Assembly (NCBI GenBank): GCA_951406725.2
Contig: OX597827.1
Coordinates: forward strand, 4,216,001-4,280,000
Direction: 5' to 3'
From: Octopus vulgaris
Lineage: Eukaryota
Length of the DNA: 64,000 nucleotides
Shown here: positions 1 through 64,000 of the stretch, in pieces
How the letters are laid out: each line of letters opens with the position of its first letter
How positions within the stretch are numbered: the stretch's first letter is position 1
Translations under genes and position numbers: made by a program
Notes under the pieces: generated by a model
What the model saw: only the letters and a program-made list of their open reading frames with translations
Told to the model about the DNA's origin: nothing
Database searches by the model: none

Positions 1-320
1 GTGATGGTTTTTGTGATTGTTGTTATGGTCGTTGTTGTTGATGTTGTGATTGTTATGGTTGACGATGATGATGATGATGAATTTGTTGTTGCTGTAAACG
101 TTGGTGATGTTGGTCATTGCTATTGGTTAATGTTGTTGTTGTTAATATTGTTTCTAAGAATACATTTTATATATTACTGCTGTTATGTTGTTGTTGATGA
201 TAATGATGATGGTTGTATTGTTGTCGTTAACGCTGTTATTGTTAATATTGTTGTTGTGGTTTTATTTTCCATATTGCTGTTGTTGTGGCTGTTGTAATAG
301 TTATTGATGTTGTTGCAGTT
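1..320. repeat. Degenerate (GTT/GAT)n low-complexity tract
   Basis: Direct reading of the sequence. Confidence 0.85.
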
Positions 321-1004
321 ACTCTTTTACTCTTTTACTTGTTTCAGTCATTTGACTGCGGCCATGCTGGAGCACGTTAATGTTTTTTGCTTTTGTTGTT
401 CTAGAATAGAACACCTCTCCCTCACACACACCAAACAGCTCTCTCTCTCTTTCGCTCTCTTTCTCTCTTTCACAACCTCTCCCTTTCACACACACTCTCT
501 CTCTCTCTTTCGCTCTCTTTCTCTCTTTCGCTCTCTTTCTCTCTTTCATAACCTCTCTCCCTTTCACACACACACACACACTCTCTCTCTCTCTCTCTTA
601 CTCTACCATACTATAGCATGGTAGAAATAAATTATTGATGAAATTCATGAGTTTATACGTGGTCGTCTGGAGATCAAATTTTCCCATGGGCATGACAGAC
701 ACAAAAAGAAGCCATTACAGTGTATCTTTCGTTGTAGATAAACTCTCTCCCTCCTGAATACAATGGAACTAATCAGTCGTTGATGATATCTCTGATAAGG
801 AGAAAGTCAAGAAATTGATTTTTTTTTGTCACTGTTGTTGTTGTTGTTGTTGTTGTTGTTGTCACATTTGAATGAGAAAAAAATGAAATTTTAGAAAAAA
901 AGAAGCAAAAAAGAGGAAAATGTTAAACAAATAAAGGGAGGAGTTATTCTGATAATGATATTTTTTATCTATGAGAACTATATTCATAAGTGCTAAAATA
1001 TTCC

Positions 1005-1086
1005 AGCTTACATACATACATATATGTATACATACATACATACATACACACACACACATACATACATACATACATACATACATACA

Positions 1087-1122
<36 letters not shown>

Positions 1123-1162
1123 TATATATATCTATATCTATATATATATATATATATATATA
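1005..1162. repeat. (TACA)n/(TA)n compound microsatellite
   Basis: Direct reading. Many similar tracts occur across the window (e.g. 7170-7290, 24740-24910, 38080-38360). Confidence 0.95.
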
Positions 1163-1379
1163 AAGGTTGTATAAATAAAACATCTTAATTGCTCCATCAG
1201 CAGATGTTTTACTTGAAAAATGAACCACTTATTGATGTAAAAGATGTTTACACTTTCATTTCTGAAGCTCAGAAAAATTTCTTTTCATAAAACCTAACCT
1301 AGTTCATTTTGATTGAACATATTTCACTCAAACTTTTAAATTCATCATAAAAATAAAATGAAAAAATTAATACACATAA

Positions 1380-1600
1380 TGATTTCAAATTTTGGTACAT
1401 GGCCACAGTTTCAGGGTGTGAGAAAGTCAATTACATTGATCTCCCTGGGGCTCAACTGATATTCATTTTATTGACACCAAAAGTATGAAAGGCAAAATAA
1501 GCCTTGGTGGAATTTGAACTCAGAATGTAAAGATGGACAAAACGCCACTAAGCATTTTTCCCAGTGTGCTAACAATTCTGCTAGCCTGTTTCCTTAATTA
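1380..1600 (-). mobile_element. Degenerate tRNA-derived SINE with a GCCTTTCATCC-type central domain
   Basis: Similar to the better-preserved copy at 18173-18411. Other old copies lie near 4770-4960, 7800-8010, 16840-17245, 32960-33150 and 52400-52560. Confidence 0.7.
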
Positions 1601-1762
1601 GCATGCAGTGATGTAGCTAGAGTGTGTGCTGCCTGGGGCAGTCCTTGAGTTCAATTCCTAACTTCTGTCCCTTTCATTCTTCATCCCCCTTTTTCCTTCT
1701 CTCTCACTCTCTCTGCCTATATATATATATCCTGGCAGATGCCAGGACCCCTGGACTGGAGA

Positions 1763-2131
1763 TACGTAAAAAGCACTATCCGAATCGTGGCCGATGCCAG
1801 CGCCACCTCGACTGGCTTCCGTGTCAGTGGCACGTAAAAAGCACCATCCGAATCATGGCCGAAGCCAGTGCCGCCTCGACTGGCTTCCGTGCAGGTGGCA
1901 CGTAAAATGCACCAATCCGACCGTGGCCGATGACAGCCTCGCCTGGCACCAGTGCAGGTGGCACGTAAAAAGCACCCACTACACTCACGGAGTGGTTGGC
2001 GTTAGGAAGGGCATCCAGCTGTAGAAACACTGCCAGATAAGACCGGAGCCTGGTGCAGCCTTCTGGCTTCCCAGATCCCTGGTCGAACCGTCCAACCCAT
2101 GCTAGTATGGAGAACGGACGTTAAACGATGA
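1763..2131 (+). mobile_element. 3' end of RTE-clade LINE (5'-truncated) with internal ~50-bp repeats and (GAT)n tail
   Basis: Repeated GTGGCACGTAAAAAGCACCA units and a terminal CCCATGCTAG...GGACGTTAAACGATGAT. The same sequence runs into RTE ORF coding at 57720-58065. Confidence 0.8.
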
Positions 2132-2399
2132 TATCAATACACTTATATGCTCATAACTTACATGAGAATATGATAACAGTATAACATCTCCCTCTCTCTT
2201 CCTTGAATCAAACTGTTTTAATTTCTCAATGCCATCATTAAAAACGTCAAGTTGGAAAAAAATGATCTGTCGCATCTTTGGCATGATCACCTTAAGGGTA
2301 CTTCCTTGATGCTTACCCTTTAAATAAGCAATAAATTTTATATTCTATTTTTTTTCTTTCTTTGCAGATTACTTCAAATCTTGGATAAATTTGTATTAA

Positions 2400-3262
2400 T
2401 TTTACCCTTTTAAAATGAGTTTAGATCAGATCCATATCAAACACTTCATGCACAAATACAAGAGGAGTGAGTTCTTCAACAATGAAAGTAGCAAGAAATA
2501 TTTGTTCTGCCTATGGAAAGTCTTTAGACATGCCAATAGTAGTTTGGTTATTTCCACTTGAGAAATTTTTCTGTTGGAAATTTCACTCAATATGGATAAC
2601 CAATTCTGATAAAATTGTATAAAATTGTAGTTTCGAAAAATCGTAAGCAAACTGCATGAGAATTAGCAAAGATGTTCAATTCAAGTCACACTTTGATCAT
2701 AAAATAACTTCATGAACTAAGAAAAGTGTCTAAACTTGGTCAGTGAGGCCCTCGTTATCTGACTGATTCCCAGGTTAGCCCTCTACTTGTCCTTGAAGAA
2801 TAGTTTTGCTGCTAAACCTTTCTTGGGTAGATTTATCACAACTGATGAAAAGTGGGCTCTTTATAATCATCTCCAATGCAAATGACAATGGTTAACACAC
2901 AACGTAAAAGAAAATCTACCCCCCAAACCAGAGCTATACTTAATAAATAGTTATGCTCTATGTTAGATAAGATATGAAGAGTATTGTCAATCAAAAGGTG
3001 ATAAACCAATATGAAACAGTTAACATGGATAAATATAGTAATCAATTTGAAGCATTGTACAAACATTTTCAGAAAACGTGTTCATCCTTGGTTAGTTGTA
3101 AGAGGATGTTGCTCTTACATGATAATCTGAGACCACATATTACTCAAGTAACTCAGGAAAAGATTATTATGTCTCTAAATATGACAGTTTTGCCTCATTC
3201 TTCTTATTTTTCTACCATTACTCCATCTTTTCAGATCTTTGCAACATTATTTTATGGGAAAA
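2400..3262 (+). mobile_element. Decayed mariner (Hsmar/Mos1-like) transposase pseudogene
   Basis: Translated by hand: HELRKVSKLGQ*GPRYLT (WVPHEL-like, 2711), FLGRFITTDEKWALYN (first catalytic D, ~2845), LLHDNLRPH and VLPHSSYFS (YSPDL-like). Stops and frameshifts are present; it is interrupted at 3263 by an RTE tail. Confidence 0.85.
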
Positions 3263-3455
3263 CAGGTGGCACGTAAAAAGCACCCACTACACTCACGGAG
3301 TGGTTGACGTTAGGAAGAGCATCCAGCTGTAGAAACACTGCCAGATCTGACTGGGCCTGGTGAAGCCTTCCGGCTTCACAGACCCCAGTTGAACCGTCCA
3401 ACCCATGCTAGCATGGAAAACGGACGCTAAATGATGATGATGATGATGATGATGA
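3263..3455 (+). mobile_element. RTE LINE 3' fragment with (GAT)n tail
   Basis: Near-identical to 1955-2131. Confidence 0.8.
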
Positions 3456-4029
3456 CGAGGGTAAAAATGATATTGAGTGTTCAAACCTGAAGGTTGTTAT
3501 GTCAAATAGATGGGACATTTTATCATATTATATCAATAATAAATATCATATTATCATATTATATTAATAATAAATATATCAATTAAAACCAAAGAAATGT
3601 TTTGTTTCTTTCCCATCTTGAAATATGATGAGACTTTTTTTATAACCTAACAGTTAACTTATTAGACTATTACTGTTGAAAATAAAAAAGAATTTTTATT
3701 TTCAAAGCTGCAACTTATGAGAAATAAACAAAAATATGAATTTGAATTCGTGTCTCATTAGAAAATTTATAAATAAACGTTTGTTTCTTTTTAGCTTAGT
3801 TTCATAAGTTGCATTTATCTCTCTTATCTATTTATCTATCTGTCTGATGTGTGTCTATGTCTGTGTGTGTGTCTGTATGTGTGTGTATACATACCAGTCT
3901 GTCTATTTTTCGCTCTCTATTTTTTCCTTTTTCTCCTCTCTTCTTCTCTCTCATCAGTTCCTTTCCTTCCATCATTTCCAAAAGGTTGAATAATTAATTT
4001 CTTACATCCATTTTTCAAGTAATCTACTC

Positions 4030-4440
4030 CATACCCTTTCATAAAAGCAGGTAAAACTACAGGTGTCAATGTAGGACATACCTTATTGATTGCCCATGAC
4101 ATCCAATAACCATCCAAAATAGATTTGTCTTTCATTCTAAGACGACATCAATTCCTAATTAGATAGACCTGGATTCACCATGTCAATACAACAAAAGTTA
4201 AGAGCAAACCTTATCAAGATGCAGCTTTTATCTCCTTACTACATGACCAGTTGTATGTCACTCTTAGCAGAGTTAGGGATCTTTCACATTAGAAACTTTT
4301 TACTGATCAAAATCCTTTCACTAAATGAAAAGAATGTTTCAGACATCTCAGTTATGAAAATGTTAAATTCACAAACACTCTTACATACACAGTGTCTGAT
4401 TGAAAAGATGTCCTGTTTAGGAAATATTGTCTACAGAAAA
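4030..4440 (+). pseudogene. Decayed PIF1-family helicase C-terminus, most likely a Helitron RepHel relic
   Basis: Across three frames: IKAGKTTGVNVGHTLLI...DLSFILRRHQFLIR*, FTMSI/NKS*EQTLSRC, HDQLYVTLSRV, NIVYR. These match the canonical PF.LRRRQFPIR, FAMTINKSQGQT, HGQLYVALSRV and KNIVY motifs in order. Confidence 0.82.
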
Positions 4441-7233
4441 AAAAGGAAAGGTAAAAAAAAATACATATTTTGTTCTATTAAATGTTTCTTTTATTTGAAT
4501 TATTGCTTTACCTTTTTATTTCTTTCTCCTTTTTTCTTCTTCTTTTTTTTTGTGGGGTGTTTAAACATATATCAGTGAAGTGAAATATTACTAATTCTGT
4601 GTAGAAAACAATGAGCCATATATTAATGTTTACATGGAAATGTGGCCATTACCTTGTTACTACAATTGCCTCAAATGTTGGAGCAGCTACCACTAAACCT
4701 TGCCTATGGTTAGAAAACTCATCATCACCATCACCCCTATCACAACAACTGCAAGAAGGAACTTAAGAGTCGTAGGCCTGAAATTTTGGTGCAAGGAGCT
4801 AAGTGATTAAATTGATCCCATTATTCAACTGGTACTGATTTTAACAGTCCTGAAAATATAAAAGGCAAAGTCAACCTCAGCAGAGTTTTAACTCAGAACT
4901 TAAGGCTGGAAGCATTTTGTACATCATACTAATGATTTTGTTATAGTTTGCCACCTTAAATAGTAATTACAATAGTAAAATTATCTTGTTAACCTTGAAG
5001 AATTTCATGAAAGTTTTTCATTAAACATTTTTGTTAATCTCCTCTTCATTTTTATGCATGTTCCCCAACATGTATATAACTTTTATTTTAAGATAGGAAA
5101 AAAATCATCAAGTACTATATTCAATGACATATAAGATGCACTTTTTGTGAAAAAAATGTCTCAAAAAATACCCCCTGGTGAGCCTCCGAAAAGCTTTAAG
5201 TCATGAAAAGCTTTTTACCTGAATATACACTGTTGAAATTGGGATGTATGTAATATACCCACGTGTCTTTTATGCCATAGAATATGGTATTCCTCAAACC
5301 TAGAATAATAAAGATAATAACAAAACAAAAAAAGTACAATTTGACCATTTAGGAATCAGAAATAGCAACAAGAGAAAATATCTTTACAAAAGGAAAAACT
5401 AGAGAAACGAGATCCTGATAAAAACAGTCCAACAAAAAAAAAAACAAAGATAAAAAGAAGAAAAAAAAAAGCAAGATAGATTGAGTGTAATCATGAATAA
5501 ATTTAATAGAATCCAAGAATACATTAGAACTGATAATATAACAGAGACAAACAAGCTAATAAATGATGCTTGAATTTGTATAACAGAGAAATTAGGAATT
5601 AAGAGACAAACAAACTAAAATGCTGGAGCCATATTGGAAAAAGTTGGATCAAAATAACATCAAAAGACTTTATTGCCAGACTTTGTAGCATTTTAGACTA
5701 AAAAGTCAAACAGCTAGTTGAAAAAAAAAATACATCACAATGTTTGATCCTTGATAAACAATAAAGGATAAATAATAAAAAAAAAAAAGAACTCTTGCAA
5801 TAATAGAGGAATTTAAACAGAGACTCATGGTCCAAACAAGCAAAATTAGAAGATTTAAAAAGGGATAGAACAATATAGCCAGGATTTTGTGATCCATACA
5901 GAACAAAAGCAATTTTACCAAGAGATAGACAAAACTGAAAAACTGGAAAGGTCATATCTAATGTTGAAGAATGAAAATGCTATTCGAATGCAAAAAGTAT
6001 GGCCTATTGTAAACAAGGATGACCAATCTGACAGAAAAACAAATAAAGATAAACTATAGTGGACATTATAAATTATACTCAGAGGGAAACATTGGTCCTT
6101 GCATGATCTTTATACTGTGTTGTAGACTGAGTAATATGGTCCTCAGTTAGATGAAAGCAAGGTATATCTATGGATCACCCTAGTTATTCAGCCACCCACC
6201 ACCTTTACTTATTCTCTTATTTTTCTGATGAAGTACTTGCATCCAAAACATCAAAACTCTTTGCTTTCGTTTTAAGCATTAAACTAATACTTTATTAAAA
6301 TTTGTCCCTCCCATGTTGCCTTCTTTTTGTGTTCTTTGCCTAACATACCTTATGTTTATGGATATGACTGGCTTCCAGCTACTTAGCAACAAAAACAACT
6401 CATTTGGAAAATCTAAGATATTTATGAATAACAAGAGCAATGGCTAGGAAAAAAATTACTTTTCTGTCATAGAAGAATAATTAAGCATTTTAATGATGTC
6501 GTGTGAAACTAAGAACCTTTCTCAGAATGAAGAATATATAATAGAAAACAGAGGTATTACAGCCGACAAATAATGTGTAAGTTATTGACTGTGGCACTAA
6601 CAAAAAGCATAATCATCGTTATACATTTATTCTCCATGCTGGCATGGGTTGGACAGGTCATCAAAGTCCAATTTAGTTCTTACTTGGAGCTACTACTCTT
6701 ATAGCCTGGTTCTGGTACAAGATACATATCTGTGTGTGCGTTCACACACACACATACACATATGATATACGTTTGTATATATGTGTGTGTATTGAAGAAA
6801 GCCATTTAATTAACTTTGAATTTTTGAAAATTCTACAATATTGAACACATTTTTGATTACCAAGAAAATAAATTTAAATTTGATTATAAAAGCTAGGCAC
6901 ACATTATATAAGGGGGTTAAAGTAGCAGCCCTGTGTTATGGTTGCAGCCCTGTATTATTGCAAAATTTAAATGAATGTAATTGGCATTGACTATTTACAT
7001 TACAGTAACAAAATTATATATTTTTCATTAATATAATAAAATGCATCTCTCATCATGTGCACACACACACACATAGATAACTATATACATATAAATATAT
7101 AAACATTTATATTTATATATATATATATACAGAAATATATGCATATCTATATATGTATAAGCTTGTATGTATATGCATATACATACATACATACATACAT
7201 ACCTACATACACATACATACATACATACATACA

Positions 7234-7269
<36 letters not shown>

Positions 7270-7289
7270 TATATATACATATATATATA

Positions 7290-7300
7290 TTATTATTATT

Positions 7301-7347
<47 letters not shown>

Positions 7348-7386
7348 TGATGATAATAATAATAATAATAACAATAATAATAATAA

Positions 7387-7472
<86 letters not shown>
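7290..7472. repeat. (TAA)n-(TAG)n compound trinucleotide microsatellite
   Basis: Direct reading. Confidence 0.95.
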
Positions 7473-7473
<1 letters not shown>

Positions 7474-9240
7474 AGGAAAGAATGCCGAAGGAAGATGGAT
7501 AGATGAATTAGTGAAAGCTAAATTAATACACCAGCATTGCAGGAAGCAGCATTGAAATCTCATTATGGCATGGATCACTTATGATATTATGATTCCCTAA
7601 TTTGTAGATAATAGAATGCTGAGAGATAATGGAGAATATAAGAAAGCTGATTATAAAGGAGTTGGCAAATTGGAAAATAAAATTAAGCTATTCTGTTAAA
7701 GAAATAAGAAATATTACGATCGCTACAGTACTTTTTAAGGTGAAAGTTCACCCCAGCCACCATTCAACTTTGCAATAAGCATGACACCTTTAACTCTGAT
7801 ATTAGTTTCAAATTTTGGCACAAAGCCAGCAATTTCAGGGAGGGGGACAAGTCGATTAAATTGACCCTGGTATTCCGCTGATACTCATTTAATAGACCTG
7901 CAAAGGGATGAAAGACAAAGTCAACCTTGGCAGAGAGTTCAGAACACAAAGACAGGTGAAATACCACTAATCATTTTGCTCAGAGTGTGAACAATTCTGC
8001 CAGCGTGATGCTTTACCTTTTATTCTGATATCAAGAATGATATGGAATGAGTACATTATGAAATGATATGTATGCAAACTTGTTCCAAGCTCATGTGTAT
8101 GTGACTTGGTAGCATGAACCTTGCTTTCATCAATTGTTGTAGGTGCCCTGAATTTGGATTGAATAAAACATTGAAGATGTAACAGTTGGAATAGAGAAGA
8201 CTATGCCAGTGCTCAACTTGTACACATTTTCAGCTCAGTAGACTGCATCAACATGAACAGAAGTGCCTTGCTCAAGAACACAATGTGCTGTCAATCTACT
8301 TTTCTTTACGGATGACTTGAAACCAGTCACAGTTTACTACATAAGTCTTTTGTGAATGCGCATGGCCTAGCATTTAGGATGATTCACTCATGATCATATG
8401 ACTGTGTATACAATTTCTGAACTGAGCAACAAGCTGTGTCCTTGAGTAAGGCCCATTATTTTATGTTGCTCTTGTCTACTCAGTGGTACTGAGGACCAGT
8501 TAGGTGCCATCCTATCTTCTGCTTGATGTCAAATCCTTGATGTTACTCTGGATTAAGGATGGAAGGGCCAAGAGTGGGTGGGGACCTGACCTCTTCTTGT
8601 GATTACACAGGTGCCTAAAACAATTAACAAAAGCATGGTATATAATCTCTAATCCCTACTCACTCATGAGTGATAACTGACTGTGCTGTGAATAGCTCTT
8701 CATCATCCAACAACAAGAATTCAGATGTTCGATCAACATATTCTTAATATAACATGTAAGAAGCTGAGTGTTGTAAAAGCATGTTTATTCTTAGTATAAT
8801 ATTCAGACAGAATCAACGAGATGCATTGTGTATGATGAAGTCAGAACTGGCTGCCCTGGCAAGAGCCACCAAGTATTGATGACCACCCCCATTGAAAGCT
8901 TTCAAGTGATGCAAACTAATGAAATCTTATGACATATGCCCACATATGACAGGCTTCCACATAGTTTCTATTTACCAAATTCACTCACAAGGATTTGGTC
9001 AGCCCATGACTAAAATAAAAGATACTTGGCCAATGTGCCATGCAGTGTCAAGACAAGCTTCTTAACCAAGCAGGCATGTCCGTACCTGTGAGCATTTACT
9101 CAATATATGGCTCAGCTGGTAAGAACAATGAAAATGAGTGAGTTCACTCAGCAGGGTCTTAGGAATGAATGGTAACCTGGTTCCTTGAATAGAATGGAGT
9201 TACTTGAAAGGTCCTTCCAAAATTCTTTTATCTACTGCAC

Positions 9241-10036
9241 TACCCTTTAGCATTTAAATTGGCCATGTTCGGCCCAGATATTCTACCTGTTTTATGTTCA
9301 AGTGAGCCAGATGCAACCTCTCATACCTACCCTACAATGTCATTGCAAAAATAAACAATCATGTCATTGAAATCTTGAAGCTACAGGATAAAGCCTGATT
9401 AATTAAAAACAATGTGAATAAATAAGCATTACATTTATAATAAAAATAATAATGAAATTATTGTATACAGTGCTCAGGTGCACCACAACTTGTCAGAAAG
9501 TGCATATAAAGTACATGCAGTAATGTAGAAATGTCTGGAAAGTGAACAGTGTATGAGTCAGATACATGCTTGTGTGTGTATGGAGGGAGAAAATCAAGTG
9601 TAGTGTTGGCGAATCTCAGGAAGCATGGAAGTTTTGAAGGATGCAGTGCTTCGACAACTAACAACCGATGCCGGCAGTTTGTTCCATGCTTCAGCAACTC
9701 TCAGCGTGAAAAAATGTTTCCTGAAGTCATGGGAGCTGTGCTGTTTTCTTACTTTGTAAATATGTCCACGGGTGTTAGATGGGTGGGGTTTGAAGAGGTG
9801 CTCAGAGTTATGGTTTGTGCGATGGTTGATAATTTTATGGGTGTCTGCCAAGTCAGCTGCCAGACGTCGGAGTTTCAATGTGTCCATGCCCAGGGAAGTA
9901 AGGCGTTCAGGATATGGCAAATGCCTGATGGAGGGTATTCTTTTGGTTGCACGTCGCTGAACAGCTTCCAGACGATTGATGTCCTGGGCAAGATAGGGGT
10001 TCCATTTGACAGAGTAATCTGAATGCTAAAGGGTTA
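9241..10036. mobile_element. piggyBac-like MITE (CCCTTTAGCATT / AATGCTAAAGGG-TTAA ends) interrupted by a CR1 fragment
   Basis: Inverted termini at ~9243 and ~10022-10033, with TTAA on the right. A partial second copy lies near 60380-60520. Confidence 0.6.
9437..10002 (-). mobile_element. CR1-clade LINE, 5'-truncated ORF2 C-terminus plus 3' UTR and (ATT)n tail
   Basis: ORF 9594-9920 reads YPERL..LG..TLKLRR..ADL...TRGH..K.....RKHFFTLRV..WNKLP, typical of a CR1 C-terminus. It is flanked by a CATTT duplication (9432-9436 / 10003-10007). Confidence 0.9.
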
Positions 10037-10879
10037 AGGGAGATTCTAACATTACATGGGAATTTTTCCCTTTAGTTACTTAGAGAACTGGAGGTGCTGA
10101 CACAGTAATACACTGGCTTCAGTATTTGATCCTTAGAAGGAAAGTTAGTAAAAAAAGCCAAACTTGCTATCTCCAGTTCAGTTTTCATACTTATTCTTAT
10201 GAATGTTAGGTAATGATCAAAAGAGTACCATGACAAGTACATGTGGCCAAAATGAAGTTCTTCCTGACATCTTTGAAATAATTTTACTTGACAGGAGGTG
10301 CATAGTTCAGAGATCAGGAGTCTGTCCAAGTTGAGTTGCTACTTCTCCACATTGAGAGGACACAGCTCCAGTAATGTGGACATGTGGTTAGACTGTCACA
10401 GGAAAAGATTGCAAGACAGATTCTTCAAGTTAAGTCAACTGGCAGGAGTACACTAAGAACAAGATGTTTGGATAACCAGTGTGAAAGAGGTACCTGAGGA
10501 CTCTACCCTCACAACTCTCCCATGAAGAGAAAATGAATGGATGGATGGATTGAGTTTTATATAGTTGTTTGATGTTGTCATTATTGGAAGCTTGTTTGGG
10601 TGAGTTTTAGAGAAGAGTTCCTCCAAGTTCTCTTTTGTTCATATATTTTTAGGTATCTCGTTATATATCTCATTAAATTAATGTTATTTCTGTTTACAGC
10701 AGAGAATTTGATGAGGAGTGTTTGTCATGTGTTTGGACAACTACAACAGCAACAACAGCAACTGTTATAGTTGTTTTTGCTGTTTTGTTTGGTGTTATTG
10801 CTGTGGTTGTTATTTATGTGTTACCATCTTATTTTTGTTGGTGTGGTTGTGAGTTTGACAATTGACGTTTTTGTTGTTT

Positions 10880-11160
10880 CGTGGTGGTGGTGGTGGTGGT
10901 GGTGGTGGTAGTGGTGTTTTGGTGTGGTGGTGGTGGTGGTTGTGGTGGTGGTGGTGGTGGTGGTGGTGTGGTGGTGGTGGTGGAGGTGGTCGGTGGTGGT
11001 GTTGGTGGTGGTGGTGGTGGTGGTGGTGGTTCTGGTGGTGGTGGTGGTGATGGTGGTGGTGGTGGTGGTGGTGGTGGTGGTGGTGGTGGTGGTGGTGGTG
11101 GTGGTGGTGGTGGTGGTGGTGGTGGTGGTGGTGGTGGTGTGGGGGTGGTGGTGGTGGTGA
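10880..11160. repeat. Long (GGT)n microsatellite
   Basis: Direct reading; it explains the poly-His/Gly/Val/Trp ORFs. Confidence 0.95.
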
Positions 11161-11304
11161 TGCTGACGGGGATGTGGAGCAGGTTGATGGGCCCTTTACC
11201 ACATCACGGACTCTACTGTCTTTCATCTTGGTATAGTAATTGTGTTTCAATTTTATTCCTTGCTCATCTACAACCGCCTCTTGTGATGAGCTTGTCTTGA
11301 CCAT

Positions 11305-11752
11305 GTTACTCTACAAGAAATTCGAGCCTGAGAGCTCTGCAACTGAAGAAAGAGATACAGAAGTACATAACTTTGGCATCGAGAGTTACACAAATGTGGG
11401 CGCACTGCGTGGTGCCAAGGACTCCAAATTTGCCATCAAGATGTAGGACAAGATACTGTGATAGCCTGGGCTTCCGAGGCCCACAGCTCTTCAATATCCT
11501 CCCAAAGAACCTAAGAGACCTGCATGGGGTGGATGCAGATGTCTTTAAAATGAAACTGGATCTCTTCTTGTCGGGTATCCCAGATGAACCAACTTCACGG
11601 CAGGAAGTGCAGATGAGGGCAGCTGCATCGAACTCTCTCATGCACCAAATGGCAGTTGCTAAAAAGCATTCGTGAAGTAAAACCGTGCAGCAACACCAAG
11701 TGGCGGTGCCCCAGCATGGCCACAGCTCATGAGCTGAAACTAGAATCAATCA
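11305..11752 (+). mobile_element. CR1/L2-group LINE 3' end (second family) with (AATC)n tail
   Basis: SLGFRGPQLFNILPKNLRDL...VFKMKLDLFLSGIPDEP is typical of CR1/L2-group ORF2 ends. A degenerate homologue lies at 49500-50280 on the minus strand. Confidence 0.8.
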
Positions 11753-12327
11753 ATGTGTATGTGCATGTATGTGTTTGTGTTTGGTGAACTTGTGAGGTGG
11801 AATTTTTTTTTTTATTGTAGTAGTGGTAGTAGTATAACTGTCCTTTGGAATTGGTGTTTGGTCTCTGCTACTGTTGCTGGTACTGCAGCTTTCATTGTTA
11901 CTGCTGTCATTTTTTTGTTTTGTTGATATTGTTGCTGTTGTAGTTATTGCTGTTGATATTGTTGTACCTGCTGCAACTTCAGAGTTGTCTTCAGTGTCAG
12001 CTGTTAGTCTTTTGCCTTCTTCTGTGGGTAAAAGTTCCTTTGGTGGTTGGTAGCACCACATATACGGAACCTGTACCTTCTTCCTTCTTCTACTGCTATG
12101 AGCCATGCCAAATGTTGTTTTGCAACTTGATTAAGTTAGGGATGGTTTTGAGCTTTCTCTGATTTGTTTGAATCAAAAGATCTATCCCAATAGCGTATCA
12201 GTTCTCCTCATGTAGTTCATGAATTTCCAATACTCTCTTGTCCTCTTTCTGCTGCTCACCAAAAATTGCTCCATCAGCTGTCAGACATTTACTTCTGGCA
12301 AGCACATCCACTACCTTCACTCATGCC

Positions 12328-12641
12328 TATCATCATCATCATCATCATTTAGCGTCTGCTTTCCATGCTAGCATGGGTTGGACGGTTCAACTGGGGTCTG
12401 GGAAGCCAGAAGGCTGCACTAGGCTCCAGTCTGATCTGGCAGTGTTTCTACGGCTGGATGCCCTTCCTAACGCCAACCACTCCGTGAGTGTAGTGGGTGC
12501 TTTTTACGTGCCACCCGCACAGGTGCCAGACAGGGGCTGGCAAACGGCCACGGACGGATGGTGCTTTTTACGTGCCACTGGCACGGGGGCCAGGCAGGGC
12601 TGGCAATGGCCACGAATGGATGGTGCTTTTTACGTGCCACC
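12328..12641 (-). mobile_element. RTE LINE 3' fragment
   Basis: (CAT)n + TTTAGCGTC..TTTCCATGCTAGCATGGGTTGGACGG and internal GGTGCTTTTTACGTGCCAC repeats. Confidence 0.8.
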
Positions 12642-14669
12642 GGAGGATCAGTTCTTTGCACATGGTTGGAGTGGAGGAGTGGAATGGCTCTCACCTTGTC
12701 CTCAAGCTTGGTACATTCCTGAGACAATACACCTAACCATGTAAGGATATCTCATACTAGCTCTGACAAAATATAAAATTAGAGTTACAAAAACATAACA
12801 AAGCTGCTCCATGTATGCCTAGCTGCCAATTTCAGCTCATAGGAAGTTCCACCTGTCTTATATAATAACGATGTAAAAATTCTATAGAACTTTAGCATAT
12901 TGTCAGATCACTAGACAGACCCACCACCACCAACAATAGCATACTGTTGACATAGAAATGTCAAATAACTATAACATTGCGTATGATTAGCTGAAAATTA
13001 CGAAATTACACCCATCTAGTTGGTGAACTACAAACATTATGTGAGTTAAGGAATATGTTTGGCAAGATTGGAATGACATGAAGCCATTTCTAAGACATCA
13101 ACAAGGATACAAACAGGGACAGGTACATTCAAAGAATAGCAATACTAAGACTTGTAAACATTATTAGGGCTTTCTCGCACAACATTTTATTATTCTTCAA
13201 CATTTTTGTGAACTGAAAATGTATTTTTGTTAAACATTAACATTCATGTTATCCATGAACAATCATGTTAACCTTAAACATCCCTGTTCATTCATCGTGA
13301 ACACAAGTTTACTCACATGATTTCCACAGAATATTTTGATTCACTTGAATATTTTTATTGACCTTATCCTCAACTGTAAACATCCTGTTTAGCCGGCAAC
13401 ACTCCAAGATGTACCTAATTTTTATTCCAAAAGGAGAAACTCAATGTATTTTTCAAACTGATGGTGGTGTATTTGCATCCCCGTAACTTAGCGGTTCCAC
13501 AAAAGAGACTGATAGAATAAGTACTAGGCTTACAAAGAATAAGTCCTGGGGTTGATTTGCTTGACTAAAGGCAGTGCTCCAGCATAGCCACAGTCAAGTG
13601 ACTGAAACAAGTAAAAGAGTAAAAGAGTAAAAGAATAATGATTTATTACATTATCATTATAAAGTGAAGGTACATGACCTTGTGGTTAGGATGTAGCACT
13701 TGTGAATGCTAGATCATGGGTTCAATCCCCAGGCCAAGTGTCATGTTGTGTTCTTGAGCAAAACACTTCATTTTATGTTGCTTCAATCCATTCGATTCCA
13801 TTCAGCTGTAAATCGGTAACCCTGCAATTCACTAGTCTTCGCATCAGAGAGAATATTGGCCTACCAAACTAACCAGCTGGGTGGCATCATATGAAAGCTA
13901 AACTGATGCAAGCACATTATGTCCAGTTTTACCAACATCCTCTCAATCACATGATCACGTGGTTATTATAATGATTTATTACATGGGCTCAAATGTTACA
14001 CAAATTTCCAAGGAAGAGTTATTGTCAGGTGAATATACTCCAGTAACAGGTTGTTCCTTTCTTTTCTTTTCCATTTGACAGTAACTAGAGAGATGAAAAG
14101 TAGAGTCAACCTTGGTAGGATTTGAACTCCGAACGTTGAAAGATAAAATAACAATTATAAAAAAAACCATAATTGAAATTCCACAGAATATTATATTTAA
14201 TCTACCACTGATGCAATTAGTTAAGTGTAAGTTCTGAATATACTCAGAAAGAAAATATCGTACAAATGATATATTCTTGTGTGAATGCAGGCCTGGCTGT
14301 GTTGTAAAAAAGTTCACTTTGCATCCATGTGGTTCTAGGTTCAGTTCCTCTGTGCAGCACCTTGGGGCAAGTGTCTTCTATTATAGCCCCAGGATGACCA
14401 ATGCCTTGTGAGTGAATCTGGTAGATGGAAACTGTGTGGAATCCCATCATATACACACACACATACACATGCACATATTTACATATATATATAATTATCT
14501 GTATGAGTCTTTGTGTCTATGTTTGTCACACACCCCATTCCCGACCATTGCTCGGCAACCAGAGTTGGTTTACTTATGTCCAAGGAATTTAGCATTTCAG
14601 CAAAAGAAGATCAATACATTGAGTATCAGACTGAAAAAATAAACATAATAGTCTATTATGTAGGCCTAA

Positions 14670-14816
14670 CTGTTTGGTAAGAAGCTTGCTTTTCAACCAC
14701 ACGGTTCTGGGTTCAGTCCCACTGTGTGGCTCCTTGGGCAAGTGTCTTCTAGCATAGCCTCGGGCCAACCAAAGCCTTGTGAGTGGATTTGGTAGATGGA
14801 AACTGAAAGAAGGCTG

Positions 14817-14872
<56 letters not shown>

Positions 14873-15085
14873 ACATACATGAATGTGTGTGTTGTTGTGT
14901 CTGTGTTTGTCACTCAATCACTGCATGACAACTGGTGCTGGTGTGTTTATGTAACTTAGCAGTTTGACAGAGAGAGACCGACAGAATAAGTACTAGGCTT
15001 AAAAAAGAAGTCCTGGGGTCAATTTATTCCCCAGTGGTGCTCTAGCATGTCCACAGTCAAATGACCGAAACAAATAAAAGAATAA
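14670..15085 (+). mobile_element. Degenerate octopus-type tRNA-derived SINE (same family as 59666-60081)
   Basis: GGTTCAGTCCCAC B-box-like head, central microsatellite, and GATAGAATAAGTACT...CAGTCAAATGAC tail. Confidence 0.75.
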
Positions 15086-17370
15086 GTACAAGGGTTGATT
15101 TGTTCAACTAAAACCCTTCAAAGCAGTGCCCTAGCATGGCTGCACTCCAATGACTGAAGCAAGTAAAAGAAAAGATAAAAGAACTTGAAAGATGAAAGAT
15201 AGATTGAATCTTGGCAGGATTTGAACTTGGAATGTAGAAAAAAGAAAACTAAATTTCCACAGAGTGTATATTTCATCTGGCACTGATACAATTATTTTAG
15301 TGTAAGTTCTGAATATACTCAGAAAGAAAACATCCTTCAAATGAAATATTTTTTTATGTATGCTATCAATTTTATCCATTCCTCTATTGTCTTTGACAGT
15401 TATGGTGAGGAACATTTATTCAAAAATAAAGCAAAATTTTTGAGGAAAAAGAAAACATCTTCTGAGAGTTAACAGTGAGGTTTTTAAGATCTTCTTTGCC
15501 AATACTTGATTCATTTTATGAACAAATTGAACAAACAACAACAACAACAAGATGAATCCAATATCAGATCAATTAAACTGTTTATTTATAAAATTTTACA
15601 AAGAAGTTAGAACATCGTGCCAAATATAAACTCAAAACACAGGGGTAAAAATAGCTTCAACAATTTCCTTCAATGCGTTTCTACTGTTTTGTTTGTTTTT
15701 ATTTTTCATTTCATTCTTCTTTTCATTTACATTTCATATTTCATGCAAATATTATAAACAGAGTCAATTATTCAACTTCTTTTTCTTCTCCTCCATTCAT
15801 TGACATTCATTTTCACCAATTGCCACCAGTAGTCATTATTCTAGGCATGAGACACTGGAGTGACTCCTTATAACTATTTCCAGGGCCATGGGTAAATTTT
15901 TGCTCAATGCTGCAAGCTAATGAAATGAAACACTTATCAATTCTTCAGGCTTCCTAAATTTTTTTCTTTTTTTTTCTTTTTCTTTTTATTAAAAAAAATA
16001 ACAATAAAAACAAGCTTTGAGATGAAATGTATATGTTTGTTAGCATGACCTATTTATATCTAAGTCTAGTATAACAGATCAATGAGAGTTCTGCACCGCA
16101 GTTAGGGACACAGCTTGACAGTGGCAATGCTGTGACAATCATGAACCATGAGGCTGAATGATACTCAATTATATTATATTTTATTGCAGTGGTCCCCATG
16201 CTGTTTTTACTCACAACAGAGCAAACAGAAATATTTTGGTATACACAATACATGAAGTTAAAAAAAAAGGGTATTTAAATATTTAGCTGCTGCCTCCCCT
16301 CCTTGTTCTCATCCTTGTCCTCCCCTTCTCTCCTCCCCTCCTCTCCCCATTCTCCTCCCCTATTCTCCCCCTCTTCCTCCCTCCTCCTCCTCCTCCTCCT
16401 CATCATCATCATCATCATCATGATCCCCACCATCGTTGTTATTGTCATTGTCGTTATTGTTTTTGCATTCGCTTTTCCTTGCTTGTGGAGTTTCACAGAA
16501 AACTTGCTGAGGCGAATTTATCTGTAGCTGGATGCTCTTCCTGTTGACAACCCTCATCTGTTTCTGAGCAAGGCAATATTTTAGAAAAGTGAATAGCTCA
16601 GCATTCAGACATGATTTGCAAAAGTTTTGACCCCCATCTATGTGTACAGAGGCTTTGCTTTTCAGTCCACACGAAAATGCCAAGACTAGAGTGAAAACAT
16701 AAACACATACACACATGTTCTCACACATTTGTACACACACACACACACAAACTGTAGGTTCGAATCCTACACCACATGGTCCCACAGTATACTTCTTAAC
16801 TCCACAGCTATTCAGAATTTACTTCTTTATTCAGTTTACTGATTTTAAACTTCGGCACAAGGCTATCCATTTTGGGGGAGGAGTAAGTTGATTACAATGA
16901 TCACAGCATTCAACTGTTTCTTATTTTATTAATCCTGAAAGGATGAAAGGCAAAGTTGACTTCAGCAGAATTTGAACTCACTATGTAAAGACAGATGAAA
17001 TGCCACTAAGCATTTTGCACAGCATGCTCATAATTCTGCCTGCTTGCTGCCTTACCTTTATTCAATACGTTGGTTTCAAATAATGGCATCAGGTCAACAA
17101 TTTCGGTGAGAGAAGAAACTGATTACATTGACCCCCAGTGCCTATTCTATCGAACCAGAAGGGATGAAAGATAAAGTTGACCGCAGCAGAATTTGAACTC
17201 AGATTGTAAAGATGGATGAAATGCCGCTAAGCATTTTGTCCAGTGTAACCTTTATCCAACAAAAGCATGCTCTTGATGATTTTGAGTGGCATTCTCTAAG
17301 CTTAGACATATTAAATGTAAACATATCCTCATTTAATCATTAATACAATGAAGTCTCTCTTGTTTTGTAA

Positions 17371-17742
17371 TCTCTATATATATAAACGGCAAAATGTCTG
17401 TCTGTATGTGTGTGTATCCTTTATACAAATCCACAATTTTTTAGTTAGAGGGCTCGCAATTTCTATGGTCATTCAAAATCGTCCAAGGACGGTCGTGTAC
17501 ATCTTTACATTTCCCCAGTCACCTCGCAAAGCCATTAAAAAATCAATAGAAGTGACTTTTTTGTGAATTTTCTATCCAAAACCCAATCAAAATGCCCAGA
17601 ACTTGATACGCCAATTGAATGCCAGCCAGCTGTATGTGATTGGTCGGAGATTTGGACAGTACTCACGTGTATGTGCACATGCACGCAGCTGTATATGTAT
17701 GCACTAGCACTATGACCCAGCAACGCCAGGTCATAGTGCTCA
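17371..17742 (+). mobile_element. Non-autonomous Helitron, copy 1
   Basis: A|TCTCTATATATATAAACGGCAAAATGTCTG 5' end and subterminal hairpin AGCACTATGACC...GGTCATAGTGCT (17706-17740). Homologous to 34072-34435 in the opposite orientation. Confidence 0.78.
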
Positions 17743-18172
17743 TGGTTACTAATGAGTGAAGAAAATTCCACTCAATTTCATTATTTTGCTCACATAAAAG
17801 ACTTGTGTATTGGAAAAATCATAAGAGCATTAGACAGAATGCTTTGTAGCATTCATTTTGGATGCTTTACATTCCAAATTCAAATCTTATTGAGGTTAGC
17901 GTTACCCATCACCCTTTTGTGGTCATTAAATACAGTGCCAGAAAGGTACAGAGGTCAAGATAATCAAATATCTCTGCATTCAGCAGATGTTTTCACAACA
18001 CATAAAAGAAGCAAGGGTCCACAACAGATAAAAGAAGCACATCAGACAAAATCCTCAGCTTCATTTCTTTCAGTTCTTTATGTTGTGAGTTCAAATTCCA
18101 CCAAGAGCAAATTCACCTTTCATCCTTTTGTGGTTGATAAATAAGTACCAATTAAGCACTGAGGTTCATATA

Positions 18173-18411
18173 TATTTCTTTACTACCCACAAGGGGTTAA
18201 ACACAGAAGGGACAAACAAGGATAGACAAACGGATTAAGTCGATTACAATTAGATGGACCCCGATGCATAACTGGTACTTAATTTATCGACCCTGAAAGG
18301 ATGAAAGGCAAAGTCGACCTCAGCGGAATTTGAACTCAGAACATAACGGCAGACGAAATACGGCTATGCATTTCGCCCGGCGTGCTAACGCTTCTGCCAG
18401 CTCACCACCCT
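18173..18411 (-). mobile_element. Young tRNA-derived SINE (GTCGACTTTGCCTTTCATCCTTTC central domain) with 16-bp TSD, nested in an older opposite-strand copy
   Basis: TSD CACTGAGGTTCATATA at 18157-18172 and 18412-18427; B-box-like GAGTTCAAATTCC on the minus strand. Confidence 0.85.
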
Positions 18412-19021
18412 CACTGAGGTTCATATAATTAACTTAACCTCACCCATAAAATTGCTGGTCTTGTGCTAAAAGTTGAAACCATTTTCCTAACACATATAAC
18501 TGCACTCTAAGATGTGAGAGTGTCTTATGGCACTCTTTTGGGGAACCACTGCCCTATTGACTCAATCAATAAAGAAATCTTCATTTCTCAAAACCAAACA
18601 TTGCACACAAAATCTTGATTAATACATCTCAACTGCAGTACTTTTTGTAAGTGGTGTTTCCAGCAGTTCATTTCCTGCAAACAGTATTCAGCAGAACTTA
18701 ATGAAATGTATTGAGTATGATCAGCAACGGTGAAAAGATTTATATATACATAAAAAATTGGGCTAAAATGAAAAGGTAGTAAAAATCTAGACAGCATTCA
18801 AACCAGGGACAACAATTGTAAGTTAACATAGAGAGCCTTTGTACAGACAGCATCATATAAACAAGCTGAATTGTTAGGGAGTACATTAAAGGGTCATGAC
18901 TAACATGATTGCTTGGAAATGTTGAACAAATTGCTGTTAATTTGACATAAAATCAACAATTTTGACAATCTTTTTCCCTCGGCAGATTTTTACTCAACAA
19001 TGTCTCTAATGAAAGAATCTA

Positions 19022-19062
<41 letters not shown>

Positions 19063-19431
19063 TTTGTTGCAACAGCAACTCAAGACTAACTGACAAGGAG
19101 CCATGAGCTGTTTAGTACAATACGTTCATAATGTAAATGTTTGTTTTTTTAAACAAACAAACAAATAGATTTTTGTTTAGTTTTGTTGTTAGCTTGCTTG
19201 CTTGCTAGCTTTTTGTTTTAGTTTTTCTTTATTTGTTTTCAATCATAAAGTTTTGTTTGTTATAAAAATAAAATAATTAATTTGGAAAAATTTAATTTCT
19301 CAGTCATCACAGAAATTATGAAATAATGAATAGAAAATGTGATTAAAAGTTGTTGATGCATTAAATATCCTCGAGATACTAAAGGTAAAATGATCTAAAA
19401 GAAGTCTAGGAAATAAACAACTCTTTCTCTC

Positions 19432-19445
19432 TCACCGACTGAAAC
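19432..19445 (-). CDS. PCDH: Probable terminal coding mini-exon of the protocadherin ((G)FSR-stop) after a 67-bp intron
   Basis: Acceptor aaatattttcAG|GT TTC AGT CGG TGA is compatible with phase 1; stop at 19434-19432. A more distant terminal exon cannot be excluded. Confidence 0.55.
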
Positions 19446-22400
19446 CTGAAAATATTTGATTCAATTATTTCTCAATAACAGAGAAGCTGAAAAATTAATC
19501 TTCAAAACATACCTGGAAGGGTCTCATAGTGAACTGTGTTTCTTTCTGTGGATCCATGACCACTGTTAGTTGGAGAAGATATTGCTAACATTTCATTGAA
19601 GTGGTCGGAGGTCATTAGCATACGCTGCTGTTCTTCCTTACGAGAACCAGCTGTCACAGCTGCCTCTTGAACACTTATCTGTTAGAACCGATATATTGAA
19701 ACATATAATTCAATATAAGAGTTGGTAATAATAGAATATAATGAACCAAACAGCTTTGTGCTACTTGTAATAAGAACTACAGACAATTTTAAATGTAATA
19801 TATATATATAGGTAGGATACAAAGCAATTGGTTCACAGAAATAAGAATTTATTTTAAAAAAAACAAAAAAAACACAGCTTTACTAAAGAAGGATATTTTC
19901 ATTAATTTTACCTTGTTTTACTTTTAATAGCAATTATTTCTAAAAGATATAATTCTTTTAATAAATCAATTTTTTGAGATAAATTTTTAAAAATTAATAT
20001 ATTTTAAAATATAAATTTAATGCACACTCTCACACACACTTATAAATATTATATATTATAATTACTATGGTACTGAAACGGTACTAACAGAATGAGTCGA
20101 CTGTTTAGGACAAAATGTAATGTTCCTGGTCTGAATGATGGCATTTTTGTCTTATGAATTCATTACCTACAAAAGAGGGCAGTAGATGGGAAGTAAGCCA
20201 TTGATTACTAAGTAAAATATATTATTGGAAGCTAAATGCTAAGAAATGGTTTCAAGCCCTGAACAAATATCATCTAATACAGTAATTGTCCAGAAAGTCT
20301 TGGATTATCTCCTGTTCATACTAGATTAACTTTGCCAAATTTCTGTAATTTCATTTCTGTTAAATTTCCAACTTATAAATGAGAAAAGTGGCTGATATAA
20401 TTGTTAGTCAATAAAAGTGAAATGAAAGAAGAATGTTGATAAGGATTTTCAGCCAGTTTCACTTAATTATCCCCCACTGATTCCCATCAATGACAGTAAA
20501 GCTGTAACAAATGAATTGTGCAATTTATATAAAATAGTACATGTTGAATGTGAAAAAATGTTTAGATTTTCTAACAAAGCAGTTTTTCTGAAATGTTAAG
20601 GAAATACTAAAGAAAACTAGAATAAAAGAGATATTTACCTGGTGTGTAACATCTTGGTTATGCAGCCCAGATGAAGATCCTTTCCAACTTTGACCTGGCT
20701 TGTAACCAGATTGAACAGTCCGAGAGATTCTTGTTGAATTGTGATCAGAAATCATGGTTACTGGGGTATTATACTGAGATGACATTGATTCAGAGATATA
20801 TCCTGATGGTCTCCTTTCTCCAACAAAATCATTATTTGTGCTGACACCATAACCATATTTTGCATCTCTCTGGTTTTTCCTGTGGACAACACATACTATC
20901 ACTGAAACTACAATGGCCACAGAAACTATCACTGCTGCTACCACAATTATAATCATCAAGTTAATATGAATTCTGTTGTCTGATTCCGTGTCTTCAGCTG
21001 TGTACATTCTGGCTGTTGTATTGCTAACAGTCAGTGTCAAAGACAGTGTAGTGGTTGCTGTTAAAACTGGAGTGCCACTGTCTTTGACAATGAATTTCAA
21101 ATCATATGATCCAGCATCATTTTGGTACACTGTACGAGAGAAAGACAAAACTCCTGTGTAAGGGTTAACTGTAAATAACTGTTTGTCATTGCCTCCAAGT
21201 ATTTCATATCTCAGAAAAGCATTAGCATGACTGTCTCTATCAGAAGCTCTCAGAACTGTGATTTCACTTTTTGTCTGCGGATGGTAGTGGACATCTAAAC
21301 TAAATGGACTCACGCTAGGAAATGTGAAATAGGGTGCATTGTCATTTTTGTCCATGATTTCAACAACTACATTTGCAGTGTTGTTAAGGGAGGGAGTTCC
21401 ATTGTCTTTCACTAAAGCCTTAAAATGGTATGTATCTTGTTTTTCATGATCCAAAGATTGAGCTGTTGTAATAAATCCAAAATTGGAAATCTTAAATGGA
21501 AGAACATAACCATGTTCATCAAACAAAGAATACGATAGTTGTCCTCCCAAGACCTAAATCAGGATCTGTAGCATTGATAAACCCAACAGGAAAATTGGGT
21601 TCTTCATTTTCATAAGTTAAGAATTTAAATGTGCTTTTTGTAAAGTATGGTTGTACATCATTGACATCCATCACTTCAATAGAAAATTTTCTCTCTGTCT
21701 TTAAGGATGGAAATCCCTTATCTTCACAGACAATACTTAAGTCCATGTGACTTTCTAATTCCCTGTTAACAAGACTTTTGATAACGACTTTATATTTATT
21801 TTTCCCCAGACTTTGTAGCATAAACTTGTCATGATTTAGAATACAATCAACCTCTCCATTGTGGCCACTGTCATTATCAACGACCTTCACATAAGCAATG
21901 AAACTACCAACTTTCACTCCTTCTGATATGGAAACCACATTTCCATCCGATTTAGAAACAAATTTCACATCAATCCTTGGAGCATTGTTCTGTTGGTTTA
22001 AAACATTAATAAGAACAATTGCTGTAGAACTCAATGGTGGACTACCATGATCTGTGGCATCAATGAAAAGTTTATAGGTTTGTCTCTTTTCAAAAGGAAA
22101 AATTTTGTGGGGTAAAATTCTGCCACTTTTGGGATCTAGTTCAAAATATGACTTGACGGAATCTGGTGTTTTGGAATTAAAACTGTAAGAAACTTTGCCA
22201 TTTTGACCAACATCTTTATCTTCTGCTAACACAATAGCTACAGGCTGTACTCTTCTATCTTTCTTGTTTATCGAAACATTGTAGATGTTCTGTGTAAAGA
22301 TAGGCCTACTATCATTCTCATCTGTAACAGTTACTCGTACTTTTAAAATACTTTGTTTAGGTGGTGAGCCACCATCCCTTGCAATAACCTCCAAAAGGTA

Positions 22401-23018
22401 AAAGTCTTTTACTTCTCTATCAAGCCCCTGCTTCAGAATTATTTCATTTTTCGATGTACCTATCACACTCTTTGACATGGACAGTTTAAAAGGGTCATTT
22501 GTATTCTTCAGTACATAAGTTATCTGTGAATTCAACACACTCACATCTTTATCAATAGCATTTGGTATTGATTTTGTGGTTCCTTTCCCATCAGTCTCAT
22601 AAAACTGAAGATCCACTTGATGGTGTGAAAATTCAGGTTTGTTATCATTAACATCATCAATAATTACTTTTATTTCAATTATTTTCAAAAAGTATTCTTC
22701 TTGTCTCACAGCAATTTCAACCATTCTGAAGCACTCGGTATTATATTTACAGAGAGATTCAGCGTCTAAATTCATTGCAGTGCATAGTTTTCCTGTCTTG
22801 GAGACATTGAACAGCTGTACGTCACCGTTTTGACTTTCATGCAGTTGGCTATACGTAATAACACCATTATCTTGAGGTGGAACACTGTCCAATAAATGTC
22901 GCTCGTATGAGATGTCGCCAACAATAGTTCCTGGTCTTTTGCCTTCCTTCACGTGGTAAGTCAAATCAACACTTTCACACATGACAGTCACAATCAATAA
23001 TATATATACTTGTAACAT
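19432..23018 (-). CDS. PCDH: Protocadherin (cephalopod type: signal peptide, EC1-EC6, TM, cytoplasmic tail); 3 coding exons, about 852 aa once a 1-bp insertion at 21546-21548 is removed
   Basis: ORFs 21519-23039 and 20525-21550 carry cadherin motifs (DVNDNKPEF, LDREVKDFY, DGGSPP, DENDSRPIF, DVNDVQPYF, ATDPDLG, LDHEKQDTY, DKNDNAPYF, SDRDS) and a TM helix LMIIIVVAAVIVSVAIVVSVIVCVV. GT/AG junctions keep the frame across exons. The symbol is family-level only. Confidence 0.93.
19513..19678 (-). CDS. PCDH: Protocadherin cytoplasmic exon (ISVQEAAVTAGSRKEEQQRMLMTSDHFNEMLAISSPTNSGHGSTERNTVHYETLP-G)
   Basis: Acceptor ttctaacAG| followed by 166 bp open in the phase-0 frame, then donor CCAG|GTATGT. It contains NSGHG, resembling the DSGHG-type motif of protocadherin cytoplasmic tails. 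Confidence 0.82.
20639..21547 (-). CDS. PCDH: Protocadherin large exon, 3' part: rest of EC5, EC6, TM and proximal cytoplasmic region
   Basis: The frame GGQLSYSL...DVTHQ ends at a phase-0 donor CAG|GTAAAT (exon end 20639). The ORF-track tail VNISF... is intron read-through. Confidence 0.9.
21546..23018 (-). CDS. PCDH: Protocadherin large exon, 5' part: signal peptide, EC1-EC4 and start of EC5
   Basis: ATG at 23018 (MLQVYILLIVTVMCES/VDLTYHVKEG). It follows a polypyrimidine acceptor tttctctttcAG (AG at 23058-23057; exon starts 23056). The track start at 23039 is a TTG, not an ATG. Confidence 0.92.
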
Positions 23019-23981
23019 GTTTTTGGCTTCAAGATACAAGAAATGTAAAAGGAAATCTGAAAGAGAAAAAATAGAGAAAAATTAAAAAAGAAAGAGAGAG
23101 AGAGAGAGAGAAAACGTCGAGTCTATGATATTTTGTCAATACAAAAGCAATATTTCTCTCTTTAGAAATAACTTTATTTGCTAGCTTCAGGAAAAATGTT
23201 TCTAGAATCTAATTGAACAAACTACATATATTGGGACAAAACACTCAATAACTCTTATCCCCTCCCTTATACGAACATTTACGTTTGCAGAGGCATTACT
23301 GAGACATTCTCTGAATTTATGTAATTTTCAAGAAAACTTATCTAATTTTCAATAAAGCATTAAACACACACACATACATGCATACACACACATACACATA
23401 TGCATGAAGCTTGCACATACACTTCTTTTATTACATAACTATTCATGGAGTGTTGAAGTACAGAGAGCACAACATGTATTCATTTTATTTTACTTACTAC
23501 AATGTTTCTTTCTGGGGTTTTTCACAATATTTAAAACCACATCCCTGTTAATTATTTAGAATAACATCCCTGTTTCAAGAAATAAATCTTCTGGAAAGAA
23601 CATCAGTCTATCTAAGGTAACACCCCACACCTATTTTTAGTGTCATAAAGGAAGAAGGGTAACACATATGGGATTTTTTCAGGGGCTCTGAGACTAGCGG
23701 GATTAAGAAAAGTAAGAAATTATCCTTTGACTAGAGACTTACTCCAAGTGCTCATTACAGAACAGATTTCTCTAAAGGTTATCAAGGACCAGGTGGTAGT
23801 GTTAAATGGGGCAATGAATTAAGACTGGCACCCAAGAATAGGGATGGCCCCTCACAAGAACATCCACATAGTTTCTTTCTAAAAATTTAACTCCCAATGC
23901 TTTCATAGGATTGAAAGCAAAAATTCATAGTTGTGAAGCAAACTTCCTAACTCTACAACCAAGCCTATACCCAGGTCAAGT

Positions 23982-24288
23982 TGTGGAGGCACATGGCCTA
24001 GTGGTTAGAGCAGCAAACTCATGGTCGAGGGATCATGGGTTCAAATCTCAGACCAGGCAATGTGTGTGTTTATGAGCGAAACACCTAAGCTCCACACGGT
24101 TCCGGCAGAAGGTAATGGCAAACTTCTGTTGACTCTTTCGCCACAACTTTCTCTCACTCTTTCCTCCTGCATCTAGAAGCTCACCTGCAATGGACTAGCG
24201 TCCCATCCAGGTGGGGAACCTATATGCCAAAAAAACCGGGAAACCGGCCCTTATGAGCCAGGCATGGCTCGAGAAGGAACAATCAAAT
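23982..24288 (+). mobile_element. tRNA-derived SINE with 10-bp TSD, about 1 kb 5' of the protocadherin coding exon
   Basis: A-box TGGCCTAGTGG and B-box GGTTCAAATCT; TSD CAGGTCAAGT at 23972-23981 and 24289-24298. Confidence 0.82.
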
Positions 24289-25349
24289 CAGGTCAAGTAG
24301 CCCTATGATTGTAAGTATTTCAGCAATGTTCATCCTGTCTTTTTATATATTAGGATGTACATTATCCAATGTGTCCTCCATCCTTTTAAGACAGTACAGA
24401 GTAACTCAAGGAAGATTTGCCTAGTATTTCTAGCAGGACAAGCCACCATGTAGTGGTTCCCTTGTTGGTTCAGTGAACTAGAGCAATATAAAATAGCATG
24501 TGATGGTAACTTTGTCCTCTATCTCTCCCTCACTCTTTCTTTTTCTCTCTCTCTCTCTCCCTCACTCTTTCTTCTCTCTCTCTCTCTCTCTCTCCACATA
24601 ATGTTTCAATTAGTATATTATCTGGTGGTATTCAGGTATCACAACCATTATTTCAAACACTCAGGTTCTTAAAGAATAATATATTAGTAAAGCTTCAAGC
24701 TCAGTTCTAGCACAAGAACATTTACACACATATACGTTCATACATACATGCATGCATGCATCCATCCATCCATCCATCCATCCATCCATCCATACATCCA
24801 TCCATCCATCCATCCATCCATCCATCCATACATACATACATACATACATACATACATACATACATACCTTCATTTATACATGTGTATGTGTATGTGTGTG
24901 TGTGTGTGTGTGCATGTATTAGAAAATGGATGATAGACGCTCACTCTAGATCCTTTGTCATACTAACAAACATACCTTTTAGTTGCAACTCAGTTTCAAG
25001 TAATACCTTGCTCGACTGGTATTTTAAACATGAGCAGCAAGGACATAGCTATTCAGCCCTGTAGGACCTTCTCGTTTGTACAAATGTGGAAAATATGTTC
25101 ACCTTTTGCAGCAGGTGTTACACTATTGTTTTGGTGGACCCTCATGATCAGTTAATTATCAATTTATTTTTACTGTATAACACGAAAGGTAAAATAAACA
25201 GCAACATGTTTTGAACTTAGTCTACAGAGAGAGGAAACAGAGATATTTTGTCCAGTGTTCTCACAAACTCTTTTACCCTCTCCATGTTTTTCTTGCAGCT
25301 GTTTAAGTAAAACATCGACCACATCAGTCTCATTAATAACGTTTGATAA

Positions 25350-25777
25350 CTCTTACTCTTTTACTCTTTCACTCTTTTTACTCTTTTACTTGTTTCAGTC
25401 ATTTGACTGCGGCCATGCTGGAGCACCGCCTTTAGTCGAGCAAATCGACCCCGGGACTTATTCTTTGTAAGCCCAGTACTTATTCTATCGGTCTTTTTTG
25501 CCAAACCGCTAAGTGACGGGGACATAAACACACCAGCATCGGTTGTCAAGCAATGCTAGGGGGACAAACACAGACACACAAACATACATGCACATACATA
25601 TATATACATATATACAACGGGCTTCTTTCAGTTTCTGTCTAACAAATCCACTCACAAAGCTTTGGTCGGCCTGAGGCTATAGTAGAAGACATTTTCCCAA
25701 GGTGCCACGCAGTGGGACTGAACACTGAACCATGCGGTTGGTAAGCAAGCTACTTACCACACAGCCACTCCTGCGCC
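25350..25777 (-). mobile_element. Full-length octopus-type tRNA-derived SINE
   Basis: Reverse complement of 59666-60081, including the GGCGCAGGAGTGGCTGTGTGG head and (GTAAAAGA)n tail. Confidence 0.88.
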
Positions 25778-26866
25778 TATAAGGTTTAATTTTTAAAAAT
25801 TTAGTCTGGAAGAAATAGGTGTGCCTCTATCATTCACTGGCTTTTTTGTGACCAGTGAGATTAATGTGATTCATATTTTTCTTGGAAACTGTAAGATGAG
25901 GGCTGTCAGAAAACCATGAGCAAGGAAGGAATTCCAGAGAACTGGTGTCCTGTTAAGGAAGGGCTGGGAGAAAATTAGTTATTGCTGGGCCTGAATAGGT
26001 AGATGCAATATGGATAAATAGAAGAGTAAAGATAAATAAATGAGTCTGGAGGGGCCATGTGCATTTGGCATAGGATCAGCCAACTCTGGGAGTTAGATAC
26101 CACTGGAGTAGTGGGGAAACAGCATGTCTGTGGGTTGGCAATTGGCAGTTTTTGATGAGTGACTTCATGCCAATTAGTCAAAGGAATCAATCTATTATGT
26201 CTGTTATGTGTTGTAACAGCATCATTCCAGATGCTTTTACTGTATTTCATCGTGAATCTCTCTTGAAATTTGTAAGAGATTAAGGGATTTTGATGGCTGA
26301 AGTATTTTCTGGCCCTGAAACAGAAAAGTAGACTATATGATACAGTCTACATCTGAAATTGTTAGTAGAGGCTATTATTGCTAAGACCTAGCAGTTAGAG
26401 TGATCCTTTATGTTATACTTGTTTCAGCCTTTGGACTGCAGCCAGGCTGGGGCACCACCTTGAGGAAGGGACACTGTCTTGATGGTTAAAGTGGACAGAA
26501 TTTGTATTTCAAATTTTAATCGCCTGTGCTGCATATACTACATGTCATTCATTTCAGACCAGCTGCCAAATTCTAATACTGTATTTTCCTCAGGGATTGA
26601 GATAAAAGCTTTGTCCAAGGATACTACAAAGTAGTGTCTGAGAATAGACATAATGTAGTCAGTCCACTATTTTTCTGCATGGCCCTGTTTATATTAAGAA
26701 CAATAATATTGTTTTTATGTGTACAAGTGTACAAGCAAATGTCTTAGTATATGAATATGGAAGTATGTGTTTATATACATACAAATATACATACATACAC
26801 ATTTATATTTATGCGTGTGTGTCTGTGTGTGTGTGTGTGTGTACTTATGCATAATACATATATTCG

Positions 26867-26913
<47 letters not shown>

Positions 26914-27769
26914 ATATATATATATATATATATCTTTGTATCTATGATATATATGTTTATGATATATTATTTTTTGTAATTGTAATTGTATGTATTTCTG
27001 TCTGTTTCAGTGAGTTGGTGGGTGTATAGCTGCATGGGTGTGCATGTGTTGATGTGTGTGGATGTGTGTGGATGTGTGTGGATGTGTGTGGATGTGTGTG
27101 GATGTGTGTGTGAATGCACGTGAATATATCATAAAGGCATTACTCCGAGCTATTTTTGATAAGTTTGATGCATATGGATTGTTTTTCATCTGTCGACACA
27201 CTGTCCAAATATAAATGCTTCTATACTTGTACAAGTGACCAGTATCTGCATTTTTCTCCCTCTCCAATCGGAATTATTTCTCCTGAATCCATTATGAGAA
27301 ATTTTCGTTTTATTCTCGTGCTATGTTCAATGTTGTTGTAATCGAAAGGAATGAATGCATGAATCATATTTGTTATAAATGTTGCTCTCTTCTCTCTCTT
27401 GTGTTACTGGAAACGTCCGTCCATGTGGCGAGAGCGGTTCGAAATATGTTTGAGATCTATTCTTAGTACATTCTCATTCCTTCTTCCTCCTTCTCATCTT
27501 CTTCTTCCTCCTCCACCACCACCACCACCACCACCACCACCACCACCTCCGCCTGCTCCTACCCAGATGAAAACTTCAGTATGGATGAAGCAAAGAAGTA
27601 ACAACCATGGAATGTAATAATGGAATTATAACAGTGAAGATTAAAATGAGGATGGGGAGGTGGGGGGGGCAGGGGGGGGAGAAAACAGATAAAAAAAAAC
27701 AAACAATAAAATAATCACCAAATCTAATCTGATGGTAAACTCCTGCCTCCCCATCACCAACCACCTCTA

Positions 27770-28240
27770 CTATCAACCACCACCAACACCACCACCACCA
27801 CCACTACCATCTTCCTCCTGCACCTCATCCCTCATCATCATCATCATCATCATCATTATCATCATCATCAACATCATCATCATTGTTTTTTCCTTGTTAT
27901 CATCATCATTGTTTCCATCATCATTATTATCATCATCATCATCATCAGCATCATCTCCCTCACCACTGCCACCCCTTACCATCACCATCATTGTCGTCTT
28001 CATAATCATCATTATCATCATTATCGTCATCATCACAACCATCAGCAACAGCAGCAGCAGCAGCACCACCACCACCACCATCATCACTACTACTACCACC
28101 ACCAACACTACCACCACCACCACCATCACTACCTCCACTACAACAATCAACACCATTCATCACTGCTGCCACCACCACCACCACTTCCACCATCATTGCC
28201 ACCATTATCATCATCATCATCATCATCAACAACAACAGTT
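27770..28240. repeat. Compound (CAC)n/(CAT)n/(CAG)n low-complexity tract
   Basis: Direct reading. Confidence 0.9.
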
Positions 28241-28930
28241 GCAATGACAAATACAAACACTGCAGATACAAAAGAAGTAAAACAAAAGTCCAATTCCGCT
28301 GCAAAAAAAAACAAAAAAACCTACCCACAGACCCCTCTCTCGTAATTAAATACACATTTAAATTAAAGCAACACAGTTATTCAATGACACAGTTACTAGA
28401 GTTAAAATAGAACTAAGACTGGCAAAAATGCATTAACTGGGTTTATGTACACATAATTCTTAATACACACTGACATATCTTTTGTTTAAATTTCTGGGGC
28501 TTTCTTTTTTTTTAATATTCATTATTTCATTCTAGAAAGGGTGGGATAGGTGTGTCAATGCTGGCATTTATATGTTGTTTGGTGCAAGTTTTCTTTTTTT
28601 GTTTTCTTACTATTACCTTATAGCCCCAGGCTGACGAAAGCCTTCTGACTGGGTTCGATGGGCAGGAAATGAAAGAAGCCCCTCATATGTGCGCGCATGT
28701 GTGCGTGTGTGTGTGAGAGTGTGTGTGTGTGTGTACAGACATACATACGTACATACACACACACACACATACACATGCACACACATACACACATATAGTA
28801 GATGGTTTGTTATGACTGGTCAAAGAGAGACCAATGTTTTTATACCTAAAGCATTTAGCTGTATAGGTGTGAAACCAATGGTAGCTTCTTTTTCGAATAT
28901 ATGAACTACTGATGATATGTATGTATCTCA

Positions 28931-30500
28931 TTATTCAGCTTTATTTCAAGATTTCTTGTCAATAGAGAAAGAGCCAGTTTGTAACTTAGATCCAAGGCTC
29001 CTTCACTGGAATTTCAATAGCATCAACAGGGTATTCTTGATTGTATGTACGTAGGTATATGTGCAGATTTGTATGCTTTGTTTTATGTATGTCTTCTCAT
29101 GCATATAGTTGCATGTCTAGTCATGCTCATATACACTTAAATGATAAACTTCTGGAAAGTTTTATAGATTTTTAGTTCCAGTGATGTCTTGGATCTGTAG
29201 TCTTTGAATCAACTTTCCCCTTTCTGATTTTCAGAAGCCTAATTTCTCAAGATTGCTTCTTAGGCATTATGTTACATATCCCAGTACTTCAATAATTACA
29301 AGTATAAACCTGAATTTGTAATCTGGATAGAGTAATTGTAGTTTCTCAATAGTTCAGTGTAGGTATTTTTTTTTTTTGCTAATCTCTAGCTTTAAGTTAA
29401 CATCTGTTGAATAGCTGATTTTCACAACTGTACAGTTTCCATTCTCTATCCCTAATCACTATGTCAGGCCTATTATATTTTCATTTTATTGAGCTTTACA
29501 CTCAGGCATTCCATCAATACTCCCTTTTTATTATAAATGACTATGGTTTCTACCATACTGTGGGCTTTTATTTCTTTGGCCTCAGGGTTATCCTTACGAT
29601 GGATCTCATTATACAGTGTTTTAGCTACAAAATCATGCATCATTGGTAGATAATAGTGTGATGACATTTTTGGACAACTGCTTATGGTGTGAGTAATATC
29701 TTCAGTGTTAACTTTACAAAGTCTGCATCGGTTGACACATTTTGCTGCCTTTCCTGCCTCTTTATCCCTTCTGAGCATCAGGTATTTGGTTGATATTTCC
29801 TATTCCTGGATTGCAAATGCATACTCTTTAAAGTGGGAGTTAGACTGCTTTGATGATCAATATTACGATCATCCTGGAGCTTTCTAACAACATATCCATG
29901 CAAAGTCTTCTGCTGATATACGCTTATCCTTTCAGCTGATGATATGTTTTGGTAGAGCCATGCAACTTTCTTTGGGCATGTATTTAATGTTATCAACAAG
30001 GAATGCTGCTCAGGGAGCTGCTTTCTAAATCTAATGATGTTATCAGTCTCATGTATGCAAACTCGGTCAAGGGATGCACTTCGACATTTGCTGGTTAAAA
30101 GATGTTGCTGAAGGGATATGATATGACATTCAAAGGAAGTCTGGATCGATGTTAAGCCACTGCCCCCTTGCTTTTTTTAGGTAGAAGCAATCTACGTCAT
30201 TGCTGATGTAGAAATTACATGTGCTGATAAGTATCTTCTGGCTTCACAGATCTCATCAACTGTCCAATCAAGTAACCCAAATGTTGGTATGAGTACTGGC
30301 ACTGCAAGCACATTGTGGGCCATTGTTTCATTAAATACAGAAAGTTCTGAGGTCTATGTTTTCTTTATTCAGCTGTAATATTCTTTAACGATGTGTTTTG
30401 AAACAGGTGCCATTGTAAGATATGTTTTCATCCACCCCTAGATACCTGTAACATTGCTCATCAGATATAAGGGAAACAGTTAACTCATTGACAGAAGTGT
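28931..30500 (-). mobile_element. Decayed R4/Dong-like non-LTR retrotransposon (RT end, CCHC knuckle, restriction-like endonuclease, 3' UTR)
   Basis: Minus-strand YRYLGVDENISY (~30430) and CRLCKVNTEDITHTISSC...HDFVAK (ORF 29473-29778). Homologous to the cleaner copy at 54108-54560. Confidence 0.82.
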
Positions 30501-31310
30501 TGCTAATCTGGTTTTGAATATATTTTTTCACTAGCATTTATCTCTCCATTTTACTATTAATTCAATCTAGTATAAAAATCAAAGAAATGTTTAATTTTCT
30601 ATTAGGTTGACTGGAGCAAATTATTTTCATATTCTTTGGCTGGTGGCAGAGTTTGGTATTCTGAATTACAGGACAAAATCTTGTAAAACTTCACTATGTT
30701 GTCAATATAACATCAAAAACACTTGGTCACCCATGCATGTCCAAGCACAATTCTAAATACATACAGTTTGACTCTTTTACTTGTCTCAGTCACTGGACTG
30801 TGACCATACCAGGACCCCACCTTGAAAGGTTTAGTCAATTAAATCAACTTCTTAATGTAGTGCTCCTTTGTTCTCTTTTTGCTGGACCACTAAGTTATAG
30901 GGATGCAAAAATCAATTGCACTTTTCAATCATTGGTGAGAGAAATACAAATATGCACACTCACAGCAATACACATGCACTCATGCACACACTGAAACACA
31001 TATAAATATGTGTGTGTGTGTGTGTTTGAATGCATTTATATATATATGTAAATATATATGTATACATAGAGATTAATGATAGAAAATGGAACAGGCAACA
31101 TTCTTGACTTAAAATTACCACAATTGTTTTGATGCATTTTTTACTCTTTCAGGGCATTTTGGGGTACTCAGAATATGAGTATATGTATATTTTTAATTAT
31201 ATTTAGCAGAAGCCACAGGGTGCTTCAAGGTCTGAGAGTTTTGTGCACTTTGGTAAGTGCCAATGCATGAGACCCTGTGACCTTACTTCTGCTACTAAAT
31301 ATTAATAAAA

Positions 31311-31350
<40 letters not shown>

Positions 31351-31399
31351 GTGTATGTGTGTGTAATGTGTGTGTTTGAATTCCTGGCATTTGTCACAA

Positions 31400-31810
31400 A
31401 TGACAGGTGTAGTGTTTGATTATGGTCAACTCATGCTTATACACTGGTCAACATTAAAGAATGATGACCAGTGTATAACCACTTTATAGCATGGACTAGG
31501 GAGGATATTATCCTACCACAAGCACTAAAGATGAGCTCAGGGTAAAACTATGCGTAAGCAGAGTAAGATGTAGTGTATAAGAGAAATAGGAAAGCATTGA
31601 TAGTTATGGCCATGTAATGCTTAACGCAGCTGTGTTTAAGAAGCGCTAAGAAATACATGTGAAGAGAAAACAGTTGAAAAGGAAGACCAAGAAAGACATG
31701 GACAAAAGTGGAAAAAGTTGATCTTGGGATGCTGAACTACATAAAGGAGATAAGAAAGGGATGCAACAAGTGATGGGTCATTGTGGAGGAGATGATCCTT
31801 CCAACTCATG
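31400..31810 (+). mobile_element. Old RTE-like LINE C-terminal fragment
   Basis: YGHVM-like and GRPRKTW motifs (GGAAGACCAAGAAAGACATGG at 31681). Confidence 0.5.
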
Positions 31811-32366
31811 CAAAAAGATCTCAAATTTTATTTGATTTGCTTTTCGCAGGAAGGAAAGTTTCTTTTGAAGATACGTCTCGCCTTCATCTTCGAAACGTAG
31901 AGTAAATGAAACCATGGTGACTGAAGAAGGGGTTTTTTCCTTGTGTTATTTGTCCTGTACTCTATTTTTTTGCTCTTTAAGAAAAATGTCCAGTTCCTTG
32001 GGTTTGTGTCTATGTTTTCGTTTCTCATTGTGTACGACGTTTTTTTGGTGTCCTGTACTCATATATGCATGTATATATACATGTAGAGGTAGATACGTAC
32101 ATATATGTATATATATATGCATATGTTTCATTTATTAATATATATATATATATATATATAGGCATTATATCTCTGTATAAATGTATATGAGGAATAAATT
32201 ATCTTGCTGATAATATCTGTGTGAAATATATTAAGTTAGTGTTAAAATATTAAATGAATGAGCATTGTGTGTATACATGCAAAAACACGTATATTATGTG
32301 TATAAACATATACATACACACACTCATACATAAATATACATACATATGTATAATATCTATCTATCT

Positions 32367-32497
<131 letters not shown>

Positions 32498-32637
32498 ATG
32501 TATGTATATATGTATATATTGGGAGAGAAATATGTAGGCTATGAGTTTAAGTTATGGGGTTACACACCAGGTTGCAATCTTACAACTAATTCAGTTCAAA
32601 TGAATAATCACATGCTTTAATGCATAGGAAGATAGAT

Positions 32638-32694
<57 letters not shown>

Positions 32695-33339
32695 GCACAC
32701 ACACACATATATATGGATGGATAGATAGAAAGACAGATAGATCAGAAAAGCAAGCTGGAGAGAGGAAAAGAGAATGAGGAGGTAGAGTAATGGGTGTATG
32801 TGTAGGTAGGCTGGTATGTGTGAGTACAAATTTGCAATCCTTTCAACATAATATAATAACCGCATTGTTTGATGAAAGTTTGATACAGAAAATATATTGA
32901 CAAGCAGTCTTGATACATTGTTATTAGTACAACAATAGGTGGCAGTGTACTGACACAAAGCTTAGAATATCAGACAAAATGTCTTGTGGTATTTGGTTAT
33001 GGCAAACTATGTTCTGAGTTCAAATACTGCCAAAGTCGATTTTGCTTTTCATCCTTTTGGACACAATTAAAAAAATAACCAGCCAAACACTGAGATCAAT
33101 GTAATTGACTATACGTCCCTCATTCCTTAATATCTAGCCTTCTGCTCATTTTAGAAGAGTTTTTATTGGGCACAAGCATAGCTGAATGTCTTACGTCCCA
33201 AACATACAACCTTGAGTTCAGTCCCACTGTAAAGTACCTTGGTCAAATGACTTCTAATAAAGCTCTGGGCTAACCAAAACATTTTGAGCAAATTTGATAT
33301 CTGGAAACTGAAGAAGCTTGTCATATGTATGAATATATA

Positions 33340-33790
33340 CAAGGTGTGGTGAGTAAACTGCTGTCTAAATTACGCAAAAGGAAAATGACACTGACATCTC
33401 ATTTTAACAGATATATTTACCAAAATTACATAAAAATGTCTTGAAATACTAAAGAGTAAATTTATTCAATAAAATCGCCATTGGCTTCAACCTTGGCCTC
33501 CAGACGACTTTGGAATCTTTTGCAACTCTTCTGGATTGTCTCCTTGTTTAAGTTGGTGAATGCTGTCATAATCCTTGCCTTCAGTTTATATTTGGTGTTA
33601 CAAGGAGTTCTGGTGGTCTCTCACTCAACTGCACCCCAAACACAATCAAGGGGTAGCAGTATGGTGGCCAGATGTTAGGGGTGGTATGGTCGCAGAAACT
33701 GTTTGATGGCCATGACTGGGCTCTCCTGCTTGTGTGGCATGGTGCTGAGTCCTGTTGCCAGACACAGGGTCTTCCAGCAGCCACCCTAAG
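33340..33790 (-). mobile_element. DD37D (maT-like) Tc1/mariner-superfamily transposase relic, 3' part
   Basis: ORF 33581-33784 reads GRPCVWQQDSAPCHT...NIWPP; homologous to 40480-41075. Confidence 0.78.
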
Positions 33791-34008
33791 TTTAGTGGTG
33801 TAACACTTGGAAAGACAAATTTACATATTAAATACATTCCTGCCAACTGGTATGTAAATATTAATGGCTAGAAGAACATGGTATTAAATTTTACAAGTCA
33901 ATATTGTGCCTTTGACAGCTAACACAAAAGTAAGGTACAATATTGATGCATTCATGGATTGTTGATGGGCTAGATATGGTACTGATGAAAAAGCTATAAC
34001 TTGAAGTA

Positions 34009-34610
34009 CAGTAACCCCTTGCCATATTGTGGTTCACCTATCACGGTTCACCTATCATGGTTTATTATTTACTAGGACTATGACCCGGCAACGCCGGGTC
34101 ATAGTGTTAGTGCATGCATATAGAGCTGCATGCATGCGCACATACATGTGAGTACTGTCCAAATCTCTGACCAATCACATACAGCTAGCTGGCATTCAAT
34201 TGCCGTATCAAGTTTCGGGCATTTTGATTAGGTTTTGGTTAGAAAATTCACACAAAAGTCACTTCTATTGATTTTTTAATGGCTTTGCGGGGTGACTGGG
34301 GAAATGTAAAGATGTGCATGACCACCCTTGGACAGTTTTGAATGACCATAGAAAGTGCAAGCCCTCTTACTGAAAAATTGTGGATTTGTATAAAGGACAC
34401 ACACACAGACATTTTGCCATTTATAAATATAGAGAAGCTTACACCAATCCCTCCATGGTGTTGTTTTGTATTTATAATAAAATAAATATATACAAATTAT
34501 AAAAATAATAAAAGAAATATATGCAGTACAGTGCTGTTTCTACTTTGTGGATTTTCAGCTATCACAGGGAGTTTTGGAACATAACACTTGTGATAGTCGA
34601 GGGATTACTG
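34009..34610. mobile_element. Tigger/pogo-like MITE hosting a Helitron insertion
   Basis: TA|CAGTAACCCCT ... AGGGATTACTG|TA terminal inverted repeats with TA duplication. Confidence 0.72.
34072..34435 (-). mobile_element. Non-autonomous Helitron, copy 2 (intact ends)
   Basis: The minus strand begins TCTCTATATTTATAAATGGC and ends with the hairpin CTATGACCCGGC-GTT-GCCGGGTCATAG followed by TCCTAG|T (canonical 5'-TC, 3'-CTAG). Confidence 0.85.
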
Positions 34611-35006
34611 TATACATATACACACCTATTTTTTCTATCTTTGCTTGCATCGTCTACATAAACACTTCCATATACAAAATATCATAACTTTCAGTCTGAA
34701 TTCAAGGGAATATTGCAATCTCAGTCATTTATACGCCATAGAAGCCATGTAACCAGCTTTATGAATCCTGAGGTTCAAGAAATTTTTTTACAAAGTGTAG
34801 TTGTGAGCAGAAATAGACACCCTCTCATCCCACCCATCCAGTGGAATACTGAGGATGTGAGAAATTGAGGTGAGGGAGCTGCACTACCCCTAGGTTATTA
34901 CTCATTTTCAGCTGGGTAGACTGAAGTGAGACGAAATTACGTGTCTCACTCGATGACGCAATGTGCCACCCAATCTAGAAATCGAATTCACAGAGCTCAA
35001 CACACT

Positions 35007-35514
35007 GACCATAAGACCAAGACCACAAGACCACAAGACCATTAGACCATAAGACCACAAGACCATAAGACCATAAGACCATAAGACCACAAGACCACAA
35101 GACCATAAGACCACAAGACCATAAGACCACAAGACCACAAGACCATAAGACAATAAGAGCACAAGACCACAAGACCATAAGACCATAAGACCACAAGACC
35201 ACAAGACCATAAGACCATAAGACCATAAGACCACAAGACCACAAGACCATAAGACCATAAGACCACATGACCATAAGACCATAAGACCACAAGACCACAA
35301 GACCATAAGACCATAAGACCACAAGACCATAAGACCATAAGACCATAAGACCACAAGACCACAAGACCATAAGACCATAAGACCACAAGACCACAAGACC
35401 ATAAGACAATAAGAGCACAAGACCACAAGACCATAAGACCATAAGACCATAAGACCACAAGACCACAAGACCATAAGACCATAAGACCACAAGACCATAA
35501 GACCAAGACCACAT
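35007..35514. repeat. Tandem array of ~64 8-bp units, GACCA(C/T)AA
   Basis: Parsed unit by unit; two main variants are interspersed. The array explains the three LVVLWS-type ORFs. Confidence 0.95.
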
Positions 35515-36312
35515 ACCTATTATTGCAAGTTTAACACTAAATTCAGAAAAGTTCCATGTAAACCTGATAACAGTATGCTTGTGTAGAGTTTTATATATCT
35601 GTCTCCATCACAGTATGTGTGTGCGCATGTGCATGCACGTGTGTGTGTGTGTGCGTGTGTGTGCATGCGTGTGCATGCGTGTGTGTGTGCGTGTGTGTGA
35701 TAGGAGTTGATTAGTGCAAAAGTAATTAGGAATTTAAGAAAACAGTATAGCTGCTGGGAAGAAATTAAGTAAAATTTTTATTACAAACAACAAAAAAATC
35801 TTTTAATGAAATTACTATTTGCAATATCGGGAAGATTTTTGCTTTCCTAACAAGATAATTGTCTATTAAAGTTGGAGCTAAGGAATAATTATGGAAAAAG
35901 GTGCAGAGAGAATTTTCTGATTTTCATTCCTTTAGATTTTTTCTATAACTATTTAATTCTTATTTTATTCTTCATGGCAATTGGTAACTAACAGCGCCAT
36001 TAGTTACAGGTTCATTTTATTTCTCACTGGTTCACTGGTCACAGGTTCACTTTATTTCTCACTGTGAGAGTAACCAGGGAGTGTCTGTAATCTGATGCAG
36101 AACAAATACCACAAATCTTCAATTCAAGGAGCACCAACTTTTCAGTGTTCTTCATGATGTTTGCATCCTTTCGCAATGTACATTAGCAAAAGATATTATT
36201 TATAATACATGTATGTAGGTAGGATTATTATTATTATAAACATACATACATATACATACACATACATACATATATATCGTTTAATGTCCGCTTTCCATGC
36301 TAGCATGGGTTG

Positions 36313-36357
<45 letters not shown>

Positions 36358-36396
36358 TTTCCCTCCTTGTTTCTCTCCTTGTTTTTTTTCTGTGTA

Positions 36397-36434
36397 TCTT
36401 TCTGTCGAAGAGCGTAGGCTCGAAACATAAAAGA
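36397..36434 (+). ncRNA. Degenerate minimal hammerhead-like motif in a Penelope-type repeat fragment
   Basis: TCTTT-CTGTCGA-A-GAGC(GTAG)GCTC-GAAAC-ATA-AAAGA: stems I and II pair, but the core and cleavage triplet are mutated. Confidence 0.45.
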
Positions 36435-36808
36435 CTTTTTCTATTCCTGAGCATTATACTAATACATCCGTTTGTTTGTACTCCACTTGCCTTCGTCTTT
36501 TGCTTATTTTCGTAAACTTTCCCTTCATATATATATATATATAGTTATATAGTTATACATACAGGTAAATACACATGTACACATGAACACATGTGATCAT
36601 TTTGACAATCTCATAACTGGTACACTATGCACCTGTATGGGGAAATGTCAATTTGAAAGAGAAAGTGAGCTCTTGTAGAGTAGAAGAATTTGATCACTAT
36701 AAACAAATCCTCTGTACATGTTGTTCAACAAGGAATTGTGGAAGCATTTTTCTCAAACTCAATAGACTCCAGCACAGTTAAATGATTGAAACAAGTAAAA
36801 GAATAAAA

Positions 36809-36848
<40 letters not shown>

Positions 36849-37112
36849 TATAAATATATGCGTATATACATACATATATGTACATACCTACATATATATG
36901 TATATATACATGCACATATGGGTACAGGACATAAAAAACGTCAACAAAATGAGAAACAAAAATATGAAACACATAAATATAGAAAATGAACTTTTTTTGA
37001 ACAACGAAAGAAGCAAATAGAGAAATCAGACAGGTAACATAAAGAACATTCCCTTCATCAGTTGTCCCCTGTTTTATCTACTCCGCATTTTGAATACATA
37101 TATATATACATA

Positions 37113-37154
<42 letters not shown>

Positions 37155-37155
37155 A

Positions 37156-37221
<66 letters not shown>

Positions 37222-37222
37222 C

Positions 37223-37267
<45 letters not shown>

Positions 37268-39312
37268 CATGCATAATACACAGACATGCAAGGCCTTCAT
37301 ACACACACACACACTCACACAATGTGTGTATGTATGTGTGTGTGCGTGTGTGTGAGTGTGTGTGTATGAAAGCCTTCTCCATGGCTTCCATTTATCAAAT
37401 TCTACTCATAGGACAATTAGCCAATATATTATACACTGAAATCGAACCCAGGACATTGTGCAAAGAAAATTTCTTAACACTACAGCTATTCCTAAAATGT
37501 TAATCAATGCATTGTACTTTTCCCATTCAAAGCATAAATCTTTCACATAAGGACGTGGATATCAGCCTGCTTACATCTGTAAATTTCATGGAGTCACCTA
37601 ATTTTACCAATGACAGCAAAACGAAATGTGTCAAAATCTTTCTGCAGCCTTAGTGCAGTATCTCTATGCAGTACACGTGCTGCTATTAGCCTGAGCCTCC
37701 TGTCTTTCAATTTCATAATTAATACAGTATATTATTGTAAAGATTGTTGATATCAGGAAGAGCATCTGGTAGTGATAAAAAAGAAAACAAAAATGCTATG
37801 CTTCTGTGATTCTAATGAGGAGCGGGAAATTTCCAGTTTTATTTCATTCCTAGGCACATGCAAGGCTGTATTGATATGATAATCACAGGCATAACTCTTA
37901 GAATAAGAAGCTCACTTTTTTAAACCAAGTGTCTTTAGGTTCAGTTCCATTGCACAGCACCAAGGGCAAATGAATTCCACTGTGGCCTATCGATGCCTTG
38001 TGAGCAGACTTGGTAGACATAAACTGTATGGAAGCCTGTTATACATACATATATACAGATATGTATAGACATACACACACATGTATGTATGTATGTATGT
38101 ATGTATGTATGTATGTATGTATGTGTGTATGTATGTATGTATGTATGTATGTATGTATGTATGTATGGATGGATGGATGGATGGATGGATGAATGGATGT
38201 ATTTATGGATGTATTTATGGATGTATGTATGTATGTATGTATGTATGAATGTATGGATGGATGGATGAATGGATGTATATATGCATGCATGTATGTATGT
38301 ATGTATGTATGTATGTATGGATGGATGGATGGATGTATGTATGTATGTGTGTGTGTGTATGTATGTATATAAAGGAGTCTAGCTAGACAGACAGACAGAC
38401 AGACAGAGAGACAGGCAGACAGATAGATAGATATATGTGTATCATTGTGTTTGTCTCCCACCACCACCACCACCACCACATGGCAACCAGTAGTGGATTA
38501 CTTATGTGCTCGTGACTTAGTGGTTTGGCAAAAGAGACCGATAGAATAAATACCTGATTAACAAAAAAAAATAAGTACTGGAGTAAATTTGTGTGAGTGA
38601 AACCTTCAAAGCAATGCTCCAGCAGAGGCACAGTCCAATGACTGAAGCAAGAAAAAGAATACATGATAGAAGATTCAAACGACAAGTATTTTTCCATCTA
38701 TATTTCCTGTATTTGTTGAGATAAACTGGAAGAGATTGCAGAAGCCCTTTCAGGCATTTAAGGGATTGAAAGATGCATCCAGATGGGAGAGGACAACAGA
38801 GTAGCAGAGAGTTTGTCTGTGGAGCTATCTGTTGTCTTTTGTCTTTTACTTGTTTCAGTCATTGGACTGTGGCCATGCTGGGGCACCACCTTTGAAGAAT
38901 TTTTTTTTATTGAATGAATCGACATCAGTACTTTTATTTTTGCTTTTTAAAGCCTGATACTTATTTTATTGGTGGCTTTTGCTGAACTGCTAAGTTACGT
39001 GTATGTAAGCACATCAACACCAGTTCTTAAGTCGTGGTGAAGGACAAACACAGACACAAAGACACACACATGGTGAGCTTCTTTTCAGTTTCCATCTACC
39101 AAATACACTCATATATATATATATATATATATTTTTTTTTGCTGAGATGCAGTACGGACTTTGTCAGTGAACAGGTCGCGGATTTTAGCGCCGAAAATAT
39201 TTTGACAAATTAAACTTAAATGTTGAAGTGAACTGAACGGCTTTTGTGTGTTTCTTAAATGGCTTATAAACACCTTCCACGCTGCAATTGTATATATATA
39301 TATATATATATA

Positions 39313-40470
39313 TCATCATCATCATTTAACTTCCACTTTCCATGTTGGCATGGGTTGGATGATTTGACTGAAAACTGATAACCTAGGAGGCTGCACCAGG
39401 TTCTGATCTGATTTGGCAAAGTTTCTATGGCTGGATGCCCTTCTTAACGCCAACCACTCCAAGAGTGCAGTGGGTGTTTTTTATTTGCCACATGTTTTTT
39501 TTTTATGTGCCAATGACCTGACACCAGCATCGGCCACAACTACACCCTCAGTTAACTCGGCAGATCTACACAAGCACGGTATATCCCCCAAAATCTTGGT
39601 CATGTGTCCCTGCCTCCATGAGGCCCAATGCTCGAACAGTACTTTTTACATGTCACTGGCACAGCTGCCAGTCAGACGGCACTGGCTTCAGCCATGACTA
39701 CAATTTCACTCAGTTCAATAGATCTTAACAAGCACAGCATATCACCCAATGAGTGAAGAGTGCTTTCAACGGGCCAGTTACCCAACACTGGCATCAGCCA
39801 CAACTATGATCTCACTTGGCTTGAAGTCACTGCCTCCATGAGGCACAATGCTTGAATGGTGCTTTTTATGTGTCCCCAGCATGGGTGCCAGTCAGACAGC
39901 ACTGGCATTGGCCATGACTACAATTTCGTTCAGTTTGACAGGTTTTCATTAGCAAAGCATATCATCCAACAATTGAAGGGTGTTTTTAATGGACCATTTA
40001 CTCAACACCAGTATTGGCCATGACTATGGTCTCCCTTGGCTTGCCAGGTCTTCTCAAGCACAGCATATCTCCAAAGGCCTCGGTCGCTTTTCATTGCCTC
40101 TGTGAGACCCAATCTCATCCCATGTCTTCCTGGGTCTACCTCTTCTACAGGTTCCCTCCACTGTTAGAGTGCAACACTTCACACAGCTTCACGGGTACAT
40201 CTTATGCAGTTTCTACCTACTGCTTTTCTACAGATCAAGCAGGGTCATCTATCTGAAAGGATTTGTGATTTGTCCATCTTCCTACTCACTAATACTTTGG
40301 TTTTTGCTAGATTAACTCATTTTCTCTCACACACTGTCTTGCAATTCGAAACACTTCAAGTCTCTAGTCCTCATAACACAGGACATTGGCAAATCTCTTT
40401 TTTTCTGCTTCCCCTTTGGCTAAGTAAACCTGTCTCCTAGCTTCCCTTCTGGCTATCTGATACAGTTCCC
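39313..40470 (-). mobile_element. RTE LINE fragments (3' UTR, C-terminus and an internal ORF piece)
   Basis: (CAT)n tail at 39313, homologous to 57296-57790. Positions 40330-40470 translate RELYQIARREARRQVYLAKGEAEKKRF. Confidence 0.72.
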
Positions 40471-40479
40471 TGATAAAAA

Positions 40480-41075
40480 TCAAACATCCAGTCAACATCA
40501 TGGTGTTTGGAGTGATCACTAGTGATGGCAACATTATGCCTCCCGTCATCTTGCCACATGGCCTCAGTCTCAACATGGAGGCCTACATCATGTGCCTGAA
40601 GTAGGTAGTTTTGCCCTGAGTCAAGAGGGTGACTGCTGGAAGACCCTGTGTCTGACAAAAGGGCTCTGCACCATGCCACACATGCAAGAGAACTCAGTCA
40701 TGGTTGTCAGACAATTTCTGCAACCACATCACCCTTAACATCCAGCCACCTAACTCCCCAGACTGCAATCCCCTTGATTATTATGTGAAGGGTGCACCAG
40801 AACTCCTTATAACAGCAAATATGAACTGAAGGCAAGGATTATGACAGCATTCACCAACTTAAACAAGGAGACCGTCCAGAAGAATTGCAGGAGATTCCAA
40901 AGTCGTCTGGAGGCCGTGGTTGAAGCCAATAGCTAATCTATTAAATAAATTTACTCGTTAGTATTTCAAGACATTTTTATGTAATTTTGGTAAATATATC
41001 TGTCAAAATGAGATGTCAAGTGTTATTTTCATTTTTGCGTAATTTAGATGACAGTTTATTCACTGCTCCCTGTGA
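40480..41075 (+). mobile_element. DD37D (maT-like) transposase relic with right terminus
   Basis: KHPVNIMVFGVITSDG...SAPCHT...PPNSPDCNPLDYYV. Combining both copies gives 37 residues between the second and third catalytic D. Confidence 0.8.
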
Positions 41076-41479
41076 TACATATACGTATGTATGTATATGT
41101 ACACACACACACACACACACACACATGAATGTATACAAGTATGGATATGCTTATTTATATAGCTTACATACACACGCAAAATTTATGCCAATCATTCCTT
41201 TTATTGTAGAATCAGTTCAACAGTTATTTTCCTTATTGCAGAATAAATATTTCTAATGCAAAATTATTAGAAAATGAATGGCAGAATATTTTACAGAGAA
41301 AAACAGAGAATTTTTGAGAGTTGATGAAAGAATGAATGCTCTCCCCTGGTTGGAGCTGAGCGCAAAATTGTGTGTTTGTGTGTGTGTGTGCGTGTGTGTG
41401 TGGAAGCCTTCTGCTTATGGCTTTACATTGTTTCAATCGATTGACAGTGGCCATGCTGGGGCTTTTATTTTATGTATCA

Positions 41480-41757
41480 CATATATGTACACACACACAT
41501 ACGTACACACATATACATACACACACACACGCACACATACACACACATACACATACGCACACATACACACACATACACATACACATACACACATACACAT
41601 ACACACACATACACACACACACACAGACACATGCACACACACATACACTCACACATACACACACACATACATACACACACATACACACACACATACACAC
41701 ACACACATACACACACACATATACACACACATACATACACACACGCATGCACACACA
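41480..41757. repeat. (CA)n/(CATACA)n microsatellite
   Basis: Direct reading. Confidence 0.95.
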
Positions 41758-42287
41758 AGTAATTTTTAGAATTAGTTTCACATGTTCAATGAAAGTTGTA
41801 GAACAACGATCGAAGAATTGTCAAATATTTAAGCACCGAAACAAAACAACATCATCAAATTCCTTATAGATGATGCTCTACCATGTAGGAATTTATAATG
41901 TTCAAATAGAGTAGGTATTCAAAGGAGGAAGAAAGGTTTGCATTGAGAAAGAAAAAGCCTGGAAGGCTACAATAAATTTAGGAAACTGTGAAGTTCTTTG
42001 ACAATTGTTTATGAGAATATCTTTGGAAAAAAAAATGGTCTTTTCTGGTATGCTGGAAGAAACGTTTTGACAATTATGGTTGTTATATAGAGAAATTATA
42101 TGTTTATAATATGTCCAGAATGTATATTTATATATCATTTATATTTATTGATATATTTATCCCTCAGGTAAGGGACTATTAACCAGCCACACACACACAC
42201 ACACATACACACACACACATATATATATATATATATTTAAGAAATAAGTGCTTGTGTTTGTTTGTGTGTATGTGTATGGGCGTGTGT

Positions 42288-42333
<46 letters not shown>

Positions 42334-42819
42334 ATTTGTGTATGGATGTATGTACCTCTCTGTACATGATACATATGTATATCTCCGTCTGTCTGTGTGT
42401 CTACCTACCTATCTACATACATACCTACCTGCCTGGTTATCTATTTATCTGTTTGTCTATATGTATGAATTTACACACACACACACACACGTATACAAGC
42501 TCATATACATTTATGTATGTATACTTCATCACAATCACCATCCAACCCATATTGATGTGGGTTGGATGGGTTGACAGGATCCAGCAGGCTGTAGAAAAAC
42601 GAGTTCCAGCGTCTGCTTTGGTATGATCGATGTCGGGAAGGGTGTCCTTCTCGACATCAACCATTTTACAGAGGGTACCAGCTACCTTTTTTTATGATAC
42701 CCACACCAGTAAGGTCACTAAATAAATTGAAAGACAGAAAAAGAAGAATCCCACTAAACTGTGTGGGGTTGTGGTAGAAGGTAAGGTATCATTATAGCAG
42801 ATGTTGAAAGGCTAAAGTA

Positions 42820-43351
<532 letters not shown>

Positions 43352-44164
43352 CGGCACATGTGTCTTGCTAGAAGAGATCTGTGGCTACCTTCTTTTATAC
43401 AGAACTGGGTGAGTGCCGTTAGGTTAGTTGGCTGAGAGTGTGAAGGTGAGTAAATCCAGTCACCTGGGTCATCTATAAGATGATTGCATTTACCTGTATG
43501 GTTCAAATGCAACACAGGTTCAACTTAACATTTGGATACTTCTGGGGGTGAGTATAATACGTACTCTTCATGTATTGAGATGATATATTAAAGTACTAGT
43601 TGCATACTGAGGTTGATGGGACTGACTAGACCCCCTCCACACATTTCAGGTCTTGTGCTTGTAGTAGAAAGGATCATCATCATCAACATCATCATCATCA
43701 TCCTTATCTTCATTATTATAATAAGTTGGGTGAGGTGGCTGAATCGAAGGTACATTGCTTAGTGGCAATTTTCCTGGCTATTTACCCTCTGAGCTCACAT
43801 TCCACTGATGTTGAATTTACCTTTTGTCTTGTCAGGGGTCAATAAAATATAATACCAGACAAGTATTGGGGTCAATATAAGCATTTCTCTTTCTCTCTGT
43901 CTCTCCTACAAAAGATTTGAAACAATTAATATTATTATTGTCCTTGTTGTTGTTACTGTTGTTGTTGTTTTTATCATTATCACAAGAATGATTGATCAGC
44001 TGAATTGATAGGGCATCATATAAAATGCTTTTCAACAGATAAAATTCCTTTTGGGGCCAATTACACAAAGTAAGATTCAAGTTCTGGAGTTGATGCTATC
44101 AAGTAACTCCCTGCGCCTCCCAAATTGCAAGTCTTGCACCTATGTTTAGTAGAAGCAATTATTA

Positions 44165-44195
<31 letters not shown>

Positions 44196-44464
44196 AGCTG
44201 ACTTGTGAGACTATTATATGTTATTAAATATTAAAGCCTTCTAAAGTACAGAGTATCACAGTTTGTGGGTCTGAGACCTACAACGAAAAACTGGTACATA
44301 ATGTAGAATATTACTATCAAATGATTATAAAATACAAGTGAATACAGCAGCAGGTGGGTTATAAACGATAAATACACACACACACACACACACACTCACA
44401 CATACACACACACACACATACACACACACATATACATACATATATATATATATATATGCATAAG

Positions 44465-44506
<42 letters not shown>

Positions 44507-44978
44507 TACATATATATATATATATGCATAAGTACACATATACACACACACACACATACATATACATACATATATATATATATATATATATGCATAAGTA
44601 CACATATATACTCACACACACACACATAAAGACAGATACATATATACAATCAATCACACACACTCTATTCTGTGAATGTGTGTGACTGCTTGAATATGTT
44701 ATTGTGTGTATGTGTGTGTGTTTGTGTGTGTGTCTATGCATGTGCATGCTGCATTTCAAAATGTGATCCTAGCAGTGTTATTGCAACTATTAATAACAAG
44801 CTCATCTTACATTATTGTTTACTTTATAAATATTTAGTAAGAATGATTCTTATACAATATAAGGTTTCAAAGACTTTTCTTATGTAGCTTCAGGGCCTGG
44901 CTGCTGTCCTTCACTCTATGAGAAATACTGAAGTCATATATTAGTGAGTGCACTGTAGAACCATATATATATGTGTGT

Positions 44979-45060
<82 letters not shown>

Positions 45061-45113
45061 TATATATATATATACAAATACATATATAGATATATATATA
45101 TATAAATATATAC

Positions 45114-45165
<52 letters not shown>

Positions 45166-45168
<3 letters not shown>

Positions 45169-45448
45169 TCATCATCATTTAGCGTCCGCTTTCCATGCTA
45201 GCATGGGTTGGACGGTTTAACTGGGGTCTGGGAAGCCAGAAGGCTGCATCAGGCCCAGTCTGATCTGGCAGTGTTTCTATGGCTGGATGCCCTTCCTAAC
45301 GCTAACCACTCCGTGAGTGTATATACATATATATATACATATATATATATGTAGGTAACTATATATGTATATATGTCTATATATGTAAGAAGGTGTATGC
45401 GTGTGTGTGTGTGTATATATATATACATACATATATCACACATCACAT

Positions 45449-45480
<32 letters not shown>

Positions 45481-46072
45481 TTAACGTCCATTTTCCATGC
45501 TGGCATGGGTTGGACTATTCGACTGGGGTCTGGGAAGCCAGGAGGCTGCACCAGGCTCCAATCTGATCTGGGAGTGTTTCTACAGCTGGATGCCCTTCCT
45601 AACACCAACCACTCTGAGAGTGTAGTGGGTACTTTTTACACGTGACTGGCATGGAAACCAGTCAGGTGGCACTAGCATCGGCTATGTTCGGATGATGTTT
45701 TTTACATGCTACTGGCACAGGAGCCTGTTGGGGCAGGGAGGCAGGCATTGACTGCATTTGATGGTACTTTTTACGTGCCACTGGCAAGGGGAGCCAGTCA
45801 GGTAGCACTGGCAATGACTCACACATGCATGGTGCTTATTGCGTGCCACCAACACAGGAGCCAGACAGGAGGCACTGGCATCAGCCATTAAATACAATTT
45901 CCATTTGATTGTGATTTGATTTGATTTTGATTTTGATTTTACCTGACTCAATAGGTCTCCTCAAGTATGGAATGTCGCCCGGCAAATTGAAGGTACTTTT
46001 TAAATGGGTGGTTATGCGACACTGGTATAGGCTACAGCTCTGATCTCACTTTACTTGCTTGGTCTTCTCAAT
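45166..46072 (-). mobile_element. Two RTE LINE 3' fragments (45166-45320 and 45451-46072)
   Basis: Both begin with (CAT)n then TTTA(A/G)CGTCC..TTCCATGCT on the plus strand. Confidence 0.78.
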
Positions 46073-46829
46073 CACATACACACACACACATACAAACACA
46101 TTCACAAACACATGCACAAACACAGGTGCTGGTACGGTTGGTTGATTAAAAAGTTTACTTCACAACAATCTGGTTTGGGTTCAGTCCTGTTGTGTGGCAC
46201 CTTGGGCAAGTATTTTCCTCTATAGCCTTGTCAGTGGATTTGGTAGAAGAGATCCCATCATGTGTGTGTGTGAGAGAGAGAGAGAGACAGAGAGAGACAG
46301 AGAGAGAGAGAGACAGAGAGAGATAGAGAGAGAGAGAGGAGAGAGAGAGAGAGTATGTATATGTATGTGTGTACTCTTGTCCTGCAAGTGAGGATGTTTG
46401 TTTCCAGCCTTCCATGAAAACATGCATAAAAATGGGGGGAAAATTAACCTTGCTGGGAAACAGGTGAGGCCTGGCAACAGAAAGGGGATCCAGCCATAGA
46501 CATCCGCCTTCTGTCTGACCCTTTGCAAACTATGGAAAAGGGGACATTAAATGATGATGATGATGATGCTGACACATATGACAATGACAATGATAATAAT
46601 ATATTCATGTTTACATGTGTATCTCTGTAATAATGCATATGAATATTATATTGTTTATGTTTTTACTTAGTTCTGGAGCAGACCTGACGATGTAGATCAG
46701 CGACAAAAGACATCGTAACCATAAATATCTTTTTATTTTGAGGCATTGTGCACCTCAGACTACATTATCCAATGTGATCTGTTTGCAAGCTGCTGGAGAT
46801 TTGACTGTTATATCTAGGTCTTTTGGAAG

Positions 46830-46891
<62 letters not shown>

Positions 46892-46920
46892 TTCTCTTTG
46901 TGTTTTCATGTTTGGATTAA

Positions 46921-46970
<50 letters not shown>

Positions 46971-47002
46971 TATACATATATATTATATATATATATATAT
47001 TT

Positions 47003-47077
<75 letters not shown>

Positions 47078-47969
47078 CAAGGTGTTGCAAAGACTTCCTC
47101 ATTTTTGTGAATATTATGTACTATTTATTTTTGTGCACATATGTATGTATGTGTATATATGTGTGTATCTGTGTGTATGAGTGTGTCTAATGTGTGTGTG
47201 TTTGTATGTGTATGTGTAAGCAAATGTGTGAGTGTGCGTCCGTTTGAAATATAGAGATAAGGAATGACACAGAATGGAAACGATGGAGAAAGAAAAAAAC
47301 ACAAAGAATCAATGTTTCCTTCAATATCCTTTGATGAGTAGTTGTAGGGATGTGTTCATGTGTGTGTGTGTGCTTGTGTGTGTGTGTGTGTGTGTGCGTG
47401 TGTGTTGTTGTTGTTTGGAAAACTGACAACTACTACTGACAATCTAGAGGAGAATCTCTGCTGTTTCTTGTCTTTTACAATATAAATAATGCAATATGTA
47501 ATACAACTTTCAGCAGCTGTGAATCAAATAGACAAAGGGAAGATAACCCCATTCAGAATTCTGTTGCCTACAAAGCTGAAACGTCACAAAATGATGACGA
47601 CGATGATGATGATGTGTGTGTGTGTGTTTGTGTTTGTATGTTTGTCACCACATGCATGTTGTTTGCTGTTTTTTTTTTGTCATTTTCTTTTTATTTTTAG
47701 TAGAAAATGTATTATCTATATATATTCACACATTTAAATACAGCTGTGCCCCTGAATAACATGTGCACACACGCATGTAAACACACACACACTTAAATCA
47801 AAATATGTACATATGTAAATCACATGGTTTGTCCTTTATATATATATGCGTGTGTTCTTATCAGCATATATATATATGTATGTATATATGTGTGTGTGTG
47901 TAGACATACATGCATACATACATACGTGTGTGTGTGTGTATACATGTACATATGTATGAATGTGTGTGC

Positions 47970-48011
<42 letters not shown>

Positions 48012-48024
48012 CAAAATCGAAATC

Positions 48025-48384
48025 GTTCAACATCAATGGGAATTGTAGCTGTGATACCAGTGCCAGTAGCACGTAAGAGAACCATCCGAACATGGCTGTT
48101 GCCAGGGCCCCCCGACCGGCCTCCATGCTGGTGGCACGTAAAAAGCACCATCCGATTGTGGCCGTTTGCCAGCCTCGTCTGGCACCTGTGTCAGTGGCAC
48201 ATAAAAGCACCCACTGCACTCACGGAGTGGTTGGCGTTAGGAAGGGCATCCAGCTGTAGAAACATTACCAGATAAGACCAGAGCCTGGTGCAGCCTTCTG
48301 GCTTCCCAGACCCCAGTTGAACCGTCCAACCCATGCTAGCATGGAAAACGGATGTTAAACGATGATTATGATGATGATGATGAT
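48025..48384 (+). mobile_element. RTE LINE 3' fragment
   Basis: Reverse complement of the 42851-43176 type, with (GAT)n tail. Confidence 0.8.
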
Positions 48385-48485
48385 ATATTAACAATGTTAA
48401 TAATAAAGATTACTATGAAGTTGCATAACATTACCTTTAATTCTTTAATTTACACACCACCTTACATAGACTGACACATGTTTCA

Positions 48486-48526
<41 letters not shown>

Positions 48527-48774
48527 GTACTTATGTATTTATACACACACACACACACACACGGATGGACGGACGGACAGACAGATAGATAGATAGAGTG
48601 TACTGTAAACTGTTTGGCTTTAAGGAGGGTATCTAGTCATAGAAACATAGATATATATATATATAGATATACAAATATGCATATTTATTTACATTTATAT
48701 GTAAATCAAAACATGCAAATCTGTATGTGTACTGACTCCAGATACTTCCACATATACATACAACCGCTGTTGAA

Positions 48775-48862
48775 ATTCCTGTGGAGGAGCCTTGGATCTA
48801 GGTTGGAAACAGGCTCATTCTCAATTGGCAGGAAATCTAGAAATAAAGCTTAATAATCACAT
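48775..48862 (+). mobile_element. Short 3' terminus of the R4/Dong-like element
   Basis: GGAGCCTTGGATCTA...AATAAAGCTTAATAATCAC matches the reverse complement of 28931-29020. Confidence 0.65.
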
Positions 48863-49499
48863 ACATGTATACTTACTCACACACAGACACACACACACTT
48901 CATAGTTTATTATTTCACTTTGGTATAATGATACTAATAACCTGGTGTTAGAACTCAGTATACATAGGCTACAGAAAAAAAGCAACAGCTGAGTACAAAA
49001 CAGTAGTAAGAAATTAAATAAATGACAAGAGAAGAAACAATTATATCATGAGCTTCATTGGCTAACAGTTGTTTCTGCTATAGGTTGTAATGCACTCATA
49101 TTTGCATGTTTATGTATCAAGTTTGTTTCTGAATCACATAGATTCAATTTCAGTCCCACCTGGGCAAATGTCTTTTGTTGTGGCCCCAACACAACCAGAT
49201 CCCTGTGCAGAGATTTGGAAACTGAAAGATGCCTGTTGCCTTTTGTATATATGTATATGGGTATGCATGTTTTTGCATCCTCTTCTTGACATTGTGTGAC
49301 ATCATCTTGTTCTGAAATAAGTGAGGGTTGGTAGCAGGAAGGGCATCCAGCCATAGAAAATCTGGTTCAACGAACTCTATCTGACCTATGCTGGCATGGA
49401 AAAGTGGACATTAAAATGATGATGATGATGATTACATAATATGTGTGTGTGTGTGCATGCATGTATGTTACACATCATAATCATTATCATGATGATCAT

Positions 49500-50280
49500 C
49501 GTCTGGTACATCAGGGAAAATTTCGTTCAAATGTTTTTCTGAAGACATCAACATCTTCATCTCACAGATCTCTGAGATTGTTTAACCAAGTGTTGTGAAG
49601 TTGTGGGCCTTTGAATCCTAAGTTGTTACATTACATATCCTTGATTCTCAAGCAGGGTTCATATGACCCTTTGTGATCCATAGATTTTGTTGTTAAAATT
49701 TATGTGCAATAAACTGGTTATATTTTCACAGTACACAAAATATTTAAACATTTTTATTTACAATTCCTAATAACATGTAATCATAAAAATATAATTGGAG
49801 TTTTTAGACACCCAATGGTTATAATGGTTACACTCTCCTGAGAAAAATAAGAATTAAAGAGATCCATAGTCAAAAAATGGTTGAGAACAACTGCTGGAGA
49901 TGGAGAGGACAGAATCTTTGGTACAATGCAGTGGCATCCAGTTCAGTGGTCGACATAGCTTTCAGTCCTAAAGCTGGGAGCTCAGCTTTCCTGGATCTTT
50001 CGTTTATAAATATCACAGCACATCTATCGCATCTTCTCTCAAGGAAGTAGAGCCTGAGTTATTTTACCCTCTCCTTGTTGCTCATCTGTTGCTCTTAGTT
50101 AATCTTTTTTGTATAGTAGTACTTGATTGCAATGAGTTCTTGATTTAGTCTGACACTTTGTGGTCCACCACAGTTGGAACCAATAAACACAGGCAGCTGA
50201 GAATAAACGTTGTCCACAAGAGTAAAATGGTATCCTTTCATTTCACCTAGTTTTGAACAATATCAGAATACAACCAGCCT
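49500..50280 (-). mobile_element. Old CR1/L2-group LINE fragment interrupted by a probable hAT-like MITE (~49650-49895)
   Basis: Minus-strand CNNLGFKGPQL and LRLYFLERRCDR motifs; homologous to 11450-11590. Confidence 0.6.
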
Positions 50281-50400
50281 CTCAACTGCACAGTGTTGTG
50301 ACCTTAGTGATAAGCACATGAAATGGTGCATCATTTCTCATATAGATATACTCATCATCATCATCATCATTTAATGTTCGCTTTGCATGCTGGTACGGTC

Positions 50401-50459
<59 letters not shown>

Positions 50460-50670
50460 TTTAGCAGAAGCAACAGAGTGACTCAGGGACTGAAAGTTTT
50501 ATGTGTTGGCACTAATCAAACTCGTTTGTTTCTGTTAGTCCATTTTTCCTGTTTGCATCACCATTGATTCTAAAGTTTGGGCCTACTAGTTTTGGTCAAC
50601 ATAAAACGTACATTTACGTTATACCACTGGTATTTGAGTACTCTTTTTTCCACCTTGTTTCACATTTATG

Positions 50671-50875
<205 letters not shown>

Positions 50876-50960
50876 ATCCAAACAAGAAAGCACAAAAAAA
50901 CGCGATGATGTGGAACAAATATAGTATTATTGGACGCTCAGGAAAGAAGGAAAGAAGGGG

Positions 50961-50995
50961 GTTTAACGTTTCGAGCAGAGCTCTTCGTCGGAAAC
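50961..50995 (-). ncRNA. Minimal type-I hammerhead-like motif in a Penelope-type repeat fragment (50871-51060)
   Basis: Minus strand GTTT-CCGACGA-A-GAGC(TCT)GCTC-GAAACGT-T-AAAC, with palindromic ACGT stem III. Confidence 0.55.
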
Positions 50996-51197
50996 ATAGG
51001 AGAAGGGAAGACAGAGGAAAAAAAATCGCCAACGGTACACACGAGGTCACATTTTGAAATATATATATATTCCATTATATATATATTTTGTTTTTTTATC
51101 TAGTTTCCAATTGCATATATACATACATATATACATATGTGTGTGTGTATACACTTTAGCAATGAAGAATGGTGACATTGACTCTAAAGTTTGGCCG

Positions 51198-51234
<37 letters not shown>

Positions 51235-52055
51235 ATACACACACGGAAAAGTGACTTAAATAAGGAAATTAACAGGTAGAATGTGAAGATATTATAACCA
51301 ACTTAGGATTCTTACAGTTACAACGTATTATTCGAATACCTGCTGCAAATCACATTGAAACATTAAAAGAGAAATCGTTAGACAATTCTCAACACGATTG
51401 GAGTGAAGCTGCTTGTAAGGGAGAGAACCCTGCACTGGCTTAACAGACAAATTCGCCAAAACTATTTTCAATAGCAGAAACATTATCACCAGCATCATCA
51501 CCATGAGCAGCAGCAACAACAAGGAGCAAAGCAAAAGTCTTCCATGTGGTCGCTTCTGTTTGCTAGAAATAACAGCTAGATTTCTCATCTTGCCTGCTCT
51601 AACTGTGCTGACTTGGGGTGGACATCATCATCATCATCATCATCATTGTTGTAGTTTTTATCATCATTGTCATTTTTTAAAAATTATCAATGCTTGTTTT
51701 TATTAATGCTTTTCTTTATTATCAATGCTATTTTCTTTTTTAGGTTGGAGTGGGTTTGATAGGTCTTCTGTATCCTCTGCTGCTAACTAACTCGGTCTTT
51801 TAACATTTTATTTATGAGGTCCTGTATGCAGATATTGGATTCTAATCGCATAAGTAATTTCTTTGGCAATCTCTCTTCCACTGGTCATAGACAACAGTTT
51901 TTATCCAGTATTTCTATCAGTGTGGAAAAGTAAAAATAATACTCCAACATTGATGATGATGATGATGACAGTGATGATGTTGATGATAATTATGTCAATG
52001 ATTATGATGACAGCAATGCTGATGACGATAATGATGATGACAGAATCAACAATGA

Positions 52056-52089
<34 letters not shown>

Positions 52090-52172
52090 GGTGGTGGGGA
52101 TGAGGAGGGGAGGGGAATGACAATGGTGATGGCAATGGCAACACTGATGATGATGACAATGACAATGATGAC

Positions 52173-52203
<31 letters not shown>

Positions 52204-52559
52204 ACAATGGTAACGAAGATGATTATGATGACAACTGATTATGATGATGATGATGATGATGAAAATAGTGACAGTGATGACAATGATGATGATGATGACG
52301 ACAATGATGATGATATCTGTTGTTATTCATCCCACAAACTATCTAACATTCGAGCACGGACATCTCTCTTCTCGGCACAATTTACTGAATGGATTTAATA
52401 ACCAATCCTTCTTTCAATTCAAATCTGCTCCACCTTACTCACTGAGGTTGACTTTGTCTTTCGTCCTTTCAAGGTCAATAAGTTCCAGCTGAGCACTGGG
52501 GTCAATGTAATCAACAATCCCCATCCCCCAAAATTTCAGGCCTTGCGCCTATAGTAGAA

Positions 52560-52963
52560 AGGAGTGGCTGTGTGGTAAGTAGCTTGCTAACCAACCACAT
52601 GGTTGCGGGTTCAGTCCCACTGCGTGGCACCTTGGGCAAGTGTCTTCTGCTATAGCCCCGGGCCGACCAATGCCTTGTGAGTGGATTGGTAGACGGAAAC
52701 TGAAAGAAGCCTGTCGTATATATGTATATATATGTATATGTATGTGTGTGTGTTTGTGTGTCTGTGTTTGTCCCCCTAGCATTGCTTGACAACCGATGCT
52801 GGTGTGTTTACGTCCCCGTGACTTAGCGGTTCGGCAAAAGAGACCGATAGAATAAGTACTGGGCTTACAAAAGAATAAGTCCTGGGGTCGAGTTGCTCGA
52901 CTAAAGGCAGTGCTCCAGCATGGCCGCAGTCAAATGACTGAAACAAGTAAAAGAGTAAAAGAG
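52560..52963 (+). mobile_element. Octopus-type tRNA-derived SINE
   Basis: Near-identical to 59666-60081. Confidence 0.88.
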
Positions 52964-53400
52964 AATGTCATACAAATAACACCAGCAAATAACAGCCATC
53001 TTATTTCTCTCCTTACGATAGAGAGGTCTTGCTGGATGCCACCGCTGCTTGTGCTAAAGAACTTGAGAACAATAAGGGTTACAGTTGCACTGAGGTGAAA
53101 CGTGTTGGTAAATACATCAAGAGTGTGAACCCTCTTCCTGTGAAGAGCACAAAAGGGTCTCTTTCACAAGACCAGTATTGTCATGTCTGCTTCTCAAAGG
53201 CTGGCCTACTCAGCCACAAGTGGGGTCAAAAAGGTGCCCCTATCTACCAACGAGATATCCAGCCTGACCTCTCGTGCACCTTTTGTGAAGGGGTTGGCAA
53301 GTGTGAATCCCTCAACATATTAGGTCCCATCATCCAGCTGTTGCTGCTGCTGCTGGGTGGGGAAGACTGAGTGGTGGTCAATGTGCAAGGATTCTGATCA
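52964..53400 (+). mobile_element. Decayed LINE C-terminus with zinc-finger remnants (RTE/BovB-like)
   Basis: ERSCW, YCHVCFSKAGLLSHK and LSCTFC resemble the DR..W and C2H2 (GL.SH) endings of RTE-clade ORFs. Confidence 0.45.
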
Positions 53401-53582
53401 TCAACTCTTAAGTCTCTTGCTGGCTTTAGGAACTGTGTGAAACATCATCTGTGGATGCAGAGAGCAAACCTGCCACGTTTGTTAGAGTGAAATGGACCTA
53501 GAAAAGTGCTCTTGTTCAGTCACAGTTCAGCTTCTACAATGTGTGTGTGTGTGAGGGGTCGTGGTGTTATGTGTGTGTGTGT

Positions 53583-54560
53583 GATTATTCTGTTTTATTT
53601 CAAGATTTCTTGCCAATAGATCCAAGGCTCCTTCATTGTACTTTTAACAACATCAAAAGGGTATTTTTGTATGTATGTATATATGTGTGTATATGTGCAG
53701 ATTTGTATGCTTTGCTTTATGTATACCTTCTCATGCATATAGTCGCATAACTCCACCCGTCTAACACCCGTGGACATATTTACAAAGTCAGAAAACAGCA
53801 CAGCTCCCATCACTTCAGGAAACATTTTTTCATGCTGAGAGTTGCTGAAGCATGGAACAAACTGCCGGCATCAGTTGTTAGTTGTCGGAGCACTGCATCC
53901 TTCAAAACTTCCATGCTTTCTGAGATTCGCCAACACTACACCTGATTTTCTCCCCTCCATACACACACAAGCATGTATCTGACTCATATATTGTTCGCTT
54001 TCCAAACATTTATACATTACTCCATATGCTTTATATGCATTTTCTGACAAGTTGTGGAGCACCTGAGCACTGTATACAATGATTTCATTATTATTTTTTT
54101 TTTATGTTCATATATACTTCTGGTATGTTTTACAGATTTTTCCAGTTCCACTATTGGCTTGGATCTGTAGTTTCTGAATTAGTTTTCTCCTTTCTGGCTT
54201 TGAAAAGTCTAATTTCTCAAGATTGGTATTTAGGCAGTGTGCTACATATCCCAGGGCCCCTGTAATTACAGGTATAAACCTGAACTTGTAATCTGGATAG
54301 AGTAACTGCAGATTTCTCAGTAGTTCAGCATAGATATTCTCTTTTTCACTGATCTTCAGCTTTATGTTAACATCTGCTGGGTAGCTAATTTCAACAACTG
54401 TACACAGTTTCTCTTCTCTATCCCAAATCATTATATCAGGTCTGTTGTGCTTACATTTTATTGAGGTCTTCACTGGGACATTCCACCAGTATTCCTTTTT
54501 ATTAGGAGTGGCTATGGATTCTACCATACTGTGGGTTCTTATTTCTTTGTCCTCAGGTTT
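53583..54560 (-). mobile_element. R4/Dong-like LINE 3' end (restriction-like endonuclease) split by a CR1 insertion
   Basis: ORF 54108-54746 contains EYWWNVPV...HNRPDIMIWDRE..CTVVEIS.P.D......EK...Y.EL...IPVITGALG (PD..E..D/K RLE pattern). The 3' UTR resumes at 53583-53748. Confidence 0.88.
53749..54103 (+). mobile_element. CR1 LINE 3' fragment (same family as 9437-10002)
   Basis: Reverse complement of ~9450-9790, with (ATT)n/T tail. Confidence 0.88.
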
Positions 54561-54605
54561 ATATGTATGTATGTATGTATGTATGTATATATGCATGTAT
54601 GTATG

Positions 54606-54639
<34 letters not shown>

Positions 54640-55009
54640 TGTATGTATGTATGTATGTATGTATGTATGCATGTATGTATTACGTCAGCTTGTTCCCTGG
54701 CTGCTGTATGTTTATGCAAACCACCTCTAATGTTACAACTATGCATTCTTTTATTTAATTTGACAGCGACGAGGAAGAGATAGAATTCTTGTAGCTGAGA
54801 TTTACCTCAGGAAATTGAGGTTAACATTGGAAATGACCAAATGTAAGAGACAATTTGAAAAAAGATATAGAAGTAAATAAATAAATGAAGAATTAAAGAA
54901 ATATGTGTGTGTGTGTGTGTGTGTATAAAGGAAACTGAAGCTGGGTTTGCTGTTCATTGTATAACCATTGGATGGTATTGAGGAACTGGCACAAACTAGG
55001 AAATGATAA

Positions 55010-55620
55010 TGTGGTGGTGGTGGTGGTGGTGGTGGTGGTGGTGGTGGTGGTGGTGGTGGTGGTGGTGGTTGTGGTGAGTGATAGTGGTGGTGGTGGTGGT
55101 GGTGGCTGTGGTTGTGGTGGTGAGTGGTGGTGGTGGTGGTGGTGGTTGTGGTTGTGGTGGTGGGTGGTGGTGGTGGTGGTGGTGGTAGTGGTGGTGGTGT
55201 TGTTGTTGTTGTTGTTGTTGTTGGTGGTGGTGGTGAGTGATAGTGGCGGTGGTTGTGGTTAGAGTGGTGGTAGTGAAGATGGTGCTGATGGTGGTGGTGG
55301 TGGTGGGGGGGGGGGGCTTGGTTGTCAGTGATGGTGGTAGTGGTGATGGCAATAGAGGTGTAGTCAGTGATGGCAGTGGTTGGTGATGCTGGTGGTGGTG
55401 GTGTTAGTGGCAGTGGTGATAGTGGCGGTGGTAGTAGTGTTAGTGCTGTTGGTGAGGAGGTGATTGTGGTGGTAATGTTGCTGATGATGGTAGAAGTGTT
55501 TGGCAGAGTCTGCAAGAGTGATGCTGGCAATAGCAATGGTGGTGGTATTGGTTGTGTTAGAAGTGGTGGTGGTGGTGGTGCTGCTGCTGCTGCTACTGCT
55601 GCTGCTGCTGGTGATTGTGG
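55010..55620. repeat. (GGT)n/(GTT)n/(GCT)n compound low-complexity tract
   Basis: Direct reading. Confidence 0.92.
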
Positions 55621-55631
55621 TTGTGATTTTG

Positions 55632-56053
55632 GTAGGCTGTGTGGTAAGTAGCTTGCTTACCAGCCACATGGTTCCGGATTCAGTCCCACTGCGTGGCACC
55701 TTGGGCAAGTGTCTTCTACTATAGCTTCGTGCCGACCAAAGACTTGTGAATAGATTTGGTAGACGGAAACTGAAAGAAGCCCTTCGTATATATGTATATA
55801 TATATCTATATATATATGTGTGTGTGTGTGTATGTGTATATGTTTGTGTGTCTGTGTTTGTCCCCCCAACATCGCTTGACAACCGATGCTGGTGTGCTTG
55901 CGTCCCCACAACTTAGCAGTTTGGCAAAAGAGACTGATAGAATAAGTACTAGACTTACAAAGAATAAGTCCTGGGGTCGATTTGCTCGACTAAAGGCAGT
56001 GCTCCAGCATGGCCACAGTCGAATGACTGACGCAAGTAAAAGAGATAAAAGAG
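55632..56053 (+). mobile_element. Octopus-type tRNA-derived SINE
   Basis: Same family as 59666-60081. Confidence 0.87.
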
Positions 56054-56542
56054 AAATGCTTATGGTTGTACATGAAGTTGTTTTTGTTGTCGTTGTTGTT
56101 GTGTCGCAGTGTCTCCCTTTCTTCCACCGACATCTCCAGTCAACCCAGCATGAGTAGATGCAAGGCATTTAAAGCTTTTGTTACCATATTTCTGCTGGTT
56201 AATTGCTGCCTTTATTTCAATTAATCTTGAAAATAAGGAATTTGTTAAAATAACTTTTTCTATAAATAAGCTGGTTTTTGGAACGTAAATTAAGAGGAAA
56301 ATGTGATGGAAAGGTTTAAATTTAGATCCCTTTTCAAAATGAAGTTTGTATCTTAATACCAAGGACAGTCTCAGATAGGTTGAAGCTGGATAAACATCTG
56401 GGGACAATTCATTATGGCAATTTCTATGTTTGCAGTGGTTATTCTTCATCATCATCATCATCATCATCATCACATATACGCATATGTACACACACACATG
56501 TGTGTGTATATGTATACATTTGAAGATATATATATATATATA

Positions 56543-56919
56543 CACTACCGTCAGAAATTAATTAGCACCCTTGATTTGCTCTTCACTCAAGGTATGTGCT
56601 GTCACCTAGTGGCCATATCTCGAACTATTGCTTTGTTGTGAGTTCACTGTTGCGCAGAACGATGACGTAACTTTGTTTGCAGAGCAGTTTGAGAGTCTAC
56701 AGCCTTATGATGTTGACATAGCAGTGCAACAACTTGGAGTGCGGATGCAGACAAATCTTCCTTTGTTTAATAGATATAGGTAGCGCCTCGCAAGGACCGA
56801 AATCACACCATACTAAGTTTTCTCATCGCGTAAGACGTTTTGAACAGCTCATAGGTTAATTGATTTAACCTATTTAATGTAGAAATTTGAGAAGTGCTAA
56901 TTAATTTCTGACGCAAGTG
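56543..56919. mobile_element. Tc1/mariner-type MITE, 377 bp, in (TA)n
   Basis: 26-bp TIRs CACTACCGTCAGAAATTAATTAGCAC / GTGCTAATTAATTTCTGACGCAAGTG (2 mismatches), flanked by TA. Confidence 0.85.
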
Positions 56920-57009
56920 TATATATATATATATATACCGGAGTAAACACATAAATGTGAAACAAGGTGGAAAAAAAGAGTACTCAAATACCAGGGGTAG
57001 AGTAATATG

Positions 57010-57262
57010 CTTTATTTAAAAGCAGCAGAAATTCAACAAAACCTGTTACTCTGAGTTTCCCGTTGCCGTTCATTGGACAGTTTTTAAAACCTGTTACTCT
57101 GAGTTTCCCGTTGCCGTTCATCAGACAGTTTTTGTTAACAAAAACTGTCTGATGAACGGGAACGTGAAACTCAGAGTAACAGGTTTTAAAAACTGTCCAA
57201 TGAATGGGAACGTGAAACTCAGAGTAACAGGTTTTGTTGAATCTCTGCTGCTTTTAAATAAA

Positions 57263-57263
<1 letters not shown>
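57010..57263. repeat. 254-bp near-perfect palindrome; each arm contains a 48-bp tandem duplication
   Basis: Centre GTT|AAC at 57136/57137; the arms match out to CTTTATTTAAAAGCAGCAG / CTGCTGCTTTTAAATAAAG. Confidence 0.95.
57141..57187 (+). ncRNA. Minimal type-I hammerhead ribozyme motif (first of a tandem pair; mirror copies on the minus strand)
   Basis: Stem I CTGT(57145-48)/ACAG(57179-82); core CTGATGA(57149-55); stem II ACG-GGAA-CGT; GAAA(57166-69); palindromic stem III ACTC-A-GAGT; GTA cleavage triplet ending at 57178. Confidence 0.72.
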
Positions 57264-57295
<32 letters not shown>

Positions 57296-57298
<3 letters not shown>

Positions 57299-58065
57299 TC
57301 ATCATCATTGTTTAACATCCACTTTCCATGCTGGCATACGTTGGACAGTTTGACTGGCAAGCTAGGAGGAGGCTGCATCAGGCTCCAATCTGATCTGGCA
57401 GAGTTTCTACAGCTGGATGCCCTTCCTAACACCAACCACTCTGAGAGTGTAGTGGGTGCTTTTTACGTGCCACCAGCATGGGAGCCAGTCAGGCAGCACT
57501 GGCATTGGCCATGACTATGATTTCACTTGACTCAAGAGGTCTTCTCAAGCACAGCATATTGCCCGATGATTGAAGGGTACTTTTAAACAGGCCAGTTATG
57601 CGATACTGGCATCAGCCACAGCTACGATCTCCCTTGGCTTGCAGGGTCTTCACAAGCACAGCATATCTCCAAAAGTCTCGGTCACTTGTCATTGCCTCTG
57701 TGAGGCCCAACATCCAAAGGTTGAGCTTCACCACCTCATCCCATGTCTTCCACAGGTTCCCTCCACTATTAGGGTGTGACACGTCTTCATACAGCTGTCC
57801 TCATCCATATGCAACACATGACCATACCAGCACAGTTGTCTCTCTTGCCACCACATCTGATGCTTCTTTTGTCCAACTTTTCTCTTGGGGCTCCTACACT
57901 CTCTCATATATGCACACTGACATTGCACATCCAGCAGAGCATGCTGGCTTCATTTCTTTCAAGCCAAGCCTACGCACGTCCTTAGCAGTCACAGTCCATG
58001 TTTCACTGCCTTGTAGCATGGCTGTTCACACACATTCATCATACAGTCTACTTTTCACTCTGAGC
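57296..58065 (-). mobile_element. RTE LINE 3' end including ORF C-terminus
   Basis: ORF 57728-57928 reads QERQLCWYGHVLHMDEDSC...IVEGTCGR (RL.W.GHV.RM...EG...GR motif), contiguous with the common (CAT)n-tailed repeat. Confidence 0.82.
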
Positions 58066-58894
58066 AAGAATACACACACACACACACATACGCAGACATG
58101 TCCATATGGACATGCATACATATACACACTCATACACAGACCTCAAATATATCCACATGCACAAATACTACATTCACACACACATGCACACACACACACA
58201 CACACACACGCACACACCAACATATATCTGCCCATCGTAGACTCATGCACTCTGATGTACAGAGAAATTTATCCTCTCTCTCTCACACACACACACACGG
58301 ATACCGAATCTGTGGTGGTGGTGGTGGTGGTGGTGATGATGATGATGATGGTGGTAGTGGCGGTGGTAGTGGCGGTGGTGGTGATGTGGAAGTGGTTGAG
58401 GAGTAGCGCATGGAGGAAGCTCGTAAAAAAGCAAGAATTAGAATTGTTTTAAAACAGAGAAGGGTGTCTATGATGTCTTGGTGGTGATGGAAGCTGTGGT
58501 GGTGGTGGTGGCTGCGATGGTGGTAGTGTTAAAAGATGACTACAGAAAAGGAGTTTTTTTAATATGGGGAATGGTATTTTTGACAGTTAATTTAATGATT
58601 ATATAAAGAGAGAAAGAGAGAGAGAGAGAGACTTATACGTCTTGAGTGGCAAGTTTATCAGAATCAGTTTATCCAGACATAATTGACCTGCCCTACCCCA
58701 TTCCCATTATCAGAGAGAGAGAAAGAGAGAGAGAGAGAGAGTAAATAAACATAATAACAACAATAGAAGAGAAGGAAAAAAAATAGACATAAACTAAAGA
58801 AAATAGATTATTTTGCTGTTCAGTCATGTTTGAAATTTCATACTTTGAATAGTTTTCTTATAAGCATTTAAACCGTACATCCATGTATATATGT

Positions 58895-58992
<98 letters not shown>

Positions 58993-59059
58993 GTATATAT
59001 GTATATGTATATGTGTATATGTATATGTATATATATGTATATATGTATATATATATGTG

Positions 59060-59118
<59 letters not shown>

Positions 59119-59145
59119 ATATATGTATGTATGTATATATATGTT

Positions 59146-59183
<38 letters not shown>

Positions 59184-59665
59184 CATCTACTCTCTATCTC
59201 TCTCCATCTCTCCCATGCACGCATACACATACGCGTACATACACACATACTAACCTAATATATATACAAAATATATATATATATGGCTAATAAAATAAAC
59301 CTTCAAGTCAATAGCTATTAGGACAATGTACAGCAACTGTCAGGGAGTTTATTAACTTCAAGGTTATGAGTTCAAACCATCCTATTACAATCTGCCTTGT
59401 CGATTAACCTATTCTGTTCTAAGATTGGAGGGTGGGGTGGGGGAGAAAAAGCATTAGACTATTGTAAAGTTACTATTATTACTGTTATACTTTTAATGAG
59501 TTCCACTTTGTTTGCCATTCTTTTGAAGTTGGTAGAATTTACATGTTGCCTCATTCCCTACTGAAGTTGGTTTCCATGGCTTTCCAGCTGGATCAGTGAA
59601 CTATTTTCAGCAGAAAATTGGTTTGGAACCCAAACAGCTAAAGGAAGCCGACTAGAAGATAGACA

Positions 59666-60081
59666 TGGCGCAGGAGTGGCTGTGTGGTAAGTAGCTTGCT
59701 AACCAACCACATGGTTCCGGGTACAGTCCCACTGCGTAGCATCTTGGGCAAGTGTCTTCTGCTATAGCCCCGGGCTGACCAATGCCTTGTGAGTGGATTT
59801 GGTAGACAGAAACTGAAAGAAGCCTGTCGTATATATATATATATATGTGTCTGTGTATATGTTTGTGTGTCTGTGTTTGTCACCCTAGCATTGCTTGACA
59901 ACCGATGCTGGTGTGTTTACGTCCCCGTCACTTAGCGGTTCGGCAAAAGAGACCGATAGAATAAGTACTGGGCTTACAAAGAATAAGTCTCGGGGTCGAT
60001 TTGCTCGACTAAAAGGCGGTGCTCCAGCAATGCCGCGGTCAAATGACTGAAATAAGTAAAAGAGTAAAAGAGTAAAAGAGT
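59666..60081 (+). mobile_element. Full-length octopus-type tRNA-derived SINE (~415 bp)
   Basis: Pol III A-box TGGCTGTGTGG and B-box-like GGTACAGTCCC, internal (TA)/(TG) tract and (GTAAAAGA)n tail. At least 4 full and many partial copies occur in the window. Confidence 0.88.
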
Positions 60082-60718
60082 ATGGAAGCTGAAACCAGCT
60101 CAAGGTTGTTGTGGTTGTGGTTGACAAGACATTACAGGTGGAATCCTTCTACGGGCAAAGACCAATTCCATCCTTACTGTCTCATTCAGGTGAAATATAC
60201 TGGCTTAGGGCTGAAATACTTGTGATCCTGAGACACCTGTTGATGATACAAAAGAGTTAACAGCATTGTGGTGGATTCAGGAGTGTGTAGAATACCTCTG
60301 AGTAATTCCTGCAGTTTCCATGTGGGTTAAAGCATCTTGATATTTATTTCAACAATACCAGTCATACACTGAGGGATGGTTTAACTAACTAGCTTTTAAA
60401 CTGGCCATATCAGGCCCAAATATTCTATATGTTTTATGTTCGAACTGAACTGAGCAGATCCAGCTCTCAGACATACCCTACAATGTCATTCTGAAAATGA
60501 ACAACCATATCATTTCTGACAAATGCCTAGAGAGTTTGTAGTGAATAATTTGATAGATAGAAACTGTGTGAAAGCCCATCATATATATATATGACTACAC
60601 TCGCGAGTGGTTGGCGCTAGGAAGGCATCCAGCTGTAGAAACACTGCCAGATCAGACTGGATCCCAGACCCCGGCGAACCGTCAACCATGCAGTGCGGAA
60701 ACGGACATTAAACGATGA

Positions 60719-60772
<54 letters not shown>

Positions 60773-60791
60773 TTATATATATACCTATATA

Positions 60792-60840
<49 letters not shown>

Positions 60841-61100
60841 ATGTGTATATATGTATATATATATTTATATTTAAACACACACATCTATGTGCATATACAT
60901 GTGTATGTTGTTGGGTCTTTGTTTGTGTTTGTCCCCCACTCCCTCACTGCTTAACATCCCTATGATATAGCAGATTGACAAGACTGATAGAATAAGTTCC
61001 AGTAAAAAATAATTGCTGGGGTTGATTTGTTTAACCTAAACCCTTTAAAGAGCTGCTCTAGCTTGGCTACGGGGCAATCACTGAAACAAATAAAGGATCA

Positions 61101-61136
<36 letters not shown>

Positions 61137-61137
61137 C

Positions 61138-61804
61138 ATTAGTGTACATTTAAACACATAAGAGGTGCCTTGACAGGAAACCTAGCATACTAGAAGGACC
61201 AGTCAGAATCCAAACCACGGTTAGGGGTAATTTTGAAGGGAGTGAAAAGTAAAAACATTTACCATATTTTGTTACCAAACCATCGTTTTGAACTTTAATT
61301 AGCAAATGAAATAATTTGCCAGGCGAAGTTCTCATCAGTGGGTACACCAAAGATTAACATATAATTACGAGGCAGAAGAGTACATGTCTCATCTTTATAT
61401 ATTACAATTTTTCAAATCCACTGTGCAAGTGCAGTTTTGTCAGCAGCAAATAAAAATGTTGATTTACTTCAAAATTACTAAAATCATATTAGAAAAAATA
61501 TACAGGGCAGGAAAAATTATAGAAAATTTTTCTACTATTGGCCTAGCAAGAAGAAAATAGTCAACTTTATATGAATAATATATAGTCTATATGGTAAATA
61601 TTTTAAAATTTTCATTCCCTTCGAAATTACTCCTAACCATGGTTTGGATTTTGACTGATCCTTCTAGTATGCTAGGTGTCCTGACAAGGCACCTCTTATG
61701 TGTTTAAATGTACACTAATTTTATATGAATAATATATAGTCTATTGACTAGGCCACTAGTAGAAAAAAAATTTCTATAATTTTCCCTACCCTGTATATTT
61801 TTCT
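61138..61804. repeat. Interlocked inverted and direct repeats (A..B C A' C B')
   Basis: A 61138-61267 vs A' 61589-61719 (inverted); B 61490-61545 vs B' 61748-61804 (inverted); C, a 25-bp direct repeat, at 61566-61590 and 61720-61744. Confidence 0.85.
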
Positions 61805-62869
61805 TATATATACACACACACACACACGTGTGTGTATGTATGTATTTGTATATACATCTCTCTCTATATGTATGTGTGTATACATTACATATATATAGAG
61901 AGAGAAACAGGGGGAGAGGGAGAGAGAGTTAGTGTAAATATGTATATACATTTATGTATGCTCACATGTGTGTGTATAGTTGACTGATCAATACTTTTTT
62001 TTTTTTACATGTGAACATGATTTACATGAATTAATAGTTGACAGGGGTGGAGCAAGGTCTTAGCTGAATGGCTCCCAGCCTGTAATAAACATTATTTCTC
62101 AAACTGACTGGTTCCATACAGAGCAGCTGACAGAGAAGAACCCCTGTAGCTTATCTTTTTGTTTCATAAAACATGGAACAACTTAATGGAAGGATAATAG
62201 ACCTCACAATGTAACTCATGATAGATTAGAAGGAAGTGCTAATCAGGGGCTTGAATCCAGTATTCATATATAAATAATTAACTTTATTAAAGTAAAATAT
62301 ATTTATCAGCAAATTTTATCATTGTTTTGTATGTGTTGTTTTTTGTTTTTGCGTATCTCTGATAACAGAGGGAGAAACAAAAAATATTATTGCTGTGATC
62401 ATCATCATCATCATCATCATCGTTTAACACCATTTTTCATGCTGACATGTGTTGGAAGAGTTGAGAGGAGGTGGCCAGCCGAGGAACTGTCCACACTTCA
62501 ATTGTCTGCTTTGGCATTGTTACTATGGTTGGATGCCCTCTCTAACGCCATTCTTTGTTTTAAAGACGATAGGGTGCAATAATTTGGCTGCCATTTCCAG
62601 CAGAATGCAGAGGCTCTTTCACCGATTCAAACTTTCCTTTATTTTTTTTTACACATTTTTGTATGTTTTTTGATATTGTGCGTGCGTGCATGCTTGTATG
62701 CATGCATGCTTGCATGCGTGCATGTGTGTGTTTGTGTGTATTTGCTGCAGAATGGAACTGGCTTCAAATTCAGTCCCACTGTATGCACCTTCAGTGAGTG
62801 TGTTCTACTATAACCTGAAGTCGGCCAGCGCTTTGTGAATGAATTTGGTAATGTGTGAAGAATCCTGTC

Positions 62870-63040
62870 ATATTACGTTCTGAGTTCAAATTCTGCCGGA
62901 GTCGACTTTGCCTTTCATCCTTTCGGGGTCGATAAATAAAGTACCAGTTTCCCACTGGAGTCAATGTACTCGACTTAATTCCTTTGTCTGTCCTTGTTTG
63001 TCCCCTCTATGTTTAGCCCCTTGTGGGCAGTAAAGAAATA
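62870..63040 (+). mobile_element. tRNA-derived SINE, 3' two-thirds (family of 18173-18411)
   Basis: GAGTTCAAATTC...GTCGACTTTGCCTTTCATCCTTTCGGGGTCGATAAA...CCCCTTGTGGGCAGTAAAGAAAT. Confidence 0.82.
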
Positions 63041-63566
63041 CAAATGTGTGTGTTTATGTCTGTATGCATGAGTTGAAGTCCAGTGTAGGTAGTTTGCTCC
63101 TTTTCTGAACACTATGCCATGATTTTCCCCTCTGTTTAGACTGACATGTCATAATTAGCTGTGACCAATTTATTGCCTTGGTACATATTTACAGCACTTA
63201 ACTGTTTTCAGTTTTAAAAAAATGTCTATTACAATTTTGTGAACAGTTTAATAAACTTCAATAAATAGCTTATATATTTTTTGTGACATGCCCTATATGA
63301 TTAATAACTGATCTACACGAACATCAGATCACCATATATAGTTGATTCCTACTTATTGCAACTGAGATTGGACATGTAATTATTTACTAATATATATATC
63401 TATCTATCTATCTATGTATATATATATAGATGAGTATCACCTTATAGCTTCATCACTGCTCTGTATTCAACTGACACTTTGTTCTGAAACTTATGTATAT
63501 AGAGTTCTACACCAGGTTATTAGTATTGCAATGCCTAAGCAAAATATTGAGCTATATATATGTATA

Positions 63567-63700
63567 AGAGCATCCAGCTGTAGAAACTCTGCCAGATCAA
63601 GATTGAAGCCTGGTGCAGCCATCTGGTTTGCTAGCCCTCAGTCAAATCATCCAACCCATGCTAGCATGGAAAGCGGATGTTAAACGATGATGATAATGAT
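63567..63700 (+). mobile_element. RTE LINE 3' fragment
   Basis: CATCCAGCTGTAGAAAC...CCCATGCTAGCATGGAAAGCGGATGTTAAACGATGATGAT. Confidence 0.78.
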
Positions 63701-63729
63701 ATATATATATATATATACATATGTATATA

Positions 63730-64000
63730 TATAGGAGCACTCCATCAGTTGCGACAATGAGGGTCTCAGCTGATACGATCAATGGAACAGCTTGCTCATG
63801 AAATTAACGTGCAAGTGGCTGAGCACTCCACAAACACGTGTACCCTTAACGTAGTTCTCAGGGAGATTCAGCGTGACACAGAGTGTGACGAGACTGGCCC
63901 TTTGAAATGCAGGTACAACTCATTTTTGCCAGCTGAGTAGACTGGAGCAACATGAAATTAAAGTGTCTTGCTCAAGGACACAACGCGTCACTTGGAATTG
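63730..64000 (-). mobile_element. SINE with GTGTCCTTGAGCAAGACACT conserved block, truncated by the window end
   Basis: AAGTGTCTTGCTCAAGGACACAAC at 63961-63984. Older copies lie near 8230-8290, 13670-13830 and 34905-35000. Confidence 0.65.

What the first reader, a model, noticed from the sequence alone, without database searches (positions are those of the whole stretch)
57010..57263. Palindromic cassette with tandem minimal hammerhead-ribozyme motifs on both strands
Seen: a 254-bp near-perfect palindrome (centre 57136/7), each arm holding two 48-bp units. The inner plus-strand unit has every type-I hammerhead element: stem I CTGT/ACAG, CUGAUGA, a 3-bp stem II with GNRA loop, GAAA and a GUA site at 57178. 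Its stem III (ACTC-A-GAGT) has only a 1-nt loop. Known: minimal type-I hammerheads with palindromic stem III occur in Penelope-like elements and cleave as dimers in tandem repeats. Inference: the adjacent unit, whose own core is broken (CCAATGA), could supply the stem III partner. Transcripts from either strand could then self-cleave, or alternatively fold into a 127-bp dsRNA hairpin (an ADAR/Dicer substrate) that blocks the ribozyme. It looks like a small non-autonomous retrozyme/Penelope-derived element. Its flank (56940-56995) recurs inverted at 50627-50672, and both sit in (TA)n. Activity is not shown.
Basis: partly seen in the sequence, partly recalled or inferred. Interest (0 to 1): 0.78.

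Follow-up and report, generated by a model that had tools for sequence, protein, structure and literature searches.

The report
Head-to-head truncated Penelope-like retrotransposon ends
The palindrome and its hammerhead motifs are real, but they are two back-to-back copies of the tail end of a very common Penelope-like jumping gene, likely a dead by-product of one insertion rather than a self-cleaving RNA device.

Summary
The palindrome is real: 127-bp arms, 6 mismatches, 48-nt units. Both arms are the 3' end of a 3.4-kb Penelope-like retrotransposon, traced to copies with a 727-aa open frame and Hydra-clade motifs. About 7,000 exact motif matches exist genome-wide; 221 loci have the same gap-free centre. 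In 73 of 79 inverted pairs only one arm carries the tail, the published Penelope pattern. It is not a retrozyme: the tandem junction occurs only here. In the older subfamilies this copy belongs to, 86% of 3,495 matches have a U4C core (CCGAYGA). CUGA (7.6%) and CCAA (6.0%) are mirror-image CpG decay products, so this locus's canonical core is likely decay. Any read-through RNA makes the antisense arm first, and the hairpin beats the ribozyme fold by about 123 kcal/mol. Cleavage and expression were not shown. Of residual interest: U4C cores spread to thousands of copies, then the youngest subfamily regained U4; and the arms here are an unexplained subfamily mosaic. The scan noted such insertions before in other genomes.

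The parts
56920..56937 (.). (TA)n target microsatellite, left side
56938..57009 (-). 72-nt Penelope-type 'tail', on the long arm only. In tandem copies it lies between the hammerhead end module and the start of the open frame.
   Evidence: (L159 positions 406-477, frame starts at 493)
57010..57037 (-). 3'-terminal segment of the long arm, with AATAAA (57016-57011)
57038..57085 (-). Outer hammerhead unit, long arm: broken core CCAAUGA, B-type stem II, predicted cis-dimer cut site 57047
57086..57133 (-). Inner hammerhead unit, long arm: core CUGAUGA, B-type stem II (2 bp, GCAA loop)
57134..57139 (.). Self-complementary GTTAAC join of the two 5'-truncated arms. It comes from the parent's sequence just upstream of stem I.
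57140..57187 (+). Inner hammerhead unit, short arm: core 57149-57155, stem II 57156-57165, GAAA 57166-57169, palindromic stem III 57169-57177, H17 57178
57188..57235 (+). Outer hammerhead unit, short arm: broken core CCAAUGA, predicted cis-dimer cut site 57226. Its tandem junction is unique to this locus.
57236..57263 (+). 3'-terminal segment of the short arm, with AATAAA (57257-57262), ending at the family's tail-less end
57264..57296 (.). (TA)n target microsatellite, right side
50622..50671 (+). Separate tail-only fragment of the same family (different subfamily allele), next to its own (TA)n. Not part of the 57-kb insertion.

Best explanation
The feature is a head-to-head pair of 5'-truncated 3' ends of an abundant Penelope-like retrotransposon with Hydra-clade motifs, inserted in (TA)n, and is likely a dead by-product of one insertion. 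Shown: both arms are the terminal module of a 3.4-kb element with one RT-plus-endonuclease frame; one arm carries a 72-nt tail; the same arrangement recurs at hundreds of loci. Inferred mechanism: the element's protein nicked both strands of (TA)n and reverse-transcribed uncleaved RNA from two start sites 72 nt apart. Both copies stopped just upstream of the hammerhead and were joined through the self-complementary GTTAAC; fold-back self-priming would give the same product. A one-off duplication made the 48-nt tandem before the arms were copied or equalised. Later CpG deamination likely turned the subfamily core CCGAYGA into CUGAUGA in the inner units and CCAAUGA in the outer units. If a host transcript reads through, it is predicted to fold into a 127-bp hairpin and not to self-cleave.
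For: Walking upstream from a longer copy reached the coding region in 22 of 30 loci, and 24 of 30 carry the hammerhead downstream. L159 is pLTR-tail-727-aa open frame-3'UTR-hammerhead-(TA)n, and window arms match it at 87-96%. The protein has RWK, DKT, YRDDG, CxxC and CxH, as described for Hydra. Published Hydra hammerheads share the architecture; Hydra-2_aMil has the same stem I, core, actc-N-gagt and cleavage base. 221 loci have a gap-free palindromic centre. 73 of 79 inverted pairs have exactly one tail; 4 have two and 2 have none. This matches the published inverted truncated copy plus tail on one side and the two RT start sites. Of 3,495 A/B-type matches, 266 are CTGA and 211 CCAA. The hairpin is favoured by 123 kcal/mol.
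Against: The arms here are a mosaic that one template does not explain. The left arm has B-type stem II in both units inside A-type flanks, seen in 0 of 38 other arms with the same downstream flank, and 0 of 79 other pairs differ at that loop site. Both inner units share CTGA and both outer units CCAA, which independent decay would rarely give, so conversion between arms or inheritance from the source must be added. CTGA slightly exceeds CCAA (p = 0.013), and the youngest subfamily has CTGA throughout (first 100 of 3,567 listed), so inheritance from a transitional source is possible. The tail is 72 nt rather than the usual 30-40, and the element is 3.4 kb rather than under 3 kb. No phylogeny with reference Hydra proteins was run. 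No reads specific to this locus were seen.
Confidence: 0.9

Rival explanations
1. A non-autonomous retrozyme-like or MITE-like element: the whole palindrome, or the 48-nt unit as a circular RNA, is the unit that spreads.
For: Tandem hammerhead units are the hallmark of non-LTR retrozymes. 221 loci share one of two gap-free centres. Three other fetched loci have complete tandem units.
Against: The junction is unique in the genome, and other tandems have different spacings: 46, 52, 53 and 58 nt. The working retrozyme definition needs two consecutive complete motifs, and each arm here has one. Centres vary continuously up to full-length elements. The shared centre is simply the parent's own self-complementary hexamer.
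Confidence: 0.04
2. Same origin, but the locus now works as an active cis-dimer ribozyme from a transcript that starts at the centre, cutting at 57226 or 57047.
For: In an isolated arm the two stem III palindromes pair in the lowest-energy fold. The full dimer fold has probability about 0.001 (+ arm) or 0.06 (- arm), against below 1e-6 for a monomer. The inner cores are canonical.
Against: The parent's upstream sequence is missing, and any read-through RNA makes the antisense arm first (from the geometry). Minimal PLE hammerheads cleave weakly in vitro, and the anole one needed the element's protein. Stem II is only 2-3 bp.
Confidence: 0.04
3. The locus is partly an assembly or polishing artefact: the insertion is real, but the symmetric tandem or the allele mosaic was written by the assembler.
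For: The 2 x 2 allele pattern is unique among 80 pairs. Thousands of near-identical copies could mislead polishing. could not isolate locus-specific sequence.
Against: A pure fold-back chimera would give identical arms. Here 4 of the 6 differences are real subfamily alleles, the two outer flanks are different sequence, and the one-sided tail follows the family rule.
Confidence: 0.1

Closest known systems
Hydra clade of C-terminal-endonuclease Penelope-like elements (Craig et al. 2021, PMC8557442)
   Same: Single frame with RT then endonuclease; RWK, DKT, CxCX5C-type linker, CxxC and CxH; (TA)n targets; 3' hammerhead with actc-N-gagt stem III and an extra base on each side of stem II.
   Different: 3.4 kb with a 1.1-kb 3' UTR. 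2-bp stem II, shorter than any Hydra entry in the supplement part seen. U4C core in the older subfamilies, whereas all Hydra entries listed there have ctga. The hammerhead differs from Hydra-1_oBim, so this is another family.
Penelope insertion unit: inverted 5'-truncated copy plus optional tail (PMC3846280, PMC8557442, PMC11167929)
   Same: Head-to-head arms, palindrome at the junction, tail on one arm only, AT-rich target.
   Different: The tail is 72 nt rather than 30-40. This locus has an added symmetric 48-nt duplication and a subfamily mosaic.
Minimal PLE hammerheads (Cervera and De la Pena 2014, PMC4209133)
   Same: Type I, palindromic helix III for dimer folding; dual motifs close together on opposite strands were already noted there.
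   Different: A10.1 with a variable 11.1 rather than the usual G10.1-C11.1; very short helix II; U4C in most older copies.
Non-LTR retrozymes (bioRxiv 10.64898/2026.07.22.740005; PMC7229834 seen as listing only)
   Same: Tandem units each with a type-I hammerhead motif; PLE ancestry.
   Different: One-off tandem, only one intact core per arm, inverted arrangement with a PLE tail, no dispersed monomer family.

Membership tests
Penelope-like element (EN+) | Parent with one frame encoding RT plus a GIY-YIG-type endonuclease | tested here: met
   727-aa frame with FDI, YRDDG and GVVYRA...YTG, read by motif. Pfam gave no hit on the C-terminal 392 aa.
Penelope-like element (EN+) | pLTR by partial tandem, inverted truncated copy, tail on one end | tested here: met
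   L159 and L164 are partial tandems; 73 of 79 pairs have one tail.
Penelope-like element (EN+) | Hammerhead motif in the pLTR | tested here: met
Hydra clade | RWK and DKT motifs | tested here: met
   RWK at 53, DKT at 129 (definition)
Hydra clade | [quoted passage not shown] | tested here: met
   CNC-x5-C in L113, L119, L132; the second C is F in young copies; CRLC at 683 and CRH at 711. Absence of CCHH was judged by eye.
Hydra clade | (TA)n insertion preference | tested here: met
Hydra clade | Placement in the Hydra clade by RT phylogeny | not tested
   No reference Hydra proteins were fetched.
Type-I minimal hammerhead | Core CUGANGA...GAAA...NUH with stems I-III | tested here: met
   Met for the two inner units, not for the outer units. 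No Rfam hammerhead hit.
Type-I minimal hammerhead | Family variation avoids core and stems | tested here: inconclusive
   5 of 6 common variable sites are N7, loop II, 11.1, loop III and a bulge, and the sixth is U4 (266 arms). The search patterns fix part of this. No compensatory pairs were seen. The motif is 83-93% identical between subfamilies versus 66-85% upstream, in 4 comparisons.
Type-I minimal hammerhead | Self-cleavage | not testable with these tools
   Needs an assay.
Non-LTR retrozyme | [quoted passage not shown] | tested here: not met
   One intact core per arm; junction unique in the genome.
Non-LTR retrozyme | Circular RNA expressed | not testable with these tools
   Only assembled contigs were available.

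The most novel reading that the evidence does not exclude
This genome holds a natural experiment on whether Penelope elements need their ribozyme. Two successive subfamilies made about 3,000 exact-match insertions with an attenuated U4C core, and a second hammerhead-bearing repeat (11,282 matches, 78 of the first 100 U4C) did the same. The youngest, intact subfamily then regained U4 through stepwise CpG changes. Damped cleavage would then be tolerated or favoured, because uncleaved RNA is the template. The mosaic arms at this locus would record two different RNAs used in one insertion.
Probability: 0.3. Interest if true: 0.45.

Novelty: new member of a known kind. Interest (0 to 1): 0.16.

Why it matters
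The locus itself is ordinary: one of hundreds of hairpin-shaped Penelope leftovers in this genome. It warns that a perfect ribozyme core can arise in a dead copy by CpG decay. The family is more useful than the locus. It offers three dated natural versions of one hammerhead (U4C, U4C, U4) and young intact copies, so the open question of what the hammerhead does in Penelope transposition could be tested directly. Hundreds of such hairpins would also be double-stranded RNA sources when read through, which could matter for RNA editing; that was not tested.

Tried and rejected
Rfam at gathering score found nothing in the window. At E up to 10 it gave only generic hairpin matches to microRNA models below threshold and no hammerhead. 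The GIY-YIG Pfam search found other Penelope-like families; the apparent link in L035 is a nested insertion into that element's (TA)n, not parentage. Two same-strand matches 1.3 kb apart are a local duplication, not pLTRs. Two RNA templates per insertion in general: arm discordance at diagnostic sites in A-type pairs was 7 of 104, against 29 of 728 at neutral sites (p = 0.15), with 1 of 104 and 0 of 108 in B and C; inconclusive. Insertion of cleaved 3' products: 5 of 272 arms seemed to start at the cut site, but these are weak alignments or joins through stem I microhomology, and sampling favours intact motifs. Contigs laid at 90% likeness were dominated by other copies and said nothing about this locus or its expression. 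Locus-specific read support therefore remains open. The bacterial promoter scan is irrelevant here. No host exon was found next to the element among 113 open stretches; the only Pfam hits were cadherin domains 34 kb away. ADAR editing as the source of U4C was considered and dropped, because a T-to-C change in the sense RNA would need the antisense arm to be the template. A recalled paper on PLE hammerhead variants that cleave as dimers (Lünse et al. 2017) was not held and may already describe U4C.

Full report
Observation. The sequence 57010-57263 is a palindrome centred on 57136/57137 with 6 mismatches in 127 bp, and each arm has two 48-nt units. The inner units have the hammerhead core CUGAUGA...GAAA...GUA, the outer units CCAAUGA. 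The window lies at G000:C14:4216001-4280000 of a 2.8-Gb genome. Its size, repeat content and a cadherin-repeat exon at 20528-23081 suggest an octopus-like cephalopod; that is inference and was not looked up.

It is a high-copy repeat. A DNA search gave 1,659 candidates, 40 scored, many as inverted pairs. A 30-letter degenerate pattern for the older forms has 3,495 exact matches, and one for the youngest form 3,567, with 0 for the reversed controls. 221 loci have the same gap-free centre type as this one.

Parent element. Some arms continue upstream into shared sequence. Searching with the 5' end of the longest one gave 30 loci; 22 reach coding sequence and 24 carry the hammerhead about 1.1-1.2 kb downstream of the stop. 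A protein search scored 105 of 29,495 candidates, and 17 have a 727-aa open frame. Locus L159 reads: hammerhead, AATAAA, tail, 727-aa frame, 3' UTR, hammerhead, AATAAAG, (TA)n; the unit is about 3.4 kb. The window's arms match it at 87-96%, and the window has no coding remnant of it. The protein has RWK, DKT, YRDDG, a CxCX5C-type linker, CxxC and CxH, the features given for the Hydra clade in section 11 of PMC8557442. That paper's supplement (part 2 of 59 and term searches seen) lists Hydra hammerheads of the same build. Its one cephalopod Hydra family has a different hammerhead. Pfam does not recognise the C-terminal 392 aa, and no phylogeny was run.

Why a palindrome. In 79 innermost inverted pairs from the fetched loci (window left out; sampling favoured intact motifs and close pairs), 73 have the tail on one arm only, 4 on both and 2 on neither. 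The 5' ends lie 10 nt to 3.4 kb apart. In loci picked without regard to the centre, 62 of 87 arms end within 15 nt upstream of stem I, where the parent has a self-complementary hexamer. This is the published Penelope pattern: an inverted 5'-truncated copy, a tail at one end, palindromes at the junction and a microsatellite bias (passages of PMC8557442; PMC3846280). In vitro, the anole element cuts and extends both target strands, starts reverse transcription at two sites that bound the tail, and uses uncleaved RNA (PMC11167929, parts 1-2 of 4). Priming from both strands and joining at GTTAAC is my inference; self-priming, proposed in PMC3846280, fits too.

The ribozyme motif. In 266 arms, six of 42 positions vary in at least 20%: U4, N7, the second base of the GNRA loop, 11.1, the centre of stem III and a stem I bulge. 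Five are structure-neutral, although the search patterns fix part of this. Three subfamilies emerge: A (CCGACGA), B (CCGATGA) and C (CTGATGA). Arm-to-arm differences at neutral sites are 29 of 728, 21 of 728 and 1 of 756, so C is the youngest; all 14 loci from the protein search other than the query's own are C. Among the 3,495 A/B matches, 266 are CTGA and 211 CCAA, leaving about 86% CCGA. These two are the mirror products of CpG deamination. The window copy has A-type flanks, so its CUGAUGA is likely decay, just as its CCAAUGA is; inheritance from a transitional source is not excluded. U4C is reported to lower activity considerably in vitro while allowing viroid infectivity (passage of PMC3088659). 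A full-text search for hammerhead plus U4C returned only that paper, but one relevant recalled paper was not held, and supplements I did not see may list such variants.

Could it cut? A monomer fold is negligible (below 1e-6). A cis dimer using the inner core has probability about 0.001 on the + arm and 0.06 on the - arm in isolation, and it would cut in the outer unit (57226 or 57047). In the full palindrome it costs 123 kcal/mol. Because the arms are joined 5' to 5', a read-through transcript from either side makes the antisense arm first. Minimal PLE hammerheads cleave weakly even as dimers (PMC4209133, parts 1-2 of 4). Expression and raw-read support were not obtained: the listed runs are contigs, and those laid were dominated by other copies.

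Retrozyme? The tandem junction occurs twice in the genome, both times here. Other tandems have different spacings, and each arm has one intact core, short of the working definition in bioRxiv 10.64898/2026.07.22.740005 (part 1 of 5). Not met.

Unexplained. The four units form a 2 x 2 mosaic: core state follows inner versus outer, and stem II type follows left versus right. The left arm's B-type stem II in A-type flanks has no parallel in 38 comparable arms or 79 pairs. Patchy conversion within the hairpin, two template RNAs and assembly polishing all remain possible.

Verdict. An ordinary, likely dead insertion of a known kind. Earlier scan notes describe the same kind of thing in other genomes; none covered this genome. 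The family-level U4C history is the only part worth following up.

Noticed in passing
window 50872-51045, - strand (core at 50991): 3' end of a second hammerhead-bearing repeat in (TA)n, also with a U4C core and a palindromic ACGT stem III. 11,282 exact pattern matches, 78 of the first 100 U4C. Two of 30 loci are inverted pairs. Coding parent not traced.
   Followed up: partly
window 50455-50530, - strand: Decayed 3' end of a third hammerhead-like family. Better copies in L016 and L033 show a U3-A8-type or near-canonical core.
   Followed up: partly
window 20528-23081, - strand: Large cadherin-repeat exon, protocadherin-like, split over two overlapping frames at 21522-21553, so either a frameshifted copy or an assembly error.
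   Followed up: no
L037 (G000:C16:20837296-20840559) and relatives: A young Penelope-like family with 781-aa open frames and a GIY-YIG domain. Its 3' end has a hammerhead-like motif with the U3-A8 core variant and a palindromic ACATGT.
   Followed up: partly
L159 and subfamily C genome-wide: Very young subfamily: arms differ at 1 of 756 neutral sites, and 17 of 105 scored copies have the full 727-aa frame, so it is likely still active. The second cysteine of the linker is phenylalanine in these copies.
   Followed up: partly
L003, L004, L005, L007: Other one-off tandem duplications of the hammerhead unit; the downstream unit nearly always restarts at the A-run before stem I, suggesting a strong stop or RNA 5' end there.
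   Followed up: partly
window 56545-56915: The left flank of the insertion is itself a multi-copy repeat, with very high contig depth; not identified.
   Followed up: no
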